DNA from: a phage
Direction: 5' to 3' (one strand)
Length of the DNA stretch: 64,000 nucleotides
Sequence record: PZ386957.1
The notes under the pieces: generated by a model
What the model saw: only the letters and a program-made list of their open reading frames with translations
The model's database searches: none
Told to the model about the DNA's origin: nothing
Made by a program: the position numbers and the translations under genes
Shown: positions 1-64,000 of the stretch, piece by piece
Position numbering within the stretch: position 1 is the stretch's first letter
Layout of the letters: each line of letters starts with the position of its first letter

Positions 1-53
1 CGGAATATAGATTGATTAAGGTATACAATTCTAACTCCGGCTGCGTTACTCTG

Positions 54-1751
54 TCAAATGTTAACATTCATTTCAGTGAATCGCCCACGTTTAACCATCT
101 TGAGATGACGGCTAAAATCATCAGGGTTATGGTCACGATGGCTGATAATATACACGTTATCATCTAACTTGTCAATGATGGAATCAAGTGCTTTTACGCC
201 TTGAACGTCCGTAGCCCCATCATAAATTTCGTCGAGTACCAACAAAGAAATATTAGTACCAGATACTTTACCAGCAACATCACGCCACGTAAAGAGCATC
301 GCAAGATCAATACGTGCTTTTTCGCCTTGACTGAATGATGTATACGAAAACGATTCACGCCCCCGTGATTTAATTGTTTCGTTAAACTCTTCATCTAACG
401 TAAAGATATAATCCGCTTCCATGATATCAAGATAATACGCAATCCGATCATTGAAATATGGAATATATTTCTTGACGATAGACGCCTTAACACCGGAATC
501 CTTCAACATTTCTGTCACAAATCCACGATGATATTTTTCAAGAACTAGCTTTGATTTTTCATTAGTGATCTCTACCAGTTCGTGTTCCAGTTTAGCAAGT
601 TCTTCGGAATTGTCAACCCTTTCTTTTTGCAATTCCTGCATTGCTTTCTGAATCTGTTTAGCACGACCTACAGATGCCGTTAAATTCGCTCTCTGCGACT
701 CTATAGCGCGTTTAATTTCCAAGACCTTAGTTTGTGCTGTCTGGAAAGAATTGGCTTTCTCTGCGTATTCTACGCGTTTCTCGTCAATCAGAGACAGTTT
801 ATGTTCCGCTTGTGCTTTTTGTTCGCGTACAGCTTGATCATTACCTTGAATGATCGGTTGTGTGCACGTAGGACAGACCCCGCCTTTCTCATGCATATGA
901 ATAACACGGTCAAAGTTCTGGATCTGCGCACCAATCTGTGCGATAGCCGTATTAATTTTAGCCAATGCCGCGCTAGGATCTTCCGGCATAACAACAGCCA
1001 ATAGCTCATCGGTCAAGCGAGTTTCTTCGGCTTTAAATGCTTTAGCCGATTCTACCTCTTTATCATACATATTCTGTAAACGCTGGAGATTCTCGGCACT
1101 CGCCTTGCCAGCGTCTTCTATGTACTTTTTATGAGTGTTGATTTGTTGCTGAACGTGATTAGCTTTCATTTCCTGCATTTGGATATTCTGGGTTATCTCG
1201 CGCACATACGCTTTATTCAGTTTATCCATTTCGCCTAGCGTAGCAATATCAAGCAAATCCTCGACCAGTTTACGGCGACCCGCTGCCGGAAGACTCATAA
1301 ACGGAACATAACCAGCAGTGCCTAAAACAACGATCTGTTTAAAGCTGGCTAGGTTCATGCCTATGATACCTTCAAAATATTCCTGAAAGTCTTTGGTGCT
1401 TGCGCTCTCGTCGATCTTTTGACCGTCGCGATGCACTTCGAATACTTCCGGTTTTTGACCACGTTTGATGTAAAACTCTTTCCCGTCCAGTTCAAACCAG
1501 ACTTCGACTAACAGTTTCTTTTTGTTGACGCTGTTAATCAATTGGCCTTTCTTGATACTACGAAACGGTTTACCGAACAACACAAAGCAAAGCGCCTCGA
1601 TCATTGTTGATTTACCAGCACCGTTAACACCAGTGATTAGTGTCTTTTTGAATCCGTCTAGCTGAATCTCAACAGGTTCAGCACCCACGCTCATTATATT
1701 TTGATAGCGCAAGGTTTTAAAATTTAACTTTGCCATTAATCCACTCCGCAA
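54..1751 (-). CDS. 46: Recombination endonuclease subunit gp46 (SbcC/Rad50-like ATPase)
   Basis: 565 aa; N-terminal Walker A GVNGAGKST; long coiled-coil middle with CPTC zinc hook-like motif; adjacent to gp47 as in T4. Confidence 0.9.
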   Translation of the reverse strand: MRSGLMAKLNFKTLRYQNIMSVGAEPVEIQLDGFKKTLITGVNGAGKSTMIEALCFVLFGKPFRSIKKGQLINSVNKKKLLVEVWFELDGKEFYIKRGQKPEVFEVHRDGQKIDESASTKDFQEYFEGIIGMNLASFKQIVVLGTAGYVPFMSLPAAGRRKLVEDLLDIATLGEMDKLNKAYVREITQNIQMQEMKANHVQQQINTHKKYIEDAGKASAENLQRLQNMYDKEVESAKAFKAEETRLTDELLAVVMPEDPSAALAKINTAIAQIGAQIQNFDRVIHMHEKGGVCPTCTQPIIQGNDQAVREQKAQAEHKLSLIDEKRVEYAEKANSFQTAQTKVLEIKRAIESQRANLTASVGRAKQIQKAMQELQKERVDNSEELAKLEHELVEITNEKSKLVLEKYHRGFVTEMLKDSGVKASIVKKYIPYFNDRIAYYLDIMEADYIFTLDEEFNETIKSRGRESFSYTSFSQGEKARIDLAMLFTWRDVAGKVSGTNISLLVLDEIYDGATDVQGVKALDSIIDKLDDNVYIISHRDHNPDDFSRHLKMVKRGRFTEMNVNI

Positions 1752-1980
1752 TCACACATTCCATAATATTAAATGCTAACACATCTTCATCAATGTTGTA
1801 AACACTTGCCGCCTTCACTTTAACTAATGTGTCTCTGCGATCTGGCAGCATGATCACATAATCCAGTGTCGCAGGGTCATATGTCATAAAGGGATCAATG
1901 TAAATCCCTTTATTCAATGCCAGATATTCGCGAAGACCTTCTATAACCCTGTGTCTAAGGTAGGTCATCGATAGAATCAT
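1717..1980 (-). CDS. Hypothetical protein
   Basis: 87-aa minus-strand ORF tiling between flanking genes; no recognisable motif. Confidence 0.45.
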   Translation of the reverse strand: MILSMTYLRHRVIEGLREYLALNKGIYIDPFMTYDPATLDYVIMLPDRRDTLVKVKAASVYNIDEDVLAFNIMECVIAEWINGKVKF

Positions 1981-2561
1981 TTTAGTTTATGTTCCTCTAA
2001 AAATTCTTCAATTTCACCTTGCAGGTCTTCCGCTTGCTGTTCCAGAATATCGCGAAACTCACCTACACTCAAGCGGTAATCACATTTCACCAGTCGATGC
2101 GGGAGAATATACCCTTTATACATCGTCTCTGACGCTTCCAGGAATACCCCGCTATGCATAACAGAGATCCACCCTGTTAACGTCAAAGGTGTATTCGGAA
2201 AATAATATTTGCTGGATTGTTTCCACTGGACGAAAGCACCATATACAATCGGATTATATTCACCGACAACACTCTTAATAATGGATTCTACCCTGTCTTT
2301 TACAAAGTCGCCAATGTCCATAGTCACCATCAACTCTTGTGGGTGAATCACTTTAAGGTAACGACGATAATCATCATCATAGTACAGCTTAACCACTGGT
2401 CCACCCCACATAGACGAAATATTCGCTTTCAGATATCCATAAATCGGATTCTTATCATAGGATTGTTTTAGCGTGTAGTTATGCAACAGCGTAATAAAAT
2501 GTTGCATCACCTCAACCGCGCCCGTAATCGTATTCATAATATGTCCCCCTTTCAATTTCAT
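1977..2561 (-). CDS. Hypothetical protein
   Basis: 194-aa ORF, start overlaps stop of upstream gene (coupled); no motif recognised. Confidence 0.55.
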   Translation of the reverse strand: MKLKGGHIMNTITGAVEVMQHFITLLHNYTLKQSYDKNPIYGYLKANISSMWGGPVVKLYYDDDYRRYLKVIHPQELMVTMDIGDFVKDRVESIIKSVVGEYNPIVYGAFVQWKQSSKYYFPNTPLTLTGWISVMHSGVFLEASETMYKGYILPHRLVKCDYRLSVGEFRDILEQQAEDLQGEIEEFLEEHKLK

Positions 2562-2856
2562 ATTGTTTCAGGTCTTCTAAAAGCTCATCCATTGCTTGTT
2601 TCAGCACATGACGCAGAGTAAAGTAATAGCTTTCATCAAATTCTATTTCCGCGCGAGGGATAGAGCGAATCTTACACTTAACGGTAGTATCAGTGAGTCG
2701 CTTTTCGACCATCATCCGAACTTCTTCATGCTCTTTGGAATACCATACATCAACGGAGATCCCCTTACGTCGAGCAAACATAGGCAAAGCTGCATTAAAT
2801 TCTACTACTTTTTGTGCAAGTGTTTTCATTTTACATACTCCACGATTCACGGGCAA
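2512..2856 (-). CDS. Hypothetical protein
   Basis: 114-aa ORF; true start probably the internal Met (MKTLAQ) near 2832. Confidence 0.5.
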   Translation of the reverse strand: MPVNRGVCKMKTLAQKVVEFNAALPMFARRKGISVDVWYSKEHEEVRMMVEKRLTDTTVKCKIRSIPRAEIEFDESYYFTLRHVLKQAMDELLEDLKQYEIERGTYYEYDYGRG

Positions 2857-3094
2857 TCACATTCTGGGTAATATCAGCAATCTTACGGGATACGATGTTT
2901 GTTAGCCCCTCTTTGGTGATATTTTCACGATCAAATGGGATTTCGTCATGAGTCCATAACCCAGAGTTAGACCGAAATGATAGCATATACTGACCATCTC
3001 GTACAACCTCAAATACATGGATCTTAGTGAACTTCGCTAAACCTTCGTTGATTTTGTTCAGTGCATCAGTAATCATAATATAACCTCCAATCAA
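2831..3094 (-). CDS. Hypothetical protein
   Basis: 87-aa ORF directly downstream of a promoter/stem-loop module at 3104-3132. Confidence 0.5.
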   Translation of the reverse strand: MIGGYIMITDALNKINEGLAKFTKIHVFEVVRDGQYMLSFRSNSGLWTHDEIPFDRENITKEGLTNIVSRKIADITQNVIARESWSM

Positions 3095-3103
3095 TTTTTA
3101 GAG

Positions 3104-3132
3104 AGTATAACGGGGATTTCTCCCCGCGTCAA
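3104..3132 (-). promoter_or_regulatory. Sigma70-like promoter, TTGACG-17-TATACT, spacer is inverted repeat CGGGGAGAAATCCCCG
   Basis: Read on minus strand directly after the gp47 stop; followed by RBS GGAGG and ATG of 2831-3094. Confidence 0.6.
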
Positions 3133-4158
3133 CTAATTTTTTGCGCTATTTACTTCGGCTAAAAGTTCATCAGAAATACGCTTGACCGCCGCAAGTTCTT
3201 CCGGTTCTAGGTTTTGTTCTTCCAGATATTCATAGACCATCTGAATAGTGCTTTTAACCTCAATAACACCAGTTTCCTGTGATGCGCTACTCTCCAGCTT
3301 ATGGACCACTTTTAGCTTGTGTACAACGGCCTCTAACGCGCTTTCTAACTTAGTTAACCCATTATCAGCGACCGTTGCGATAAGACGCACACTAAGCCCC
3401 TTATAGCGTTCTACATCGATTTTATCATCTGACGGGTAAGTGATACGCACATGATAAGTTTTGTCGTTCTGGATAAACTCTTTTTTGTGTGTATCGGTAT
3501 CAAATACCCAAAAACCACGCGGATCATTTTCGTCACCAGCCGTTAGTGTGTATGGTGTACCGATATACGTTACGTTACCGCCATCACTGATAGTATGAAA
3601 GTGACCAGAAAACACTTCACGGTATTTCTTGAGGAAGTCCGCGCTATAACCTTCGGATTTTAACCCTTTATAGAAATAGTAACCGGACAATTCCCAATGA
3701 CCTACACAATATTCGCTAAATGAATTTTGAATAAACTCTAAAACCTCGGATTTATTGTCATCACAAAACCACGGGAACAGGTCGAATGATACCCCGTCAA
3801 AGCTAACGGTTTCCGGCTTATCAATGACCTTAATGCAATCATACTGGCTTAACACTTCACGCGGTGCGTTAGGCTGGATCTTGTTTCGTTTAAACATATC
3901 ATGATTGCCTACCGTGATATAACAGGTGATTCCTGCCTCTTCCAGTAATGGGATGACCTTAGTACGGTTAAATTTCATGGTTTCATGAGTTATCGCCTTG
4001 CGGCAATCAAACCAATCCCCTGTCTGAATCCATGTCTTAATATCATGTTCTTTTGAGTATTCAACCGCTTTCTTGATGGTATCAAGAATATAATCATGTA
4101 CCCACGGATCATCGCCACCGATACCAGTATGCAGATCACCCAAAAGCAAAATTTTCAT
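3133..4158 (-). CDS. 47: Recombination endonuclease subunit gp47 (SbcD/Mre11-like phosphoesterase)
   Basis: 341 aa; calcineurin-like motifs LGDLHTG, TGDWFD, GNHDMF; T4 gp47 is about 339 aa. Confidence 0.9.
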   Translation of the reverse strand: MKILLLGDLHTGIGGDDPWVHDYILDTIKKAVEYSKEHDIKTWIQTGDWFDCRKAITHETMKFNRTKVIPLLEEAGITCYITVGNHDMFKRNKIQPNAPREVLSQYDCIKVIDKPETVSFDGVSFDLFPWFCDDNKSEVLEFIQNSFSEYCVGHWELSGYYFYKGLKSEGYSADFLKKYREVFSGHFHTISDGGNVTYIGTPYTLTAGDENDPRGFWVFDTDTHKKEFIQNDKTYHVRITYPSDDKIDVERYKGLSVRLIATVADNGLTKLESALEAVVHKLKVVHKLESSASQETGVIEVKSTIQMVYEYLEEQNLEPEELAAVKRISDELLAEVNSAKN

Positions 4159-4197
4159 AGTCTCTTCCTCTCTTCGTTTTCGATGCTCTCACTATAT

Positions 4198-4226
4198 CAT
4201 AGAAAAATAAAAAGGGAAACCCCTTT
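4198..4226 (-). terminator. Putative intrinsic terminator (weak stem)
   Basis: Hairpin AAAGGG-GTTT-CCCTTT followed by TTATTTTT on minus strand. Confidence 0.4.
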
Positions 4227-4248
4227 CAGAGTCTCCCTTATAAAGCCA

Positions 4249-4536
4249 TTACAGCATACTTAATACCGTTTGACGTGTACTAACCCACATAGCGGAAAGC
4301 AGTTCTGGAGTGTGTGGCTGTTTGTAGATATCACGTAATTTTCCGATAGCGTAGATATACGCATCACGGTTATCATCGATGATAGCTTGTTCAGCCCACC
4401 GCTTAAGGCGTGCAATCTCTCGCGAGTTCTTACGCAAGATCTTTTCCGCTTTCTTAGCGGCTTTCGCCTCTAGTTCTGCTTGTACTTTGTCTACTTCATT
4501 CACTACAATCTGGTCATGTTGTTCATCGTAAGTCAT
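4249..4536 (-). CDS. Hypothetical protein
   Basis: 95-aa ORF in the slot where T4 carries a-gt; charged/helical composition. Confidence 0.5.
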   Translation of the reverse strand: MTYDEQHDQIVVNEVDKVQAELEAKAAKKAEKILRKNSREIARLKRWAEQAIIDDNRDAYIYAIGKLRDIYKQPHTPELLSAMWVSTRQTVLSML

Positions 4537-4537
4537 A

Positions 4538-4771
4538 TTATTTTCCTTCTGGGATATAGTCGATGATTAAAGAAAATTCATCTTCTGATACATTATAGCT
4601 ATGTGAGATTGTACCCGTCAAGACCTCAAGATCCGGTGACTTGATATTACACGGATCGATAATCACCGGAACGCCGCAATCTCTCAAAAATAATTTGGCG
4701 AAATACGGCACAAGGTCAGTTTCAAACTCTGCTTCTTCCAGCAAACGGGAAATATTAATTTTCAATCTCAT
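4538..4771 (-). CDS. Hypothetical protein
   Basis: 77-aa ORF between previous ORF and gene 55. Confidence 0.45.
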
Positions 4772-5288
4772 AGAATTGGTCCAGGCTAGGCAATTCCTCG
4801 GTCAATACATCTTCAACCTTCGGCGCTTTCGGCTTATTGACCGATTCCTCGTAATTGTTGATCTTATCGTAAATGTCCTGAATGAATGCCTCATCAGCAA
4901 TCTGGCACATATCAGCGTCGCGTTCGTCATATACATGATGCACAAAATACTTATATTTTGCGGCTGTCGCTGTTCTTTCTTTTTTAATGCGCTGTACAAA
5001 GGCATTAAAGCACGCTTGCGTAATGTAAGCATGAGGATTTTTATACTTTGTCTCGTCAAAATTAATCAAACCTTTGACCGCCGCTTCGATTCCATCGTCG
5101 ATCATTTCTTCGCGCCATGTTTGACTATAACCAGAAAAGTTAAAACGCCGTGATAGATTTTTAGAGATTTGCATAATTGCTAGACCGATTTGATCGCTCA
5201 TTGGAACTTGTCGACCTTCGGCTGCAATTCGCTGTTTCCAACGACAAATTTCTTCGTAAAGTTCTTTATTGTTTACATAATCAGACAC
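4755..5288 (-). CDS. 55: Late-transcription sigma factor gp55
   Basis: 177 aa; size, position after 47 and sequence character match T4 gp55 (185 aa). Confidence 0.8.
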
Positions 5289-5328
5289 TTCGCACCCTCG
5301 CTATTATTTAGGAAATAACCCTTTCGGG

Positions 5329-6801
5329 CTATCTCCATTCTCGTTTATATTTGCGGTCTTTATCAATCCACTGTTGCACCATCTCTATTGATTCAGGATC
5401 ATTTTCATCAAGGGTAAACCCTTTCTTCTTCATGCGGTATTTGAAACCATCAAATCTTTTAGCCTCATCACTGGTCATATTATGTTTCTTTTTAAATGAT
5501 TGCTTACTCTTACGTTGACCACAATCAAGCTGAATCATTTTATCAGTGATAATTTTTGCATTAGGGAAAAATTCTTTGATGTATTCAGCCAAAGGCCAAT
5601 CAGGAACATAGAGATTTACTTCCTGTGTTGATTCGTTATCACGCAAATTGCTACGGAGACACAACTGAAAAGCCGAATCAAGATAATCGGTTAAATGACG
5701 CGCATCAACAAAATCATTGACAGGAAGATCACAACTACGTGCTAATCCGCGAAGAATATCAATTTCCCACGGACGAGCGTTATAGCTATACAATACCGCA
5801 ACATTAGTATGATGTATATAATAGTTAAGACCATGTGGACCATATGATAAGCGAACACCTTTACCGCGTGTTGCGTATTCACGGTCTTTGTTTACTGTAT
5901 AGATGAAATTATCACCACATTCATTTATAACCAGGTCAATCATCTTTTCAAATGTACCATTAACCTTAGATTGATTTCGTGACCATCTCTCGGAATCGGT
6001 CATCAAAATGATGTTAACCCGGTGAGTATTCTTATACTCAGTAAAATACAATCTAGATCTTAACTCACTTTCGACAAATTCGCAACCAACATAATGTTTA
6101 AGATACTTCCCGCTATATGTTCGTTCCAGTTCAGCACTTGCTATAGTGACTTTCTTGAAATTTTCCCATACATGATGCTTTGTGTCGTTCAGGAAAATAA
6201 CCCGTGATCCATTTTCTCGATGGCCATCATTATGCTTCACCATAACGCGAATCTTACTATTCAATAACGCTCCATAAAGCGATGTAAGCGCACTATCGAT
6301 ATAATCTAACCCTTTCTTACCCTCATCTAGTTTTTGCTTGATATAGGGCGTTTCAGAAGGTTTTAGAATTAATTCCTGCATATCTTCCGATTTATCGGCT
6401 ATTGGTTCGCAATATTTCAGAATCATACCCAAATTAGATTTAAGTGCGCATTCTTCAAACTCAACCAATTTAGGAACTTCGTCAATATAAAGGCTATAAT
6501 CATTGAATAGCTTAGAAGGTTCCAGCGAGGCAAGCGCGTTATGTGTAATAAACAACACATCAATATCATCTCTAAGAGATTGAATAATAGACGCTTGCAC
6601 TGTCATGTAACTTTTTAGTTTGCTGTCACTATCAATCAAGACAGCACGACCGCCTAACTTCATAAACTTATTGTAAGATTGTTCACTTAAAACACGCGTT
6701 GGTGAAGCAATAACCGCTTTTTCTTTTGTCTCTAGGACGTGGGAAAGAATTGCGTCAGTCTTCCCCGCTGCTGGTAATGCGATTAATGTTTCAATTTTCA
6801 T
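5329..6801 (-). CDS. P-loop NTPase of unknown function (helicase-like N-terminus, basic C-terminal tail)
   Basis: 490 aa; N-terminal Walker A-like LPAAGKTDA, Walker B-like LYIDE; Lys/Arg-rich C-terminus. Confidence 0.6.
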   Translation of the reverse strand: MKIETLIALPAAGKTDAILSHVLETKEKAVIASPTRVLSEQSYNKFMKLGGRAVLIDSDSKLKSYMTVQASIIQSLRDDIDVLFITHNALASLEPSKLFNDYSLYIDEVPKLVEFEECALKSNLGMILKYCEPIADKSEDMQELILKPSETPYIKQKLDEGKKGLDYIDSALTSLYGALLNSKIRVMVKHNDGHRENGSRVIFLNDTKHHVWENFKKVTIASAELERTYSGKYLKHYVGCEFVESELRSRLYFTEYKNTHRVNIILMTDSERWSRNQSKVNGTFEKMIDLVINECGDNFIYTVNKDREYATRGKGVRLSYGPHGLNYYIHHTNVAVLYSYNARPWEIDILRGLARSCDLPVNDFVDARHLTDYLDSAFQLCLRSNLRDNESTQEVNLYVPDWPLAEYIKEFFPNAKIITDKMIQLDCGQRKSKQSFKKKHNMTSDEAKRFDGFKYRMKKKGFTLDENDPESIEMVQQWIDKDRKYKREWR

Positions 6802-7106
6802 TAGAAACCCTTACGTCGTGCTTTCTGGCATTTCTTGATCGCCTTATCCGAAATTTCACGTTTCGGGGCGATCTCTTTAACGCCAAATGCTTTCACTCCA
6901 AATTCAGAAAGAATATATTCTACCATCAATTCACGCACACGCGCTTTACCGATATTCACACCATTATTTTTCAGATATTGCTGGCCTTCTACTTGCATAA
7001 GGTCCAGATCTGCATCAGTGATATTAATCTCTTCCATGCGTCCAAATCGAGAGTAAACCATGTGTGCGATTGCATTGTGTACTAACATAATATATTCCTC
7101 ACTCAA
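6801..7106 (-). CDS. Hypothetical protein
   Basis: 101-aa ORF with basic C-terminal tail. Confidence 0.5.
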   Translation of the reverse strand: MSEEYIMLVHNAIAHMVYSRFGRMEEINITDADLDLMQVEGQQYLKNNGVNIGKARVRELMVEYILSEFGVKAFGVKEIAPKREISDKAIKKCQKARRKGF

Positions 7107-7109
7107 GAA

Positions 7110-7217
7110 TTACTTAATGATACTTACTTTACCAGATCCGTGACAATGAGCGCAACACCCATCACCACGCAATCCTGTTCCGTTACAGTGTTTACACTTC
7201 TTCAAAGGTAAAGCCAT
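7110..7217 (-). CDS. Small zinc-ribbon protein (35 aa)
   Basis: Hand-translated MALPLKKCKHCNGTGLRGDGCCAHCHGSGKVSIIK; CxxC...CxxC pattern; below the 60-aa track cutoff. Confidence 0.45.
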   Translation of the reverse strand: MALPLKKCKHCNGTGLRGDGCCAHCHGSGKVSIIK

Positions 7218-7257
7218 TATGGCAAATAAAGCAATAATGAACACCGAAACTAAATTC

Positions 7258-7527
7258 TCAATAATCATAAATCGCCCTCAGTTCTTTATAGCCTCCAATG
7301 TGCTCGTTGTCAATGAATATCTGGGGGTATACAAATCGGAGGCTGTCTTTACCCAACCTCCCCGCCAGTTCTTCAATCATATCACGGTCGGGAATAATGT
7401 CAACCCCGACCTGCTTGAATACTGGTTTAAGTGTATACGGAATACCCAGATCATCCAGTAGCTTCATTGCACTAATACAACCATAACAATGATAAGCCTC
7501 TTTCGGTATACCGTATATCTCGATCAT
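7258..7527 (-). CDS. nrdH: Glutaredoxin-like protein (NrdH-like)
   Basis: 89 aa; CYGC redox motif near N-terminus; YPQIF...HIGGY glutaredoxin fold signature; T4 nrdH position. Confidence 0.75.
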   Translation of the reverse strand: MIEIYGIPKEAYHCYGCISAMKLLDDLGIPYTLKPVFKQVGVDIIPDRDMIEELAGRLGKDSLRFVYPQIFIDNEHIGGYKELRAIYDY

Positions 7528-8024
7528 TTCTCAGCCTTTAATCTTTCCAGTTCTTCTTCCAGTTCCTTGATGCGTTGTTCTCGTTCAAAATCACGCTGTA
7601 ACTTAGTGGCGAATACTCGTTTAAACTGATTGTAATCATCGATTTTAAACACTTCTTCTTCGCCATAGCGACGTACAGAAACTTCGTAGTTATTGAAGAA
7701 TTGTTGCATCATTGCTTCGGATGATAGTTCTGCTGATACTACTTTAAAATATTGATCTTCTGTAGGCGAAAACCAATTGCAAGCATAAAGATAAACCTTT
7801 TCATTGTCTGGACACTGGTAAGCCTTACCATCGATTTCAATCACAGAAACATATTCAGGTATAGTAGATGAATCAATAGCTAAGACTTTAAACTGACGGT
7901 CCCCGATAAACTCGGAGATCGCACGATTCGCATCACTGATCGCAAATGCTTTACGCGCTTGTTCGTTTTTCCACTGATAGGTCATGCCAACAACAAACAT
8001 ATTACCAACCTCGCTCTTTACCAA
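7524..8024 (-). CDS. Paralog-family protein (GKTY-WK module + C-terminal coiled coil)
   Basis: 166 aa; MTYQWKNEQARKAF module; C-terminal KELEEELERLKAEK. Confidence 0.6.
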   Translation of the reverse strand: MVKSEVGNMFVVGMTYQWKNEQARKAFAISDANRAISEFIGDRQFKVLAIDSSTIPEYVSVIEIDGKAYQCPDNEKVYLYACNWFSPTEDQYFKVVSAELSSEAMMQQFFNNYEVSVRRYGEEEVFKIDDYNQFKRVFATKLQRDFEREQRIKELEEELERLKAEK

Positions 8025-8835
8025 TCAAAAATTCAACTTCACGACGTTTAATGTCTTCTTGAAGGTCTTTAATCTTCTGGCGATCTTGCATGATTTCGTC
8101 CATTTTGTCAAGTGCTGCGATGAAATCATCGAAACGTTCAAAGGTTTTACCTTCATTTGCTTCGCCAAATTTAACCATTGTCAGGCCGTAACGACTACTA
8201 AACAGACGTTTCAACTGTCCAACGACCTTAGAATCATCGTTCACCTTTTCTTCTGGTTCTTTCACTGTTTCAACTTCACGAAAATATTTTCGTTCAAGCC
8301 CAACAAACCACACAGCATCAACATCATCATCAACACCCGCCGAATGAGGATTAAATGTTCCACAAGCATTATCATTATTGACGTCGATCATAGTAACGAA
8401 ACCAACAGAATCAACGGAAGATACCGTAAAAGTCTCATCTCCTATCCAATCAGCAATTTTACGGTTGATATTAGAACAGTGAGAAAACGTCACTTTTGCG
8501 TTTACATCTTTCCAAGTATAAGTTTTACCAACTTCCCATTTAGGAGGAACTTCTTCAACTTCACGAAAGAATTTTCTATCGAATGGACTAAAGAAATATG
8601 TTGATGTCCAAATGTCTTTTCCTGTAGCAGTTTTCGCCGTATGATAAACACCGTCTAGCTCTATTGCATCAATCCAACCGTTACCCTCGATCTCGATGAT
8701 GGTAAATGGCTTGTCACCAATAGCTACACTAATATCGCTGTTAAGTGGAGAAAGACAACCGTCTACGTTAGTAATAAACTCAGTTTTAGCGTTTTCGTCT
8801 TTCCAAGTGTAAGTTTTACCAATTTCCCATTTCAT
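8002..8835 (-). CDS. Paralog-family protein with two tandem GKTYTWKD modules
   Basis: 277 aa; WEIGKTYTWKDENAKTEF and WEVGKTYTWKDVNAKVTF, each followed by ERKFFREVE-type motif; coiled-coil tail. Confidence 0.6.
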   Translation of the reverse strand: MKWEIGKTYTWKDENAKTEFITNVDGCLSPLNSDISVAIGDKPFTIIEIEGNGWIDAIELDGVYHTAKTATGKDIWTSTYFFSPFDRKFFREVEEVPPKWEVGKTYTWKDVNAKVTFSHCSNINRKIADWIGDETFTVSSVDSVGFVTMIDVNNDNACGTFNPHSAGVDDDVDAVWFVGLERKYFREVETVKEPEEKVNDDSKVVGQLKRLFSSRYGLTMVKFGEANEGKTFERFDDFIAALDKMDEIMQDRQKIKDLQEDIKRREVEFLIGKERGW

Positions 8836-8847
8836 AATATAATCCTC

Positions 8848-9327
8848 TTAACCGATTTTATCAAGTTCGTTTAATGCTTTCTCTGCTTCCTGTATAGCTT
8901 GCACCCTTTCCGGCATTTTGTCAAGAAAATCTTTCAACTCTTCAAAACTGGAGATATGACGCAAGGCGTTAGCACCGATAGCCGCATGTGATTTGCATTC
9001 AAAGCGAATTTTATAATTATCCATCGCCAACTTGAGAAGATCAATTAGTTTAGATTCTTCTGGAATAATAATTTCTTCAAATCTGCTACGGTCATGATCC
9101 AGAAACCAACAAGATAGACCTACATCGGTTGAACTCATATAAGTTCCATCATGAAGATATACAGACCGCACGTATCCTTTTTTCGCATCAACCGACGCAA
9201 CTTTAAACGGTAATCTCAGATATTTCAAATAATCAACATCATACCATTTAAAAAATTGGTTTGCATCTTTTACATCTTTCCACGCATAGGTCTTACCAGC
9301 TTCCCATTTCATAATATCATCTCTCAT
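8848..9327 (-). CDS. Paralog-family protein (GKTY-WKD module)
   Basis: 159 aa; KWEAGKTYAWKDVKDANQF; coiled-coil tail. Confidence 0.6.
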   Translation of the reverse strand: MRDDIMKWEAGKTYAWKDVKDANQFFKWYDVDYLKYLRLPFKVASVDAKKGYVRSVYLHDGTYMSSTDVGLSCWFLDHDRSRFEEIIIPEESKLIDLLKLAMDNYKIRFECKSHAAIGANALRHISSFEELKDFLDKMPERVQAIQEAEKALNELDKIG

Positions 9328-9856
9328 TTTTGATACGTGATTCTAATTGGATCATACGGTCGCGCGTTTGCTTGTATTCACGGATAGCACCGATCCGGCT
9401 AGGCATACCATCTAGGACGCTCTTAATCCCTTCTAGGGTAGTGATTTTAGCAATGCTATTATGTAACCCCATCTTATCGATCAACTGAATGTCGTAGGCT
9501 TCCATAAGCAGTCCCAGACGTTCTAAGGTTAAATCTTGTTCTTTATCTTCTTCCGATTCTGGAATCTTAGGTTCAATAGTAACTTCGGTAAAGAAACGAC
9601 GCTCACCACCCCAAAACCACACACCGGAACAGTCAATAGGGGATTCTTTTAAAGTCATGGAGTCGAAATCACTACCAATAATAGTAATTTCTCTAACATC
9701 ACCATCGTCGTCAATGTCTTCTACCTTAAACGGGCGACCAGCCAACAGGTCCATAATACATCTGTTAATACCAGACGAAAATTTAGTCAGTTCGGCTTTC
9801 GACGCTTCGCATTCAATCTTGTAAGTTTTACCAACTTCCCATTCCATAATAATCAC
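9317..9856 (-). CDS. Paralog-family protein (GKTY module)
   Basis: 179 aa; EWEVGKTYKIECEASKAEL; ERRFFTEV motif; coiled-coil tail. Confidence 0.6.
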   Translation of the reverse strand: MIIMEWEVGKTYKIECEASKAELTKFSSGINRCIMDLLAGRPFKVEDIDDDGDVREITIIGSDFDSMTLKESPIDCSGVWFWGGERRFFTEVTIEPKIPESEEDKEQDLTLERLGLLMEAYDIQLIDKMGLHNSIAKITTLEGIKSVLDGMPSRIGAIREYKQTRDRMIQLESRIKNER

Positions 9857-9857
9857 C

Positions 9858-10367
9858 TCAAATAATTTTCACTGGAATACTATTAACAATCTTGTATTGT
9901 ACTTGATTGTCAGACCCCCGCCACGGCTTCTTCGTTGGCATATCTTTAATATAACGCCCATCGATGAACATGTCAACTGATTCTACAATTTTTCTTTGCT
10001 CATCATTCAATTGGTCAAGGGTATAACCGGACCATAGCCAAATATCTTTATTTGGCATCCATGATTTTACTTCATCGATGATCCGCTGTACACCCTTTAA
10101 ATTGCGTTTATACAGTGGATCACCACCTAAGAATGTTAGCCCCTGAATAAAATCAGGTCTAAGCAGATCCAGAATCAATCCCATTGTATCATCGGTGAAT
10201 GGTTCCCCGTTCTTAGGATTGAGTAGGCTAGCATTAAAGCAACCATCACATGCGTGTGAACATCCGGTAACGTAAAGGGAGACTCTCACTCCCTCACCGT
10301 TAACCATATCACAATCTTTAATATCGGCATAGCGTAGTTTGCCGTATGTATCAGAACTCATATTCAA
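9858..10367 (-). CDS. nrdG: Anaerobic ribonucleotide reductase activating protein NrdG (radical SAM)
   Basis: 169 aa; CSHACDGC (CxxxCxxC) radical-SAM cluster motif; adjacent to nrdD. Confidence 0.9.
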   Translation of the reverse strand: MNMSSDTYGKLRYADIKDCDMVNGEGVRVSLYVTGCSHACDGCFNASLLNPKNGEPFTDDTMGLILDLLRPDFIQGLTFLGGDPLYKRNLKGVQRIIDEVKSWMPNKDIWLWSGYTLDQLNDEQRKIVESVDMFIDGRYIKDMPTKKPWRGSDNQVQYKIVNSIPVKII

Positions 10368-10503
10368 TTACCCCGAACTCGTTTACAATCTGCGCTTTAT
10401 AGTAACCACCGCGAGATGCTAATAGATAAGCTGGGCTTAGGTATTCGTATTCACGGATTTCTACTTGTGCGTTTTCAGTTTCCCAAATCAGTAAAGTCCA
10501 CAT
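10351..10503 (-). CDS. Small hypothetical protein (about 50 aa)
   Basis: The track ORF 10351-10578 runs through the promoter at 10546-10574; the ATG at 10503 follows RBS GGAGAA. Confidence 0.35.
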   Translation of the reverse strand: MWTLLIWETENAQVEIREYEYLSPAYLLASRGGYYKAQIVNEFGVIEYEF

Positions 10504-10545
10504 ATTTGATTCTCCTGTAAAGTTGTATCTCGTCTTGATGAATAT

Positions 10546-10574
10546 AGTATAGGGGATCTCGCGATCCCCGTCAA
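10546..10574 (-). promoter_or_regulatory. Promoter TTGACG-17-TATACT, spacer palindrome GGGGATCGCGAGATCCCC
   Basis: Minus-strand read; leader ends in AGGAGAATCAAAT-ATG. Confidence 0.6.
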
Positions 10575-10578
10575 GCAT

Positions 10579-11127
10579 TTATTTTAAATTTTTTCGAATG
10601 TATTCAGACCATTCCTTCCCTGTCAGTTCGGTCCCATTCTGGAAACTGAAATATTCATACGGCATCGAGTCAAGATAAAACAGGATCATACATCGCGCCA
10701 TATAATACCAATCACGATTAAAGTAAACTACGTTATCACCAGTACCATCAACCCCTTTATCATAACCATCGCTGGTACGGGCGACCCATTGAATAGTATC
10801 ATTTTTCTCACGGATAGTCACAGGTTCCCAATATCCAGCACATCCAGCATGACCACACGAACAAGTAAGGAAATATTGCCCTTTTGCTTTGTTGTCATCC
10901 CATTCACGATGGATTGGTTCGATCTCGTGAAACAGTGCCAAACAATCATGATTATGCAACACTGGCTTACCATCAATCAATGCATGGAATGTATACAAAC
11001 GACCCGTAGACAAATAGCTATCCTCACGCTCAACCAGTTCAATAGCAATCTTTTTAGCTCGTTCTTTGTGTCGTTGTGCTTTACGCTTACGGTTTAATGA
11101 TTTCATATTCACCTCACACATTATCAA
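10579..11127 (-). CDS. Hypothetical protein (Cys/His-rich)
   Basis: 182 aa; basic N-terminus; CSCGHAGCAGY cluster. Confidence 0.55.
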   Translation of the reverse strand: MIMCEVNMKSLNRKRKAQRHKERAKKIAIELVEREDSYLSTGRLYTFHALIDGKPVLHNHDCLALFHEIEPIHREWDDNKAKGQYFLTCSCGHAGCAGYWEPVTIREKNDTIQWVARTSDGYDKGVDGTGDNVVYFNRDWYYMARCMILFYLDSMPYEYFSFQNGTELTGKEWSEYIRKNLK

Positions 11128-11665
11128 AGGTCGCGATATAGTACATTATGAAAATGAGAACTTGCATTACCAATATTGTAGATAACAAATTCTTCATCCG
11201 GCGCTTGCGCTACAAATTGAGTATGAGCAACCGCTACGACTTTAAAAATACGATCCGTGATCTTGTGCTTAATTTCTGCCCCTACTTCCATAGGAACATA
11301 TTCATTTGTTTCTGTTTCAGTCGCAAAACAGCCATCTTCTTCATAAGCACGAACAAATCGGTCGCAATCAGTACGCTTAACAAATTCAAGAGTATATAAT
11401 TCTCGTGAATTGTCGGTATAGACCAATACAGAATTATTATGATAGCGAATCACATACAGGTTATTATCATCGTCAATTACGCAAAAGCTACGGATTCCTT
11501 CGCCTTGACTCCAGCAGATATTAACCACCGTTCCTCTAATAAAAAAACTTTCCTTTAAATTAAAACTAGTCAATGTGCTAGCGTGCATTTTAACAACAAC
11601 ACCATCACCAATTTCCAGTTTACGAAGTTTAACTTCTTTGCTCAGTACACAAAACATCATCATAT
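11124..11665 (-). CDS. Hypothetical protein
   Basis: Start reassigned to MMMFCV after the promoter/leader at 11692-11719; about 180 aa. Confidence 0.55.
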
Positions 11666-11691
11666 TGTCCTCTCTTTGTTTCGATGTGAGC

Positions 11692-11719
11692 ATTATACAT
11701 GAGCTAATCATGTTGTCAA
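11692..11719 (-). promoter_or_regulatory. Promoter TTGACA-16-TATAAT with CATCGAAAC leader
   Basis: Minus-strand read; preceded by nrdD terminator. Confidence 0.65.
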
Positions 11720-11725
11720 CACCCC

Positions 11726-11757
11726 AAAACGAAAAAGCCGACCCTTTCGGATCGGCT
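11726..11757 (-). terminator. Intrinsic terminator after nrdD
   Basis: GCCGATCC-GAAA-GGGTCGGC hairpin then TTTTTCGTTTT. Confidence 0.75.
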
Positions 11758-11762
11758 AAAAA

Positions 11763-13625
11763 TTACATGTGCTTAACGCGGTTTACCATCTCGGAGTGTT
11801 TCCCGTGGTTAAATGGACGCAGATCAACAGATCCAAGATATCCACTAACGCGGCGGATAACATTCATCTTTTCCAGATTGTCATTGCCGCAATCAGGGCA
11901 AACAAAACCAGACTCGGTCGCTCTCATTTCCTTATTAGATCCGCATACATGACATACATCAGAAGGAGTATTAACACCGAAGTAGTGCAATTTATCCATT
12001 GCATAGTCTACTACAGTTTCAAGACCTTTCAGGTTGTTTTTCATGTCTGGGAACTCAACATAAGAGATCATGCCACCGGACGCCAGACAGTGATAATCTT
12101 TCTCAAAGTCGATTTTCTCAAACGGTGTAACCTTCCGGTCTACGTCAAGGTGGAATGAGTTGGTGTACCAGTCTTTATCGGTAGCACCCTTAACAATACC
12201 AAATTGCTCTCGGTCCAGTCGATTAAATCGATAGCAAAGGCTCTCGGCTGGCGTACCGTAAAGACTAAAACCAAGTCCGGTTTCGTCCTTCCATTTTTCA
12301 GTATAATGACGCAAGATCTTAAGAATATGTTTACCGTATCGCTGCGCATCTTCCGAATCAAACGGATGAACACCAAACAGGACGCTCAATACCTCATGTA
12401 AACCAATATACCCAAGAGAGATACTAGCGCGACCATCTTTCAGCACTTCCAAAATTTCATCGTTTTGATGAATACGGAAAAATGCACCTTCGGTATACAG
12501 TACAGGGGCAACATTGGCTTTAGCACCTTTTAAAGCGTCTACGCGACTCATGAGAGCATCAAAACAAATAGGCATACGATTAGCTAGCTCTTGTTCGAAT
12601 AGCTCAATTCTGCGCATTACAGACGCTTTACCAGCACGACGCGCGGCAATAAGGGCAATACGCGGAAGATTCAGAGTCACAACACCCAAGTTATTACGTC
12701 CGTCTAATACTTCTTCGCCTTTCTCATTATGCCACACACCCAGGAAGCTACGACAACCCATCGGGCTAACCGGAACACTAGATCCGGTGATACTACGGTT
12801 ATTCTTCGCAGAGATATAATCAGGGTAAAGACGCTTACTAGAACATTCCAATGCAAGTTGCTTAATGTCGTAGTTCGGATCTTCCGGTTTAAGGTTTAAT
12901 CCTTCTTCTAAGAACATCACCAGCTTAGGAAACACCGGAGTTATACCATCTTTACCTAAACCTTTAGTTCGAACTTTCAGGATCGCTTTCTGAATCAGTT
13001 TTTCTTCCCAGCTAGTACCCATACCAAAGGTTAAAGTCACAAAAGGCGTTTGACCGTTGGTGGAGAACAAAGTGTTGATTTCATATTCCAACGCTTGATA
13101 CCCGTCTAAAGTTTCTTTTTCTGTCTTCTCTTGTGCATAGAGAGTATCAGCTTTGATTCCGTAGGTTTCGGCATCAGCAAGGTGTTTATGATATGTTTTC
13201 TCAACATACGGTGCTAACACCTGATCGATGTTTGCAATTGTGGTCCCGCCATATTGATGACTTGCCACCTGTGCGATAATTTGAGCGGTTACAGCACAAG
13301 CAACGCCGATTGATCTCGGACTTTCGATTTGTGCACTACCCAATTTAAAACCATTCTCTAACATGTCCTTGAGATTAACAAGACAGCAGTTAGTAAACGG
13401 CATAGCGGGTGCATAATCCATATCATGATAATGAATATCACCGTCTACATGCGCTTTATAGATGTGCTCAGGTAACACGGTTTTAGCAATCTGTTTAGAC
13501 ACAGCGCCAGCAATCAGATCTCGACGTGTCGGGAATGTTCGCGCGTCTTTGTTCGCGTTCTCTTTGCTTACTTCGTTTTCTTTACCCGTTGCAATCTCTG
13601 TAATGTCTTTGATTAGTTTTTCCAT
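11763..13625 (-). CDS. nrdD: Anaerobic ribonucleoside-triphosphate reductase NrdD (class III, glycyl radical)
   Basis: 620 aa; C-terminal CPDCG zinc motif and glycyl-radical motif RRVSGYLG; uninterrupted ORF. Confidence 0.92.
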   Translation of the reverse strand: MEKLIKDITEIATGKENEVSKENANKDARTFPTRRDLIAGAVSKQIAKTVLPEHIYKAHVDGDIHYHDMDYAPAMPFTNCCLVNLKDMLENGFKLGSAQIESPRSIGVACAVTAQIIAQVASHQYGGTTIANIDQVLAPYVEKTYHKHLADAETYGIKADTLYAQEKTEKETLDGYQALEYEINTLFSTNGQTPFVTLTFGMGTSWEEKLIQKAILKVRTKGLGKDGITPVFPKLVMFLEEGLNLKPEDPNYDIKQLALECSSKRLYPDYISAKNNRSITGSSVPVSPMGCRSFLGVWHNEKGEEVLDGRNNLGVVTLNLPRIALIAARRAGKASVMRRIELFEQELANRMPICFDALMSRVDALKGAKANVAPVLYTEGAFFRIHQNDEILEVLKDGRASISLGYIGLHEVLSVLFGVHPFDSEDAQRYGKHILKILRHYTEKWKDETGLGFSLYGTPAESLCYRFNRLDREQFGIVKGATDKDWYTNSFHLDVDRKVTPFEKIDFEKDYHCLASGGMISYVEFPDMKNNLKGLETVVDYAMDKLHYFGVNTPSDVCHVCGSNKEMRATESGFVCPDCGNDNLEKMNVIRRVSGYLGSVDLRPFNHGKHSEMVNRVKHM

Positions 13626-13635
13626 TGTATCACCT

Positions 13636-13660
13636 ATGAAAAAGCGGGATTTCTCCCGCT
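13636..13660 (-). terminator. Hairpin plus U-tract between 13670-14164 and nrdD (possible attenuating terminator)
   Basis: GCGGGA-GAAA-TCCCGC then TTTTT, 15 nt before the nrdD ATG. Confidence 0.5.
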
Positions 13661-13669
13661 CGTTGATAG

Positions 13670-14164
13670 TTATTTTACCAGTTCTGCTAATTCTTTTTCC
13701 GCCGCTTCCAGTTCAGCTTTCAGTTGTTTGATCTCTTGTCGCTTCTTATTAGCGGCTTCCTGCTTACTATTTCGGATAACCTGATCTAGATACAACTCCC
13801 AATCCTGAATATTTTTGATAATGTAGCCGTCAACATTAATTGGTCGGAGATTCAGTACAGCTTCCAGTTTAGTTGCAAAAACTTTAATTGCTGGGGTGAA
13901 GTATTCATATTCGTTATCTTCAAACCAATAACCTAGACTTGCATTCTCAATACGAAGATGAAGTTTAAGATCAAGGTCTTTATCATCGGTATATAGGTCT
14001 TTTACACACCCCATAGAATTAACAACAACTTTAAAACGAATTTTATCTACACCACCAAAAACATCTTCAAGAATATCAGCAATTGAGCTATTAGCGCAAG
14101 ATTGGTCGCTGAATGCGTCAAGGTTTTCTTTAGTTACAGTATACCAAACATCTTGTACCCACAT
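13670..14164 (-). CDS. Paralog-family protein (related module + coiled-coil tail)
   Basis: 164 aa; ASLGYWFEDNEYEYF motif; C-terminal KQLKAELEAAEKELAELVK. Confidence 0.55.
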   Translation of the reverse strand: MWVQDVWYTVTKENLDAFSDQSCANSSIADILEDVFGGVDKIRFKVVVNSMGCVKDLYTDDKDLDLKLHLRIENASLGYWFEDNEYEYFTPAIKVFATKLEAVLNLRPINVDGYIIKNIQDWELYLDQVIRNSKQEAANKKRQEIKQLKAELEAAEKELAELVK

Positions 14165-14193
14165 AATATAATCCTCTCGTTGTTAAGTGGGAG

Positions 14194-14221
14194 TATTATA
14201 GCATACTCCCTTCGCATGTCA
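14194..14221 (-). promoter_or_regulatory. Promoter TTGACA-16-TATAAT, -10 inside inverted repeat GGGAGTAT...ATACTCCC
   Basis: Minus-strand read upstream of 13670-14164. Confidence 0.65.
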
Positions 14222-15397
14222 AGCACTAACTTTTTTCTTTACTGCTTTCACCTTCTGGCGAATTGCTCGAATCTCTTCGATCTCTTTTTCAGTCTCTTTA
14301 ACAATTTCTTTGCGATTCTGAATATCTGTATCGAGATTATCATCAAGTTTAGGCAGCATGTCAATCAAGAACTTTTTAAAGTCTTTCAGGTTTCGAATAA
14401 CAGCACCTTCGCCCATTACCGCAACACCCACACCATCCGGCAGATCACCAAACAGCTTAACCAGTTCAGACAGATGATCATGATCTTCTAGTGCTTCTTC
14501 CGGTTCAGATGGCAGTTCAACAAAGTTATAACGTTCATCATTGCTGATCAAGTGATACCAGCAAAGCCCGAAAGATTTCGGTGTATATTCTACACCATCA
14601 ATTTCAACCGCGTCAACACTTCCATAATCATCTACTTTAGTTACCTTAAATCCTTGTCCCAGCTTTTGAACAATTTCAACAACATGACTTGATACAGTTT
14701 CAGCGGTAAACCAATATGGCAAATTATGCTGATTTGGCTTGTAGCGTTCACCTACTTTAAATCTCTGACCATCCGCTTGCATAGAATGAAATTGTTGTTT
14801 CGTGATTTCCGCGAAGTATTCAAATTCGCCACCATCAAACACACAAGCCCATTGATCACAAAAACGATCTGCCTTAACAGTTTCACCTTTCGCGGTGATC
14901 ATGGTAGCTGATCCGTGCAATTCTTCTTCAACTAAAAAGCCATATTCGACAAAATCAACAAGTTTCATAGCTTCTTTGTGATCTGGATCATGCTCTCCCC
15001 AGAATCGCTTAAATTCTTGCAAACCTTCTGGGGTAAACGAATAACATTTACCTTTTTCAAAGTAAGTCGGCATTGCATCCTCTTTCTTGTTCATCGCTTC
15101 GTATGCCTCTTTTGAGATGCGTTTAAAGTATTTACGCTCATTGTGCATAATCATAGTAGCCCAATAATCAACAATATCATTAGCGGAATAAACTACATCT
15201 CCAGCTTCAATAGTAATAACATGACCGTGGTCATCTTTTTCTAATACTTTAAAGCCCTTTTCTACGATTTCAGCAACCCGAATATGACCACGGCGCGAAG
15301 CATCGGTCAGAATAATTGAATAGCGAGAAAAGTCTAGAAACTCATCTTTACCGCCTTCACGGAATGCATAGTAATGACCTTCAAAGAATTTAGCCAT
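14219..15397 (-). CDS. Paralog-family protein with multiple tandem modules
   Basis: 392 aa; repeated GFKV..D..G.V..IE.DG..Y units; NERKYFKRISK motif; coiled-coil tail. Confidence 0.6.
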   Translation of the reverse strand: MAKFFEGHYYAFREGGKDEFLDFSRYSIILTDASRRGHIRVAEIVEKGFKVLEKDDHGHVITIEAGDVVYSANDIVDYWATMIMHNERKYFKRISKEAYEAMNKKEDAMPTYFEKGKCYSFTPEGLQEFKRFWGEHDPDHKEAMKLVDFVEYGFLVEEELHGSATMITAKGETVKADRFCDQWACVFDGGEFEYFAEITKQQFHSMQADGQRFKVGERYKPNQHNLPYWFTAETVSSHVVEIVQKLGQGFKVTKVDDYGSVDAVEIDGVEYTPKSFGLCWYHLISNDERYNFVELPSEPEEALEDHDHLSELVKLFGDLPDGVGVAVMGEGAVIRNLKDFKKFLIDMLPKLDDNLDTDIQNRKEIVKETEKEIEEIRAIRQKVKAVKKKVSA

Positions 15398-15428
15398 AAT
15401 ATAATCCTCTCGTTGTTTAGATGGGAGT

Positions 15429-15457
15429 ATCTTACTACTCCCGTTTCATCATGTCAA
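15429..15457 (-). promoter_or_regulatory. Promoter TTGACA-17-TAAGAT, -10 inside inverted repeat GGGAGTAG...TACTCCC
   Basis: Minus-strand read upstream of 14219-15397. Confidence 0.6.
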
Positions 15458-16038
15458 GCGTTAAATGACTTTTGGATCTCTTTCAGTTCAGCTACTTTAT
15501 CGGCGCTATATTTTGCTTGATGTTCCATGCGCTTAAGCTCACCTTTGATATAGGTTTCTAGCTTAGGTTTATTCTCAATCAGAAAATCTTTCAAGTCATC
15601 GGCATTTTTAAAGTATAGCTGATTATCAAAGCTAAAATCTTCCAGCGTCAAGGATACCAAAGAAGATTTCGCAAACAAGTTAATCAGATCTTCCAGAGAT
15701 TCTTCTTTCTTAACTGGTTTCATTTCTTCAAACTGCTTTTTAGTGATGCGTTTAAAGTATTTGCGCTCGTTTGCAGCAATCAGAACAGATGCACCTTCAT
15801 ACCCATGAGTTTCTACCAGATACACACGCCCCATCGCATCAACAGTGAGAACTTTAAAGCCGTTACAAAGCACGTCATACAAGAACTTATTATGTTGCGG
15901 ACATCGTTTGATAAATTCTGCGGCTGTTTCTGCACTACGGAAAGTGTAATAACGACCTCGTTCAAAAGCAGCATCATTTGAAGACTTAGCCGGATACAAT
16001 TTATACGTTTTCTGTACCATAATATAATCCTCTATCAT
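15454..16038 (-). CDS. Paralog-family protein
   Basis: 194 aa; NERKYFKRITK motif shared with 14219-15397; coiled-coil tail. Confidence 0.6.
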   Translation of the reverse strand: MIEDYIMVQKTYKLYPAKSSNDAAFERGRYYTFRSAETAAEFIKRCPQHNKFLYDVLCNGFKVLTVDAMGRVYLVETHGYEGASVLIAANERKYFKRITKKQFEEMKPVKKEESLEDLINLFAKSSLVSLTLEDFSFDNQLYFKNADDLKDFLIENKPKLETYIKGELKRMEHQAKYSADKVAELKEIQKSFNA

Positions 16039-16307
16039 TTCACTAATTGAACAGCACGAAACAGAATGCGGTCACACGGAAGAAGCATAAATTCCCAACG
16101 CGGATCAAAGTCTTTAGCGGTATATGTTTTCCCATCAACCGAGATTTCACTTACATAACCAATAGGTGACACTTTAAGAACAGTAAACCCATTCTTGATG
16201 ACTTCGTAGGTATCTTTCAAACCTTCGTAGTCATCCTCTAGGAAGTCTTTACGTGCTTGCTCAGATTTAAAAACATAGGCCACACCGGATTTAAACATCT
16301 TACGCAT
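16035..16307 (-). CDS. Paralog-family protein (single module)
   Basis: Start reassigned to MRKMFKSGVAYVFKSEQARKDF after promoter at 16339-16368; about 90 aa. Confidence 0.5.
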   Translation of the reverse strand: MRKMFKSGVAYVFKSEQARKDFLEDDYEGLKDTYEVIKNGFTVLKVSPIGYVSEISVDGKTYTAKDFDPRWEFMLLPCDRILFRAVQLVK

Positions 16308-16338
16308 TGTTGATTCTCCTTCTTGATTAGATGGGAGT

Positions 16339-16368
16339 ATTTTACTACTCCCATTTCTTATTGTCAAC
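16339..16368 (-). promoter_or_regulatory. Promoter TTGACA-17-TAAAAT, -10 inside inverted repeat GGGAGTAG...TACTCCC
   Basis: Minus-strand read upstream of 16035-16307. Confidence 0.6.
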
Positions 16369-16370
16369 TA

Positions 16371-16859
16371 CTATCTTAATCTTTGTATAAATTGTTTCTT
16401 ATACTTCTTCGTGATCTCTTCTCTTGTATCAGCGTCACAGTAATCGAAACCTTCTGCGTCCATAATAGCAACCATCTCCGCGCGTGTCAAGCGTGAAAAT
16501 CGTTTTACTTTATCAACAGCATATTGAGGATGTAAATGATTGTTGGTGTAGTCTCCTTTGATGTAATTAACATAGTTTGTAGCCCAAACAACGAAATCAG
16601 CACCTAAAGCACCAACACCAAACCGTTTAAAGTCTCCGGTCAACGATCCTTCTAGGCGGTTGCAACACGAATGAAGCAATCCCCTTACGCGGCCTTGCCC
16701 TTTACCATCTAGATCGTGGTCGTGGTCAAGATGGTTTTTGCTCATATCCTCAAAAAGTGGCAATTGACAAAGGGGGCAAATGCCCCCCTGTTTTTCGAAT
16801 AGTTCTTGTTTGTACTCTTTAGCACTCTTAGCAGTCAGTAACATAAATTCACCCTCCAA
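16371..16859 (-). CDS. 49: Endonuclease VII (Holliday junction resolvase) gp49
   Basis: MLLTAK..CPLC..HLDHDH..VRGLLHSCCN..DYTNNHLHP..RFSRL match T4 endo VII; likely start at internal MLLT (about 16844). Confidence 0.88.
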   Translation of the reverse strand: MEGEFMLLTAKSAKEYKQELFEKQGGICPLCQLPLFEDMSKNHLDHDHDLDGKGQGRVRGLLHSCCNRLEGSLTGDFKRFGVGALGADFVVWATNYVNYIKGDYTNNHLHPQYAVDKVKRFSRLTRAEMVAIMDAEGFDYCDADTREEITKKYKKQFIQRLR

Positions 16860-16868
16860 AGAAGGTAT

Positions 16869-17162
16869 TTAACCATGAATCTTGTTTTTGACTACAAAGG
16901 ATCGGAACTCATCAAAGCCACCAATATAATCACCATCATAGAAAATCTGCGGCATGGTGGCAATAACTTCTACCCCTGCGCGATCCTGAATATCGGCAAT
17001 GATAGAATCAATCTTTACAGGGCGACCGTTTTCGTCCACACCATCATTAACCGGAATGTAGATGTAAGGGATCTTACGCGCTTCACAAAGGCGCTTTGCA
17101 TTCTGGCAATACTTACAGTTGTAACCTTCAAAACCAAAAATTTCTACCATGTTATACCTCAA
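16869..17162 (-). CDS. nrdC: Thioredoxin/glutaredoxin NrdC
   Basis: CKYCQNAKRL active site and MPQIF..IGGFD, matching T4 NrdC pattern. Confidence 0.85.
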   Translation of the reverse strand: MRYNMVEIFGFEGYNCKYCQNAKRLCEARKIPYIYIPVNDGVDENGRPVKIDSIIADIQDRAGVEVIATMPQIFYDGDYIGGFDEFRSFVVKNKIHG

Positions 17163-17971
17163 TCTACGTTAGTTACATAAACTTCTTGCGTATCAGAAGA
17201 CTTGCCACCTGAACGATCTAGGCAATAGGTCTTATTCAACAGGACGCAGTTTAAATCATTCCGCTTGATAAAATCAAGCAAATGGTTGTTAACTTTCCCT
17301 TTGTGGTGAGTAACATTGCTTAATCCAAACTTAGTACCGCTAGACATTAATGATTCTATCCACATGTAGAATTTAATCTCTTCTTCTTCACTCCAGAACT
17401 TATTATATTCTGCCGACGTGATCCAATATGGCGGGTCCAAATAAACGAAATCACCGGGCAAGATCTCGATCTCGTCATAACGACCAGACGTAAAATTGAT
17501 TCGACCGTCTTTGTTTTCTTCTTTAAAATTCAGGACACGCTCTACCGCGTTTTCGTTAAAAGTCCGGCGACCAAAATTAGCATTAAATTCGCCCTTTCGG
17601 TTATGGCGGTTAATGTTGCTAAAACTATGCTGAATCAGAACAAACAGAGATAGCGGATCTGGATTCTCGTTATACTTCTTGCGGAATGCCATATAAGAAT
17701 CTTTATCATCACGAGACAAACCATTCTCGGCAATAATCCGCTTGATCGTAGAAACCGGATCAGGGCACTCGTCAATCGCTTTGTAAGCATCAATTAAGCG
17801 GTGATCATAGTCATTAGCCAGAACATCCCCTTCGACGTACAGAGACACGCTCAAACCGCCACAAAAGGCATCGACAAAGCGGTTATAGTGCTTAGGGAAA
17901 TACTTACTAACACCTGGCAATAACTTTTCCTTATTGCCAGTATAGGGAATTAAACCTAATGCTTTCTTCAT
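17159..17971 (-). CDS. dam: DNA adenine methyltransferase Dam (alpha-class N6-adenine MTase)
   Basis: 270 aa; N-terminal FCGGLSV SAM motif, C-terminal DPPY catalytic motif, YNKFWSEEEE; closely matches T4 Dam. Confidence 0.9.
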   Translation of the reverse strand: MKKALGLIPYTGNKEKLLPGVSKYFPKHYNRFVDAFCGGLSVSLYVEGDVLANDYDHRLIDAYKAIDECPDPVSTIKRIIAENGLSRDDKDSYMAFRKKYNENPDPLSLFVLIQHSFSNINRHNRKGEFNANFGRRTFNENAVERVLNFKEENKDGRINFTSGRYDEIEILPGDFVYLDPPYWITSAEYNKFWSEEEEIKFYMWIESLMSSGTKFGLSNVTHHKGKVNNHLLDFIKRNDLNCVLLNKTYCLDRSGGKSSDTQEVYVTNVD

Positions 17972-18402
17972 TATCCCTTCCTCAAATAAGTTCTTTCAAT
18001 TTCTACCAGTTCGAAAAATTCATCCCAATCACACGGAAAATTGCAGTTTCCGAAATGATCCTCTTTGTAAAGTTCTTTACCGGATGGCAGCTTAATATCT
18101 GTTACGCTGTAGTATCCGCAACAATCGCAATCACCATCTGTATATTCTGTTTTGGTAGGAATATCCATCATTGCCAGATACAAAGGTACATCGTCTTGCT
18201 CAAAGTTCATGTAACCTTCATGGTCGAATGAAACAAAGTTATCATCGCCACCGAAAGGGATATAGTGGTCATAATCGGTTACAGGTTGACCGTGCAATTC
18301 CCATTCTACAATTTTAACATTACCGCTAAACTTGATACCCATAATTTCAACAAGAAAATGAGTATCGTCAATGTAAATCTTACTAGGAGTTGGATAAACC
18401 AT
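17971..18402 (-). CDS. Hypothetical protein (Cys-rich, acidic)
   Basis: 143 aa; DGDCDCCGYY and CNFPCDWDEF clusters. Confidence 0.5.
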   Translation of the reverse strand: MVYPTPSKIYIDDTHFLVEIMGIKFSGNVKIVEWELHGQPVTDYDHYIPFGGDDNFVSFDHEGYMNFEQDDVPLYLAMMDIPTKTEYTDGDCDCCGYYSVTDIKLPSGKELYKEDHFGNCNFPCDWDEFFELVEIERTYLRKG

Positions 18403-18412
18403 TATATAATCC

Positions 18413-18709
18413 TCATATCTCAGAGAATAGAATCTCTGTTAGCTTCACTGACTGCTCTCTGAATGTTAGCGTATACTCGAAAGGAAAGTCAACACCCAAT
18501 TTCAGAAGAGAATAGCCTACCGCCTCTTTATGCTTGTCGGTTAGGGCGATCCTAACCAATTCCCGTTGAATCTCTTTAGGCGGTGAATGGATAGTAACAC
18601 GGGTATCATGCAATGTCCAGTCACCATTACGAATCAAGATTAACGGTTTATCGTCATTGAAGATCACCGACCCCTTTCCGGTCGGTGAGTGTTTTATACT
18701 AATCATCAA
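18413..18709 (-). CDS. Hypothetical protein
   Basis: 98-aa ORF. Confidence 0.5.
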   Translation of the reverse strand: MMISIKHSPTGKGSVIFNDDKPLILIRNGDWTLHDTRVTIHSPPKEIQRELVRIALTDKHKEAVGYSLLKLGVDFPFEYTLTFREQSVKLTEILFSEI

Positions 18710-18920
18710 ATTCTAAGAAATATTCTGGAACGATATAACCGTTAAAGTCATTACACTTATAAAAATGTGGTGCATTTAATGCTGGATGAGCATTAGTAAA
18801 GAGTGTACCCTCTAGAAACAGAATGTAATTAACAGGTCTGATACCGACAGAATCTGGATCTAATCCTTTTTCTCTCAGTTCAGCCAGCGTTAAAACTCGT
18901 CCAGATCGTCCCTTAGTCAT
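18699..18920 (-). CDS. Hypothetical protein
   Basis: 73-aa ORF. Confidence 0.45.
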   Translation of the reverse strand: MTKGRSGRVLTLAELREKGLDPDSVGIRPVNYILFLEGTLFTNAHPALNAPHFYKCNDFNGYIVPEYFLEFDD

Positions 18921-19206
18921 GATTTACCCCAAATTCATCAAGATTATGTCGCAGCATTTCAGAGTATTTTTCTACTTCTTTAATCTTAGTGTGGATCTCC
19001 ACGATCTCATCTCCAATATCAGAAAGTTTAATGGCAATTGCGAGCGTGCTTTTACCAGCTTTCGCAATCTCTTTCAGTTCAACCAATAGATCCGCGTATT
19101 TCAGTAGCAGTTCTTCACGTCGAACATAAGCGACGGTCAAAGCCTCATCAGCGATTTCTAAAGCATTTTCAGCGACACCAACAACCATTTTACGAGTAGA
19201 CAGCAT
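18913..19206 (-). CDS. Hypothetical protein (helical)
   Basis: 97-aa ORF. Confidence 0.5.
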   Translation of the reverse strand: MLSTRKMVVGVAENALEIADEALTVAYVRREELLLKYADLLVELKEIAKAGKSTLAIAIKLSDIGDEIVEIHTKIKEVEKYSEMLRHNLDEFGVNHD

Positions 19207-19220
19207 AAATTCACCTCACA

Positions 19221-19529
19221 TTATTTCACGTTAACGCCGTCATCAATCCAGCCGACGCTATTTGGTTTAACAGTTTTACCATAGGATGCATACTTAATCA
19301 AGCATGGTTTAACATCATTATCAAATCTTCCTAAACGTACTCCCAAATCAGGAATATCCATGTATGCGGCTTTATATCCCCATGTACAATATTCAGCATC
19401 AATCTCAACCGGACGGCCTTTAAAAGCATACACTACACCGTGACGGTCAACGATAACATAGCGATAGCCAGCCGGAAGATACACAGTTTCGCCGTAAACT
19501 TTAACTGGAGTAGCAGAAGAGATAAACAT
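19221..19529 (-). CDS. Hypothetical protein
   Basis: 102-aa ORF preceded by RBS GAGGAT. Confidence 0.5.
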   Translation of the reverse strand: MFISSATPVKVYGETVYLPAGYRYVIVDRHGVVYAFKGRPVEIDAEYCTWGYKAAYMDIPDLGVRLGRFDNDVKPCLIKYASYGKTVKPNSVGWIDDGVNVK

Positions 19530-19564
19530 AATATAATCCTCACATCGTTCATTTGATGCGGTTA

Positions 19565-19592
19565 TTATAGGATAACCGCATTTTCATATCAA
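19565..19592 (-). promoter_or_regulatory. Promoter TTGATA-16-TATAAT, -10 inside inverted repeat GCGGTTAT...ATAACCGC
   Basis: Minus-strand read upstream of 19221-19529. Confidence 0.6.
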
Positions 19593-19599
19593 CAGTTTT

Positions 19600-19974
19600 T
19601 TAAAAATCTTCTTCCGGTTTATATCGACCGTCATCGACTGGTTTTGGACTGAATCCTTTATGCGTGCGCGGCTTCGCTTCCGGTTTACCAGCAATCATCA
19701 AACCAAAACATTTCAGCCCCTTATAACACATAACAATATCAACCACGGTCCACGTTATAGGCCATACGATTGCAGCAATACAAAATGCTCCTGTATCGAC
19801 CTCTTTGGTGTCCTTGTCGAATCTGGCATACAAGCAGAATACTAGATACGAGATCATTGCACCAGTAGTCCAGATATAAAGTACATTAACAATATCTTGT
19901 GTTGTCACATTGTCCTCCTTACATGTCTTGCAGTGCGTAAAAGCATTTTTCTTCGTAGTCATAGAAAATGTCAA
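19600..19974 (-). CDS. Membrane protein (2 TM predicted)
   Basis: 124 aa; hydrophobic segments MISYLVFCLYARF and FCIAAIVWPITWTVVDIVMCY. Confidence 0.5.
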   Translation of the reverse strand: MTFSMTTKKNAFTHCKTCKEDNVTTQDIVNVLYIWTTGAMISYLVFCLYARFDKDTKEVDTGAFCIAAIVWPITWTVVDIVMCYKGLKCFGLMIAGKPEAKPRTHKGFSPKPVDDGRYKPEEDF

Positions 19975-20197
19975 AGTATGCTTTTTCTACATACTCGCCA
20001 TTGATCCAAGAGGCAGTAACAATCATAGTTGTCCAGTTAGATCCACTCTCAACAGCAAAGGTTTTGATGCCCAGCTTCGCTGCTAAGTCGAAAGCAAACC
20101 GGACGCAACCACGGCAGGAAGTGATATTGGAAGTTTTGATTTTGATGCCACCGCGAGTTTTGGAAATTTCTACTTTAGCGAAAGACAAGTTGCTCAT
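19919..20197 (-). CDS. Hypothetical protein
   Basis: 92-aa ORF after promoter/leader at 20240-20268. Confidence 0.5.
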   Translation of the reverse strand: MSNLSFAKVEISKTRGGIKIKTSNITSCRGCVRFAFDLAAKLGIKTFAVESGSNWTTMIVTASWINGEYVEKAYFDIFYDYEEKCFYALQDM

Positions 20198-20239
20198 TTT
20201 GATTCTCCTTAAGAAAGTGTGTTTCGTTTTGATGTGTGT

Positions 20240-20268
20240 AGTATAGGGGATACGTGATCCCCTGTCAA
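20240..20268 (-). promoter_or_regulatory. Promoter TTGACA-17-TATACT, spacer palindrome GGGGAT-CACGT-ATCCCC, CATCAAAACGAAACAC leader
   Basis: Minus-strand read upstream of 19919-20197. Confidence 0.6.
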
Positions 20269-20276
20269 CAACTTTT

Positions 20277-20606
20277 TTATGATTTTAGTGAATTAACCAC
20301 TACATCAAAATGATGTACAGAGCACACCTTACGAAACACATATTCATCATGTTTAGGAATCGCCCCTAACCGCTCTATTTCGCTTGCTGACACGATAAAC
20401 TGTTTATCTGGTGCATATGCCTTGCGTGCTTCAACAACGCACGGGAAACGCGTTTCAGAGAGTTCTGGATAGTTTTCTGAATCCATCAGGACAATGAATA
20501 CCCTGTTACATTGATTGTAGAATCCTGTTTTTGATTTCATCAAGTTTTCTTCTCTGTACAATTCGTGCAATCTTCCTTTCATGATTTCGTTGGTTCTTGT
20601 CTTCAC
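20277..20606 (-). CDS. Hypothetical protein
   Basis: 109-aa ORF; start may be an internal Met. Confidence 0.45.
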   Translation of the reverse strand: MKTRTNEIMKGRLHELYREENLMKSKTGFYNQCNRVFIVLMDSENYPELSETRFPCVVEARKAYAPDKQFIVSASEIERLGAIPKHDEYVFRKVCSVHHFDVVVNSLKS

Positions 20607-20862
20607 AGTTTACCCATTCAACAAGATCTTTACCTAACTCGAAAGCCCATTCTCGGTCTTGCTTTACGTTTTGTAGGTATGGACTTTCTGACACTCTACG
20701 AAGTGATGTTGTCGTAACAAGAATGATCCCAGGAATGGTCGGATGTTCCTTTCCATATACAATAGGACGAGAGTCACGCTCGACACCTTCCAAGAAGGTG
20801 TATCCTGAATCATTTAGAATCATATACATTTTCGGTTCGTTCATCACAGATTCCTCAGCCAA
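20506..20862 (-). CDS. Hypothetical protein
   Basis: 118-aa ORF overlapping the next. Confidence 0.45.
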   Translation of the reverse strand: MAEESVMNEPKMYMILNDSGYTFLEGVERDSRPIVYGKEHPTIPGIILVTTTSLRRVSESPYLQNVKQDREWAFELGKDLVEWVNCEDKNQRNHERKIARIVQRRKLDEIKNRILQSM

Positions 20863-21098
20863 TTGTTAAAACGAGCAAACAATGATGCTTTTCGTGCTTC
20901 TTTTACTCTACTCGCAGATAAGCCACTGAAACACCACTCATAATTATCGTGAAACTCAGGATCAACGGGAACGCCAGCTTTGCGTAATTCTCCGGTTGTT
21001 ACTAAGAATCCCTCATAGTATGGCGTACCTTCAACAATAATTGGAAGGTTAACTTCATCCAAGAATGAATAACGTCGGCAGAAAATTTCAATTTTCAT
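20844..21098 (-). CDS. Hypothetical protein
   Basis: 84-aa ORF. Confidence 0.45.
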   Translation of the reverse strand: MKIEIFCRRYSFLDEVNLPIIVEGTPYYEGFLVTTGELRKAGVPVDPEFHDNYEWCFSGLSASRVKEARKASLFARFNNWLRNL

Positions 21099-21343
21099 TT
21101 TACATTGTCTCCATAGATCTTGCCATCAATATCAATCTCACCAGCACGAACATCTAAGATAAGATGCGGTAGGTGTATGCAGTTTTCCCAACCTACGCGC
21201 TTCATTTCGGCTACAGCAACGTAAGCCCATCCGTTCGCTGTAATAAAGTCTACTTCAACTTTCAGGGGAAAGCAAGACTTTTCTATGTCTTCGAATCCGA
21301 CAATGTGTTTTGTTGTTGAATATGGAATGTATCCGGTAATCAT
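21095..21343 (-). CDS. Hypothetical protein
   Basis: 82-aa ORF, coupled starts and stops. Confidence 0.45.
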   Translation of the reverse strand: MITGYIPYSTTKHIVGFEDIEKSCFPLKVEVDFITANGWAYVAVAEMKRVGWENCIHLPHLILDVRAGEIDIDGKIYGDNVK

Positions 21344-21588
21344 TTTGTGATCTCCTTGTACTCAACACACCATAAGCGAGTAGCCCATGATAAACGCTCG
21401 TAACGCTGGCAGAAATCAGACCATAGGTATTGTGTACCGTCGTCCTGCATGGTTGAAATATGCGTCTTCTCTCCTACTTTCACGAATGAAGTATTCGATT
21501 TTGTGATCTCGACCGGAGTATAGCCAACTAGCGCCGCATGTACTTTAGTCTCGATTTCATCCATATCAGCCAATGTTTTAACCTTCAT
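21340..21588 (-). CDS. Hypothetical protein
   Basis: 82-aa ORF. Confidence 0.45.
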   Translation of the reverse strand: MKVKTLADMDEIETKVHAALVGYTPVEITKSNTSFVKVGEKTHISTMQDDGTQYLWSDFCQRYERLSWATRLWCVEYKEITK

Positions 21589-21598
21589 AATTTAATCC

Positions 21599-21889
21599 TC
21601 AAATGGTAGTTTTGCGAAGATGGTCATTACATGCTTTTAATGCATCAGTCGCGGTGTCATAGCGAGTATTATCATAGCACCAATCACCATCCGTCAACTG
21701 ATAAATTAATCCATCCTTTTTAGCTTCGATGAAAGATAACTCTTTGAAAGTTTCTACTTTCTTTGCTGACACTCCACGGTCACGGCGTTTGTAAAGTTTC
21801 TTTAAAACTCTTTCCGCTTGTTCTTCTTTCTCGCCAGACAGATCCCAGATAATGCTACGGATATGTTTGATCATTTGTTCGGTGTTCAT
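21599..21889 (-). CDS. Hypothetical protein
   Basis: 96-aa ORF after promoter/leader 21919-21946. Confidence 0.5.
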   Translation of the reverse strand: MNTEQMIKHIRSIIWDLSGEKEEQAERVLKKLYKRRDRGVSAKKVETFKELSFIEAKKDGLIYQLTDGDWCYDNTRYDTATDALKACNDHLRKTTI

Positions 21890-21918
21890 CTTTGATTCTC
21901 CTTAGTTGGTATGTGCGC

Positions 21919-21946
21919 ATTATAACATTGGGATTTTCATTGTCAA
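21919..21946 (-). promoter_or_regulatory. Promoter TTGACA-16-TATAAT
   Basis: Minus-strand read; immediately downstream of terminator 21958-21988; RBS AAGGAG. Confidence 0.7.
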
Positions 21947-21957
21947 CACCTAAAAAC

Positions 21958-21988
21958 AAAAAGGCTATCCCGAAGGACAGCCCATAAA
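21958..21988 (-). terminator. Intrinsic terminator after the glycine-rich protein gene
   Basis: GGGCTGTCC-TTCG-GGATAGCC hairpin then TTTTTGTTTTT. Confidence 0.7.
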
Positions 21989-21990
21989 AA

Positions 21991-22809
21991 TTACACGCGA
22001 GCACCGTAGATCGTGCCAACTTTAGTCCATGTTGGGGCATTACCAGTAACAGCTTTACCAGCAGCACCACCAGGCCACGGAACACCAGCGCGACCAGTAC
22101 CATCATACCATGAGTCGTTAGCCTTAGCACCTGCTTGACCAGCGTCACCACCGTTACCAGCATAATATATATTACCGTTATACGATCCTCTACCCGGCGC
22201 GGTATATGTAGCAGCGGTTGACCCTATTTCCATGTTGGAATATGCACCAGCCGCACCATAAGGACGACCACCACCACCACCCATTGACAACCCAATGATC
22301 GGATAATATGAGTAATAAGCACCGCCACCGCCACCGCCACCGCCAGCGATGACACCATTATTTGTGATGCGTAGACGTGTACCGATACCATTATTGATAG
22401 CAGTCCCGCCAGCTTGTCCAGGACCAGTGCTGGAATTAGTACCGCCATCACCACCCTTACCACCACGACCCCAAACATGGACACCTGGGTTAATGTTTAA
22501 TGTAATATACTCATTAGCAAGATCGCTAGGAAAATCGAGACACGGAACACTAGCAGAATGAGAAACAATATCCCCGGTAATGGTAATTACTACCGGAGTA
22601 GACCCGTGTGATCTTAGATAACTAATCAAAGTATCTTTATTGTAACTATGGTTAGACCCAATACTATAATAAACCTCTTTAGAACGTCCCACCATCGCAC
22701 TCATCCAAGCCGGACGACCTAAGCGTACAGCTTCCATTGCGGCACTCATCCACCGTTGGCCTGTTTCATTAACGGCAGATGATCCTACCCATCCAGAAGA
22801 TATTGCCAT
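21991..22809 (-). CDS. Glycine-rich protein (N-terminal globular region + Gly/Tyr-rich low-complexity region)
   Basis: 272 aa; runs GGGGGGGG, GGKGGDGG, MGGGGGRPYGAAG; correct strand and terminator; alt-frame ORFs over it are GC artefacts. Confidence 0.6.
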   Translation of the reverse strand: MAISSGWVGSSAVNETGQRWMSAAMEAVRLGRPAWMSAMVGRSKEVYYSIGSNHSYNKDTLISYLRSHGSTPVVITITGDIVSHSASVPCLDFPSDLANEYITLNINPGVHVWGRGGKGGDGGTNSSTGPGQAGGTAINNGIGTRLRITNNGVIAGGGGGGGGAYYSYYPIIGLSMGGGGGRPYGAAGAYSNMEIGSTAATYTAPGRGSYNGNIYYAGNGGDAGQAGAKANDSWYDGTGRAGVPWPGGAAGKAVTGNAPTWTKVGTIYGARV

Positions 22810-22825
22810 AAAATTTCCTCACAAG

Positions 22826-22850
22826 AAAAGCCCCAATTAAGGGGCATTGA
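22826..22850 (-). terminator. Intrinsic terminator
   Basis: GCCCCTTAATTGGGGC hairpin then TTTTCTTG. Confidence 0.55.
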
Positions 22851-22863
22851 TTAATAATATTAC

Positions 22864-23085
22864 TTAGATGATCTCTGCTTCAACATTCAGGAAGAAAGAC
22901 CATGTTTTGTTTGGGTAACGAAGCGCCCAAGATTCGGCAGTTTTAACACCAACTTCGAACAATTGACGGCTGGTTACTTTAGCCATACCATCTTCGATGA
23001 TAACGTTTTCAATAATCATCGGGTACTTAGCTCCACGCATGAAACCAAAGCCAGCAGATGATTTGATGATTTTAACAGTTGCCAT
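22864..23085 (-). CDS. Hypothetical protein
   Basis: 73-aa ORF after promoter/leader 23125-23152. Confidence 0.5.
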   Translation of the reverse strand: MATVKIIKSSAGFGFMRGAKYPMIIENVIIEDGMAKVTSRQLFEVGVKTAESWALRYPNKTWSFFLNVEAEII

Positions 23086-23124
23086 TTTGATTCTCCTAGA
23101 AAGTGTCGTGTTTCGATGTGTGCA

Positions 23125-23152
23125 TTATGATATATCCAGATCCGGCTGTCAA
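23125..23152 (-). promoter_or_regulatory. Promoter TTGACA-17-CATAAT with GCACACATCGAAACACGAC leader
   Basis: Minus-strand read upstream of 22864-23085. Confidence 0.6.
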
Positions 23153-23171
23153 CACTTTCTAAGAAAAATTT

Positions 23172-23456
23172 TTAAATTAATCGAATGTAGCCCAAAATTT
23201 CAGCACTTTTAGCCAGACCTAAAACTTCCCATTCAAGGTCGCCGTAGTCATAATTTGCAACCATCAGTTCACCGTTTTTCATACAGCAATCATGAGAGAA
23301 AATTTGCCCCGCATAAACCACGATAGTGATAAACTTTCCTGATTCTGGCGGTGTGGAAGACAAAGCGACCATATGACCATTCAGTTTAGTCACAAGTGAT
23401 GGAACAATAAAATTCGGGTTTACCTGAATCCCTTTCAATTCGTTAGTATCTTTCAT
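23172..23456 (-). CDS. Hypothetical protein
   Basis: 94-aa ORF. Confidence 0.5.
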   Translation of the reverse strand: MKDTNELKGIQVNPNFIVPSLVTKLNGHMVALSSTPPESGKFITIVVYAGQIFSHDCCMKNGELMVANYDYGDLEWEVLGLAKSAEILGYIRLI

Positions 23457-23833
23457 GCCATACCTCTTAAAACACTAATAGCATAATCATGCTGGTTATT
23501 CATAATATCGATTGCATTGTGGTAACGAGCTAAACCATCGAGGATAAATTCTTGTTTATCCTGTTTCAGCTTAGTATCACGCGCAGCCATCAGAGCATCA
23601 AGGACAGGTCCAAAGTGATTGTCTAATTCATATTCGGTCGCAATGTTTCCTATGGCCTCATCGATCCGTGATTCCAATGCTTGTTTTTCGTTGATCACTT
23701 GCTGGGTATATTCCAACACATCAAGAATATCGCGGGTAACATCGCCGTGATAAGGTATTCCCGCGTGAAGGTGATCAATTAGTCTTTGAATATCAATGTT
23801 CAATTGTAGCCCTCCTCTGAAAGTACATCCCAA
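23453..23833 (-). CDS. Hypothetical protein
   Basis: 126-aa ORF. Confidence 0.5.
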   Translation of the reverse strand: MGCTFRGGLQLNIDIQRLIDHLHAGIPYHGDVTRDILDVLEYTQQVINEKQALESRIDEAIGNIATEYELDNHFGPVLDALMAARDTKLKQDKQEFILDGLARYHNAIDIMNNQHDYAISVLRGMA

Positions 23834-24138
23834 ATCGTTGCGTCAAGATGCATTAAGTTCCACATAATAGAGTCATAACTACCGAAGCCAGAAGTAAAAA
23901 TTACATCACACTGTCGATAGGTCTTATGAAAATCGGTGGCTGTCTCTGCATCAATCGGCATATCGTCACCGGAAAGCACCAGACATTTAAGAATCATAAC
24001 TCTGTTAGCCGTCGGCGCTTGCTTAGTCTTTTCAGCATATTTTTCGATGATCCGTTTTGCCTTTTCTTCTTTGATACGTCCAGACATAATCCGGTTTTGG
24101 TATTGATTCATAATAACTTCAATTACATCATTTTGCAT
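23800..24138 (-). CDS. Hypothetical protein
   Basis: 112-aa ORF. Confidence 0.5.
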   Translation of the reverse strand: MQNDVIEVIMNQYQNRIMSGRIKEEKAKRIIEKYAEKTKQAPTANRVMILKCLVLSGDDMPIDAETATDFHKTYRQCDVIFTSGFGSYDSIMWNLMHLDATIWDVLSEEGYN

Positions 24139-24337
24139 TCTTCACGGTCTCCATAATTGTTTTGTAAGCCAGTTTAAGATGATCACCGAAAAACTTTGCG
24201 GTATTACCTTTCGGATCGCGAAGCATTGTTTCTACGATCTCGTCAGCAGTAACAATTTCTCCTTTCTTTGCGGCATGTTCTACCATATACTTCAAAGTTT
24301 CTTCGGAAGCAAGTGCTGCGGCTACTGGATTAATCAT
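24128..24337 (-). CDS. Hypothetical protein
   Basis: 69-aa ORF after promoter/leader 24367-24395. Confidence 0.5.
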   Translation of the reverse strand: MINPVAAALASEETLKYMVEHAAKKGEIVTADEIVETMLRDPKGNTAKFFGDHLKLAYKTIMETVKNAK

Positions 24338-24366
24338 TTTGGTTCTCCTTTGTTGTCGATGTGTGC

Positions 24367-24395
24367 ATTATGCTATACCTTATTCTTGTTGTCAA
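24367..24395 (-). promoter_or_regulatory. Promoter TTGACA-17-CATAAT with GCACACATCGACAAC leader
   Basis: Minus-strand read; downstream of terminator 24401-24431. Confidence 0.65.
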
Positions 24396-24400
24396 CACCT

Positions 24401-24431
24401 AAAAACGAAAAAGCCACCCTTTCGGATGGCT
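24401..24431 (-). terminator. Intrinsic terminator after the 715-aa gene
   Basis: AGCCATCC-GAAA-GGGTGGCT then TTTTTCGTTTTT. Confidence 0.75.
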
Positions 24432-24443
24432 TTTGATTACATT

Positions 24444-26591
24444 TTATTCTCGTCCATTTGTATAGTAGTGTTTGAATCGCCCATAGCCAGTTTCAATAGA
24501 CATATCTTTCTGTCGGACAATCGCCCAATAGCCATTGCATGAATCTTGCAAATACAGATCCTTACCTTTTAGGAACTCGTTAAAGATCGTAATCTGCCAA
24601 TCATAATAGACGGCATCAGCGAGACTATCCATCCAACCATGTGGATCATCCATCAGTTCGACAAGCTCATCGATAACCCAATATGGACACGGGCTAAATT
24701 TACCTTTACTAAAATCATTGAACAAGGTAACAAGTTTAACTTCCGGTCGCGGTTCATCCGGCTGCACAGGTCGTTTATTAACCACAACCTGTACATATTT
24801 CGTATACCCGATGATTTCGCCGGAGTCAAGAGTATCGTTATTGTTCTTATCTGCATAAGCCACAAAACGATAAACACCGGAATCATTTATTGTTGCATTA
24901 GCTTTACGGTAAATCGGCACGCGAGAATCAGCAATAGGTAATTTAACACCAGCTTTGCTAAACTCATAGGTAGGTACATAATCAGCCGGAGGCTTCAACA
25001 TGGTAGCCTCAAGAACAAGCGGTTCACCTTCCGTAATCTGTACCGGATGCGGACCATCAAATTCCATATTAGGCACTACCTCAACATGGTAGGTAGCGCG
25101 TGCTGCAATATCGTAATCGGTATGCGCACTATATGGATCTTTACTCGGACTATCGCGGTATTCATGCGACCAGATACCGTTATGGTCTCGGTCTGCGGAA
25201 TCAGTGATCTTATACTCTTTCGCTTCAATAGGCAAATCTGCGACTTTAACATCATTTTTCAGAATTACTAATGAACGCGTTTGAGTCGGATCACCGCTTG
25301 CTGGCGGTTCTGGATCGACGATCTTAATTACAATCGGTTCACCAATCTCAATATTACGATAATCATATTCTTTATCGTAAATGTCAAGCATACGGCGGTC
25401 ATAGAACAAAGGACGTCCGGTCGGTGTTCTCTGCGGATCATCATCACGCGCGGGAGCCACCAACAGTTGAAGTGCTACGCTATCGTCATATTGCAATTCA
25501 TTAAGCGTAATGCGGTCATATCCCGGATCACCGTATTTCTTGCTTTGGAGTTGCTTACCGCCTAGCATCCACGTAAAGTAAACATTATTTGCAAGCATAC
25601 CATAATGGCGGTTCCATGAGTTATCCGCTGGTAATACTGGCATATCAAAGTTTACTTCCGATCCAGAAGGATAACGAAATTCGATTGCTGCAAAGTCATT
25701 ACGGAAAAATTCGTTTTCCTTAACTTTGACAGTAAATCGGTGTCGCTGCCCTTCAATGAATGATTCACCAGCACCAGGTCCATTAACCACTTTATAGGAG
25801 CGAACGCAAGCTACATATTCACCTGCATCATTTTCGGTAGCATGTTTGGTTGCATAGAGTGTTTTGTTGGTAGACTCATAAACAAGAGTACCGTCGCCAC
25901 GCTCTAAGCGATACCTTACAATGGTATGCTCTGCGTCATTAGGCGCATCATCTTCTACCGTGAAATAAGCTGGTGCATATTTCTGGACATTGAATACTGC
26001 GGGATTTTCCTTAATATCGGCAACAAACGGATAAACAAATTTAACGTCGCCGTGTTCGTCGCTCAATTCCATTCGGTAATTACCGGAAAATTCAGGCCAT
26101 GCAAATTTTGCAATTTTAAATTCACGATGGTCTAATCCCAGATCACCATCAATGGAATCAACGAGGCCATTATTATAATACAGGTCAACCGAAATATTAG
26201 CCGGAATATTACTACGGAAAACAATTTTTGCTTTAATTTCATCACCAATATCAAAAGACGTTGGAGGATGAACATATTCGACAAAGACATTATCGAATAA
26301 ACTAAAGGTAAAGTTTTCCGTGCCGATATCTACGGATTCGCCAGAAAAATTTTCATCATCTTGCGCATAACCACGAAGGTTAACAGACCATCCGGTTTTA
26401 TCCTCTTCTTTCACTGAATCCAATACATAGGAAGGAGTTGCAGTAGTCGCAATGACCTTATTGTCTTTCTTCCACGTAAAACCCTTTTTAGGTTTAGTTG
26501 GTTCAGGGGATTCCCCAGCAAGGGAACAAGCGAAAGTATGAGGAAGCCAAATGGTAGTATTAACGCTAGTATCTTTATTTTCTACTGGCAT
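24444..26591 (-). CDS. Large protein with Ig-like repeat signatures
   Basis: 715 aa; repeated D.G.Y.C motifs (DAGEYVACV, DSGVYRFVA) typical of Ig-like beta-sandwich domains. Confidence 0.6.
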   Translation of the reverse strand: MPVENKDTSVNTTIWLPHTFACSLAGESPEPTKPKKGFTWKKDNKVIATTATPSYVLDSVKEEDKTGWSVNLRGYAQDDENFSGESVDIGTENFTFSLFDNVFVEYVHPPTSFDIGDEIKAKIVFRSNIPANISVDLYYNNGLVDSIDGDLGLDHREFKIAKFAWPEFSGNYRMELSDEHGDVKFVYPFVADIKENPAVFNVQKYAPAYFTVEDDAPNDAEHTIVRYRLERGDGTLVYESTNKTLYATKHATENDAGEYVACVRSYKVVNGPGAGESFIEGQRHRFTVKVKENEFFRNDFAAIEFRYPSGSEVNFDMPVLPADNSWNRHYGMLANNVYFTWMLGGKQLQSKKYGDPGYDRITLNELQYDDSVALQLLVAPARDDDPQRTPTGRPLFYDRRMLDIYDKEYDYRNIEIGEPIVIKIVDPEPPASGDPTQTRSLVILKNDVKVADLPIEAKEYKITDSADRDHNGIWSHEYRDSPSKDPYSAHTDYDIAARATYHVEVVPNMEFDGPHPVQITEGEPLVLEATMLKPPADYVPTYEFSKAGVKLPIADSRVPIYRKANATINDSGVYRFVAYADKNNNDTLDSGEIIGYTKYVQVVVNKRPVQPDEPRPEVKLVTLFNDFSKGKFSPCPYWVIDELVELMDDPHGWMDSLADAVYYDWQITIFNEFLKGKDLYLQDSCNGYWAIVRQKDMSIETGYGRFKHYYTNGRE

Positions 26592-26612
26592 ATTATCCCC
26601 TTATTGCTGACA

Positions 26613-27011
26613 CTAAGCCAGCTTAGTGAGTTTATAGATGGTTTTAAAGCATAGAACTTTAATATCGTCTAAAACGCTCTGTAGAGAGCTATCAACATCA
26701 TTATAAATCTCACTTGCCATTTGCGCTAATTCCTGCAAATAGGCAACTTCGCTAATCTCCTTTCGGACGACCAACGTCGGTTGATATCTTCCGGTAATAC
26801 CGATATTAGTTTCCGTGAAAGTATCAACCAATTCTTGCATTTCAAGATAGAACTCTTCTAGCGCCTTATGTTTTGCGTAAGACCCCGGACCAGTTACCCC
26901 AAAATGCGCAGAATGCATATAAGTAACGCTCATTAGGCATTCACCAATAAAGCGGTCCACATTATTAGCCTTTCCTTCATCGGAAGTTTTTCTAAATTCG
27001 CTGAATTTCAA
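26613..27011 (-). CDS. Hypothetical protein
   Basis: 132-aa ORF. Confidence 0.5.
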   Translation of the reverse strand: MKFSEFRKTSDEGKANNVDRFIGECLMSVTYMHSAHFGVTGPGSYAKHKALEEFYLEMQELVDTFTETNIGITGRYQPTLVVRKEISEVAYLQELAQMASEIYNDVDSSLQSVLDDIKVLCFKTIYKLTKLA

Positions 27012-27301
27012 TTTCGTCGATTCTCCACATTATAAGCAACTACAAATTGCTTCGCAGCATATTCGCCCATCATAAAACATTGTCTTGCATCCATACACCT
27101 ACTACGTGCATATGTTTTCATTAAATGCTCATGAAATTTTTGGCTAGTTTCAACGGATGGTTGGATCTTGCTTATATAGACAATCATCGCACCATCAAAA
27201 TAATCGGTAAAATCACCGACTGGATTATTTTGGTCGGCACTTACACTACCGACTGCCATTAGACAAAATGCTGCGGTTAAAGTTTTACGAATAAATGACA
27301 T
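27008..27301 (-). CDS. Secreted/periplasmic protein with N-terminal signal sequence (rI-like position)
   Basis: 97 aa; N-terminal hydrophobic LTAAFCLMAVGSVSA; sits next to tk where T4 carries rI (97 aa); TATAAATA late-type promoter upstream. Confidence 0.5.
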   Translation of the reverse strand: MSFIRKTLTAAFCLMAVGSVSADQNNPVGDFTDYFDGAMIVYISKIQPSVETSQKFHEHLMKTYARSRCMDARQCFMMGEYAAKQFVVAYNVENRRN

Positions 27302-27334
27302 AAGTCATTCCCCCAGATTAAAAAAGTTCAAGTA

Positions 27335-27342
27335 TATTTATA
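27335..27342 (-). promoter_or_regulatory. T4 late-type promoter TATAAATA
   Basis: Exact TATAAATA on minus strand about 34 nt upstream of the 27301 start. Confidence 0.45.
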
Positions 27343-27363
27343 ATCTAGGGTATATTTTAACCC

Positions 27364-27960
27364 TTATTGGGTAGTACCATCAGTAAAATGTTTACGACAA
27401 ACAGAAACATATTTATCCTCGGCACCGACTTCTATTTGAGCACCATCACGGATAACGTTTCCATCTTTATCAACACGAAGGACCATTGTCGCTTTCTTGC
27501 CACAATGACAGATACCCTTCATTTCGACCAGTTTATCAGCCAATGCCATTAATGCCGCAGATCCTTCAAATAAATTTCCCTGAAAGTCGGTGCGAAGTCC
27601 ATAGCACAAAACAGGGATATTGGCATCATCAACCAGTGCACATAAGCCTAAAACATGTTCTTTAGTCATAAATTGGGCTTCATCCACAAATACAGCATCA
27701 GGACGCCAGCGTTCCGGTCTACGCTTACCTAGTGATTCACGGTACACAAGGTCGAAAAGATCATCAGATTTAGTGAATGTGATCGCTGGAGCACTTAGAC
27801 CAATCCGTGAAACAACTTCACTTTCTGAATCTCGATTATCAATCGCTGGTTTAAGAATTAATACTCGCATATCACGTTCTGTATAGTTATAAGCACTTTG
27901 TAACAGGGAAGTAGACTTACCAGCGTTCATAGATGCATAGTAGAAATATAGTTGCGCCAT
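27364..27960 (-). CDS. tk: Thymidine kinase
   Basis: 198 aa; Walker A MNAGKST; FVDEAQF; CHCGKKA zinc motif; matches T4 Tk throughout. Confidence 0.92.
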   Translation of the reverse strand: MAQLYFYYASMNAGKSTSLLQSAYNYTERDMRVLILKPAIDNRDSESEVVSRIGLSAPAITFTKSDDLFDLVYRESLGKRRPERWRPDAVFVDEAQFMTKEHVLGLCALVDDANIPVLCYGLRTDFQGNLFEGSAALMALADKLVEMKGICHCGKKATMVLRVDKDGNVIRDGAQIEVGAEDKYVSVCRKHFTDGTTQ

Positions 27961-28253
27961 TAATTAATCTCCAAAAATCCAGCAAGACCTAAACCGATAT
28001 AAGTCCAGATACCAATGAAAAAGATGTTAATACTCATGGCAAGGATAAACCCTTTTAGCGTTTTAGGATACCCAACCCAATATTCCCGACCATCTTCTAA
28101 CCGGATCAGTTTATTGCCTTGCGAGTCCATATCAACTACAACATGTTTATTTCGAGATTGCAATAGATATTGGTTTACAATCTCTACACCAGCCATAATA
28201 CAAATAACGAAAAGAAAAGTCCACACAACAAGATTAATGATAGTCTCAAGCAT
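27960..28253 (-). CDS. Membrane protein (2 TM)
   Basis: 97 aa; N- and C-terminal hydrophobic helices. Confidence 0.5.
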   Translation of the reverse strand: MLETIINLVVWTFLFVICIMAGVEIVNQYLLQSRNKHVVVDMDSQGNKLIRLEDGREYWVGYPKTLKGFILAMSINIFFIGIWTYIGLGLAGFLEIN

Positions 28254-28500
28254 TTTCTATCACCTCAACCCAATCCGGTAGTTCTTGAAAGACTCCATCG
28301 CCTTCATGATGTTTACAGCCTTTATTGGTGCAATACATCCACCAATCCCACATTCCCCACGGTAAACGCTGCATATCGTCGTTGCAGCAAGTGAAGATAA
28401 TAGGCCAACCACATCTAACACATCGGCAGTTTTCCTTCATGTGAGCGCTATTAGGCTTCATATTCCACCACCACAATATTGATATCCGGCGTAAAATCAT
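28246..28500 (-). CDS. Cys-rich small protein (putative Zn-binding)
   Basis: 84 aa; CRCVRCGWP..FTCCNDD..YCTNKGCKHH. Confidence 0.45.
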   Translation of the reverse strand: MILRRISILWWWNMKPNSAHMKENCRCVRCGWPIIFTCCNDDMQRLPWGMWDWWMYCTNKGCKHHEGDGVFQELPDWVEVIENA

Positions 28501-28906
28501 TAATGATTTCTTCTACGCATTCCCATTCTAGGCCGCCAATCCCACAACCAATTTTAGGAATATAGAACGGCTTAACAGTACCTTCAAATGCGAAGTTAAG
28601 TTGTTCGAATCCACGGATGATAGCGGAATATTCAGCATTTGGTCCTGGACGGAATTGCGTATAAAGATTAATACCCATCCAGTTATAACCATTAACGGTA
28701 TGATGCCAAACATTAAACTCGCCTAGCTTACTAGCCGTTCCTCTCGGTGTCTTTTTGTCAGTAGCCAATGCTTGTGGGAACTCTTTTGCGATCTTTGCAG
28801 CAATACCAGCGCCCATAGTATGAAAACAATTACAACCATGAATCAAATGACCGTTTCCTTGTTTAAACAGGGCGATGAGATCGCCCTTTACAGTATCAAT
28901 AATCAT
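28451..28906 (-). CDS. Macro-domain protein (TARG1/OARD1-like ADP-ribose hydrolase fold)
   Basis: 151 aa; GDLIALFKQGNGHLIHGCNCFHTMGAGIAAKIAKEF fits the TARG1-type macro core (H-C-x-x-x-MGAGIA). Confidence 0.6.
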   Translation of the reverse strand: MIIDTVKGDLIALFKQGNGHLIHGCNCFHTMGAGIAAKIAKEFPQALATDKKTPRGTASKLGEFNVWHHTVNGYNWMGINLYTQFRPGPNAEYSAIIRGFEQLNFAFEGTVKPFYIPKIGCGIGGLEWECVEEIINDFTPDINIVVVEYEA

Positions 28907-28921
28907 AATATAAACCTCTCA

Positions 28922-29281
28922 TTAGTCACGGGAAGACAACCCAGCCATAAAACGGCTTAAAAGCGTGTCACGATAAGCAAAGCATAATTGCTTATCAGGG
29001 GCAGTATCACACAGGTTGCGTTTTGTTTTAGCAAAGCTGGCAATACTCAGATCCCATGCTCGATTTTTTCGTTTTTCGTCTCGGCCTTGTTTGTAGGCTT
29101 CGTCGAGTTCAAGTGCGATAAAATCGCTACACATGTTATCATCATCACAGAAGGTTTTAATGATCTTTTTGTTGATCTCAAATCCTTTGTATTCGAATTT
29201 TGGATAAGGTCGCTCATTACTAGCAAGCGCACCAGCAGAGAACATCATAGCAATCATAGCAATTATTGTCAACTTTTTCAT
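28922..29281 (-). CDS. Secreted protein with signal peptide
   Basis: 119 aa; MKKLTIIAMIAMMFSAGALA signal peptide. Confidence 0.5.
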   Translation of the reverse strand: MKKLTIIAMIAMMFSAGALASNERPYPKFEYKGFEINKKIIKTFCDDDNMCSDFIALELDEAYKQGRDEKRKNRAWDLSIASFAKTKRNLCDTAPDKQLCFAYRDTLLSRFMAGLSSRD

Positions 29282-29288
29282 ATATTCC

Positions 29289-29879
29289 TCAATAGCGTTT
29301 AGTTTTAAGGATGCCTTTACTCTTTAAATGGTTAGCCTTTTTTAGTACATCATCAGCATAACCCAATCCGGCTTTATAGTTCCATCCAGCATTGTAAGAA
29401 GCTAGCGCGAGTCGGATATTACCGTTTCGAACATCCAGCCAGTATGCTAACTCATCCATCGCGTAGAATGCAGAAACCTCGCGATTCATGATAAAGTTAA
29501 TTGTCTGGCGATCACTCATTTTAACACCGCGCTTTGCATTTTTCGCTTTCACCGTTTTAAGGTAATTTTGAAATAATCCATAAGCATGATGATTTTTCTT
29601 TGGTGCTAAGTTTGCACCCGCGCTTGATTCTTGCCATGCGATACCCGCCAGGATGTGACCTAAACCCTTTCCGTTATAGCGAATATTCGGATGGTCATTT
29701 TTCAACTTACCGCTTTTCTCGAATTGTTCGCCGTATTGATAGGCGAAATGTAAATTATCTAGTTGGTGTGCTGTAAAGTTGTCTATCGGCGCTTTTTTGA
29801 TCGGTGCGCTAGTCGATGCGTGTGCAGCACCAACGGCTAGTGACAGACTCAATACTATCGCTTTTAGAACTTTTAACAT
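29289..29879 (-). CDS. Secreted lytic transglycosylase (SLT domain) with signal peptide
   Basis: 196 aa; signal peptide LSLAVGAAHAS; SLT motifs WQESS, GLFQ, SYNAG. Confidence 0.7.
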   Translation of the reverse strand: MLKVLKAIVLSLSLAVGAAHASTSAPIKKAPIDNFTAHQLDNLHFAYQYGEQFEKSGKLKNDHPNIRYNGKGLGHILAGIAWQESSAGANLAPKKNHHAYGLFQNYLKTVKAKNAKRGVKMSDRQTINFIMNREVSAFYAMDELAYWLDVRNGNIRLALASYNAGWNYKAGLGYADDVLKKANHLKSKGILKTKRY

Positions 29880-29913
29880 TAATTTCTCCTGTTTGGCTTA
29901 ACTTTCTGATTCC

Positions 29914-29942
29914 ATAATATAGCCCTATCACCAGAAAGTCAA
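29914..29942 (-). promoter_or_regulatory. Promoter TTGACT-17-TATTAT
   Basis: Minus-strand read upstream of the SLT gene; RBS CAGGAG. Confidence 0.55.
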
Positions 29943-29964
29943 GCATTAATTTAACCAATTTCCA

Positions 29965-30429
29965 TTATTGGTCCACTTTCAAAACAACCGCCGACATTTT
30001 ACCAGCCAGTCGTTTTGGATTCTCTATAATCATTCGGCAGCATAGACCGTGATACGGTTTACCCTCTTCGATTAGATCTACTGTCATCCCGATCCACATG
30101 TTATTGTCAGTGATTTCTAATCGATTAGGTCGGTCTTCCATTTTCAGGAAGTCGAAGATCTCTGGCAAACGAGTTTCAATCTTATTGAATAGTTCCATCG
30201 TTTTATGTTCATCAATATGACGATCTGTTAGTCGATCAATCATGTGTGGACTAAAACGAATGAAAATATATTCACCGTAACCATCATTCAAGCATTTTTC
30301 TTTAATCTGCGCGTTAGTCTTACGCATTTCGGTTTCGAAGAATCTGCGCAGCTTGCTACGGCGAACGTGTACGTTAATTGTTTCCATTTTATTCTCCTTT
30401 CTTAAACAAATTGTGAAGCCAGTATACAA
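29965..30429 (-). CDS. Hypothetical protein
   Basis: 154-aa ORF; likely start at internal METINVHV. Confidence 0.5.
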   Translation of the reverse strand: MYTGFTICLRKENKMETINVHVRRSKLRRFFETEMRKTNAQIKEKCLNDGYGEYIFIRFSPHMIDRLTDRHIDEHKTMELFNKIETRLPEIFDFLKMEDRPNRLEITDNNMWIGMTVDLIEEGKPYHGLCCRMIIENPKRLAGKMSAVVLKVDQ

Positions 30430-30700
30430 ACGGGATTTCTTTAAACTTGAACTTACCCATATTGAGCATATTCACGCCGACACTTAAATCCCATAATTCT
30501 TTTGGGGTGATAATATGCCATTGATGGTCATGAAGATAAACACAACCGTGGCCTTTTGCAATAATAACATCAACCCAAATGCCTTGTTTTGTTCTAACTT
30601 TTGCGGTAATGCCATCCCCATTATCAATGGCAGCATAAGGTTTAAACGCTTCGAAATATCGGCTTCCGTCGTAATTTGTATAAATCAAAATTTCTTTCAT
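30389..30700 (-). CDS. Hypothetical protein
   Basis: 103-aa ORF after promoter/stem-loop 30728-30757. Confidence 0.5.
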   Translation of the reverse strand: MKEILIYTNYDGSRYFEAFKPYAAIDNGDGITAKVRTKQGIWVDVIIAKGHGCVYLHDHQWHIITPKELWDLSVGVNMLNMGKFKFKEIPFVYWLHNLFKKGE

Positions 30701-30727
30701 TTGGTTCTCCCTTGTTTCGATGGGGGT

Positions 30728-30757
30728 ATATTACTACCCCCCGTTTCATGTTGTCAA
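30728..30757 (-). promoter_or_regulatory. Promoter TTGACA-18-TAATAT, -10 inside inverted repeat GGGGGTAG...TACCCCC
   Basis: Minus-strand read upstream of 30389-30700. Confidence 0.55.
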
Positions 30758-31018
30758 CTACTTTTTCAAGAATTTTTTAATTGCGTTCCAAAGACCTTTA
30801 TTCTCAGGTTGTTTTGGTTCTTCGATCAGTGTCCATGTTCGACCGTCTAAGTGTGCACAATTTTTAAGGCAAATAAAAATCTGGTGTCCCTTATCATCAC
30901 GGATATAACCACTATTCGCAAATCTTTCATGTGGTGTATATTCATACAGTGTATTTGGTGTAATATACTTGCGGTTACTATAAGGTGTCATCACATACAT
31001 CATGGTATTAACTCCCAT
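30758..31018 (-). CDS. Small protein, paralog A
   Basis: 86 aa; shares Y.FTP...GYI.DD.G..I.I.L..C.HL.G..W.LI pattern with 31000-31194. Confidence 0.5.
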   Translation of the reverse strand: MGVNTMMYVMTPYSNRKYITPNTLYEYTPHERFANSGYIRDDKGHQIFICLKNCAHLDGRTWTLIEEPKQPENKGLWNAIKKFLKK

Positions 31019-31194
31019 TTATCACCGCGAAGATGAGAACATCCACCATCAAGAAGTATCGTAATACGATAACCTATATCATCTTTGATGTAACCGATTG
31101 TCGGTGGATTTTCGTCGTCTCGTGTCGGGGTAAAATCATACATCTTTCCGGGCGTAATATCTTGTCCTTTATTGCTATTGGTATAAACTTGCAT
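31000..31194 (-). CDS. Small protein, paralog B
   Basis: 64 aa; same pattern as 30758-31018. Confidence 0.5.
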   Translation of the reverse strand: MQVYTNSNKGQDITPGKMYDFTPTRDDENPPTIGYIKDDIGYRITILLDGGCSHLRGDKWELIP

Positions 31195-31215
31195 TTTCTT
31201 AATCTCCTATATTAA

Positions 31216-31914
31216 CTAACCACGTGTATAGTGTTCCAGAACAACGGTCAGATGAATATCTTCTAATAAATCTTTCCAAAAGTCAACATATGGTTCTTCC
31301 GGCATACCGTTTTTCTTTGCCTCTTCACGCGCGAGTTTAACACGCTCGTAGAGATCTTTCAATTCTTCCCGCACATCATCAAAGGTTCTTTCGCCCATCT
31401 TACATGCTAAGATAGAATCACGTTGAGATAGCGGGAATTGTAGATCACCTGTCTGATAGATTTCAAGTAGCTGATAACCAACACGCAGAGCATGAGAAAG
31501 ATCTTTCCAGTTACTGAAATACTTTTCAGATTTGGCTACCTGTTTCTTGAGATAACCAGACAAACCCCACATCCCAACATGATAGAATTTATCGCGATGT
31601 GTTCGGATGTATTCCCATTCTCTGGAGGATTCAATCAACATGTTACTAGGCGCGTGCACCATGTCAATAGCGCCAATATCACCTTTACATGCCAGATTGA
31701 TAAACCGTTTTAGACTGAACATATTAACGTCAATATCGTCTTTGGTGTTCTTGATACCTTGACCGCTAGTGCTTTGGTCATAGTGTTCTTTCATCGATCC
31801 TAAGATAATTTCTTTAGCAGTCGGAACAAAGATACCACGATAATCTTTATCGGAATTTTCAGTATTAAGGCCGTATAAGTGAGATCCGAAGACCATTTTA
31901 ACCATTGTATGCAT
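31216..31914 (-). CDS. Pol-beta superfamily nucleotidyltransferase
   Basis: 232 aa; N-terminal GSHLYGLNTENSDKDYRGIFV (GS-x9-D-x-D nucleotidyltransferase signature). Confidence 0.6.
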   Translation of the reverse strand: MHTMVKMVFGSHLYGLNTENSDKDYRGIFVPTAKEIILGSMKEHYDQSTSGQGIKNTKDDIDVNMFSLKRFINLACKGDIGAIDMVHAPSNMLIESSREWEYIRTHRDKFYHVGMWGLSGYLKKQVAKSEKYFSNWKDLSHALRVGYQLLEIYQTGDLQFPLSQRDSILACKMGERTFDDVREELKDLYERVKLAREEAKKNGMPEEPYVDFWKDLLEDIHLTVVLEHYTRG

Positions 31915-31956
31915 AATTAAACCCTCAGTTGATTAAGAGATTGCATCATATCATCA

Positions 31957-31989
31957 TAAAAAGAAAAAGCCAACCCTTTCGGATTGGCT
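31957..31989 (-). terminator. Intrinsic terminator after the GrcA-like gene
   Basis: AGCCAATCC-GAAA-GGGTTGGCT then TTTTTCTTTTT. Confidence 0.75.
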
Positions 31990-31995
31990 TAGAGT

Positions 31996-32412
31996 TTACA
32001 TTGATTCCGTAAAGGTTCGAGTAATAATATCTAATTGTTGCTCACGAGTTAAGCTATTGAAGCGGCAAGCATAGCCCGAAATTCGTACAGTTAGCGACGG
32101 GTATTTTTCAGGATTTTCCAGCGCATCCAGAAGAAGATCGCGATTCATTACGTTGACATTGATATGTTGAGCACCGCGATTAGTTCCGATCTCACCGTCA
32201 ACCATCACCGAACGGAAGCTAGTTGTGTGCAGTGCCAGCGAATCTACGTCTTCGGCAGTGATCACATGGTCTTCTGCGAAAGTCTTACTAACAATTACTT
32301 TAGCACCGATCAGTGCTTTCGGTTCTGATACCAGAATCATAGGCGCGAAGTGTCCACCAATAACAGTACCTTTATGCTCACCTTTCATGATTTGAATTGC
32401 TTTAAATTCCAT
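31996..32412 (-). CDS. Autonomous glycyl radical cofactor (GrcA/YfiD-like)
   Basis: 138 aa; C-terminal GAQHINVNV..PEKYPSLTVRISGYACRFNSLTREQQLDIITRTFTESM closely parallels E. coli GrcA glycyl-radical motif. Confidence 0.8.
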   Translation of the reverse strand: MEFKAIQIMKGEHKGTVIGGHFAPMILVSEPKALIGAKVIVSKTFAEDHVITAEDVDSLALHTTSFRSVMVDGEIGTNRGAQHINVNVMNRDLLLDALENPEKYPSLTVRISGYACRFNSLTREQQLDIITRTFTESM

Positions 32413-32547
32413 AATTCACCTCTTATAGATCAGGACGTTCGTCATTAATTTTACCAACCAAAACCCCATAGAGTTTATCAGGTTGGACTTTACGATTCTT
32501 TTTAATTGTAGCACGAAATCGACGAGCTACGCTATCTTTATTTTTCA

Positions 32548-33039
32548 TCAGTTGATACCTAAGCCAATGAAAATAGGTTGGTCTTCTACATTACCCATCC
32601 CAACACTAAGTCGATTTACTTCTAAAAACTGCAATACGCTGTCAGTAAATCCGCGCATGGTAGTATCTAGGATAAAAATTGTTTTGTCAAGCCGACGACC
32701 TCGCCATGTAATCGGATTCAGGAAAGTTCGGATAGACGTGCAATCTATATTTGAAATGTTGATATTTTCACCACGACCGCGATCTCGGATCGTTTTGGCA
32801 TGTTCCCGCGTCGTTGAAACGATAAAGACACTATAGCCTTTTCGCGTATAATGGTCATATAACTTGATTGTAGCGTCTGTATGCCCTGTTTGACGTCCTA
32901 AATTGATTGAGACGATGGAATCTAGGTCATCAGCAAAATTGCGCTTCTTACGGCGTTCTATGATGCCATTTACGGAAGAAACACACATAGCATAAATCAA
33001 ATCTTTACTTTCTAATTCTAAATCAATGTCAATATTCAT
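32548..33039 (-). CDS. Hypothetical protein
   Basis: 163-aa ORF. Confidence 0.5.
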   Translation of the reverse strand: MNIDIDLELESKDLIYAMCVSSVNGIIERRKKRNFADDLDSIVSINLGRQTGHTDATIKLYDHYTRKGYSVFIVSTTREHAKTIRDRGRGENINISNIDCTSIRTFLNPITWRGRRLDKTIFILDTTMRGFTDSVLQFLEVNRLSVGMGNVEDQPIFIGLGIN

Positions 33040-33099
33040 AATAAGTCTCCAGTAAACGGGGAGAGATCCTTAGATTGTCTCCCCATTGATGGTTAATAA

Positions 33100-33489
33100 T
33101 TATTTTGGATCTGGGTAAGCAGAACTCAGCAATTCAAAATGCACACCGTCTTTGAATGCCAAAAAATCCCCGCCCCATTTAATCGGAATATTCAATTCCT
33201 TACTAGCTTGTTTAAATGCATCAGCGATCATTCGGTAATATTTCATGTTCCATGTATCCTTATCTTTCGGATACGCTACAACATCAACCGCGAAGCCATG
33301 AAGATGGCGAGATTTCATAGTCTTAGACTTACCTTCCGCAAAATATTTCTTCTGCGTTTCCAGACTGCGCACACCTTCCGTAATGCCAAAATCTACAGGA
33401 GTTAATTCAAGTGCGCGAGTCGCCACCTTAACCAGATCTGGATGCACACCAACAAGTCGGTCTTTACTTCTTTGAGATAATTTAAACAT
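33100..33489 (-). CDS. Peptidase M15-type cell-wall hydrolase (putative endolysin, L-Ala-D-Glu peptidase-like)
   Basis: 129 aa; zinc-peptidase motifs SRHLHGFAVD and DGVHFE. Confidence 0.7.
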   Translation of the reverse strand: MFKLSQRSKDRLVGVHPDLVKVATRALELTPVDFGITEGVRSLETQKKYFAEGKSKTMKSRHLHGFAVDVVAYPKDKDTWNMKYYRMIADAFKQASKELNIPIKWGGDFLAFKDGVHFELLSSAYPDPK

Positions 33490-33517
33490 TATTCACCCCC
33501 TTTGTGAGTGATAATAT

Positions 33518-33709
33518 TTAGATTCCGGTGATCCTGCATAGAGTTCTTGTATTAGCACCAATCAGGATAGCATTAACGACAACCATTCCCCAATCAACCC
33601 ACGGATTATTATAAATGCTGAATCCGTTTGCAAGGCCAAATACAAGCATTCCGGTACACATACTCAGAGCAATAATCAACATCACGGTAAAACCAAATGC
33701 AAATTTCAT
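33518..33709 (-). CDS. Small membrane protein (2 TM)
   Basis: 63 aa, almost entirely hydrophobic. Confidence 0.5.
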   Translation of the reverse strand: MKFAFGFTVMLIIALSMCTGMLVFGLANGFSIYNNPWVDWGMVVVNAILIGANTRTLCRITGI

Positions 33710-33710
33710 A

Positions 33711-33941
33711 TTATTTTCCTTTTCTCTGTTTACGTTTATAAAAGTAATACATTACCTCATCGCGTCCGGTGATCCAACATGCTAGGGCAGTAAACAAGTT
33801 TACAATTCCCAACACACCTACGGATGCGGCGCTATCAACGGACATAGGAACAGTAAAGGCCATAGCTAGCATCGCAACGCCACAAATGATATTAAGCACC
33901 ATTATAATAAGACCGAAGAAAACCATTGTCAATCCTCCCAA
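33711..33941 (-). CDS. Small membrane protein (2 TM)
   Basis: 76 aa hydrophobic with basic C-terminus. Confidence 0.5.
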   Translation of the reverse strand: MGGLTMVFFGLIIMVLNIICGVAMLAMAFTVPMSVDSAASVGVLGIVNLFTALACWITGRDEVMYYFYKRKQRKGK

Positions 33942-34120
33942 ATAAGAAAACCAACAATCACACCCATAATAAGAGAGGATGCACCACTAATCAAGCAACC
34001 CGCGCCAAGTGATTCCCACCAGATCAGGGAAGCGACAATAACGCAAAATCCCCAGACTACCGCAATTATAACATAGACAAACATAATCCAAAATAGATAC
34101 TTGTTCATAATAAATCCCAT
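33929..34120 (-). CDS. Small membrane protein (2 TM)
   Basis: 63 aa hydrophobic. Confidence 0.5.
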   Translation of the reverse strand: MGFIMNKYLFWIMFVYVIIAVVWGFCVIVASLIWWESLGAGCLISGASSLIMGVIVGFLIWED

Positions 34121-34293
34121 TCACCAATCAAATATGAAAATAGCCAAATAAACAGAAACGAGACAATTGATCCAGCAAGCAAAATAATATTAGAGAATCC
34201 GCCGTTTATCCAGTCGATCAAACAGAATATTCCAGTATAGAAACACAACCCAATTACAAAACAGACGATAAGCAACCATAGGTAAAACGCCAT
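34105..34293 (-). CDS. Small membrane protein (2 TM)
   Basis: 62 aa hydrophobic. Confidence 0.5.
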   Translation of the reverse strand: MAFYLWLLIVCFVIGLCFYTGIFCLIDWINGGFSNIILLAGSIVSFLFIWLFSYLIGEWDLL

Positions 34294-34515
34294 AGAAAGC
34301 CCTCCAGTGAGCTAAATTAGTGCGGGTAGTACATTCTCCTACCCGCGTTGTTAATCATCGTATAGCGTGTTCTATGGCGACTCCTACAAGGCCACTAACA
34401 ACACCAGTACAGAAAGCAACTAGAGCATTCATTCGGTCTTTAGGGATCATTGCAAACAGTACAACACCCACACAGAAAGCCATCACCATTGAAGTTAACA
34501 TTTGTTCCATCATTA

Positions 34516-34854
34516 TTACACCTTTAAAGTCATAGACGCATAAACATTAATACCAGGCCAATTGGGATCACAATTATACTCAACATCCCACAAATAAAGC
34601 GGTTTGGATGTATCAGCCAAGTTTTTAAAATCTTCTACCCACATTTCAAGGCTATAGGATGGATAAACTAGGCTATCATATCCACCGTAACGTTGGCCTA
34701 CTGGTCTGTCAGTAAAAACTACCTCAAGATCCGGTAATTCTTTTTCTAGGATAACCGCCAGCGCATAAATCAGGCGGTCTTCCTTGTTACGCTGCCGTAG
34801 GACCGTTGTCAGTTGGTTCTTCTGGTTCACTAGCAAGTACCTCCACATTTTCAC
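34516..34854 (-). CDS. Hypothetical protein
   Basis: 112-aa soluble ORF. Confidence 0.45.
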   Translation of the reverse strand: MKMWRYLLVNQKNQLTTVLRQRNKEDRLIYALAVILEKELPDLEVVFTDRPVGQRYGGYDSLVYPSYSLEMWVEDFKNLADTSKPLYLWDVEYNCDPNWPGINVYASMTLKV

Positions 34855-35125
34855 AGAATGAAATTTTCACGGACACAATTTTACCATAAGTGAAGAATGA
34901 ATATACATTATCGAGATATTCAACATCACCTACAATCACATCAAACTGCGGGTCAGCCACTGCCGCAACATATTCTACCAGTTCATCAAGAGAATGCAAC
35001 TTAATTTCATCAATTCGGCTATATTTGGTTGCATCTTTAATTTTAAAACCACGTTCTTTCAGCTTATCAATCAGAATTTCACGCGGAGTTTCAAACAGTT
35101 TGCTCATAATATAATCCTCACACAA
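34787..35125 (-). CDS. Hypothetical protein
   Basis: 112-aa ORF; start likely the internal MSKLFETP. Confidence 0.45.
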   Translation of the reverse strand: MCEDYIMSKLFETPREILIDKLKERGFKIKDATKYSRIDEIKLHSLDELVEYVAAVADPQFDVIVGDVEYLDNVYSFFTYGKIVSVKISFCENVEVLASEPEEPTDNGPTAA

Positions 35126-35129
35126 TTAA

Positions 35130-35324
35130 TCAATGGTCAATAATCTTACACATTACAATTGAAAGAACAAAGACAGCAACCCACATATAGATCCCAGCAA
35201 TCAGGGCAATTTCAATCTCACAGTATCCAAGAAGTACAACAGGAATAAAAACAAACATACAGACCAGCGCAAAGAAACTAGCAAAGGCGCTCGAAAATCC
35301 GATGGCAGTATTAGTAATCTTCAT
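35130..35324 (-). CDS. Small membrane protein (2 TM)
   Basis: 64 aa hydrophobic. Confidence 0.5.
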   Translation of the reverse strand: MKITNTAIGFSSAFASFFALVCMFVFIPVVLLGYCEIEIALIAGIYMWVAVFVLSIVMCKIIDH

Positions 35325-35330
35325 ATTAAG

Positions 35331-35528
35331 TCATCTCACAGTTTTATAAATGAAAACAATAAAATCCCAGACAAAAAAGACAGTGAAAATAATCATCGTC
35401 AAGACAGTAAACACTGTCAGATTTTCATCGTTAGTTAATTCATAGTCGCCCATCCATACAATCACAAGATATAGCATTGAAAGAACGGAAGCACCTACGA
35501 AGTTGAAAAACATATTCTTGAGCGTCAT
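35331..35528 (-). CDS. Small membrane protein (2 TM)
   Basis: 65 aa hydrophobic. Confidence 0.5.
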   Translation of the reverse strand: MTLKNMFFNFVGASVLSMLYLVIVWMGDYELTNDENLTVFTVLTMIIFTVFFVWDFIVFIYKTVR

Positions 35529-35529
35529 A

Positions 35530-35712
35530 TTAACAATCCTCGCGGCTTAAGTCAACTGCAATTGCATACAGCATAATGAATATGCTAGCAGATCCTAGAA
35601 TCAATGCACCTTCACATGTTGTAACCCGCTCGTCAAAGTATAGCATCAGCCATCCGAGGATGTTAAAGGCGCATACAGCGCCTATGTTGGCTAACCAATT
35701 AATCTTTTTCAT
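35530..35712 (-). CDS. Small membrane protein
   Basis: 60 aa hydrophobic. Confidence 0.5.
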   Translation of the reverse strand: MKKINWLANIGAVCAFNILGWLMLYFDERVTTCEGALILGSASIFIMLYAIAVDLSREDC

Positions 35713-35720
35713 ATTGTACC

Positions 35721-36048
35721 TTAGAAAGAAACTGTTTTCAAGAAATCCAGATTTTCAGTGCCGAAAGTAGAAAAGTAGTGTTTTCCTTTTTCGGTTTTAG
35801 AGAAAGCGATTGTCTTCTCTACATGGTGACGGAAGCCAGACAGACGATCACCCAGATCAAGGCGGCAAGCGTAAGTAGTGCCGTTTTCGAAAGTAACCTC
35901 GATTTGAGTTTTGTCATATTCGCCTTCATAGGCTTTTGCTGCGGCGTCCTGTGCTTTACGCTCGAAGTCTTCGAAGTGGAATACTTCGTTTGCGTTAGCG
36001 AATACGGAAGATTCAGAGAAGATAACTTTAACAGATACTGGTTTCATT
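35721..36048 (-). CDS. Hypothetical protein
   Basis: Start reassigned to MKPVSVKV after promoter/leader 36085-36113; about 109 aa. Confidence 0.5.
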
Positions 36049-36084
36049 TTGATACTCCTTTGTGTGTTTCGTTTCGATGGGTGT

Positions 36085-36113
36085 ATTATGCTATACACCC
36101 TATCGTATGTCAA
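36085..36113 (-). promoter_or_regulatory. Promoter TTGACA-17-CATAAT, -10 inside inverted repeat GGGTGTAT...ATACACCC, CATCGAAACGAAACAC leader
   Basis: Minus-strand read upstream of 35721-36048. Confidence 0.65.
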
Positions 36114-36120
36114 CAACTTT

Positions 36121-36309
36121 TTAGTCTTTTTTCATAATTTCTAGGGCAGCTTCTACCGCACCTTTCCAACCTTCCCACATGATGGACATGGTAAGGAAGT
36201 TAAAGCACCCGCAGGAATCGGCCTTTTTAGAAATAAACCATTCTACAAACTCTGTGCTAATGCCATTCTCTTTAGCAGATTCGCGCAGTTGTTCAATCTG
36301 GTCTTCCAT
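36121..36309 (-). CDS. Hypothetical protein
   Basis: 62-aa ORF. Confidence 0.45.
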   Translation of the reverse strand: MEDQIEQLRESAKENGISTEFVEWFISKKADSCGCFNFLTMSIMWEGWKGAVEAALEIMKKD

Positions 36310-36318
36310 AGTATCACC

Positions 36319-36507
36319 TCAACACTTAACGTTATTCAAACGGTTTTGAAAATAAACATAACATGCATAATTCTGTTTTGGCTGTACCGTATCAGATAAG
36401 CACGCTTTTACCGCTTCGCGATCCGATGGATCTACACCCTCAGCTTTAAGTAGTGCTAAGATCTGGTAGTAGCGTTCTCTCAGTTGCGCTAATGGTTTCT
36501 CTCCCAT
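36319..36507 (-). CDS. Hypothetical protein
   Basis: 62-aa ORF. Confidence 0.45.
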   Translation of the reverse strand: MGEKPLAQLRERYYQILALLKAEGVDPSDREAVKACLSDTVQPKQNYACYVYFQNRLNNVKC

Positions 36508-36516
36508 AATACCCCC

Positions 36517-36738
36517 TTACAGTTGATCAGCAATGTAAGCATGACAAGCTCGAAGTTTCATTAATGCACTACCTTTCACTTCGCCTACGATGTTCATAAC
36601 TTCTAAGCGGTCAGATGGATTCATTTTAGAGCACCAGATCTGGTTAGCCAGTTCCAGCTTGCTCATATTAGGTTCCATCTCAAACAGTTCACGCTCAAAG
36701 TCGATAATTTCTTTTGCTGCTTCTTTAAAGTTGATCAT
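36517..36738 (-). CDS. Hypothetical protein
   Basis: 73-aa ORF after promoter 36768-36796. Confidence 0.5.
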   Translation of the reverse strand: MINFKEAAKEIIDFERELFEMEPNMSKLELANQIWCSKMNPSDRLEVMNIVGEVKGSALMKLRACHAYIADQL

Positions 36739-36767
36739 TTTGATTCTCCCGTTCAGTTGATGGGTGT

Positions 36768-36796
36768 ATTGTAGGGGAGTTGTCCTCCCCTGTCAA
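36768..36796 (-). promoter_or_regulatory. Promoter TTGACA-17-TACAAT, spacer palindrome GGGGAG-GACAA-CTCCCC
   Basis: Minus-strand read upstream of 36517-36738. Confidence 0.6.
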
Positions 36797-36806
36797 CACT
36801 TTTTTA

Positions 36807-36992
36807 TTAGAAATATGCAATATAGTTTGCCAGTCCTACAGAGTCATCATTCGGCATTGCTTTTACTGCCAGTTCAAATCCTGCTTCAACTTTCTGTTTA
36901 GCGGATTCTTCGTTATAACCCCAGATCACCAGAATAGCTACTACGTTTTCTTTGCTTACTGCTTTCAGTGCTTTAGTGATGCGACGTGCCAT
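36807..36992 (-). CDS. Hypothetical protein
   Basis: 61-aa ORF after promoter/leader 37039-37068. Confidence 0.45.
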   Translation of the reverse strand: MARRITKALKAVSKENVVAILVIWGYNEESAKQKVEAGFELAVKAMPNDDSVGLANYIAYF

Positions 36993-37038
36993 AATTTGAT
37001 TCTCCTAGTTAGAAAGTGTATCTCGTTTCGATGGGTGT

Positions 37039-37068
37039 ATTATGCTATAGACCGGATCTGGTGTCAAC
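37039..37068 (-). promoter_or_regulatory. Promoter TTGACA-18-CATAAT with CATCGAAACGAGA leader
   Basis: Minus-strand read upstream of 36807-36992. Confidence 0.55.
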
Positions 37069-37091
37069 AACTTTTTTAAAAAAATTTAGGT

Positions 37092-37120
37092 AATAAAAAA
37101 GCCACTCCGAAGAGTGGCTT
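37092..37120 (-). terminator. Intrinsic terminator capping the ORF-free region
   Basis: AAGCCACTC-TTCG-GAGTGGCTT then TTTTTTATT. Confidence 0.7.
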
Positions 37121-37269
37121 ATAGGGAAGGTAGCGAATCTTCCTTGTCTCCAACCTGCTAGCGGCCTAGCAAGTGAATGCTTTAGCGTACCGGATTACCC
37201 CCATACGCTGTAATAAATGCGGCTAGGTGACGTCCAAATCATTCTAACCGCGCTGTTTTTAGTTCACTA
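37121..37269 (-). ncRNA. Putative structured small RNA (ORF-free, terminator-capped)
   Basis: About 150 nt with no ORF on the coding strand; several local hairpins; ends in intrinsic terminator 37092-37120; T4 carries stable RNAs in the analogous region. Confidence 0.25.
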
Positions 37270-37488
37270 TTATTTATATAGCTTTCTATCGCTACGTTTC
37301 CGGTCTTCTTCCTTGATACAATTAAATGCATCAAACAGACACATACCGCTGATAGTGAACATGATCAGGTTTTCGACGATATCCCACGTTTTAGCCCCTG
37401 TGCAGATATTCCAAACAGTCATAAAAGCAAATAGTGCAGAAGAGATCACAAGCATGATACTTGCTAAGATATAAAAAGTCATTTTCAT
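37270..37488 (-). CDS. Small membrane protein (2 TM)
   Basis: 72 aa hydrophobic. Confidence 0.5.
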   Translation of the reverse strand: MKMTFYILASIMLVISSALFAFMTVWNICTGAKTWDIVENLIMFTISGMCLFDAFNCIKEEDRKRSDRKLYK

Positions 37489-37679
37489 GGTTTTACCTCA
37501 ATTCTTCGATATTCATCACACATCCACGCAGTAAGCAAGAATCCCATCACATAAGCAACAAAATACGTTAATGCTTCTTCTGGTTCGGTGCTATGCGCCA
37601 TCATCAGACCAGCGAGAAAGGTCTTAACAATTACATTTAAAATAATTAGCCACGCAAATAATTTCATCGTTTGCCCCAT
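37485..37679 (-). CDS. Small membrane protein (2 TM)
   Basis: 64 aa hydrophobic. Confidence 0.5.
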   Translation of the reverse strand: MGQTMKLFAWLIILNVIVKTFLAGLMMAHSTEPEEALTYFVAYVMGFLLTAWMCDEYRRIEVKP

Positions 37680-37906
37680 TTCGGACGAGATTTTTCAAAT
37701 TTATACATTCCGTAACAATCTCGGATCATCCACGTAACAAGAGCACCAGTCAATACAGAAAGTACACAGAAAAAGTAAAACGGTCCAGTTGCATTGTCAA
37801 CATGAGCAAGCCAGGTAAAGAAAGCACATGCTAAGAACGTAAAGAACATCATAAAACACAGGAAAGCGAAATATTTTATGCTACTCATAGCGCCACCATA
37901 CAACAA
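37664..37906 (-). CDS. Small membrane protein (2 TM)
   Basis: 80 aa hydrophobic. Confidence 0.5.
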   Translation of the reverse strand: MLYGGAMSSIKYFAFLCFMMFFTFLACAFFTWLAHVDNATGPFYFFCVLSVLTGALVTWMIRDCYGMYKFEKSRPKWGKR

Positions 37907-37991
37907 ATCATAAGAAAGCCCAACGCAATAAGAATTGCATCAAATTTAGTGAACTCCGGTCCACCTATCAACATCATTCGTTCTATCTCGT

Positions 37992-38237
37992 TCATAGCGT
38001 ACATACCCATCTGAAAGCTCCACATAAAGCGATCAGTAGACTAGGTATAAACGAGACTAAAACAAGATAACAAAAATCATCTAAGGTAACACCGGAATAG
38101 CTACCAACTGTAATCACACCGATGATCAGACACAGAAAGAAAACAAATGCAATCAGAAACAAAGTATTGCTAAACAGTTTAGTGATCATTAGACACCCCA
38201 CGACGGTCAATTTCAAAAACTTTCTTATCACCAACAA
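37992..38237 (-). CDS. Small membrane protein
   Basis: 81 aa hydrophobic; start may be internal. Confidence 0.45.
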   Translation of the reverse strand: MLVIRKFLKLTVVGCLMITKLFSNTLFLIAFVFFLCLIIGVITVGSYSGVTLDDFCYLVLVSFIPSLLIALCGAFRWVCTL

Positions 38238-38388
38238 AGCAGGTCACTACCGCCTCGTTGACTTCCGCAAATTGTTGTGTTACCCACTTAAGGTCATTGC
38301 GCATCAATGTTTTATTAATAACAAATGTTGTGCCTTTCTTATCCTTACCCATAAATTTTGCTTTAACCACATCAAAATCATATTCCAT
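38179..38388 (-). CDS. Hypothetical protein
   Basis: 69-aa ORF. Confidence 0.45.
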   Translation of the reverse strand: MEYDFDVVKAKFMGKDKKGTTFVINKTLMRNDLKWVTQQFAEVNEAVVTCFVGDKKVFEIDRRGVSNDH

Positions 38389-38397
38389 ATTATCACC

Positions 38398-38568
38398 TTA
38401 TTTGCTAATCGCTAAACCCAATCCAAAGAGAGCACCCGATGCTACAGTATATCCGAAAGTTTCAAGGGCAGTAAAGATATCGAAGCCACCAGCTAACAGA
38501 GTTGCAGCAAACATAGAGCCACCTGCGAACATAAACACATTTCCAAAAGTTTTAGCAATAATTTTCAT
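38398..38568 (-). CDS. Small hydrophobic Gly-rich peptide (56 aa), unannotated in track
   Basis: Hand-translated MKIIAKTFGNVFMFAGGSMFAATLLAGGFDIFTALETFGYTVASGALFGLGLAISK; RBS AGGAGAA 6 nt upstream; promoter 38600-38628. Confidence 0.55.
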   Translation of the reverse strand: MKIIAKTFGNVFMFAGGSMFAATLLAGGFDIFTALETFGYTVASGALFGLGLAISK

Positions 38569-38599
38569 GTTGATTCTCCTCTCGTTTGTTTGTGGGGGT

Positions 38600-38628
38600 A
38601 TCTTACTACCCCCGTTTCATGTTGTCAA
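38600..38628 (-). promoter_or_regulatory. Promoter TTGACA-17-TAAGAT, -10 inside inverted repeat GGGGGTAG...TACCCCC
   Basis: Minus-strand read upstream of the 56-aa peptide gene. Confidence 0.6.
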
Positions 38629-38634
38629 TTGTTT

Positions 38635-39012
38635 TTAAGAAAATTTTACTTCGTCTACAATGTCTTTCATGACATTGATTTCCATTCCGGTCAGAACACG
38701 TTGGAACATGTGCTGCACATACGCTTTCAGGTATCCATTTGATGGCTTGCTATCAAAAGTCTTTTTAGTGTAGTAGTCATCACCGAAAGCTACTGTAATT
38801 ACATTTTCGTCGTCGTTCCAAGCGATATAAGCAAATTTGCCGTTATCCCAGAAGCGAGCACTAATTGCTACTTTTGTTGAATCGAATCCTACTTCGCTGT
38901 GAGATTCAAGAACTACTTGCGTGCCAGTTTCTTTATGAATGTAGTAGCGGGATACTAAGTCAAAGTTACGGGTGTAGTGACATTCGAAGTTATCTTTAAA
39001 CATCATCATCAT
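38635..39012 (-). CDS. Hypothetical protein
   Basis: 125-aa ORF starting MMMMFKD after promoter/leader 39051-39079. Confidence 0.55.
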   Translation of the reverse strand: MMMMFKDNFECHYTRNFDLVSRYYIHKETGTQVVLESHSEVGFDSTKVAISARFWDNGKFAYIAWNDDENVITVAFGDDYYTKKTFDSKPSNGYLKAYVQHMFQRVLTGMEINVMKDIVDEVKFS

Positions 39013-39050
39013 TTTTGATTCTCCTAAGTGTGTTTCGTTTCGATGTGTGC

Positions 39051-39079
39051 ATTATGCTATAGTCGTTTATGGTTGTCAA
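39051..39079 (-). promoter_or_regulatory. Promoter TTGACA-17-CATAAT with GCACACATCGAAACGAAACACAC leader
   Basis: Minus-strand read; downstream of terminator 39085-39115. Confidence 0.65.
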
Positions 39080-39084
39080 CACCT

Positions 39085-39115
39085 AAAAACAAAAAACCCC
39101 GAAAAAATTCGGGGT
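39085..39115 (-). terminator. Intrinsic terminator after 57B
   Basis: ACCCCGAA-TTTTTT-CGGGGT then TTTTTTGTTTTT. Confidence 0.7.
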
Positions 39116-39121
39116 ATAGAA

Positions 39122-39592
39122 TTACAGTTTGGTCGTCCACTCCAGATCTAGATCTTCGACATACTCATGAGATCGGACAATCTCTAAATCGAACTCTAGG
39201 TCAGTGCCAAATTTACGCGCACCAACATCATAAGAAAGCGTGATATGCGGTACATATTCAGGATAATCCCACGTCGCACCTAAAGCAGTTCCGATATCGT
39301 GTCTGAATTGCATGTAGTCGCTTTCAAATGCCAGCACAAGTGCATTAGTACCGGATTGAGTTTCAAACACTTTCAGATGGCATAGAGAGCCTAAGAACTT
39401 CTCCCCTTCTTCTGGGATAAACGGAACATAAACACGAGAATATAAGATAGTGCTATGCAGTTTATCACGAGGAACGGCATTAGGAAGATCGTAGAACTCT
39501 TGCAATTTTTCAATGCGGTCTAGTGTATCCTCAGTGAATTTAACCGCCGCATATGTACCTTTAACGGATTCTTTGAACGGGGTCATAATCAA
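39122..39592 (-). CDS. 57B: 2H phosphoesterase (gene 57B position; Acb1-like)
   Basis: 156 aa; two H-x-T/S-x motifs (LHSTIL, PHITLS) diagnostic of the 2H superfamily; located upstream of 57A/1 as in T4. Confidence 0.7.
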   Translation of the reverse strand: MIMTPFKESVKGTYAAVKFTEDTLDRIEKLQEFYDLPNAVPRDKLHSTILYSRVYVPFIPEEGEKFLGSLCHLKVFETQSGTNALVLAFESDYMQFRHDIGTALGATWDYPEYVPHITLSYDVGARKFGTDLEFDLEIVRSHEYVEDLDLEWTTKL

Positions 39593-39855
39593 GCCTCCGT
39601 GATCAGTTCTACTTCCTCTTTAGCGTCTTCCGCTGCTTCGTCTTTAGAGAGAAGTGCTTTTACTTCTTCAACAATTGCATCAAGGGAAACAGTGCCATTT
39701 TCATCTGGCTGAATACCCAGAATACGCACCAATTCCATCAAGACGCGCTCACGATCTTTCAGTTGGCCTTCTAAGAATGCGGCTTTTTCTTGAGTGTCAA
39801 ACAGACGTACTTTCAGGACATTAATCATTTGTTCATGCTGATTGGACATATTCAC
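39589..39855 (-). CDS. 57A: Tail-fiber assembly chaperone gp57A
   Basis: 88-aa coiled-coil acidic protein; KVRLFDTQEKAAFLEGQL resembles T4 gp57A; conserved position. Confidence 0.7.
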   Translation of the reverse strand: MNMSNQHEQMINVLKVRLFDTQEKAAFLEGQLKDRERVLMELVRILGIQPDENGTVSLDAIVEEVKALLSKDEAAEDAKEEVELITEA

Positions 39856-39881
39856 ATCTCCTACTTGTTGATAACTTTTTA

Positions 39882-40538
39882 TTAAATGTTCGCGAGAATC
39901 GCGCTTTCAAATTCTTCTAATGTACCATTATTTATGATAATGGTTTCACCGTCAATAGGCAAAATTCCTTTTTCGGTGGAGTGAGTCGATACAATACCAG
40001 TATCACGCTGAATATGCAACACCTTAGCACCCATAGCACGCATGAGAGCAATTTCAATAGGCTGACGAACATCAACCACTACAAAATACCCTTCTTCATT
40101 TTTGCGCTTCATAAACTCATTCACGAAGAGATTACACCAGTAAAGCGGATTAATCAAGTTAACCATTATATCAGTACCGAGAGTGGTTAACATGAGACGA
40201 ATAGACCAGACGTTATTATGTTTTTCGCCGATCTCATTAACGACCTTGTAAATCTCAACCAGACGGTCACACGTAAAGGAACTACCGCCACACTTCGAAT
40301 CTAGCATAAGAAGACACTGGATAAACCATTTATGCGCTGTGTAGGTATCAATACCTAGATCGGCTTCTCTGTCACGCCCTAGCCCATCAAAATCAAGATA
40401 CGTTAGACCTAAATCCGGTTGACATTCACATAAGACTTCTTTGATCGGTGCTGCTAGTTGATAACTATGACCATCAATGATTAACGCGGCAGTATCTTTC
40501 CCCACTCGTTTTTTACCACAAAGTGCAATCAATTTCAT
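39882..40538 (-). CDS. 1: Deoxynucleoside monophosphate kinase gp1
   Basis: 218 aa; MKLIALCGKKRVGKDT P-loop; LAAPIK, RLMLTTLGTD, LYWCNLF, MRAMGAKVLH match T4 gp1. Confidence 0.9.
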   Translation of the reverse strand: MKLIALCGKKRVGKDTAALIIDGHSYQLAAPIKEVLCECQPDLGLTYLDFDGLGRDREADLGIDTYTAHKWFIQCLLMLDSKCGGSSFTCDRLVEIYKVVNEIGEKHNNVWSIRLMLTTLGTDIMVNLINPLYWCNLFVNEFMKRKNEEGYFVVVDVRQPIEIALMRAMGAKVLHIQRDTGIVSTHSTEKGILPIDGETIIINNGTLEEFESAILANI

Positions 40539-40553
40539 AATATAATCCTCGTA

Positions 40554-41144
40554 TTACTTTCTAAAAGCTGGATGCATTGCTTTGATACCCTCAACCCTCT
40601 GGCGGTCAGCCGCCTGAATTGCCGGACGAGGAACGATCAATTGTCCATCCCGTTCAATGCTCATTGTTTTAAATGGAAGAATTGCAGTACATACCAGAGA
40701 TTCATGCATATCATCGGTGTATGTTAACTCAAGTTCTCCTAATTGGGAACACCAACAACCATAAAAGTTAAATGTGCATACAATGTTACGGCGTTCATTG
40801 TCCATCATGTGAACTTGAACGGCTTCCGGCATTGAATCCTTCCACGCAGTGGAGTTCCCGTTATTGTAGTCTACTATAGAAAGCATCCAGGTGTAAAGGT
40901 TTAGATAGCTTTCTAGATGTTCATCGACAATAAACCGGACTACCAACGGATCAAACTCTACATGACTAGAAGGATAGTCTGCCATAGCCAAACCATATTG
41001 ACCAGCAACTTGTTTAGTCGGTGGAATTGTTATAGCAGGAAGTGTAACACCTTGACAGTTTAAAGTAAAGCCTTTTGTTAGTTGACCATCTGGAATGGTT
41101 ATTTGCCAGTTACTAGGATTAGCATAGTTAAAGAGATTAGACAT
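40554..41144 (-). CDS. 3: Tail completion/sheath stabiliser gp3 (by position)
   Basis: 196 aa; occupies the T4 gene 3 slot between 1 and 2; no motif check possible. Confidence 0.55.
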   Translation of the reverse strand: MSNLFNYANPSNWQITIPDGQLTKGFTLNCQGVTLPAITIPPTKQVAGQYGLAMADYPSSHVEFDPLVVRFIVDEHLESYLNLYTWMLSIVDYNNGNSTAWKDSMPEAVQVHMMDNERRNIVCTFNFYGCWCSQLGELELTYTDDMHESLVCTAILPFKTMSIERDGQLIVPRPAIQAADRQRVEGIKAMHPAFRK

Positions 41145-41349
41145 GTTAATACCTTCTTAAATGAAAATATTTATCAAATAGTATCGCTTCGCGAGTGCCG
41201 GAGGCACTATTTTTGTTATTATTTTTGATGATTAATTATTAATCAAACGTGTATCTTTCAGGATAATAAAGATCACCGTTTTGGTGCTTTTTTAATCACT
41301 ACCTGTAAATTTATACAGTAATAAATAAAAGGGATAAACCGTTAGAGTA

Positions 41350-41610
41350 TTGCTTATGTCAGAAGATATTTTGTTAAAACTCTATGATCGATTAGATAAC
41401 GAGTTAGCAACATTACGTGGTGAAGTTCTCTATTTGTCTAAATGTAATCAGGATCTGCTTAAGCAGATTGCAGAAAGGGATGACCAAATAAAATCCCTTT
41501 CCGGTGCATTACGTGATCGTGACAAGGCATTAGAGATTTTACAGCGTGTAACCAATAAAGAAGAATTGAAAGATTTTCTACATGGTTATGCTCACGCCAT
41601 CGATCTATAA
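41350..41610 (+). CDS. Small coiled-coil protein (opposite strand to neighbours)
   Basis: 86 aa, heptad-rich; followed by hairpin terminator 41610-41636. Confidence 0.5.
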   Translation: MLMSEDILLKLYDRLDNELATLRGEVLYLSKCNQDLLKQIAERDDQIKSLSGALRDRDKALEILQRVTNKEELKDFLHGYAHAIDL

Positions 41611-41636
41611 TAAAAAAGCCCGTCAATGACGGGCTT
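41610..41636. terminator. Bidirectional hairpin terminator between the plus-strand small ORF and gp2
   Basis: AAGCCCGTCA-ATGACGGGCTT flanked by A-run upstream and T-run (minus read) downstream. Confidence 0.65.
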
Positions 41637-41649
41637 AATTGTATGTAGT

Positions 41650-42477
41650 TTAAAACAGTTTCCAGACTTTTCGAGCGTCGTAATTTTTTCCTTTGGACAA
41701 AAATTTATAGGTCGGAAGATATACTGCCCTAGCCCAATCTTTTGGCGATATCTCTATCAGTTTTGTCCTGATATGTCCTGGCAAATATGCTTTGATCATG
41801 TGATCACTTCCACGCATACCCTTTACGTCGCTCCATTTGATTTTTAAGCGAGTTTTATTGCTTAGACTAGGGGTAGATGCGTATTGCTTTAAAAGTGCTT
41901 CTAAGAACTGTTGACGCGCTTTAGGAGGCGCATAGTGCAAGTTCAAGCCTAACATGATCGTATTACCCGCTTTACTGGTTCCTTCACCTAGACAGATGAT
42001 CAACGGAAAAGCATCGTAAAATTCAAGAGTATTCTTATATTTTGGGTCATATGCATAAGTATAGATCCGGCCTACTTGTGGTTTTACTACCTGGTGACCT
42101 TTTACTCCTGCTTTGATAGTCTTCATAAACCATTCTTGCGACTTCTCTTTAGGTCGGGATACTTTAGCCATATCCCGGAGGGACGCACGAAAATCATTAA
42201 TAAGCATCATAGCACGTTGTTGCTTATTCAAACCTTTAGCACTTTTACCCTTTAATCGTGCAATCTCAATTGCTTGTTTAATCTCTCCTGAATAACGAGA
42301 CATACTCTTAGTGAATGTGGTATAGGGTATTCCTTTTTCTTGAGCAAATGCTTTAGCTGTAATGCCTTTTGCTTTCGCTTTAGCGAACTCTATACCCAGG
42401 TCAATCCACTGTTTAGCCTTTCTTTGTTGTGGCGTTTGCTTAACGTCTTCTTCTGTGATTATTTCAAATACGCTCAT
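41650..42477 (-). CDS. 2: DNA end-protector protein gp2
   Basis: 275 aa (T4 gp2 is 274 aa); conserved position between 3 and 4; basic DNA-binding character. Confidence 0.75.
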   Translation of the reverse strand: MSVFEIITEEDVKQTPQQRKAKQWIDLGIEFAKAKAKGITAKAFAQEKGIPYTTFTKSMSRYSGEIKQAIEIARLKGKSAKGLNKQQRAMMLINDFRASLRDMAKVSRPKEKSQEWFMKTIKAGVKGHQVVKPQVGRIYTYAYDPKYKNTLEFYDAFPLIICLGEGTSKAGNTIMLGLNLHYAPPKARQQFLEALLKQYASTPSLSNKTRLKIKWSDVKGMRGSDHMIKAYLPGHIRTKLIEISPKDWARAVYLPTYKFLSKGKNYDARKVWKLF

Positions 42478-42488
42478 AATATTATCCT

Positions 42489-42965
42489 CTATTTGTTAAG
42501 CCCTTTAAACCCGAATACTTTCTTTAATGCATGTTCGGTGATGATCTTAAACTCCATGTTATTTTTCTTACATAGTTCCACCGCCGCAGCCCATTTTTCT
42601 GTATTCACTGTGTATGTGTAACATTCTTGCATATATCTTTGCTTAGTCTTTGCCGTTATTCGTTTTGGTTTTTGTGGTGGCATTGTTTCTTTTGCTGGTT
42701 TTATTTCCCATAGATACTCCTTACCATCATCAAATTTAACTGCGATATCCATATAATAACGGCGTTTCTTGTTATCGGCGCTGGACCAGTATGGAATTAC
42801 TACCGTCTCAGATCCCCACCTAACCACATGTGGATTGCGGTCGAGCCAACGGAAAATGTGCAGCTCCCAAGATGACCGATACGTGATTTTATGAATGTTG
42901 GGACCGCGATACTTCTCAGGATTTTCTGGCTTAAATTTGCCCTTGTAAGTGTTAGATCCTCCCAT
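42489..42965 (-). CDS. 4: Head completion protein gp4
   Basis: 158 aa (T4 gp4 is 150 aa); divergent from gene 53 as in T4. Confidence 0.75.
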   Translation of the reverse strand: MGGSNTYKGKFKPENPEKYRGPNIHKITYRSSWELHIFRWLDRNPHVVRWGSETVVIPYWSSADNKKRRYYMDIAVKFDDGKEYLWEIKPAKETMPPQKPKRITAKTKQRYMQECYTYTVNTEKWAAAVELCKKNNMEFKIITEHALKKVFGFKGLNK

Positions 42966-42980
42966 TTTAGCACCCTTTCT

Positions 42981-42988
42981 TATAAATA
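42981..42988 (+). promoter_or_regulatory. T4 late-type promoter TATAAATA (gene 53)
   Basis: Exact TATAAATA about 24 nt upstream of the gene 53 ATG. Confidence 0.6.
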
Positions 42989-43011
42989 CATAATACTATT
43001 TATTAATTGGA

Positions 43012-43575
43012 GTGCGAAAAATGCTCTTTTCTTTCTTCCCAGCCGTAGAATACAATGGCAAGATGATTACTGACATTGTGCGAAATTATCGCGCCTACTT
43101 TAATTCTATCATCTCAGATTATAATATTCAAACTTATTACATTCAGGGTAGCCCACGACCGGAACAAGTTGCATATGAAGTATACGGAAATCAGCAATTA
43201 TATTGGATCTTGTTGATGTTAAATGACGTATATGATCCGTTCCATGACTGGATCACCGATCAGGAGACTGCCTATGAATCAGCCGAACAGCGTTACTCCC
43301 GCGTAGGAGGAAATCAGGTATTATATCACGTTGACATTGACGGAAACAAGTATTGGAACTTAACAGAATATCCGAAGGGATCAGAGAACTGGTATGATAA
43401 AGGCGATATTCATCACCGTCATTTGCAGTTTCATGGTGCATTGTCGGCAGTCGATACACTAGAAGATGCAATTCTTCGTAATGAGGAACGACGCAAGATT
43501 AAAATTATCGATCCGACTCAAATTAAACAATTCATTAACGCGTTTATTCGTGAAATGGAAAAGGCTGATGTGTAA
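43012..43575 (+). CDS. 53: Baseplate wedge protein gp53
   Basis: 187 aa; TATAAATA late promoter at 42981-42988; position before gene 5. Confidence 0.7.
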   Translation: MRKMLFSFFPAVEYNGKMITDIVRNYRAYFNSIISDYNIQTYYIQGSPRPEQVAYEVYGNQQLYWILLMLNDVYDPFHDWITDQETAYESAEQRYSRVGGNQVLYHVDIDGNKYWNLTEYPKGSENWYDKGDIHHRHLQFHGALSAVDTLEDAILRNEERRKIKIIDPTQIKQFINAFIREMEKADV

Positions 43576-43584
43576 GGTGATAAC

Positions 43585-45384
43585 ATGTTAATGATTAATA
43601 ACTCCGTTAAATGGTTTACCGGGATTGTGGAAAACAGGGAAGATCCATTGATGTTAGGACGGTTACAGGTCCGTATTCATGGTGTACACCCTTCATTATC
43701 CGCTCACGGTGATATACAAGGTTTACCGACCGAAGACCTGATATGGATTACTCCAGTACAAGATATTACAAGCGCGGCGATCTCCGGTATAGGCCAAAGT
43801 CCTACTGGTATTGTTGAAGGTTCAATGGTATTTGGTTTAGCCTTAGATGAACGTTATTTGAATTGCCTTATTCTGGGGACAATTGCAGGACAATATACAG
43901 AGCAACCATTAACAACCGAGGGATTTTGTGATCCGTCCGGTGCATATCCTCGCTATATCGGCAACGATGTTAATATTCTTGCTCGCGGCGGGGTTAATCC
44001 ATCAACGGGACAAACAACAAAACCTGATAGTGTCTATATTCGAGATGAAAACACTGGAGTTGCCGTAAATCCAGACGACGAGCCATTAGACCAAATTCCG
44101 GTTGACGATAACCCAGAATACACAATAGAAAAAATGTTGCGGGGCGATGAGGGATATCGCGAGAAATGGTATCTTGATTCAGAAGGATATCCGACAATAG
44201 GCATCGGGCATTTGATCATTTATAAGAAAACCAGTGATCTGGGTATTATCAATAATGAACTTTCTAAGCTGGTAGGGCGTGAAGTTACAAACGGAAGACT
44301 TACCGCCGAAGAAGTTAGTAAAGTATTTGCTGACGATATAGAAAAGACTCGTCGTGATATGCGCAAACATCCACGAATTGCACCTGTCTATAATAAATGT
44401 AATGCCTCACGTCGTATGGCATTAGAAAATATGGCGTTTCAAATGGGTGTTGGTGGATTGGGTAAATTTAAGAATAGTCTTGCTGCAATGCTGGCGGAAG
44501 AATGGAAACAAGCCTATGATGGATTACGTCAATCTGTATGGGCTAATCAAACTCCAGGACGCTCCAGCCGTGTTTCTAAAATTATTTTAACTGGTAACTT
44601 AGAATCATATGGCGTAATTGCTCCAAAGAAAGAGGAATCAATTTCGGATGATCCGCGAGCACGTTTAAGAAATGCCCGTATTGCTGCCTATAAGACACAG
44701 AGAGCAGAAGAAGACCCAGAAGCACCGTTTACCCCACAAGACACACGAATCATGTTTAAAGAGCCTAAGAGTTCGTATTCTGCAAGGTATCCTTATAACC
44801 ATGTGTACGAGTCAGAGAGCGGTCATATTATCGAGATTGATGATACTCCTTCTCATGAGCGATATCATCGTAAACATCCTTCTGGTACATTTGAAGAAAC
44901 CAGACCGGACGGAACGAGGGTAGAAAAGATTGAAGGCGATGACTATTTGATCGTTAAACAAGGCCGGAAAGTAAACGTTAAGGGTAATTTGCAAGTTGTT
45001 GTTGAAGGTGACGCGCAAGTTTATTATATGGGTAATGTTATGCAAACCGTTGATGGTAACGTCACTGAATTTATTCGTGGCAATGTTAATCAGACCGTTG
45101 AAGGCACTGCTAACATGCATGTTGTCGGTGATGTTATCGCACAGCTTGACGCTAATTTGACGGCTAATGTCAAGGGTAATGCTGAATTAATGATCGAGGG
45201 TAACACTACAGAGACAATTAAAGGTAACTATGATTTAACCGTTGAGGGTAATTTTAATATGACCGTCAATGGCACTAAATCAGATCAGGTTAATGGTGAC
45301 TGGTCCCGTAATTGTGGTGCAAGCGTTAAAGATATTGCATCTGGTACAGTTAAAATTGATGGTAGCCGTATTGATCTTGGGTGA
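43585..45384 (+). CDS. 5: Baseplate hub/cell-puncturing protein gp5 with lysozyme domain
   Basis: 599 aa; lysozyme motif GYPTIGIGHL; C-terminal beta-helix VxGxxxxx octapeptide repeats. Confidence 0.9.
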   Translation: MLMINNSVKWFTGIVENREDPLMLGRLQVRIHGVHPSLSAHGDIQGLPTEDLIWITPVQDITSAAISGIGQSPTGIVEGSMVFGLALDERYLNCLILGTIAGQYTEQPLTTEGFCDPSGAYPRYIGNDVNILARGGVNPSTGQTTKPDSVYIRDENTGVAVNPDDEPLDQIPVDDNPEYTIEKMLRGDEGYREKWYLDSEGYPTIGIGHLIIYKKTSDLGIINNELSKLVGREVTNGRLTAEEVSKVFADDIEKTRRDMRKHPRIAPVYNKCNASRRMALENMAFQMGVGGLGKFKNSLAAMLAEEWKQAYDGLRQSVWANQTPGRSSRVSKIILTGNLESYGVIAPKKEESISDDPRARLRNARIAAYKTQRAEEDPEAPFTPQDTRIMFKEPKSSYSARYPYNHVYESESGHIIEIDDTPSHERYHRKHPSGTFEETRPDGTRVEKIEGDDYLIVKQGRKVNVKGNLQVVVEGDAQVYYMGNVMQTVDGNVTEFIRGNVNQTVEGTANMHVVGDVIAQLDANLTANVKGNAELMIEGNTTETIKGNYDLTVEGNFNMTVNGTKSDQVNGDWSRNCGASVKDIASGTVKIDGSRIDLG

Positions 45385-45392
45385 GGTAACTA

Positions 45393-45959
45393 ATGGTTGA
45401 AATTCTTCCGATGAGTTCAAAATTGGAGGATATCAGCGAGCGAGAACTCTTTGAGGTGGTGTTCTCTTATAAAGCAACGCCACCGGATGCAAATACCACA
45501 TACACGATTAAAGAGTTTAAGATCAGCGAGTATCGCCCTAATAAGGGCGTTACCGTTGAAGAAACTAAAATATCTGGTGAGTATCTGGATAGTTTTTCGC
45601 TTGGCGCGGATTCTCTTAAATATATAACGAAAGATCGAATTAAAAAATCTGCCGGAAGTTTTGATGATTTACCAGATCCAACTACCGCAGATCTATATTA
45701 TTTTAACGCTCCTACACGTCTACAGGAGGTTTATACTTATAAAGTAACCCTAACCTATATCCAATCTGTTTCAGAGTCTTCTGGGGGTTCTGGTGAAGGA
45801 AATAGTGGTGGTTCCAATAGCCGAGAGGGTGCTGGTGAAACTAATCCGCCTCCGGTAGTAACAGAGCACACAATAGAGAAAGTTTATACTCAAACCGTTT
45901 TTGGAAATTGGGATGTGTGGGCGCAACAACTAAGAGACTATGTACATAGGGGTGTTTAA
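45393..45959 (+). CDS. Hypothetical protein (5.1 position), Ser/Gly-rich C-terminal region
   Basis: 188-aa ORF between gp5 and the PAAR protein. Confidence 0.45.
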
Positions 45960-46252
45960 TGGCTGGATTATCATATGACAAAGCACGAACAACCGGACAT
46001 GAACAATTTCCACCCACGATAATTAATGCATCACAATCTAAGGTATTCGTTGAAGGTATTCCGGTATTAGTGGAAGGTGATTCTATAATTCCACATACAC
46101 GAACAGTTAAGCCCTATGATACACACGGAGGAACTACCGTAGCCAGTACCCCGAAAGTATTTGTTACCGGAAAGAAAGCAATTCAAATGGCAGATCGTAT
46201 TAGCTGTGGCGATACCGTCGCTATGGCATCTTCTAAGGTTTATATAAGGTAG
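45959..46252 (+). CDS. 5.4: PAAR-repeat spike tip protein gp5.4
   Basis: 97 aa (same as T4 gp5.4); PAAR-like repeats [15 protein letters not shown] and [19 protein letters not shown]. Confidence 0.8.
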
Positions 46253-46256
46253 TAAC

Positions 46257-46811
46257 ATGAAAGAAAACGTCATTCATTACACAGAAGAAGACCGTAATTT
46301 TTATAACGAACTTCATAATGCTTTCGTCTATGATGATGGTATTCTTTATTGGAAACATACAAGATCGAATCGTATAAAACCCGGCGACATTGCAGGTGTG
46401 TTATGGACAAACAATAAAACCGGATATTCTAGTTGGAAGATCGGATTTAATGGCAAGAAATATCATCGGTCATTACTGGTTTATGTTATGCACTATGGAC
46501 ATATACCAACGGCTTCTCAAGTTATCGACCATATAAACAACACATCAACGAATGACAGAATAGAAAATTTGCGGGTCACAACCCAGCATCAAAATACTCA
46601 GAATAAGTCGAAGGCGAGAAATAAAACCAATGGAAAATACAAGGGTGTGTTTTTAACCAAAAACGGAAGATGGAAAACCCAGATTGTCGTGAATGGTCGA
46701 TGTGTTTACTTAGGAACATTTGACTGTGAAGAAACCGCCGCAAAAGAATACAACAAAGCTGCAACTCATTATTTTGGTGAGTATGCGAAATTGAACGAAT
46801 TAAGGGTATAA
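46257..46811 (+). CDS. HNH homing endonuclease with AP2 DNA-binding domain
   Basis: 184 aa; HNH motif IDHINNTSTNDRIENLRVTTQHQN; AP2-like YKGVF..GRWKTQIVVNGRCVYLGTFDCEETAAKEYNKAA; inserted between 5.4 and 6. Confidence 0.8.
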   Translation: MKENVIHYTEEDRNFYNELHNAFVYDDGILYWKHTRSNRIKPGDIAGVLWTNNKTGYSSWKIGFNGKKYHRSLLVYVMHYGHIPTASQVIDHINNTSTNDRIENLRVTTQHQNTQNKSKARNKTNGKYKGVFLTKNGRWKTQIVVNGRCVYLGTFDCEETAAKEYNKAATHYFGEYAKLNELRV

Positions 46812-46812
46812 A

Positions 46813-48717
46813 ATGACAAAGCAAAAGATTACACAAATTCCTGATATTTTTAATGCTGCTACATTCGATGAAATTAAAAGCGCATTAACAGACTGGATGA
46901 GAAACCAGGAAGAATTTAAAGATTTTGATTTTAATGGTGCTGGTATTAACGTATTGATGGACTTGCTTGCATATAACACTCTGTATATTCAGCAATTCGC
47001 TAACGCCGCTCTATATGAATCTTTTATCAGAACGGCAATTAAGCGTAGTTCAGTTGTTCAAGCCGCGCAAGATTTAGGATATTTGCCAGCGAGTAAAACT
47101 AGTGCATCAACTACTATTATGTTGCACGTATCACATCCGCGAAATCCGGCAAGTATTCGAATCCCACGAGGAACTAAATTTATTGCAAGTGTGGATCGCC
47201 AGACTTCTTACCCATTTGTTACTACAGAAGACGTTGTGAGCGTTTTAGGTTCAAATGGTTTATATACGCCTATGCTTAAAGTCGCACAAGGTCGTATCGT
47301 TAGAACAGAAATGTTATTCGATCCTAAAAAGCAAATTCTGATCCGCGATCCAGATATTGACCGCGCTCAGGTTAAATTGTGGGTGGATGGTGCTGAATGG
47401 AAAGACTGGACACGAGAAAGTATTGTTAATGCAACTGGCGCTAGTAATATTTTCTATATGCGCGAAACCGTAGACGGACATACAGAAATTTTCTTTGGTG
47501 AAGGTGAATCAACTTTATCTGCTGCTGGCGGTGCACTGGAAGCAAATTATATTGGTGGACTTAAGCCGTCAACTGGTGCTAATATTGTTATCGAATATAT
47601 CAGCACTAAAGGCGCGGAAGCTAACGGATCTGTCAATTTCACATACGCGGATACATTGTCATCTATCTCTATTGTTAAAATTATTGAGAATCCGACAAAT
47701 GATCGTGATTATGTCGGTGCTGATGGTGGCGGTGATCCTGAATCAATCGAACGTATTCGTGAACTTGCTCCGGTAATGCGTGAATCTCAGCGTCGTTGTG
47801 TAACTGCTTCCGACTATGAGGCTTTTGTTTCAAGCCGATTTGGTAGTATTGTTCAGGCGGTACAATGTTTCACCGATCGAGAAAAACCTGGTTATGCTTT
47901 TGTTGCTGTTAAGCCTAAATCTGGTTTGCGCTTGACAACTGTTCAAAAAGAAGATATGCGGGATTATCTGGCAAAATATAATCTTGCTCCTATCACGCCG
48001 AGCATCATTGACCCTAACTATCTGTATATTAAACAGAATATTAAAGTTTCCTATTCAATCAATGACTTGTCAGAATCAGAGCAGTGGTTGCGCGGTGCGG
48101 TTATTGATCAGATTGATGCATACTATACCGATGAAGTGGAAATTTTTAACCAGACCTTTAGTAAGTCTAAAATGCTTGCGCGTATTGACAAAGCCGATGT
48201 TTCTGTGATAGGTTCTAGTGCAGAGATTGAAATGGTGCGTGAAATTGACAATTTCTATAAAGCGCCTATGGCTGGCATCAAATTTTTAAACCAGTATAAG
48301 AGCGGTGTTAAATCAAGTTCGTTTAACTTTGAGAAAGACGGGAAGCAATATCCGATCCACTATGTGAGCACCGAAATGGACACCGAAAGCGGATTGGCTA
48401 AAATGCTGGTTGGACCATTCCCTGTAGGGGCAACAATAGCATTACCTCATTATGACGGCACTGATTTTGATAAAGAGACTATCGAAGGTGCGGATCTTTA
48501 CTTTGTGGTAGGTGAAGTTGACCATTACAATGATTTAATCTCATGGGATCTGGGTAGACTTAACATTCATTCCGATTTCTTCACTGGTTCTTATATTGAG
48601 TTGACAGCGAAGCCAATCGCTGATAACATCTTTACAAGAGACGGGTCATTGATTGTATTCGAAAATGATCTTCGTCCGCAGTATACAACTATTAGTCTGG
48701 AGGCAATTGCTCAATGA
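46813..48717 (+). CDS. 6: Baseplate wedge protein gp6
   Basis: 634 aa (T4 gp6 is 660 aa); conserved order. Confidence 0.85.
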   Translation: MTKQKITQIPDIFNAATFDEIKSALTDWMRNQEEFKDFDFNGAGINVLMDLLAYNTLYIQQFANAALYESFIRTAIKRSSVVQAAQDLGYLPASKTSASTTIMLHVSHPRNPASIRIPRGTKFIASVDRQTSYPFVTTEDVVSVLGSNGLYTPMLKVAQGRIVRTEMLFDPKKQILIRDPDIDRAQVKLWVDGAEWKDWTRESIVNATGASNIFYMRETVDGHTEIFFGEGESTLSAAGGALEANYIGGLKPSTGANIVIEYISTKGAEANGSVNFTYADTLSSISIVKIIENPTNDRDYVGADGGGDPESIERIRELAPVMRESQRRCVTASDYEAFVSSRFGSIVQAVQCFTDREKPGYAFVAVKPKSGLRLTTVQKEDMRDYLAKYNLAPITPSIIDPNYLYIKQNIKVSYSINDLSESEQWLRGAVIDQIDAYYTDEVEIFNQTFSKSKMLARIDKADVSVIGSSAEIEMVREIDNFYKAPMAGIKFLNQYKSGVKSSSFNFEKDGKQYPIHYVSTEMDTESGLAKMLVGPFPVGATIALPHYDGTDFDKETIEGADLYFVVGEVDHYNDLISWDLGRLNIHSDFFTGSYIELTAKPIADNIFTRDGSLIVFENDLRPQYTTISLEAIAQ

Positions 48718-51700
48718 TTAAAGCGCCTAGTGTTACCAGCTTGACAATTGAAAAATTGTCTGCAAATCAGGCGTATATCACATGGGATGACGTAGGCGAA
48801 AACTTCTTTTATTTTGTGGAGTTAGCCGAAACCAGAACTCAAGACGGGGAGGAAATCCCCGTCGAGGAATTGACATGGGTCAATCTGGGATATACAGCCG
48901 ATAATAACTGGTTTGAAGATAAAAACTTATTCCCTGAATATTTTTACAAGTTCAGGGTAGCTGTTGCCGCAGAAGGGTTTGAACAAAGCAAATGGATCGA
49001 AACAGAAGAATTTCAGACATTTGCGACCAATGCTTATAACTTCTCTATGATGCGTGAATTTAATCTCGCGAATGAGTTTGTTAAACAAAAATTTACTTTG
49101 GATAATCGGGATTATATCAAGTTTAATACTGACTTGATTCAAGCGTCATTGATGAAAGAAGATTTTATCTTTAGTCCAGAATATGCGAATATTACAAATA
49201 TCGCCGATAAAATCATTGTAGATGAGAACTTTCATGAGATCCAAGATCACATAGAAAAAGTCTGTACAGACATTAACCGCACTATGTTAGCGGAAATGAA
49301 CGGCGTGCTATATCTCTTCGAACGTTTTCAGCCGATTGTCAAAGTATCCAATGACAAAGGTCAGACATGGAAAGCATATAAGGCATTCAATGACCGTGTA
49401 GGCAATCCAGTTTCCAGAACATGCGTTTATCAGTCTAAGACGACTACTTACGTGCTAGGGTATGACCGTATATTTTATGGACGACAAGCAAGCGATACTC
49501 GCTGGAGTGCCGACGATGTGCGGTTTAGTGATGATACTATCACATTTGCTAAAATTGGCGATGAGAATGACTTAGGCTTTGATGTTGAAGTCTTTGGTGT
49601 GTTTGCTCGATTGACTGGCGATACCACGAAATACGCCGAAGCAATGGCGTGTAATGACGCTTATTTGTGGGTTGGTGCTAAAGACATTATCCGTCGTATT
49701 CGTCTTACTAATACCCCGGTCGATACCGTGCAAGGATCACCGACTTTCGGGGAGAAGATATTCGATCCTGATGTTATTCGTGTTACTGGTAATGATAAAG
49801 CAGTAATTCAGAAAATGGATGTGGTAGACGGGCAATTATTGGTCTTTGTTACTGGTGAAGTAAAACAGAGATATCAAGATCCGACTAAACCGGAAAACGT
49901 GATTCCGTCCGAGGATGCTGGTGTATATCTTATGGTTGAAGATGGTCTGTCTTTTATTCGTGTATTCGGGAATACCCCAGAAGAACGTGAATACATTCAG
50001 CACGGATTTAGTAACATGTCAACCAATGGTGATGAGGCGTTTATTAGCCATTATAATCATCATTTCGGGGCAATATTACCTGATCCAGAAACTGCCGCAA
50101 AATATGACGGGTTAAGTGCTGCTGTAAAATATTCTCAGGAGCCAACTTATCTAACTGATAAGAAAATTCATCAAACGACATTCCGCGCAAGCTACGATGA
50201 CCTGCGTATGTGGCAATTAGGACCGCAATCCTATTACAATGAGGCCGATTATACATGGATGCGTCGAAATGGTGTGCGAGTATGGATCACTAATGATAAT
50301 AGACCACTGGTTGTTTATCCAGAGGTAGTGTACACTCAGGAAGTAGATCCAACTGGTATTGCTGATGAAAACAGAATTAATAAAGAAGTTTACGATAAAG
50401 GAACAGTCACCTGCTACCTGAATAATGTTAAATTTGAAGGATTCAAACAATATGCATCCGGTGTAATGTTCCATAAGAACACAGGGGAGATCATAGGATT
50501 CTATCAATTTAACTATCGTGTTCGCGACCAAGTTGGTGTATACTGGAAGCCTACTAATGTTGCATTCATCGCAGAATTGCAAAATCAGGTTCGTGAAGTT
50601 CCGTGGGTTCCCGTTCACTATGAGCGTGAATTAGATCCAGATTTACGACCTTTATTGAATAAAATGTCACCGGATAGTTTCTTGCTGGATAATGACGGAT
50701 TCAGAAAATTCTCTGAATATTATCTGCAATTCTTAAGTGATGGTTCCGGCACATATTATAATAAATTAAAAAATCTGATTAAGAACAAATACCCGCGCGA
50801 GCAAGATGCATATGAGTATCTTTGGTCAGAGATGAATAAACGAAATATCTATGCAGATAAAAACAAGCGAGATGCGGTAGTAAGATTCTTTGAATCCCGT
50901 AAATCAGATTTTTATTCCACTAAAGGTGTGGAGGCTTCTTATAAGTTCCTGTTTAAGCTACTTTATAACGAAGATGTAGAAATTGAGGTTGAATCTCAAG
51001 CCGGATTAGAATATGATATTGTGGTTAGTTCGACAAACATTGATGAGGATATTGTAGGCCGCACGATCTATACCCCAACCGGACGGGCTAATGTCACTTA
51101 TCTTGAAAGGGAATATGAAGGAGGTCGCTTGCGTTGGCGAATTACTATTCATAACCTGATTGGACGATTCGAAGAAGGACAGGAGATCAAGTCAGAAAAG
51201 ACTGGTTTTGAGGGTATGATCCTTGTTGGTGTACGTGGTAAAGAGTTGTTGAGTAGTTCAATTGACTATATCAACCGTTCACGCAGCCAATACACCATGA
51301 AGATTAAAAGTGCATTACCAGTTTCGCGCTATGCGAATGATGTAATGCGATTCGTTCATCCGGTAGGTTTTGGATTCATCGGTGTTACCCTGCTTACGAT
51401 GTTCATTAACAGCGGGTTAAGTTTGAAACATACAGAGACGATTATTAATACTCTGAAAAACTATAAATTTGACAGCGGATTGCCTAGCGTGTATCCTGAT
51501 CGAGTTGCTGATCTTGATGTTGATGGAAATATCAAGAAAGATCCTTTGACTGGTAAATCGCTGTATCTTGACGCACCAAATGCAGGACAAGATTTTCCGG
51601 TTCCGGCAAGTTATGATAAAGAGAATAGCGAATTGTTCTATGGACGAAAAGCAAGCGAACGACGATTTGCAATGAGTCCTCTTTTTGATCAATCTGCTGT

Positions 51701-51803
51701 ATCGTTCTCTATGTTCCGTGAACTGGTAGATAAGCGACTAAAAGATAATGTAGGGAATCCGCGAGATCCGAAGAATCCGACACAGAGGAAAGTTAATGGC
51801 TAA
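48714..51803 (+). CDS. 7: Baseplate wedge protein gp7
   Basis: 1029 aa (T4 gp7 is 1032 aa); conserved order. Confidence 0.85.
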   Translation: MIKAPSVTSLTIEKLSANQAYITWDDVGENFFYFVELAETRTQDGEEIPVEELTWVNLGYTADNNWFEDKNLFPEYFYKFRVAVAAEGFEQSKWIETEEFQTFATNAYNFSMMREFNLANEFVKQKFTLDNRDYIKFNTDLIQASLMKEDFIFSPEYANITNIADKIIVDENFHEIQDHIEKVCTDINRTMLAEMNGVLYLFERFQPIVKVSNDKGQTWKAYKAFNDRVGNPVSRTCVYQSKTTTYVLGYDRIFYGRQASDTRWSADDVRFSDDTITFAKIGDENDLGFDVEVFGVFARLTGDTTKYAEAMACNDAYLWVGAKDIIRRIRLTNTPVDTVQGSPTFGEKIFDPDVIRVTGNDKAVIQKMDVVDGQLLVFVTGEVKQRYQDPTKPENVIPSEDAGVYLMVEDGLSFIRVFGNTPEEREYIQHGFSNMSTNGDEAFISHYNHHFGAILPDPETAAKYDGLSAAVKYSQEPTYLTDKKIHQTTFRASYDDLRMWQLGPQSYYNEADYTWMRRNGVRVWITNDNRPLVVYPEVVYTQEVDPTGIADENRINKEVYDKGTVTCYLNNVKFEGFKQYASGVMFHKNTGEIIGFYQFNYRVRDQVGVYWKPTNVAFIAELQNQVREVPWVPVHYERELDPDLRPLLNKMSPDSFLLDNDGFRKFSEYYLQFLSDGSGTYYNKLKNLIKNKYPREQDAYEYLWSEMNKRNIYADKNKRDAVVRFFESRKSDFYSTKGVEASYKFLFKLLYNEDVEIEVESQAGLEYDIVVSSTNIDEDIVGRTIYTPTGRANVTYLEREYEGGRLRWRITIHNLIGRFEEGQEIKSEKTGFEGMILVGVRGKELLSSSIDYINRSRSQYTMKIKSALPVSRYANDVMRFVHPVGFGFIGVTLLTMFINSGLSLKHTETIINTLKNYKFDSGLPSVYPDRVADLDVDGNIKKDPLTGKSLYLDAPNAGQDFPVPASYDKENSELFYGRKASERRFAMSPLFDQSAVSFSMFRELVDKRLKDNVGNPRDPKNPTQRKVNG

Positions 51804-52791
51804 TGAAAATAGTGTGATCTATCGCTCAATCATTACTAGCAAATTCAGGACAGAAAAACTTCTGAATTTCTATAATTCAGTGGGTGATGCATCCAATCAA
51901 ATTACAATCTATGGAACGTTCGGACGTTCTACGCCGTGGTCGGAAAACGAAAAAGAGGTGGGCTTCGCGCCCCCTTTCCCAACTGATTCAACGGCTGGTG
52001 TTGTTGACATGTGGTCACATATGATGGGTGTGGTTAAAATTAATAAATCTCTTCTTGATGCGGTTATCCCTCGTAAAGATTGGGGAGATACCGGACAAGA
52101 TAACCCGCGCACATTCTTTATCAATGATATTGTGGTAGTAAACTCAGCGCCATATAACCGTACAGATGTTGGTAGCGGTTGGATGGTTTATCGTGTGACC
52201 GATGTTCCTGATCGCGGTTACTGCTCGATTTCAAGCATTGACGCTAAAGTAGAGTGTTTGAAGCTGGGCGGAAAGTGGACACCTACCCATGAATCAATTG
52301 CGCCACCTGTAGGAAAGGGAGATTCTATTGATATGGGTGATGGATATCGTTGGGAATATCTGTACACAATTCCGCCTGATGCGGCGATCAACCGTTGCAC
52401 CAATGAGCATATTGTTGTACCGTTCCCTGATGAACTGCGACAAGATCCGGCGCGTTGGGGCTATGACAATGTGATCACCTGGTATAATGACTATAATCTG
52501 CTTTATCGGCTGAAAGTAGTAACTTTGCGTTTTCAGGCTTATATGGACTCTGCGCAATTCCCAACTTCCGCGTTAGTTGGTAACACTGGTTTCCGTCAGT
52601 TAAGCATTATCCTTAACCCATTGGAAAAGAAAGCGCGACCTAGTGATCCAGATGTTAAAGCTGTTAAAGATAAGTACCGTCCGCAAGACTTAGAGCCACA
52701 CTCAGGCGAAATGATCTACATGGAAAACCGACAACCTATCGTTCGTTCACTCGATCAAACAGAACTTGTTTCTGTATTGTTTGAGTTCTAA
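51796..52791 (+). CDS. 8: Baseplate wedge protein gp8
   Basis: 331 aa (T4 gp8 is 334 aa); conserved order. Confidence 0.85.
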   Translation: MANENSVIYRSIITSKFRTEKLLNFYNSVGDASNQITIYGTFGRSTPWSENEKEVGFAPPFPTDSTAGVVDMWSHMMGVVKINKSLLDAVIPRKDWGDTGQDNPRTFFINDIVVVNSAPYNRTDVGSGWMVYRVTDVPDRGYCSISSIDAKVECLKLGGKWTPTHESIAPPVGKGDSIDMGDGYRWEYLYTIPPDAAINRCTNEHIVVPFPDELRQDPARWGYDNVITWYNDYNLLYRLKVVTLRFQAYMDSAQFPTSALVGNTGFRQLSIILNPLEKKARPSDPDVKAVKDKYRPQDLEPHSGEMIYMENRQPIVRSLDQTELVSVLFEF

Positions 52792-52803
52792 GTATATGAT
52801 TTT

Positions 52804-52838
52804 AAAAGCCAATTCGTAAGAGTTGGCTTTTTCTATTT
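52804..52838 (+). terminator. Intrinsic terminator after gene 8
   Basis: GCCAA...TTGGC hairpin then TTTTTCTATTTTG. Confidence 0.6.
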
Positions 52839-52844
52839 TGGGTG

Positions 52845-52872
52845 TTGACAATCTTATCTGGCAAGGTATAAT
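52845..52872 (+). promoter_or_regulatory. Consensus sigma70 promoter TTGACA-16-TATAAT driving the methyltransferase cassette
   Basis: Perfect hexamers between the gp8 terminator and the 52902 ATG; RBS GGAGG. Confidence 0.7.
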
Positions 52873-52901
52873 GCTAGCATCTAAACAACGGAGGATAAAT
52901 T

Positions 52902-53159
52902 ATGGCACGTCGTAAATTTACAGATAATTGTGAAGCAATTCAGGTATCCCCTTGTGGTTGGGAGGTGATCGCGAACGGTGAAAAGATCGGAGAGATCATC
53001 GATCATACTCATTCATCACTAGCCGATTACACCGATGAACTATGGGAGGGTATTAATTGCGCTAACGTAACCAAACGATTCAAGACTATTGATGAAGCTA
53101 TACATTTTGTGTATAATCCAACTTTCGGTATGTGGAGTGATAGAAAATGGCACGCGTAA
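52902..53159 (+). CDS. Hypothetical protein (cassette gene 1, MAR start)
   Basis: 85 aa; first gene after promoter 52845-52872; overlaps next gene. Confidence 0.55.
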   Translation: MARRKFTDNCEAIQVSPCGWEVIANGEKIGEIIDHTHSSLADYTDELWEGINCANVTKRFKTIDEAIHFVYNPTFGMWSDRKWHA

Positions 53160-53476
53160 ATATTAAACTGCATTACACAATGAGTAAACCAAAACATCCA
53201 ATGCATAAAGTGTTTTGGGGCTTGCATCTTCAAGAAAAATGGCATGATAACTATTGGTTTTGTGACCATGATAAGAAGTGGCATTCTCAAGATGAAGTTA
53301 ATGCGATGATGGAACAGGGTATCAAATTTAATTACTCTAATTATGACCATAACATTACTTGTATTCGAAAATTGAAACGGTTTATTCGAAAGAATCCGCA
53401 ATTTAAAAACTTTGTGTTCTTTATGTCTCATGTTTATTTGGGGCATAGCGTTACCATCACTGCAAAGGTTAAATAA
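53147..53476 (+). CDS. Hypothetical protein (cassette gene 2, His/Trp-rich)
   Basis: 109 aa; coupled to flanking genes. Confidence 0.55.
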   Translation: MARVNIKLHYTMSKPKHPMHKVFWGLHLQEKWHDNYWFCDHDKKWHSQDEVNAMMEQGIKFNYSNYDHNITCIRKLKRFIRKNPQFKNFVFFMSHVYLGHSVTITAKVK

Positions 53477-54315
53477 TGGCACGACTTTCTAAACAAGAAC
53501 AAAAATTACACGACCGAGCAATGGAGTTGATCAATTCAGATCGTCAATTGACATATGAAGAAAAAGAATTTTGCTATAACAACTATCAGGGCGATGGTCT
53601 AGGCGGTTCAGGTGCATTCTTTACACCAGAAGGGCTTGCCTGGGATTTTACCATTGATGCACATTGTACAGGAAAGGTATTAGATCTTTGTGCTGGGATC
53701 GGTCGATTGTCTTTCTGTATGTTACATCGTTGCAAACCAGAAAAGATCGTATGCGTCGAACTCAATCCAGAATTTGCGCGGATCGGTAAACGACTATTAC
53801 CGGAAGCAGAATGGATCACAAGCGATGTATTCGAATTCGAATCAAGTGAAAAGTTTGATGTTGTGATCAGCAATCCACCTTTCGGAAAAATCAATACAAC
53901 CGACACAAAGGATGTATTCGAATACACTGGCGGTGAGTTTGAATTTAAGGTTATGACATTAGGCCAGAAGTTTGCCGATGTAGGTTATTTTATTGTTCCT
54001 GCTGGTTCCGCTGGTTTTGCCTATTCCGGTCGGCCTTATTATGATGGTACAGTAAAATCTAATAAATACCTAAAGTGGAGTAAGCAAACTGGTTTAGTGA
54101 CTTATGCCGGATGTGGGATTGATACTTCAATATATCGTGACGAATGGCATAGCACAAATGTACTAACGGAAGTCGTCGAAGTCAGATATTACGAAAAAGA
54201 AGCCGTAGAAGCAACTAAATCACAACCTAACGAACAAATAGAAGAAAGTAAGGCAATCACCTTACCTGATACAGAGAACGCGTCAGTGACGCTCTCAGAC
54301 TTGTTTGACATTTAA
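53476..54315 (+). CDS. Gamma-class SAM-dependent methyltransferase (probable N6-adenine DNA MTase)
   Basis: 279 aa; motif X GAFFTPEGLA, motif I VLDLCAGIGRLS, motif IV ISNPPFG in gamma order; terminator at 54322-54347. Confidence 0.75.
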   Translation: MARLSKQEQKLHDRAMELINSDRQLTYEEKEFCYNNYQGDGLGGSGAFFTPEGLAWDFTIDAHCTGKVLDLCAGIGRLSFCMLHRCKPEKIVCVELNPEFARIGKRLLPEAEWITSDVFEFESSEKFDVVISNPPFGKINTTDTKDVFEYTGGEFEFKVMTLGQKFADVGYFIVPAGSAGFAYSGRPYYDGTVKSNKYLKWSKQTGLVTYAGCGIDTSIYRDEWHSTNVLTEVVEVRYYEKEAVEATKSQPNEQIEESKAITLPDTENASVTLSDLFDI

Positions 54316-54321
54316 TATTGA

Positions 54322-54347
54322 TAGCCGTCCTTGTGGGCGGCTTTTTT
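54322..54347 (+). terminator. Intrinsic terminator after the methyltransferase gene
   Basis: AGCCGTCC-TTGT-GGGCGGCT then TTTTTTG. Confidence 0.6.
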
Positions 54348-54355
54348 GTATGTAT
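54348..54355 (+). promoter_or_regulatory. T4 late-type promoter TATAAATA (gene 9)
   Basis: Exact TATAAATA about 37 nt upstream of the gene 9 ATG. Confidence 0.6.
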
Positions 54356-54391
54356 TTTATAAATAACATATCATAACAAGAGGATTTAATA

Positions 54392-55246
54392 ATGGCACAG
54401 ATTCCAAAGAAAAGAATATCGACCGGTATTATCGGAAATCCATCAACGGGTGATATTCTGTACGATGGCGGTATTAAAATAAATGATAACTTTGATTCAA
54501 TTTATGATGCATTTGCCGATCAACGTTTTAATGATATCGACAACGGCGTAGGTAGAATGGTTATTCACGCTACAGGATATTATCAGAAACATACACGACA
54601 AAGTTATGCAGGGTCGGCAGTAGAGATTGGTAGTTTACATGATATTGATACTACTCAAGGCGCATTAGTAGTTATTCTCCCGAAAGCTAAGGTTGGCGAA
54701 GGTGTTGTTTTCATAAATAGTAACGGTAGCTTTTCTACAACCACACCACTAAACATTCGAGCACAAGCAGGTGATGCTATTGTTGGTTATTCTGGCGATG
54801 CAGCTATTACCCAACCTTACAGCAAAGTTACGGTATGGTGTACGGCAGTTGAAGGTAACAGAATGACGTGGCGCGTTGGTATTGAAAGTATGTTCACCGA
54901 CACAACTACACCAGTAGATAAAACGGTTAACGTAACTGGCGTGGCTACCAACGTAGCAATTGCTTCAAAGACAGAATACAACACAATTAAACTTTTGACA
55001 ACCGCTACAAATACGTCTGGCACTAAAATGCGGTCCAGCGAAACGCTGTTACTAATTGACGCGAAAGCAGGACAAGTTTATGCCACAGAATATGGCGTAC
55101 TACAGAAAACCGAAGATGAACTATACACGGTTCGTTATTTTATCGGTTCCGGTGATAAGGTATATGCAGAATATAAAGCCGTAGGTGAAAACATTCGATT
55201 AGCAATTAAGGCTACGGACACAGTTAAAATCGGGGTTGCTACATGA
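54392..55246 (+). CDS. 9: Baseplate wedge/tail-fibre socket protein gp9
   Basis: 284 aa (T4 gp9 is 288 aa); TATAAATA late promoter at 54348-54355. Confidence 0.8.
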   Translation: MAQIPKKRISTGIIGNPSTGDILYDGGIKINDNFDSIYDAFADQRFNDIDNGVGRMVIHATGYYQKHTRQSYAGSAVEIGSLHDIDTTQGALVVILPKAKVGEGVVFINSNGSFSTTTPLNIRAQAGDAIVGYSGDAAITQPYSKVTVWCTAVEGNRMTWRVGIESMFTDTTTPVDKTVNVTGVATNVAIASKTEYNTIKLLTTATNTSGTKMRSSETLLLIDAKAGQVYATEYGVLQKTEDELYTVRYFIGSGDKVYAEYKAVGENIRLAIKATDTVKIGVAT

Positions 55247-57045
55247 AACAATTAATTAATATCGGGAATGTCGTCGACGATGGCACTGGCGATTATCTAA
55301 GAAAAGGTGGGGAAAAGATCAACTCCAACTTTTCTGAAATTTATACTAAGCTGGGGGATGGTAGTATCCCTCATGCGTCCGGTGCATGGAAAACACACAC
55401 AAAAACACTTTTAAAACCTGCGTTTGGTGACGCGTGGGCTATCAATACTACGAATAATGCTGTAACGGTGGAACTACCTAAAGGTAAAACTGCCGATTAC
55501 AACAAAACAATTAAACTTCGCGATGTTTGGCGTTCATGGGCTGCACATAACGTAACGTTGAAACCAGCGCAAGGTGATACTATTAAGGGTTCACCGAACG
55601 ATCGTGAATTGTATAAAGACTTCATGGATGTTGAATTGGTATATTGTGCACCTGGACGCTGGGAATTTGTCGAAAACAAACGCATCGATACTATCACAAC
55701 TTCCGATTTAAGTACAGTAGCAAAAGAAGTTTATCTAGCTACGGAAGGACAAACTGACTTCCCTAATGTTTTTGGTTCAAATACCTATAATATCAACAAC
55801 GTAGAAGTTTATTATCGAGGAAACTTGCTGTACTATGGTAAAGATTTAACCGCAGATTCTAACTATGGTTCGATCGGCGAGAATGGGACTATTGTACCAC
55901 TTGACGGAAAGAGTATCAAATTACGTTTTCCGTGTTCCGCTGGTGATACTGTCCAGATTATTACCTATATGGACGGTATTGCTTCTTTCCGTTCCAGTTA
56001 CACTACCCACACGATCCGAGTTTATGAAACCGGAATGACTGCTCTTGAATCAATTCCCGGTGAAGTTTGGGTCGGTGAACTTGCTAATAAGAAAGAATTT
56101 ACTAATGCTGAATTAGGTGTGAGTAAACGAGATCTTATTAACCCAAATTCATTTGAATTGCTGATAAACGGCACACAAATGATTAAAGCGGGTGATGCGG
56201 ATTTACCTTCCTTTATTTGTGAAGGTGCTGACGGCGAAACAGAAGAAACGTGCGCACTTGCTGGTGGTCAATGGGTTCAATCTGGTGAAGATTATTCCTT
56301 GCTATTTGATGAAAACAGTGTTGTTACTGGCGTTAAATTGGCTAAACCACTGGATAACCGCGATACTCTTACTATTCGCTGGTTTAATAATGATATTGGT
56401 ACTTTGCTTGATTGGGATGGTGTTGGCGGTATTAAGGAAAAAGCAGATTTAATTTATCTGAATAACGAAGATGAAGTTAATCTGACTAATCAGATCGAAT
56501 ATACCGATTTTCAGAATCCTAGCCAGAAAAACACACGTCCAGTGGAAGAATATTCCGGTCGAATTATGGATATCTATTCCATGTTCGATATTTTCCATCC
56601 GGTAGGAACAATTTACGAAAACGCACATAACCCAGCTAACCCAGCAACATATATGGGATTCGGTATGTGGGTTAGGTATGGTGAAGGTGAATTTTTGGCT
56701 GGGTGGTCTTCCGATGCGGGTAATAAAAATTTTGCATTAAACAACAATGATCTTGATTCACAGGGACAACCGACACACACCGCTGGTGGTAATGGTGGTG
56801 AAATTGCATATCAAATCAAGAAAGATATGATTCCTGAATTACAGACCACTGATAAAGTTTTAGTGAAGGATGAAAACGGGACAGTTATTATCGGTGGTTG
56901 TCAGGTTGATCCTGATGCAACGGGTCCGGCATTTACAAAATACCGTGAGGATATTGTAAAAGTTAATGCAGGGAACACCGATCCATCAATGATGGGTATT
57001 CTTCCTCCATACAGAACTGTTTATCGCTGGTTAAGGGTGGCTTAA
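55243..57045 (+). CDS. 10: Baseplate wedge protein gp10
   Basis: 600 aa (T4 gp10 is 602 aa). Confidence 0.85.
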   Translation: MKQLINIGNVVDDGTGDYLRKGGEKINSNFSEIYTKLGDGSIPHASGAWKTHTKTLLKPAFGDAWAINTTNNAVTVELPKGKTADYNKTIKLRDVWRSWAAHNVTLKPAQGDTIKGSPNDRELYKDFMDVELVYCAPGRWEFVENKRIDTITTSDLSTVAKEVYLATEGQTDFPNVFGSNTYNINNVEVYYRGNLLYYGKDLTADSNYGSIGENGTIVPLDGKSIKLRFPCSAGDTVQIITYMDGIASFRSSYTTHTIRVYETGMTALESIPGEVWVGELANKKEFTNAELGVSKRDLINPNSFELLINGTQMIKAGDADLPSFICEGADGETEETCALAGGQWVQSGEDYSLLFDENSVVTGVKLAKPLDNRDTLTIRWFNNDIGTLLDWDGVGGIKEKADLIYLNNEDEVNLTNQIEYTDFQNPSQKNTRPVEEYSGRIMDIYSMFDIFHPVGTIYENAHNPANPATYMGFGMWVRYGEGEFLAGWSSDAGNKNFALNNNDLDSQGQPTHTAGGNGGEIAYQIKKDMIPELQTTDKVLVKDENGTVIIGGCQVDPDATGPAFTKYREDIVKVNAGNTDPSMMGILPPYRTVYRWLRVA

Positions 57046-57046
57046 T

Positions 57047-57691
57047 ATGATTTCTAAAACACGGTCTAAAGCTAGTGCATTTTCTAATGACGCAGCATTT
57101 ATTTCATATGATCCGGGATCGAAAGATCCCGTTATCGGCAACTCTCGTCCGATTGGTGGTGTGAGTGTTGACCAATCCCGCAAGGGTTCTTATATCAATA
57201 ACGTACAATCGGCTATTGATGACCTGTATTCTTTATCCATGATCCGAATCGGTGATGTGCTGGTAACAACCAATTCAACTCCACCGCAAGCAGCCGGACA
57301 GATTGAAACATTATCTTTTACGGGTACAGTTAATAACCAACATGATCCAGAAGCAAAGAAAGTTCAAATTGATGTATTGGGATATCCGTTTATTGTTGAT
57401 GTTGGTACATCCGGCGTTGCTCTATGTGAGAAAGTTACGGCTAAATTTACTGAATTGATGGGTCAAAATACTATATTTAAAACAGTAAAACGTAAAGGTT
57501 CCGGTAACGACCAGATTGAAATCCATTATATTGATTCAATGGATCATCCAGCGACTAATATTAACAAATATGGAATTTCTATCACCGGGGAAATTAATTC
57601 CCCAGCCAGAACTGGCTATGGTTCATGGTCGCGTATGGGAACAGAAGAAAAGTTTAATACGACGCTTTATTATTTTAAACGCATTGCATAA
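57047..57691 (+). CDS. 11: Baseplate wedge protein gp11
   Basis: 214 aa (T4 gp11 is 219 aa). Confidence 0.8.
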   Translation: MISKTRSKASAFSNDAAFISYDPGSKDPVIGNSRPIGGVSVDQSRKGSYINNVQSAIDDLYSLSMIRIGDVLVTTNSTPPQAAGQIETLSFTGTVNNQHDPEAKKVQIDVLGYPFIVDVGTSGVALCEKVTAKFTELMGQNTIFKTVKRKGSGNDQIEIHYIDSMDHPATNINKYGISITGEINSPARTGYGSWSRMGTEEKFNTTLYYFKRIA

Positions 57692-57698
57692 GGTGTGA

Positions 57699-59105
57699 AT
57701 GATGGCAAACAATACTATTAACCACGTAAAAGACGATGCTCAATATGTCAAATTTAATCCTACAGGGTCATGGCCTACAAATATTAAAAACGTGCAAGCG
57801 GCATTAGCCGCTATTCAGGGCTTTGCTGTAGCTGGTTTACCCGCCGCAACCGAATCTGTTGCTGGCATCGCTGAAATTGCAACTCAGGAAGAAGTTAACG
57901 CAGGGACAGTAGATAATAAAATTGTAACGCCAAAAACGCTGGCAGTTAAAATGTCTCGTCCTGATGCGACTAAACTCGTTAAGGGTATTACCCGTTTTGC
58001 AAATAATCAGGAAGCATTATCGAAAGCCGAAAACATCGCAATTGGTCCTGATACCCTAGACCATTATTTTAATTCTAAAAAATCGACCGAAACCGTTCAG
58101 GGTACTATTAAACTATGTACTATGGAAGCTGCGAAAATCGGTAGCGATGATACGATGGCTGTTACTCCGAAGAAAATGCACGCGGCTATTTCTCAGATCG
58201 TGCCAGGTTTAATTCCAGACCAGAATACTGCATCTGAAAGCACTCAGGGTTTAGTACAATTAGCAACAAACGCGCAAGTATTACAAGGAACAATCCGAGA
58301 AGGATTTGCAATTAGCCCGTATTCGTTCGCTAATGCCCGTGCTAATGAAAATCAGGCTGGTACTGTCAAGATCGCATCCCAATCTCAGATGAACGCAGGG
58401 ACAGATGATACAGTCGCGGTATCAGCTAAAAAATTTGCTAACACAAGAGCAACGACAAGTCAATATGGTATAGTTAAATTGCGCGATACTTTAGGTAGTG
58501 AGGCTAACGCAGCATTATCCTCAAATGCTCGCGTATTATCTTCCGATGGTGGTGTAGTTAACGGTGACGTTTATCGGCATGGACGATCAGACGGAAACCA
58601 GTTTACAACTAAAAACGAGATGGATGCATGGTCTATGCCTATTGGTGCAATTATCTTAACTGCATTCAATAGCAACGACCACGGTGCATTTAAAATCTGT
58701 AATGGACAATGGTTAGAAAAAGATCGTTACCCAACGCTATTTGCTCGTATCGGGTATACTTACGGTGGTAACGGTGGTAGTCATTTTGCGGTTCCAGATA
58801 TGCGCGGCCTTGTTGCTCGTGGATGTGACTGGGGTCGTGGTTTAGATCCAGGCCGTGGATTTGGCACGTATCAAGATGACACTATGCAGCAGATGACAGG
58901 ACATTTCCCGTCTGCTAACAGATGGCGTGGTTGGACAGGTGGTGCATTTACCATTTCAGGTGGTCAATGGAGCACGAACTATAAAAGCGGGGGCGGTGAC
59001 GATTGGGGTAGTACAGTATATTTTGATAGCGCACGTCAAGTCAGAACATCGGGTGAGACACGAGTTAAAAGCCTTGCATTAAACTACGTTATAAGGGTAC
59101 AATAA
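57699..59105 (+). CDS. 12: Short tail fibre protein gp12
   Basis: 468 aa; repetitive N-terminal region and Gly-rich C-terminal receptor-binding region; conserved order. Confidence 0.75.
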   Translation: MMANNTINHVKDDAQYVKFNPTGSWPTNIKNVQAALAAIQGFAVAGLPAATESVAGIAEIATQEEVNAGTVDNKIVTPKTLAVKMSRPDATKLVKGITRFANNQEALSKAENIAIGPDTLDHYFNSKKSTETVQGTIKLCTMEAAKIGSDDTMAVTPKKMHAAISQIVPGLIPDQNTASESTQGLVQLATNAQVLQGTIREGFAISPYSFANARANENQAGTVKIASQSQMNAGTDDTVAVSAKKFANTRATTSQYGIVKLRDTLGSEANAALSSNARVLSSDGGVVNGDVYRHGRSDGNQFTTKNEMDAWSMPIGAIILTAFNSNDHGAFKICNGQWLEKDRYPTLFARIGYTYGGNGGSHFAVPDMRGLVARGCDWGRGLDPGRGFGTYQDDTMQQMTGHFPSANRWRGWTGGAFTISGGQWSTNYKSGGGDDWGSTVYFDSARQVRTSGETRVKSLALNYVIRVQ

Positions 59106-60874
59106 TGATTGAACAGCTAAACATTCGTAACATTCCTAACGTTGATGGTGTTCCGGGCGAAGGTCAACACACTATCATGTGGATGAAAAATGGCGAATGT
59201 TTAAGCGCAGCAACTACCCAGACTGGTCATGATGGTACGCTTAACCGCGTACCTTATGCTATTCAGGAAAACGTTGTTCGCTTAGACGAAAACGCCAAAA
59301 CAACCAAGACAAAAGTTAACGAGATTGTAACGGCAGTAAATGACATTAAAGCAACGCTGGGTGCAGTCGGTGACGGTAGCGTTATTGACATTGTAAACCA
59401 GACTATCGAGCATGTAAAGGTCGTAGAAAATAATGTCGGGGAAACTGCACGGACAGTGCAAACTGCCGTTGATGAACTCGCTCAGGTTAAAATCAAGATC
59501 GGTGAACGTCCGGCGGCAGATCCGAGCACCCGCTCGATCTATGATGACATTTCTTTCATCAAACAGGAAATGGGTGCTTTCCCTAGCTTTAATATCAATG
59601 GCGCACCTGATGCGGGTAGTTCCGGTTCCGGTCTGAAATATCGTGTAATGCAGAATACCGCAGCACTCAATGATCACGGGCAGCGAATCGTCCAGCTTGA
59701 AAGCGATTGGCAGGATTCAGACGTAGGCGAACTGACTACACAGGTTAACAAACTTCGTCTAGAATTAGGTGATTCTGGTCTGGCAACACAGGATAATGTG
59801 TATCTCCGTTTGCGCACCAATACCCGCAATATTGCTAACTTATCAAATGAGATTGTAGAAGTCAAGAAAGCAATTTTGTTTGATGCGGTTCCTGATCTGG
59901 GAACTAAAGTTACTACCCTGCAATCTGATTATGAACGTCTGAATAATGAGGTTAACGGGGTAAGTTCCGGTATTCGTCCACGATTAACTACACTGGAAAC
60001 TAAGATCGGCAATGCTCAAGCCGCAGGAAGTATTGATTATCGTTTAACCAACCAAGAACGTGAATTTGCCACGCTGCAAACTACTGTCGGTGTTAGTGGT
60101 GCTGATGGCCTACGTGGTGAAGTTGCACGCCTTGCTAATCAGATCGGGACCGATGTTGATCGTCATACTCTCGCGGGTCGTATCAAGATTGTAGAGAACA
60201 CACAAGGCCGATTAGAAGCAAGTATTCAGGATATTGAGGATATCATGGGAAACCATGAAGCTGGTATGGTCGCGGGGATGATGAAAATTTCTACCGACTT
60301 ATACGGCGATCCACAAGGTACTGATCAATTTGCACAAGATGGTATTGTGAAAACTGTCAAGGCGATCCAGAAATCTGATGCGGGTAAAGTATCCGATGTT
60401 CCTGATGACGGATTCCATTATCTCCGTAAACACGGCGAATGGGTGCAAGTGGCATATGCGGCAGGGGCATTCAAAAATACCGCTGACATTACAGTAGAAC
60501 TTGATGCACAAGATGCTTATAAGGGCATTCCTTTGACTGATATGACCGCAGAAGTTCCGGTGCGCCAGATGGTTAAAAGTGAATCTCTTGTTACGGTTCA
60601 GGACAAAGGTTTATTCCGTTGTGTATTCCGTACATCAATTCACGCGCAACATAACGCAACCTTCATTGTTGGTATTTTCAAAAACGGACAATTGGCACAC
60701 GAGGTCAAAAATGGTCACTATGGCACTGATGAATTAATTAGCTATTCTACCAGTGCGTTTCTAAATATTGAAAAAGGTGACAATATTGATATTCGTATTA
60801 AGGGTGTTTCTGCCGAGGCAGTAGCCCAGCCAGTACAAATTAAAGAGTTCCTCTTTGGGATTTCTCCGGTTTAA
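59105..60874 (+). CDS. wac: Fibritin (whisker) Wac
   Basis: 589-aa largely coiled-coil protein between 12 and 13. Confidence 0.75.
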
Positions 60875-60883
60875 GAAATATTA

Positions 60884-60908
60884 AAGGGGCGAAAGCCCCT
60901 TTTTCGTT
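60884..60908 (+). terminator. Intrinsic terminator after wac
   Basis: AGGGGC-GAAA-GCCCCT then TTTTTCGTTT. Confidence 0.7.
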
Positions 60909-60921
60909 TATAGGTGATAAT

Positions 60922-61854
60922 ATGTCAGGATATGTAACAAATAATCCGCGTGAATTAAAAGATGCTATTCTCCGTCGATTGGGTGCACCTGTAATTAATA
61001 TCGAGGTGACAGAAGACCAGATTTATGATTGTATTCAACGGGCATTAGAACTCTATGGAGAATATCATTTTGATGGTGTGAATAAAGGTTATAAGGTATT
61101 TCATGTTAGCGCAGAACAAGCACAACACGGGGTATTTGATTTAAGCGATTCCGGTGTGTATGCAGTGACTAAAATCATTCGAACTAACGTAGGCAGCGCG
61201 GCGACGATGGATGGTACTGCCGTTTATCCGTGGTTTACTGACTTCCTGTTAGGTTTAGCGGGTGTAAACGGTGGATTGGGATCTGGTTGCAGTAAATTCT
61301 ATGGTCCAAATGCAATGGGCGGTGATTTGGGTTACTTCGCCCAGCTTATGAGCTATCGCGCTACTATGCAAAATATGCTTAATCCACTTCCAGATTACTG
61401 GTATAATAGTGCAAACGGACAATTAAAAATTACTGGTAACTTCCGTGCGGGTGATCTGATTGTAGCGGAAGTATATGTGAAAAGCTATATTGATGTTCCT
61501 GATATGATGGGGTCGGTGGCTGGTTATGCTCGCGCTGGCGGGTGTGCTACTATCGGTGACATTGATGCAATATATGATAATCCTACCGCTGGATTAAATG
61601 GCATTGTTGCTGGCATGGGTTCTATGCGTGAAAATAATCAAGGTGCATATAATAACCGTTGGGTGAAAGATTGCGCAACGGCGTTTGTTAAGGAATGTTG
61701 GGGTAATATCATGGCTAAACATCAAGGGCTACAATTGCCAGGTGGTGTCACTGTTGATGGTATCAGAATCATAGAAGAAGCGAGAGTAGAAATAGAACGA
61801 CTGCGAGAAGAATTAATGGATCTCGATCCTCCATTTGGTATCCTCATGATTTGA
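60922..61854 (+). CDS. 13: Neck protein gp13
   Basis: 310 aa (T4 gp13 is 309 aa). Confidence 0.8.
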
Positions 61855-61889
61855 TTAATACGGGGAGAAATCCCCGTTTGGAGTAACAC

Positions 61890-62630
61890 ATGTTCAATAA
61901 TACTCTCTTTGCCCGTTTAGAATCCCAAAAGGACTACGAGCATACACGACAAACAGAGATTCTCAATCCCTACGTAAACTTCAATCGACATACTAATACC
62001 CAGACATTAGCCGATGTGATGGTCGCTGAATCTATTCAGATGCGCGGGGTAGAATTATATTATATTCCTCGTGAATTTGTCAAGCCCGATATGATCTTTG
62101 GTGAGGATGTTCAAAGCAAATTTACTAAAGCATGGAAATTTGCTGCATATATCAATTCATTTGATGGATATGAAGGGGCGGGTAATTTCTTCCAATCTTT
62201 CGGTTATACTGCAAACGACGAATTAACTTTTACGGTTAACCCCAACCTATTCAAACATCAAGTAGATGGTCAAGAGCCGAAAGCTGGTGACTTGATTTAT
62301 ATACCAATGAGCAATGATCTCTTTGAAATCAATTACTTAGAGCCGTTCCAGCCGTTTTTTCAGAACGGAAAGAACGCCATGCGTAAAATTATTGCAGAGA
62401 AATTTGTGTATAGCGGTGAAGAACTACGACCAGAATTACAGCGTAATGATGGAATTAATATCGACGAGTTCGCGGATCTGGACCTTGCACCAATCACTAA
62501 TCTGGATGGATTGACAGACATTAATCTTGACCAATATAAAGAAGATAAGCAATTCAGAAGCGAAGGACAGGATTTTATTCAACCGTTCGATCCGATTAAT
62601 GGTGTCGGTTCTCCTTTTGCTGATTTTTGA
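61890..62630 (+). CDS. 14: Neck protein gp14
   Basis: 246 aa (T4 gp14 is 256 aa). Confidence 0.8.
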
Positions 62631-62656
62631 TAAATACTCATAAAAGGAGGTATATT

Positions 62657-63490
62657 TTGTTCGCATGGTCATATAATTCGTCGATTCGACGATATATTGT
62701 ATTGCTAGGTAATTTATTCTCCGGCGTACAGATTAAAAGGGTGCGTAGTGATGGTGAGCGTTATATTAAAGTTCCTATCACCTATGCGAAGAAAGAAAAA
62801 TTCATGATGAGTCTGGACAAATACAACAATATTGCAAGCGAAGAAGATGTTGCAAAGGTAGAAACAATTCTACCGCGTATGTGTCTTTCTTTGATCGATA
62901 TGTCTTACGCTCAGAACTTTAAAACCAATATTGCTAATAAAACAACTCCACGTTATACAGAAAATGGAATAAAGAGCATAACTCAATATAATCCGGTTCC
63001 GTATAAGTTTACGTTTGAGTTAGGGATTTATACTAGACATGAAGATGATATGTTTCAGATAATTGAACAGATTCTTCCTTATTTCCAGCCTCATTTCAAC
63101 TGTAAGATTAAAGAACTACACGGTAATGATGTATGGATCGACCGAGATATTCAGGTCACTATTAGCTCTATTACTCCAGATGAACAGGTAGGCGAAGATA
63201 AGTTTTCTCGTCGCCGTCTTGAGTGGACCATTATGTTTGAGTTTATCGGGTTTATATATCCTCCTGCAACCGACGTTAAAGGAGAGATCAGGACGATTTA
63301 TCTTGATTTTCATGCTAATTCCCGTGAATTAAATCCTAGCGGTAATTTTGAATCGGTGGACCATGAGGTGGTGAGTCGAAATGTAGATCAGAGCAAATGG
63401 GATGGAAATAGCCGAGAATCATATTCTAGTGATATTCCTGTACCAGTTGCACCGACTCCACCGGGTCCACGTATTGTAAGAGAATTTTAA
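62657..63490 (+). CDS. 15: Tail sheath stabiliser/completion protein gp15
   Basis: FAWSYNSSIRRY..PITYAKKEKFMM..VAKVETILPRM..DDMFQIIEQILPYFQPHF match T4 gp15; probable TTG start at 62657 after RBS GGAGG. Confidence 0.85.
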   Translation: MFAWSYNSSIRRYIVLLGNLFSGVQIKRVRSDGERYIKVPITYAKKEKFMMSLDKYNNIASEEDVAKVETILPRMCLSLIDMSYAQNFKTNIANKTTPRYTENGIKSITQYNPVPYKFTFELGIYTRHEDDMFQIIEQILPYFQPHFNCKIKELHGNDVWIDRDIQVTISSITPDEQVGEDKFSRRRLEWTIMFEFIGFIYPPATDVKGEIRTIYLDFHANSRELNPSGNFESVDHEVVSRNVDQSKWDGNSRESYSSDIPVPVAPTPPGPRIVREF

Positions 63491-63503
63491 GAGGTAATTT
63501 ATT

Positions 63504-64000
63504 ATGTCAGATCTAGGCTTAGATATGAAGCAATTAATGAATTTCGAAAGTCTAGGTCTTCCGGGGTCATTCGACGCGGAAGAAGATCGAGTGAGTTATG
63601 ATCCGCTCGTCTTGACTCCGGTCGAAAGTCATCCAGAAGATCGCACAATTGACTTACAACGAGATTATAATGAGGCACGCCAGAACATTCATTTTCAGAA
63701 TCAGATGATGATGGACGCCGCAAAGATTTATCTTGAACTTGCTAAAAATAGCGAGTCTCCACGATTCTTACAAGCATTTAACGGTCTCATGCAGCAAATG
63801 AGCAACAACAATAAAGAATTGCTGAATATCCATAAGGATATGAAGAAAATCACCGAGGAAGCAGGTGCTAAGAAAAAAGATAATAATGTACCCGCCGCAC
63901 CAGTTAATATCCAGAATGCGACTGTCTTTATGGGTTCTCCTAGTGATTTAATGGATGAAATCGAAGACGAAGAAGCGCGAGTTATTGAAGGTGAGACAGT
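63504..64000 (+). CDS. 16: Terminase small subunit gp16 (3' end truncated by window)
   Basis: ATG at 63504; NIQNATVFMGSPSDLMDEI and HFQNQMMMDAAKIYLELAKN match T4 gp16. Confidence 0.85.
   Translation, partial: MSDLGLDMKQLMNFESLGLPGSFDAEEDRVSYDPLVLTPVESHPEDRTIDLQRDYNEARQNIHFQNQMMMDAAKIYLELAKNSESPRFLQAFNGLMQQMSNNNKELLNIHKDMKKITEEAGAKKKDNNVPAAPVNIQNATVFMGSPSDLMDEIEDEEARVIEGET

Follow-up and report, generated by a model that had tools for sequence, protein, structure and literature searches.

What placed a gene for a nuclease-like protein between the spike-tip gene 5.4 and the baseplate wedge gene 6 of a T4-type phage, and can that gene still move? The DNA considered here, called the window below, is a stretch of 64,000 nucleotides (record PZ386957.1, one strand), which database comparison identified as the genome of a Krischvirus, an RB49-like coliphage. 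The gene is an open reading frame on the + strand (46257..46811) that runs from ATG to TAA and encodes 184 amino acids; the ORF call together with Pfam, PHROG, PADLOC and an AF2 model led to its annotation as a probable free-standing HNH-AP2 homing endonuclease gene. Upstream lies gene 5.4 (45959..46252, +), which encodes a PAAR spike-tip protein of 97 aa (PAAR_motif 4.3e-10, PHROG 281) and whose 3′ end would serve as the left homology arm and as part of the conversion tract. Downstream lies gene 6 (46813..48717, +), identified by five gp6-specific Pfam domains with E values from 1e-20 to 1e-44. The spacing is tight: only 4 nt (TAAC, 46253-46256) separate 5.4 from the endonuclease gene and a single A (46812) separates the latter from gene 6, so the gaps of 5 and 2 nt given in a preliminary description of this DNA need correction. 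The same description regarded the junction as contiguous in the T4 backbone. The contiguity is real, as 5.4 and 6 of T4 are adjacent with 8 nt between them; the genome itself is RB49-like and not T4. In our judgement, with a probability of roughly 0.8, the gene is a free-standing HNH-AP2 homing endonuclease gene within a 564-bp promoter-less cassette that homes into the 5.4/6 junction.

The domain composition of the protein is the first support for this reading. Pfam HNH_3 matched residues 72-114 (E 1.8e-10; 40.7 bits against a cut-off of 24.8), PHROG 99, ‘HNH endonuclease’, matched at 2.5e-48, and the PADLOC ‘homing endonuclease’ model gave a weak match (6.5e-5); NCBIfam contained no model for the protein. 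The Pfam AP2 match at residues 127-171 scored 29.6 bits, slightly under its cut-off of 33.3. Nonetheless, the AP2 assignment is secure despite this sub-threshold score, because both sequence and fold comparisons with the PDB lead to the same domain. A phmmer search of PDB sequences with the 184-aa protein found the plant AP2/ERF proteins WRI1 (6.9e-12) and TEM1 (7e-8), a profile of the family matched the solved plant AP2 domains of WRI1, TEM1, ERF096 and ERF1 at 5e-21 to 4e-8, and Foldseek superposed the C-terminal part of the model on the AP2 domains of TEM1 and ERF1 with an rmsd of 1.5-2.0 Å over 58 columns at 38-43% identity. A single small protein thus combines an HNH nuclease at its N terminus with an AP2 domain at its C terminus, which is the layout of the HNH-AP2 class.

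The predicted structure divides the protein into three parts. The AF2 model built on a 22-sequence alignment is confident (pLDDT 90.4, pTM 0.77), while single-sequence AlphaFold reached a pLDDT of only 31. In the N-terminal part, helix 10-22 is followed by strands within 23-70, and this β-rich domain (residues about 10-70; 46284..46466, +) probably contacts DNA as its counterpart in I-HmuI does. Its assignment draws on the predicted fold, on a profile alignment covering I-HmuI residues 15-101, and on Foldseek, which paired the N-terminal part with I-HmuI (1u3e) over 97 columns at a probability of 1.0. The HNH or His-Me finger core (residues 72-114; 46470..46598, +) shows the ββα-metal fold, with strands 88-92 and 105-109 and then helix 110-114. 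The AP2 domain (residues about 127-180; 46635..46796, +) consists of three strands (131-133, 139-145, 148-155) and helix 158-176. By sequence, I-HmuI of phage SPO1 was not reached in the phmmer search of PDB sequences with the single protein; a profile was required, and that of the N-terminal 120 residues matched it with an E value of 4.4e-7.

The alignment with I-HmuI also shows that the catalytic residues are in place; the preliminary description had named their absence as grounds for rejecting its reading. D91-H92 correspond to D74-H75 of I-HmuI, N104 to N87, N113 to the metal ligand N96, and N116 to N99. In the I-HmuI structure H75 is reportedly the general base, and D74 and N96 are said to bind the metal. 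Among 22 homologues D91, H92 and N104 are invariant and N116 is present in 20; all four are unchanged in the eight allelic variants of the endonuclease, every one of which is full length. One residue departs from the pattern. The central Asn of the HNH motif, Asn83 in I-HmuI, aligns with Asp100, and Asn99 adjoins it, so that the consensus ‘DN’ reads ‘ND’. This replacement of the structural Asn could affect nuclease activity; D or C also occupies the equivalent position in other family members.

Comparison with related phages established that the gene is an insertion. Relative to the empty RB49-type junction, 564 bp have been added (46248..46811, +), as derived from the junction alignment and from span differences; the edges are ambiguous by 4 nt owing to an ATAA at either end. 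The stretch between 5.1 and 6, both included, accordingly measures 3325 bp when occupied and 2761 bp when empty. When the 3.3-kb occupied interval was used as a query, 58 records matched with 92-94% identity and a coverage of 83% or more, and phage Whisky (MZ504878) alone reached 100% coverage. A 141-bp query representing the empty junction was uninterrupted in 58 of the 59 Krischvirus records of the phage collection (100% identical in 36, at least 95.7% in the rest), and Whisky was the sole record in which it was split, the two parts spanning 705 bp, i.e., 141 + 564 bp. The endonuclease ORF alone, searched as DNA, likewise found only Whisky (97.3%), where the gene is annotated simply as ‘hypothetical protein’. 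The comparison of the 5.4-6 junction proposed in the preliminary description therefore reveals a presence/absence polymorphism, and universal presence of the gene at this locus is ruled out. In the empty junctions of RB49, GEC-3S, KFS-EC and phiS, 5.4 and 6 overlap in ATGA; around the insertion both genes keep their full length. Searches within the window found no paralogue of the endonuclease, and the empty-site sequence does not recur elsewhere in it.

Outside the phage collection the allele is represented sparingly. A 98%-identical protein occupies the same 5.4/6 position on a 168-kb ENA metagenome scaffold, and the cluster formed at 90% identity holds seven distinct full-length sequences on at least 47 contigs, with no exact copy of the window protein on record. 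A scan of IMG/VR returned no relative, and a scan of JGI metagenomes returned two, at 36-40% identity on short contigs. Such rarity of the allele is odd for an efficient homing element. The wider family is very common, since 1789 phage records contain a relative by tblastn (E < 1e-8); the closest homologue outside the protein's own cluster, of the KFS-EC type, shares 42% identity with it.

The edges of the insertion were inspected for signs of its mode of entry. Beyond the 4-nt ATAA, neither terminal inverted repeats nor a target duplication was found there. The absence of both favors recombination over transposition, and a transposon reading was rejected for want of transposon-like ends. The flanks were then compared among three carriers (the window, Whisky and the ENA scaffold) and four non-carriers (RB49, GEC-3S, KFS-EC and phiS). 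All substitutions that distinguish carriers from non-carriers fall within the final 13 nt of 5.4 (46240..46252, +), where the variable-site table and the protein ends show VFIK* recoded to VYIR* in all carriers and in no non-carrier examined. The recoded end also supplies the AAGG ribosome-binding site of the endonuclease gene (46246-46249, 7 nt ahead of its ATG). Farther to the left, sites −21, −20 and −18 are common to the window and the ENA scaffold and are not shared by Whisky; hence the left-hand end of the conversion tract differs among carriers. On the right, 400 nt of gene 6 contained no change that separates carriers from non-carriers in the seven genomes, and its first 150 nt are almost invariant, with four variable sites.

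A second feature of the left flank has to be kept apart from this tract. Over its 5′ two-thirds, 5.4 of the window matches other Krischvirus genomes at only 73-78% identity, against 97-98% for 5.1. It was asked whether this divergent block is a simple conversion tract of the cassette, and the idea was rejected: about 90 nt lie between the block and the insertion, and in this stretch none of the six other genomes differs from the window. Nor is the divergent allele tied to the cassette, for the 5.4 allele that accompanies it in Whisky is an ordinary one.

The substitution rates fit movement between genetic backgrounds. Between carriers the endonuclease gene has a pS of 0.05-0.07, and the adjacent 5.4 of the window and Whisky differ with a pS of 0.41, so that nearly the same cassette has come to sit beside very different 5.4 alleles. 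These alleles, taken together with the differing conversion ends, point to transfer between backgrounds. Moreover, the cassette occurs with a neighboring 246-aa HNH gene at 5.1/5.4 in Whisky and the ENA scaffold and without it in the window. In these three carrier genomes, the pattern is indirect evidence of lateral movement of the cassette with co-conversion of its flanks. The gene itself appears to be under purifying selection, with pN/pS values of 0.1-0.2 that derive from only 3-8 substitutions per class.

The same data bear on whether the gene might be a homing endonuclease by descent that is no longer mobile, a stranded or decaying copy that a small sub-lineage has inherited vertically and whose site-specific activity is weak or lost. 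Its presence in 1 of 59 GenBank Krischvirus records, its absence from IMG/VR, its merely distant JGI relatives and the Asp100 replacement would all suit such a copy. A decaying gene would hardly be expected, however, to remain full length with every motif residue intact in 8 of 8 variants, or to show a pN/pS of 0.1-0.2; and vertical descent accords poorly with a cassette found beside such different 5.4 alleles, with differing conversion ends, and both with and without the 246-aa HNH gene. We consider loss of mobility improbable on this account.

How such a gene would be expressed was examined from the signals around it. Sigma-70-like and terminator-like sites around the endonuclease gene were not above shuffled expectation, and no T4 late-promoter consensus was found within or just before the cassette; for these two reasons a model in which the gene has its own promoter was dropped. 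The consensus has four matches in the window, a count not above chance. The only upstream match on the + strand, TATAAATA at 42981..42988, lies before gene 53 and was assigned as a T4-type late promoter by position only; the next match is at 54358. The cassette is thus best described as promoter-less, and its transcript likely comes from the promoter at 42981 as part of the late baseplate operon. Seven seg and mob genes of T4, segC and mobE included, have also been described as promoter-less cassettes (PMC2988022). For translation, the 3′ end of the endonuclease ORF contains an AAGGG sequence (46802..46806, +), read from the sequence as a ribosome-binding site 6 nt before the gp6 ATG (46813).

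Taken together, these observations suggest the following course of events. The cassette would be co-transcribed with the late baseplate operon (53-5-5.1-5.4-HNH-6-7...), and the endonuclease would be translated from its own AAGG site, and the cassette would provide gene 6 with a substitute ribosome-binding site. When a carrier and an empty-junction relative infect the same cell, the AP2 domain and the N-terminal β domain may bind at or near the highly conserved 5.4/6 junction, and the enzyme, through its one HNH site (D91/H92/N113 and a divalent metal), would nick one strand in the manner of MobA, MobE and I-HmuI. The nick could become a recombinogenic break through replication or processing, and the phage recombination machinery would repair this break from the carrier genome, copying the cassette and a variable stretch of 5.4 into the recipient. 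The outcome would be intronless homing with co-conversion, i.e., localized marker exclusion. That the cassette may mediate marker exclusion, as the preliminary description suggested, receives some indirect support from the recoded 13 nt found in carriers and from the differing ends of their conversion tracts. We propose that two changes shield the carrier: its junction is interrupted by the insertion, and the 13 nt at the end of its 5.4 have been recoded. Free-standing homing endonucleases can cut far from their own gene (PMC2988022). A target in gene 6 would leave carriers without sequence-based immunity, since the 400 nt compared contain no carrier-specific changes.

The domains, the intact catalytic residues and the insertion polymorphism thus uphold the homing endonuclease assignment made in the preliminary description. 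The gene could instead encode a domesticated protein, either a nuclease directed against co-infecting relatives or satellites or an AP2-based regulator of the late baseplate genes. Precedents exist in the endonuclease-derived defensive genes of ICP1 and in the AP2 domains that gave rise to plant transcription factors (PMC10448857). Apparent purifying selection and the position within a late operon, tightly coupled to gene 6, are what a domesticated gene would show. Nearly all close relatives make baseplates without the gene, though, and the patchy paralogues at multiple sites form the classic pattern of a selfish element; for a pure regulator, the intact catalytic residues are a further difficulty. 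Domestication therefore seems to us distinctly unlikely.

Location directly downstream of the PAAR gene invites another thought, as the PAAR proteins of secretion systems are often linked to nuclease toxins: the protein might be a PAAR-associated effector of a type VI secretion-like kind that the spike tip carries into the host cell upon infection. Its domains speak otherwise, since the HNH_3 and AP2 combination is typical of homing endonucleases and no toxin-type HNH matched. There is no immunity ORF downstream, because gene 6 begins 1 nt past the stop codon; the PAAR protein is unchanged in length and has no adaptor domain; and paralogues lie at non-PAAR junctions such as dam/nrdC and 47/a-gt.4. 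Little weight can be given to an effector role. Many phage HNH proteins of similar size serve packaging, but an accessory factor for terminase-dependent DNA packaging like HK97 gp74 is the least credible identity of all, for the gene is not beside the terminase genes, T4-type phages use headful packaging without such a factor, 58 of 59 relatives lack the gene, and an AP2 domain with an I-HmuI-like architecture points elsewhere.

The homing endonuclease reading gains a wider setting when the whole interval from 5.1 to 6 is considered. Phages of the GEC-3S type carry, at 5.1/5.4, a 246-aa HNH protein with two AP2-like repeats (28% identity to the window protein), and phages of the KFS-EC type carry a 179-aa HNH-AP2 protein at the same junction. 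Judged by span, 13 of 58 records have one of these two endonuclease types alone, and Whisky has the GEC-3S-type gene in addition to the 5.4/6 cassette. Related HNH-AP2 genes occur in a patchy manner at no fewer than four other Krischvirus junctions, among them 47/a-gt.4 (RB49p040) and dam/nrdC (GEC-3S and others). The window has none of the HNH-AP2 genes of the 5.1/5.4, 47/a-gt.4 and dam/nrdC sites. These distributions show, at the level of genome comparison, that homing endonuclease genes are drawn again and again to the interval around the PAAR gene. The preliminary description had overlooked both this hotspot for several endonucleases between 5.1 and 6 and the earlier description of the HNH-AP2 class in RB49 (PMC1524935).

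A more speculative view is that 5.4 is the ‘cargo’ of a small endonuclease island, bracketed in varied combinations by three HNH-AP2 genes, namely the two alternatives at 5.1/5.4 and the one at 5.4/6. The concept of ‘HEG islands’ (PMC10448857) provides the sense in which these genes may act. Within the local operon, 5.4 diverges far more than any other gene (pS 0.26-0.47), with 5.1 and the start of gene 6 being 96-98% identical, and if the island reading were true, competing cleavage and co-conversion would account for this divergence. A direct link to the 5.4/6 cassette is opposed by the stretch of roughly 90 nt that separates the insertion from the divergent block and is the same in seven genomes. 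We regard the island as a tentative proposal, more doubtful than probable; were it correct, the exchange of membrane-piercing tip alleles among phages would be actively driven by selfish nucleases.

The cassette extends by one the list of documented sites at which free-standing homing endonuclease genes are inserted in T4-type phages. It also offers a clean natural pair for studies of how HNH-AP2 enzymes locate and nick DNA: a carrier can be set beside about 58 sequenced non-carriers whose empty site is nearly identical. Finally, it is relevant to the exchange of baseplate and spike alleles and to the engineering of therapeutic RB49-like phages.

A passage in a paper of 2006 points out ‘AP2-HNH mobile DNA elements’ in RB49 and RB43 (PMC1524935, citing Magnani et al. 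2004), and the HNH-AP2 class was revisited in 2023 for ICP1-like phages (PMC10448857). The gene in the window shows all the traits of this class that can be assessed computationally. Our search of the literature on the class found no biochemically characterized member from a T4-type phage. The nearest described counterpart is ORF040c of RB49 (RB49p040, NP_891611), an ‘AP2 domain HNH endonuclease’ (PMC1524935) from the same genus, which has the same HNH-AP2 order and 184 aa and is also free-standing between conserved genes. It differs in sharing only 37% identity over 105 aa with the window protein and in residing at gene 47/a-gt.4, a junction that is empty in the window. The KFS-EC-type HNH protein (YP_010097159, 179 aa) is closer in sequence, with 42% identity over the full length and the same HNH-AP2 layout; its gene lies one gene upstream in the same operon and is patchily distributed too. 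That gene, however, is at the 5.1/5.4 site, overlaps the start of the downstream 5.4 ORF by 8 nt, and is absent from the window.

Among structurally characterized enzymes the comparison is with I-HmuI of the Bacillus phage SPO1 (PDB 1U3E). Its N-terminal β domain and HNH core are homologous to those of the window protein, in which the D-H general base and the Asn metal ligand are conserved. I-HmuI differs from the window protein in that its gene lies within a group I intron, in that the C-terminal region with which it binds DNA is helical and not AP2, and in having Asn83 as the structural residue where the window protein has Asp100. I-HmuI is a monomer with one active site and acts as a nicking enzyme (PMC2988022). 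In genomic habit the gene resembles mobA and mobE of T4, which are likewise free-standing HNH genes between conserved genes and promoter-less cassettes that rely on upstream transcripts; the C-terminal domains of MobA and MobE are not AP2, their loci are different, and no close sequence relationship was detected. By location it resembles segC of T4, which lies between 5.1 and 5.3 in the same 5.1-to-6 interval of the baseplate operon (PMC2988022), though SegC belongs to the unrelated GIY-YIG family, cuts both strands and occupies another junction. The IPA-HNH genes of ICP1-like vibriophages also combine an N-terminal HNH with a C-terminal AP2 domain and are tied to essential genes and to the boundaries of allele exchange (PMC10448857); their HNH is too divergent for Pfam HNH_3, whereas the window protein matches it clearly. 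As HNH-AP2 genes have been described in RB49 since 2004-2006, the present gene is a new member at a new site and not a new kind, and the 5.4/6 cassette is an ordinary mobile element that adds no new kind of system. What is newly described is modest in extent: the 5.4/6 insertion site, a rare allele there, and its place among endonuclease genes that surround the PAAR gene in various combinations.

The window diverges from its relatives on both sides of the HNH-AP2 endonuclease cassette. Downstream, at the 3′ end of gene 6 (48193-48692), the identity of the window falls to 74-89% with Whisky, RB49, GEC-3S and KFS-EC, while these four genomes are 96-99% identical among themselves. With Whisky, the only genome profiled beyond the 3′ end of gene 6, the identity remains at 77-87% from ~48850 onward, as far as the first half of gene 7. 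Judged from these identity profiles, the gp6 C-terminal and gp7 N-terminal region has undergone mosaic replacement at 48193-50200, a stretch made up of the gene 6 3′ end and the first half of gene 7.

Upstream of the cassette, a second divergent block was found in the 5′ two-thirds of gene 5.4, the PAAR gene (45900-46141). The identity of this block to other Krischvirus genomes is just 73-78%, the closest being phiS with 89%, and the changes are mostly synonymous (pS 0.34-0.47). Gene 5.1, immediately upstream, is 97-98% identical, and ~90 conserved nucleotides lie between the block and the cassette. The block adjoins the 5.1/5.4 junction, which is the insertion point of two other HNH genes in relatives. 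One of these, the 246-aa GEC-3S-type HNH, is present between 5.1 and 5.4 in both other carriers of the cassette, at 2134-2874 of the Whisky locus (L001) and at 2963-3703 of the ENA scaffold locus (L005). Evidently, 5.4 has an endonuclease gene on either side in these carriers, and the window holds only the downstream gene of this pair.

RNA folding predicts a stem, formed by pairing of GGCAUCUUCU (46225-46234) with AGAAGAAGACC (46283-46293), which surrounds both the ribosome-binding site of the cassette's endonuclease gene and its start codon. The fold has an MFE of −20.3 kcal/mol (z = −2.0), and equally good folds were obtained in 4 of 200 shuffles. The upstream arm holds the three substitutions near the 3′ end of 5.4 (positions −21, −20 and −18) that are common to the window and the ENA scaffold and absent from Whisky. 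On weak evidence, the predicted stem might act as a brake on translation of the endonuclease.

Apart from the endonuclease genes, a 715-aa ORF (24444-26591, minus strand) represents an insertion of ~2.0 kb when compared with RB49, where the corresponding stretch is 81 bp long. It is located between the gp38-adhesin neighbourhood and rI.-1, and its sole domain match is a weak, sub-threshold one to Ig_2.

HNH-AP2 genes also occur at other junctions in related phages. GEC-3S and other Krischvirus genomes (KMB43, ELT3, Sf20, PHB13 and more) carry a 41%-identical HNH-AP2 gene in the dam/nrdC interval. Judged by synteny with RB49, dam and nrdC stand side by side in the window (junction at ~17159-17162, within the region 16869-17971), so this endonuclease site is empty here. 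The junction between gene 47 (3133-4158, minus strand) and a-gt.4 (4249-4536, minus strand) shows a clean 565-bp absence in the window (4158-4249) relative to RB49, where it is occupied by RB49p040, a 184-aa HNH-AP2 gene. Thus, the window and RB49 each carry a different HNH-AP2 gene, at a site that is empty in the other phage.

What the first reader, a model, noticed from the sequence alone, without database searches (positions are those of the whole stretch)
52804..54347. Self-contained methyltransferase cassette (promoter, two unknown genes, gamma-class MTase, terminator) inserted between baseplate genes 8 and 9
In T4 gene 8 is followed by gene 9. Here a terminator, a perfect TTGACA-16-TATAAT promoter, three translationally coupled genes all starting MAR- (85 aa, 109 aa, 279 aa) and a second terminator sit between them. 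The last gene has motif X (FFTP), motif I (DLCAGIGRL) and motif IV (NPPFG) in gamma-class order, unlike the alpha-class Dam at 17159-17971. A host-type promoter inside a late structural operon suggests early expression, for example a protective DNA modification module with two uncharacterised partners. NPPF also occurs in rRNA and protein MTases, so the substrate is not certain.
Basis: partly seen in the sequence, partly recalled or inferred. Interest (0 to 1): 0.8.

Follow-up and report, generated by a model that had tools for sequence, protein, structure and literature searches.

The report
Early methyltransferase cassette with clamp-binding tail
A three-gene, early-promoter insert between two baseplate genes of an RB49-like phage encodes a DNA-type methyltransferase that ends in the same short peptide as the phage DNA polymerase's sliding-clamp anchor, so it probably rides the replication clamp to methylate newly made phage DNA.

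Summary
Between baseplate genes 8 and 9 of a Krischvirus (RB49-like) genome lie a stem-loop, a perfect sigma-70 promoter, three overlapping genes (85, 109 and 279 aa), a second terminator and a late promoter for gene 9. This layout is already known. It occurs in all 59 Krischvirus records, is annotated in GEC-3S, and matches the "PeSL + ORFan" cassettes described for RB49 and phi1.

The two small genes are orphans. They also occur without the methyltransferase in rV5-like phages, so they are not its conserved partners.

The new point concerns the methyltransferase. Its core has the motif order X, I, IV (NPPF). After a variable acidic linker it ends in TLSDLFDI. The Krischvirus DNA polymerase ends in SLTDLFDI, which is the gp45 clamp-binding tail.

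Relatives in RB43- and KP15-like phages carry similar "LF" tails. Of 78 relatives on viral contigs, 31 end in the bacterial beta-clamp motif (QLSLF, QLDLF and similar), as does a Pseudomonas megaplasmid copy. Only 4 of 1329 neighbouring ORFs do. Prophage-end copies have no tail.

Best reading: an early-expressed orphan DNA adenine methyltransferase tethered to the replicative sliding clamp. No binding, activity or target site was tested.

The parts
51796..52791 (+). Gene 8, baseplate wedge subunit (left flank of the insertion)
   Evidence: Pfam Phage-Gp8 E 1.3e-141 and phrog_977.
52804..52831 (+). Stem-loop terminator followed by a U-tract. It ends late transcripts from genes 6-8 and forms the stem-loop half of a PeSL-type element.
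   Evidence: 12-bp stem, -15.6 kcal/mol, z -4.6. Invariant stem in six Krischviruses. Annotated as a terminator in GEC-3S.
52845..52872 (+). Sigma-70-type early promoter: TTGACA (52845-52850), 16-nt spacer, TATAAT (52867-52872). The inferred transcription start is near 52879.
   Evidence: 12/12 match. Both hexamers are invariant in relatives. It is the only strong + strand site in the late region up to about 62 kb. The PeSL concept comes from PMC2839356.
52902..53159 (+). ORF1, 85 aa, an orphan (phrog_16603), preceded by GGAGG at 52890-52894
   Evidence: Found only in Krischvirus and 3 Vequintavirus records. dN/dS 0.10-0.25.
53147..53476 (+). ORF2, 109 aa, an orphan (phrog_12630). It overlaps ORF1 by 13 nt and the methyltransferase start by 1 nt.
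   Evidence: Found only in Krischvirus and Vequintavirus. The exhaustive HMMER search found nothing further. Two alleles exist within Krischvirus, at about 96% and about 72% identity.
53476..54189 (+). Methyltransferase catalytic core (residues 1-238). Motif X FFTP is at 53617-53628, motif I DLCAGIGRL at 53683-53709 and motif IV NPPFG at 53872-53886.
   Evidence: phrog_3820 E 1e-116. Pfam MTS scores 38.2 bits (cut-off 23) and Eco57I 27.1 bits (cut-off 25.3). PADLOC mad2 and Type II methyltransferase models cover residues 44-141. The motifs are invariant in 24 homologs. dN/dS 0.04.
54190..54288 (+). Acidic, low-complexity linker (residues 239-271), variable among Krischviruses
   Evidence: 64% of linker columns are invariant, against 93% in the core and 100% in the tail. 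Chromosomal prophage homologs lack the linker.
54289..54315 (+). C-terminal peptide TLSDLFDI plus stop codon. Proposed gp45 sliding-clamp-binding tail.
   Evidence: Krischvirus gp43 ends in ASLTDLFDI. That tail aligns with the RB69 polymerase tail ASLFDMFDF. In RB49 plus the window, only gp43 and this protein end in DLFDI. The tail is invariant in 7 Krischvirus sequences.
54323..54342 (+). Intrinsic terminator that ends the cassette transcript
   Evidence: 8-bp GC-rich stem followed by U6, -15.0 kcal/mol, z -4.4. Annotated in GEC-3S.
54358..54365 (+). T4-type late promoter TATAAATA that restarts late transcription for gene 9
   Evidence: One of only two exact + strand matches in the window. 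T4 has a terminator plus TATAAATA in its own 63-bp gap between genes 8 and 9.
54392..55246 (+). Gene 9, baseplate wedge tail-fibre connector (right flank)
   Evidence: Pfam T4_gp9_10_N E 8e-40 and phrog_967.

Best explanation
The region is an early-gene cassette of the PeSL type (a stem-loop plus a strong sigma-70 promoter). It was inserted into the terminator and late-promoter gap between baseplate genes 8 and 9 of a Krischvirus.

Proposed mechanism:
1. Host RNA polymerase starts near 52879 soon after infection. It makes a tricistronic mRNA of about 1.45 kb that stops at 54323-54342. (Inferred from sequence.)
2. The three ORFs are translated by coupling. (Inferred from their overlaps.)
3. ORF1 and ORF2 are independent orphan early proteins of unknown role. 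They are not subunits of the enzyme. (Shown by distribution.)
4. The third product is an orphan, SAM-dependent amino-methyltransferase with gamma-type motif order. It most likely makes N6-methyladenine in DNA. (Inferred.)
5. Its catalytic core is joined by a disordered linker of about 33 residues to the peptide TLSDLFDI. This peptide copies the C-terminal peptide that T4-family DNA polymerases use to dock into the hydrophobic pocket of the gp45 sliding clamp. (The sequence identity is shown; binding is inferred.)
6. The enzyme is thereby held on clamps loaded at replication forks, or left behind on new DNA. It methylates progeny phage DNA during or just after synthesis.
7. The likely benefit is protection of unmodified-cytosine Krischvirus DNA from restriction in the next host. 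(Inferred.)
For: **Cassette anatomy and conservation**
- The anatomy is confirmed. The cassette is present in all 59 Krischvirus records, and its regulatory motifs are invariant.
- PeSL elements have documented promoter and terminator activity, and a few are known in the virion module (PMC2839356).

**Methyltransferase core**
- The motifs run X, I, IV and are invariant.
- DNA-methyltransferase profiles are the ones that cover the motif X region: PADLOC mad2 at 1e-16, Type II methyltransferase models, and Pfam Eco57I above its cut-off.
- In RB43-, KP15- and JC221-type phages the homolog sits between helicase gp41 and primase gp61.
- In a 66.7-kb viral contig it lies between a helicase, two other DNA methyltransferases and a primase/polymerase.

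**Tail in T4-type phages**
- The window methyltransferase ends in TLSDLFDI. RB49 gp43 and the most divergent Krischvirus gp43 both end in SLTDLFDI. All 59 records conserve that polymerase 3' end at 94.7% or better.
- That polymerase tail aligns with the RB69 polymerase tail, which has been crystallised on gp45 (PMC6212786).
- No other protein in RB49 plus the window shares the ending.
- The tail is invariant while the linker varies.
- KP15: methyltransferase SDLFTFTIE, polymerase SLNDLFGDW. Lw1 and GAP161: methyltransferase QNLFTFTIE, polymerase SLNTLFGDxW. JC221: methyltransferase SELFTFRIE, polymerase SLNDLFGDW.

**Tail in replicons that use the host clamp**
- The Pseudomonas megaplasmid homolog ends in AQLSLFDAA.
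- Of 78 homologs on viral contigs, 31 have Qxx[LIM]F within the last 14 residues. Only 4 of 1329 other ORFs in the same loci do.

**Precedent**
- The gp45-binding loop of T4 ligase was found by the same kind of similarity to the gp43 tail, and was then confirmed (PMC6212786).
Against: - No binding, methylation or transcription experiment exists for this protein.
- The nearest solved structures by sequence are RNA methyltransferases (a METTL5-like archaeal protein and RsmC). TaqI and type I HsdM match only weakly.
- The Pfam N6_Mtase score is below its cut-off.
- No separate target-recognition domain is visible in the 238-residue core.
- Not all relatives carry a tail. Aeromonas phages 65 and AS-sw, phiM19 and about 26 prophage-end copies lack one.
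- In RB43-type phages the match between methyltransferase and polymerase tails is limited to a [DNT]-L-F core.
- The polymerase tail was read from relatives, because gene 43 lies outside the window.
- No usable structure model could be obtained (pLDDT 33.6).
- The + strand orientation means that read-through from late promoters could also express the cassette late.
Confidence: 0.6

Rival explanations
1. The enzyme is an RNA or protein methyltransferase of the MTS family (like RsmC, PrmC or METTL5) that modifies host translation components. The cassette would then be a host-takeover module rather than a DNA-modification module.
For: The best sequence matches among solved structures are RsmC (E 4e-4) and the METTL5-like PH1948. 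The top NCBIfam hits are PrmC and RsmC. Several depositors annotate it as a release-factor glutamine methyltransferase. No target-recognition domain is evident.
Against: All of those hits fall far below the family cut-offs (37 against 199 bits; 29 against 295 bits), and they cover only the generic Rossmann segment. Only DNA-methyltransferase models align the FFTP motif X region. Clamp-binding tails of two different clamp types would make no sense for an RNA or protein substrate. Relatives lie among replication genes and other DNA methyltransferases.
Confidence: 0.1
2. It is a DNA methyltransferase, but the C-terminal peptide is not a clamp tether. The resemblance to the polymerase tail is coincidental, or the tail serves another purpose such as a degron or a packaging signal.
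For: The motif is short, and several phage relatives work without any tail. 27 of the 31 beta-type tails end in -AA, which resembles ClpX-recognised C-termini.
Against: The last five residues are identical, and 6 of 8 residues are identical, to the cognate gp43 tail. No other protein in the proteome shares this ending. The tail is strictly conserved next to a variable linker. The tail type switches with the clamp type of the replicon, and the bacterial consensus QL[SD]LF is enriched about 130-fold over neighbouring ORFs.
Confidence: 0.15
3. The three genes form one functional system. ORF1 and/or ORF2 would act as specificity, regulatory or inhibitor subunits of the methyltransferase.
For: The genes show tight translational coupling and sit in one operon between one promoter and one terminator. 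All 59 Krischvirus records keep the three genes together. In several other lineages a small ORF also overlaps the methyltransferase start.
Against: ORF1 and ORF2 occur in Vequintavirus FV3 without the methyltransferase. Methyltransferase homologs in more than 200 other phages and plasmids lack them. The upstream ORFs of different lineages are unrelated even by profile-profile comparison, with probability below 1%. Synonymous divergence differs about 20-fold between ORF1/2 and the methyltransferase against the same relative.
Confidence: 0.1
4. The tail does bind the clamp, but its main effect is regulatory. It would compete with polymerase, gp33 or gp55 for gp45 sites, for example to time replication against late transcription. 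Methylation would be secondary.
For: gp45 is also the late-transcription activator, bound by the C-terminal tails of gp33 and gp55 (PMC9690074). The RB49 gp55 tail is [10 protein letters not shown].
Against: The catalytic motifs are invariant and the core evolves at dN/dS 0.04. The same tail logic recurs on plasmids and temperate phages that have no gp45-type transcription control.
Confidence: 0.05

Closest known systems
PeSL (promoter-early stem-loop) + ORFan cassettes of RB49 and phi1 (Arbiol et al. 2010, PMC2839356)
   Same: A stem-loop terminator next to a strong sigma-70-like promoter, with a Shine-Dalgarno sequence and ATG at its 3' end, placed upstream of orphan genes. It occurs in the same phage genus. 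The paper notes a few such elements inside the virion module, next to genes of unknown function.
   Different: The searched text of the paper does not mention this locus or the methyltransferase. Here the cassette carries three genes and is closed by a separate terminator rather than by a second PeSL.
[quoted passage not shown]
   Same: A short hydrophobic L/F motif, placed at the extreme C-terminus after a flexible segment. The last five residues are identical to those of the cognate Krischvirus polymerase. The ligase motif was discovered by the same kind of similarity to gp43.
   Different: The carrier is a methyltransferase, which is not among the gp45 clients named in the papers read here (polymerase, gp33, gp55, ligase; RNase H proposed). 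Binding has not been measured.
DNMT1-PCNA (eukaryotic maintenance methyltransferase with a PIP box)
   Same: A DNA methyltransferase recruited to the replicative sliding clamp through a short linear motif, so that newly made DNA is methylated (summarised in PMC9690074).
   Different: An unrelated enzyme class (C5-cytosine against an NPPF amino-methyltransferase), an unrelated clamp motif, and a viral or plasmid setting. The proposed purpose here is self-protection, not epigenetic inheritance.
Bacterial beta-clamp-binding motif QL[SD]LF (Pol II, Pol IV, UmuC, Hda, MutS and others; established knowledge)
   Same: 31 of 78 viral-contig relatives and the Pseudomonas megaplasmid copy end in QLSLF, QLDLF, QLDIF, QASLF or QADLF after a Pro/Ala-rich linker.
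   Different: The window protein itself carries the T4-type tail, not the bacterial pentapeptide. No paper in the searched library links a methyltransferase to this motif.
Gamma-class N6-adenine DNA methyltransferases (M.TaqI, Eco57I family, type I HsdM)
   Same: The motifs run X (FxTP), I, IV (NPPF). The Pfam Eco57I model scores above its cut-off, and there are weak matches to TaqI and HsdM.
   Different: The protein is only 238 core residues long, with no recognisable separate target-recognition domain and no partner S subunit or nuclease. Overall sequence similarity is marginal.
Phage orphan methyltransferases such as T4 Dam
   Same: Early-expressed and phage-encoded, with no cognate nuclease. 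T4 dam also sits in the replication gene cluster, between genes 56 and 61.
   Different: A different class: Dam is D12/alpha (PF02086). The Dam of RB49 has no clamp-type tail.

Membership tests
Gamma-class amino (N6-adenine) DNA methyltransferase | Linear motif order X, then I, then IV | tested here: met
   FFTP at residues 48-51, CAGIG at 72-76 and NPPFG at 133-137. All are invariant in 24 homologs.
Gamma-class amino (N6-adenine) DNA methyltransferase | Catalytic (D/N)PP(Y/F/W) motif IV and a glycine-rich SAM-binding motif I | tested here: met
   NPPF and LCAGIG are invariant.
Gamma-class amino (N6-adenine) DNA methyltransferase | Score above the curated cut-off of a DNA-methyltransferase family model | tested here: inconclusive
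   Pfam Eco57I scores 27.1 against a cut-off of 25.3 (pass). N6_Mtase scores 16.7 against 20.4 (fail). The generic MTS model scores 38.2 against 23 (pass).
Gamma-class amino (N6-adenine) DNA methyltransferase | Target-recognition domain C-terminal to the catalytic domain | tested here: inconclusive
   No separate domain is visible. Residues 150-238 are conserved but match no profile. The structure model failed.
Gamma-class amino (N6-adenine) DNA methyltransferase | Transfers a methyl group to adenine N6 in DNA | not testable with these tools
   Needs enzymology or methylome sequencing.
PeSL regulatory cassette (RB49/phi1) | A strong sigma-70-like promoter with an adjacent stem-loop, in an intergenic position, with a Shine-Dalgarno sequence and ATG of an ORFan at its 3' end | tested here: met
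   Stem-loop at 52804-52831, a 12/12 promoter at 52845-52872, GGAGG at 52890-52894 and ATG at 52902. One published PeSL subclass places the stem-loop upstream of the -35 hexamer.
PeSL regulatory cassette (RB49/phi1) | Promoter and terminator activity in vivo | not testable with these tools
   Shown in PMC2839356 only for other PeSLs.
gp45 sliding-clamp clients of T4-type phages | A short hydrophobic clamp-interaction peptide resembling the cognate gp43 C-terminus | tested here: met
   TLSDLFDI against SLTDLFDI. The ending is unique in the proteome scan. The gp43 tail is homologous to the RB69 clamp-bound peptide.
gp45 sliding-clamp clients of T4-type phages | The motif is conserved while the tether is flexible and variable | tested here: met
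   The tail is 100% invariant, the linker 64% and the core 93% across 7 Krischvirus sequences.
gp45 sliding-clamp clients of T4-type phages | Physical binding to gp45 | not testable with these tools
   No complex prediction or assay was available.
Beta-clamp-binding (QL[SD]LF) proteins | A terminal pentapeptide matching Qxx[LIM]F | tested here: not met
   The window protein lacks it and has the T4-type tail instead. The motif is present in 31 of 78 viral-contig relatives and in the megaplasmid copy.
rRNA or protein MTS-family methyltransferases (RsmC, PrmC) | Score reaching the NCBIfam equivalog cut-off | tested here: not met
   PrmC scores 37.3 against 199.1. RsmC scores 28.9 against 295.
Restriction-modification system | A cognate nuclease or specificity gene adjacent to the methyltransferase | tested here: not met
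   The neighbours are two orphans and baseplate genes. ORF1 and ORF2 give no PADLOC, Pfam or NCBIfam hit.

The most novel reading that the evidence does not exclude
phrog_3820 is a widespread family of orphan DNA methyltransferases carried by mobile elements, and these enzymes travel on the replicative sliding clamp. Each lineage has acquired the tail that fits its replicon's clamp. T4-type phages use a copy of the gp43 tail for gp45. Temperate phages and megaplasmids use QL[SD]LF for the host beta clamp. This would be the first prokaryotic or viral counterpart of DNMT1-PCNA. The clamp would supply DNA affinity and processivity to a minimal enzyme that has no recognition domain, allowing fast and possibly low-specificity methylation of nascent DNA as an anti-restriction strategy.
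Probability: 0.5. Interest if true: 0.75.

Novelty: new variant of a known kind. Interest (0 to 1): 0.6.

Why it matters
The cassette layout itself is ordinary for RB49-like phages and is already annotated. The value lies in the methyltransferase tail.

- If the tail binds the clamp, methylation of phage and plasmid DNA is coupled physically to replication. I found no report of this for any bacterial or phage methyltransferase in the searched literature.
- It would explain how a 238-residue enzyme without a recognition domain could modify a 165-kb genome within one infection cycle.
- It would add a new client class to gp45 and to the beta clamp.
- It would give a simple sequence rule (linker plus clamp motif) for predicting DNA as the substrate of ambiguous NPPF methyltransferases.
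- For phage therapy, where Krischviruses are in use, it bears on host range against restriction systems.
- The hypothesis can be tested directly with peptides, purified clamps and methylome sequencing.

Tried and rejected
**Structure**
- AlphaFold on the methyltransferase alone gave pLDDT 33.6. On ORF2 alone it gave pLDDT 50.5. Both are too poor for a fold search.

**Genomic context of bacterial homologs**
Context was taken from IMG/VR loci and plasmid records instead.

**Function of the small ORFs**
- Pfam, NCBIfam and PADLOC gave no hit for ORF1 or ORF2.
- Word-indexed searches and the exhaustive HMMER search found only close relatives, plus one hit at E 5.6e-4.

**A conserved upstream partner gene**
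- The upstream ORFs of 62 loci fall into unrelated clusters, with hhalign probabilities below 1%. The idea was rejected.

**Recent gene conversion as the origin of the tail**
- The last five codons of RB49 gene 43 and of the methyltransferase gene differ at 1 of 15 nt, but upstream codons differ. The result is inconclusive.

**Literature**
- The paper on an unknown DNA modification in KP15 and KP27 (PMC5219037) does not consider this gene.
- The Durham Collection paper (PMC13390438) reports unexplained cytosine modification in one Krischvirus but gives no adenine-methylation data.
- No paper links a phage or bacterial methyltransferase to a clamp-binding motif.

**PeSL homology**
- The PeSL of a second MARR-starting gene (start at 36992, - strand) shares only 16 nt around the start codon with the ORF1 PeSL.
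Full report
**1. What the window is**

The region matches 59 phage records at 80-95% DNA identity. All of them are Krischvirus (RB49-like T4-type coliphages), and the best hit is UPWr_E1 at 93%. The flanking ORFs are T4 gp8 (Pfam Phage-Gp8, E 1e-141) and gp9.

**2.

- The stem-loop at 52804-52831 folds at -15.6 kcal/mol with z -4.6.
- The promoter TTGACA-16-TATAAT at 52845-52872 matches 12 of 12 positions.
- ORF1 (52902-53159), ORF2 (53147-53476) and the 279-aa gene (53476-54315) overlap by 13 nt and by 1 nt.
- The second terminator at 54323-54342 folds at -15.0 kcal/mol with z -4.4.
- Strong sigma-70 sites (11/12 or better) are abundant on the - strand of the early region (22 sites). On the + strand of the late region this is the only one before 62 kb.
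- The stem-loop, both hexamers, the Shine-Dalgarno sequence and the ATG are invariant in six Krischviruses that differ elsewhere.
- All three ORFs evolve under purifying selection: dN/dS is 0.04 for the methyltransferase, 0.10-0.25 for ORF1 and 0.10-0.5 for ORF2.
- Genes 8 and 9 are adjacent in T4, a Slopekvirus and a Tulanevirus. The cassette is therefore a genus-specific insertion.
- T4's own 63-bp gap between genes 8 and 9 already holds a terminator followed by TATAAATA. The window has the same pair (terminator 54323-54342, TATAAATA at 54358). The cassette therefore landed in an existing terminator and late-promoter gap and left late control of gene 9 intact.

**3. The layout is already known**

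- GEC-3S (HE978309) annotates the promoter, both terminators and the three ORFs.
- RB49 lists them as ORF140w-143w, with a note of similarity to an rRNA methyltransferase.
- Nolan et al. 2006 list RB49ORF143w as a methyltransferase-small-domain ORF (PMC1524935).
- Arbiol et al. 2010 (PMC2839356) described about 50 "PeSL" elements per genome in RB49 and phi1. Each is a stem-loop plus a strong sigma-70-like early promoter, ending in a Shine-Dalgarno sequence and an ATG.
- They showed promoter and terminator activity for representative elements. They proposed that the elements mobilise ORFan cassettes, and noted that a few lie in the virion module next to genes of unknown function.
- The 5' element here fits that description, in the subclass with the stem-loop upstream of the -35 hexamer.
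- Early expression is therefore a reasonable inference, but it has not been measured for this promoter.

**4. The two small genes are not partners of the enzyme**

- ORF1 and ORF2 have no Pfam, NCBIfam or PADLOC match.
- In a 5.8-billion-protein database ORF1 has one cluster of relatives and ORF2 has five.
- The exhaustive HMMER search for ORF2 adds only one marginal hit.
- In the phage collection both occur only in Krischvirus and in some rV5-like Vequintaviruses. In FV3 they sit together among small early genes, with no methyltransferase present.
- The methyltransferase, in contrast, occurs in 290 phage records and 187 plasmid records without them.
- The genes immediately upstream of the methyltransferase in 62 loci fall into unrelated clusters.
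- Inside the cassette, synonymous divergence from one relative (L020) is 0.02-0.04 for ORF1 and ORF2 but 0.59 for the methyltransferase. This indicates separate recombination histories.
- ORF2 also has two alleles within the genus, at about 96% and about 72% identity.
- I treat both genes as independent early orphans. Their role is unknown; host takeover or anti-defence is only a guess.

**5. The methyltransferase core**

- It belongs to phrog_3820 (E 1e-116).
- The motifs FFTP, CAGIG and NPPFG are invariant in 24 homologs and run in the gamma-type order X, I, IV.
- Pfam MTS and Eco57I score above their cut-offs, and N6_Mtase scores below its cut-off.
- PADLOC DNA-methyltransferase models (mad2 at 1e-16; Type II) align residues 44-141, including motif X.
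- RNA and protein methyltransferase models (PrmC, RsmC) match only the generic Rossmann part and fall far below their cut-offs.
- Among solved structures, only weak matches appear: a METTL5-like archaeal protein, RsmC, TaqI and type I HsdM.

**6. The tail**

Homologs in enterobacterial chromosomes (54-61% identity, about 238 aa) stop right after the last core strand. Phage copies continue with an acidic or proline-rich linker and a short hydrophobic ending.

*T4-type phages*
- The window protein ends in ...NASVTLSDLFDI.
- The RB49 DNA polymerase gp43 ends in ...EKVASLTDLFDI.
- The most divergent Krischvirus polymerase 3' end gives the same tail.
- That tail aligns with RB69 gp43 ...KKASLFDMFDF. 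T4 gp43 ends in EKASLDFLFG.
- These are the peptides that bind the hydrophobic pocket of the gp45 clamp. T4 ligase was shown to bind gp45 after its loop was noticed to resemble the gp43 tail (PMC6212786).
- gp33 and gp55 use C-terminal LDFL-type tails (PMC9690074). RB49 gp55 ends in [10 protein letters not shown].
- In a scan of RB49 plus the window, only gp43 and this protein end in DLFDI.
- Across seven Krischvirus sequences the eight tail residues are invariant. Only 64% of linker columns are invariant.
- Other T4-type genera show parallel pairs:

| Phage | Methyltransferase tail | Polymerase tail |
|---|---|---|
| KP15 | SDLFTFTIE | SLNDLFGDW |
| Lw1 and GAP161 | QNLFTFTIE | SLNTLFGDxW |
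| JC221 | SELFTFRIE | SLNDLFGDW |

- In those phages the gene lies between helicase gp41 and primase gp61.

*Replicons that depend on the host clamp*
- The tail changes type in these replicons. A Pseudomonas megaplasmid copy has a long Pro/Ala linker and ends in ...FAQLSLFDAA.
- Among 78 homologs on IMG/VR viral contigs, 31 carry Qxx[LIM]F (QLSLF, QLDLF, QLDIF, QASLF, QADLF and similar) in the last 14 residues. Only 4 of 1329 other ORFs from the same loci do.
- Of the remaining homologs, 12 carry T4-type tails and 26 have no tail.
- QL[SD]LF is the established beta-clamp-binding consensus.
- One such gene sits between a helicase, two other DNA methyltransferases and a primase/polymerase.
- Tail-less copies sit at prophage ends, next to integrase and tail-fibre genes.
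- The match between tail type and clamp type across unrelated replicons is the strongest argument. It supports both clamp binding by the tail and DNA as the substrate.

**7. Proposed mechanism**

The cassette and its signals are shown. So are the identity of the tail with the polymerase tail and the family-wide pattern. The remaining steps are inferred:
- transcription early by host polymerase;
- docking of the tail on gp45 clamps at or behind forks, where a trimeric clamp could hold polymerase and methyltransferase together;
- N6-adenine methylation of nascent DNA;
- protection from restriction in the next host.

Target sequence and specificity are unknown. The lack of a recognition domain leaves open a short or relaxed specificity.

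**8. Weak points**

- There are no experiments and no structure model.
- Gene 43 lies outside the window, so the polymerase tail comes from relatives.
- In RB43-type phages the similarity between tails is limited to a short core.
- Several phage relatives lack a tail.
- Late read-through expression cannot be excluded.

**9. Novelty**

The cassette is a known kind, and a known instance of it. I found no report of a clamp-binding tail on this family, or on any bacterial or phage methyltransferase, in the searched library. The nearest analogue is DNMT1-PCNA. I rate it as a new variant of a known kind, with interest 0.6.

Noticed in passing
window 62054-62083 (- strand) and 62511-62540 (+ strand): A perfect TTGACA-18-TATAAT on the - strand and an 11/12 match on the + strand lie inside a late-region ORF (61890-62630). 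These are the only other strong sigma-70-like sites in the structural block.
   Followed up: no
window 53147-53476 (ORF2): ORF2 has two alleles within Krischvirus, at about 96% and about 72% identity, while ORF1 and the methyltransferase stay above 90%. Against L020, synonymous divergence is 0.02-0.04 for ORF1 and ORF2 but 0.59 for the methyltransferase. The cassette is therefore a recombination mosaic.
   Followed up: partly
L002 1702-1948 (RB49 AY343333 ORF140w/141w): In the RB49 GenBank record the ORF1 homolog is split into two short ORFs (a frameshift or a sequencing error). A resequenced RB49 record and the other Krischviruses have it intact.
   Followed up: no
window 52902, 53147, 53476 (+ strand) and 36992 (- strand): Four of about 105 roughly called genes start with Met-Ala-Arg (ATGGCACG), and three of them are the cassette genes. 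ORF1 and a 61-aa gene starting at 36992 (- strand) share 16 identical nt around the start codon (AAATTATGGCACGTCG), but their upstream regions are otherwise unrelated.
   Followed up: partly
L062-L099 (IMG/VR loci), methyltransferase C-termini: 27 of the 31 beta-clamp-type tails end in -AA, and 12 methyltransferases have ANDN in the linker. This resembles the ssrA tag (AANDENYALAA) and suggests a possible ClpXP degron next to the clamp motif.
   Followed up: no
L075 and L079, proteins of 224 and 223 aa; the L075 one lies directly upstream of the methyltransferase: These proteins also end in a clamp-motif-like RQGELFSGEAA and RQGEMFA, so other clamp clients may exist in these phages.
   Followed up: no
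L009 15890-16606 (RB49p189, outside the window): A third RB49 gene is annotated as a DNA methyltransferase (238 aa, contains FAFPPC). It has no Pfam match, and the tblastn search with the cassette methyltransferase found no second matching place in RB49.
   Followed up: partly
L016 401-1570 (Dickeya jumbo phage JA29): Here the homolog is fused to an extra C-terminal domain of about 150 aa (389 aa in total) and is followed by another putative methyltransferase gene.
   Followed up: no
Literature (PMC13390438), Krischvirus phages SAP and TB34: Two Krischviruses that are 99.96% identical are reported to differ in cytosine modification, with no known pathway genes. Adenine methylation was not examined there.
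   Followed up: no
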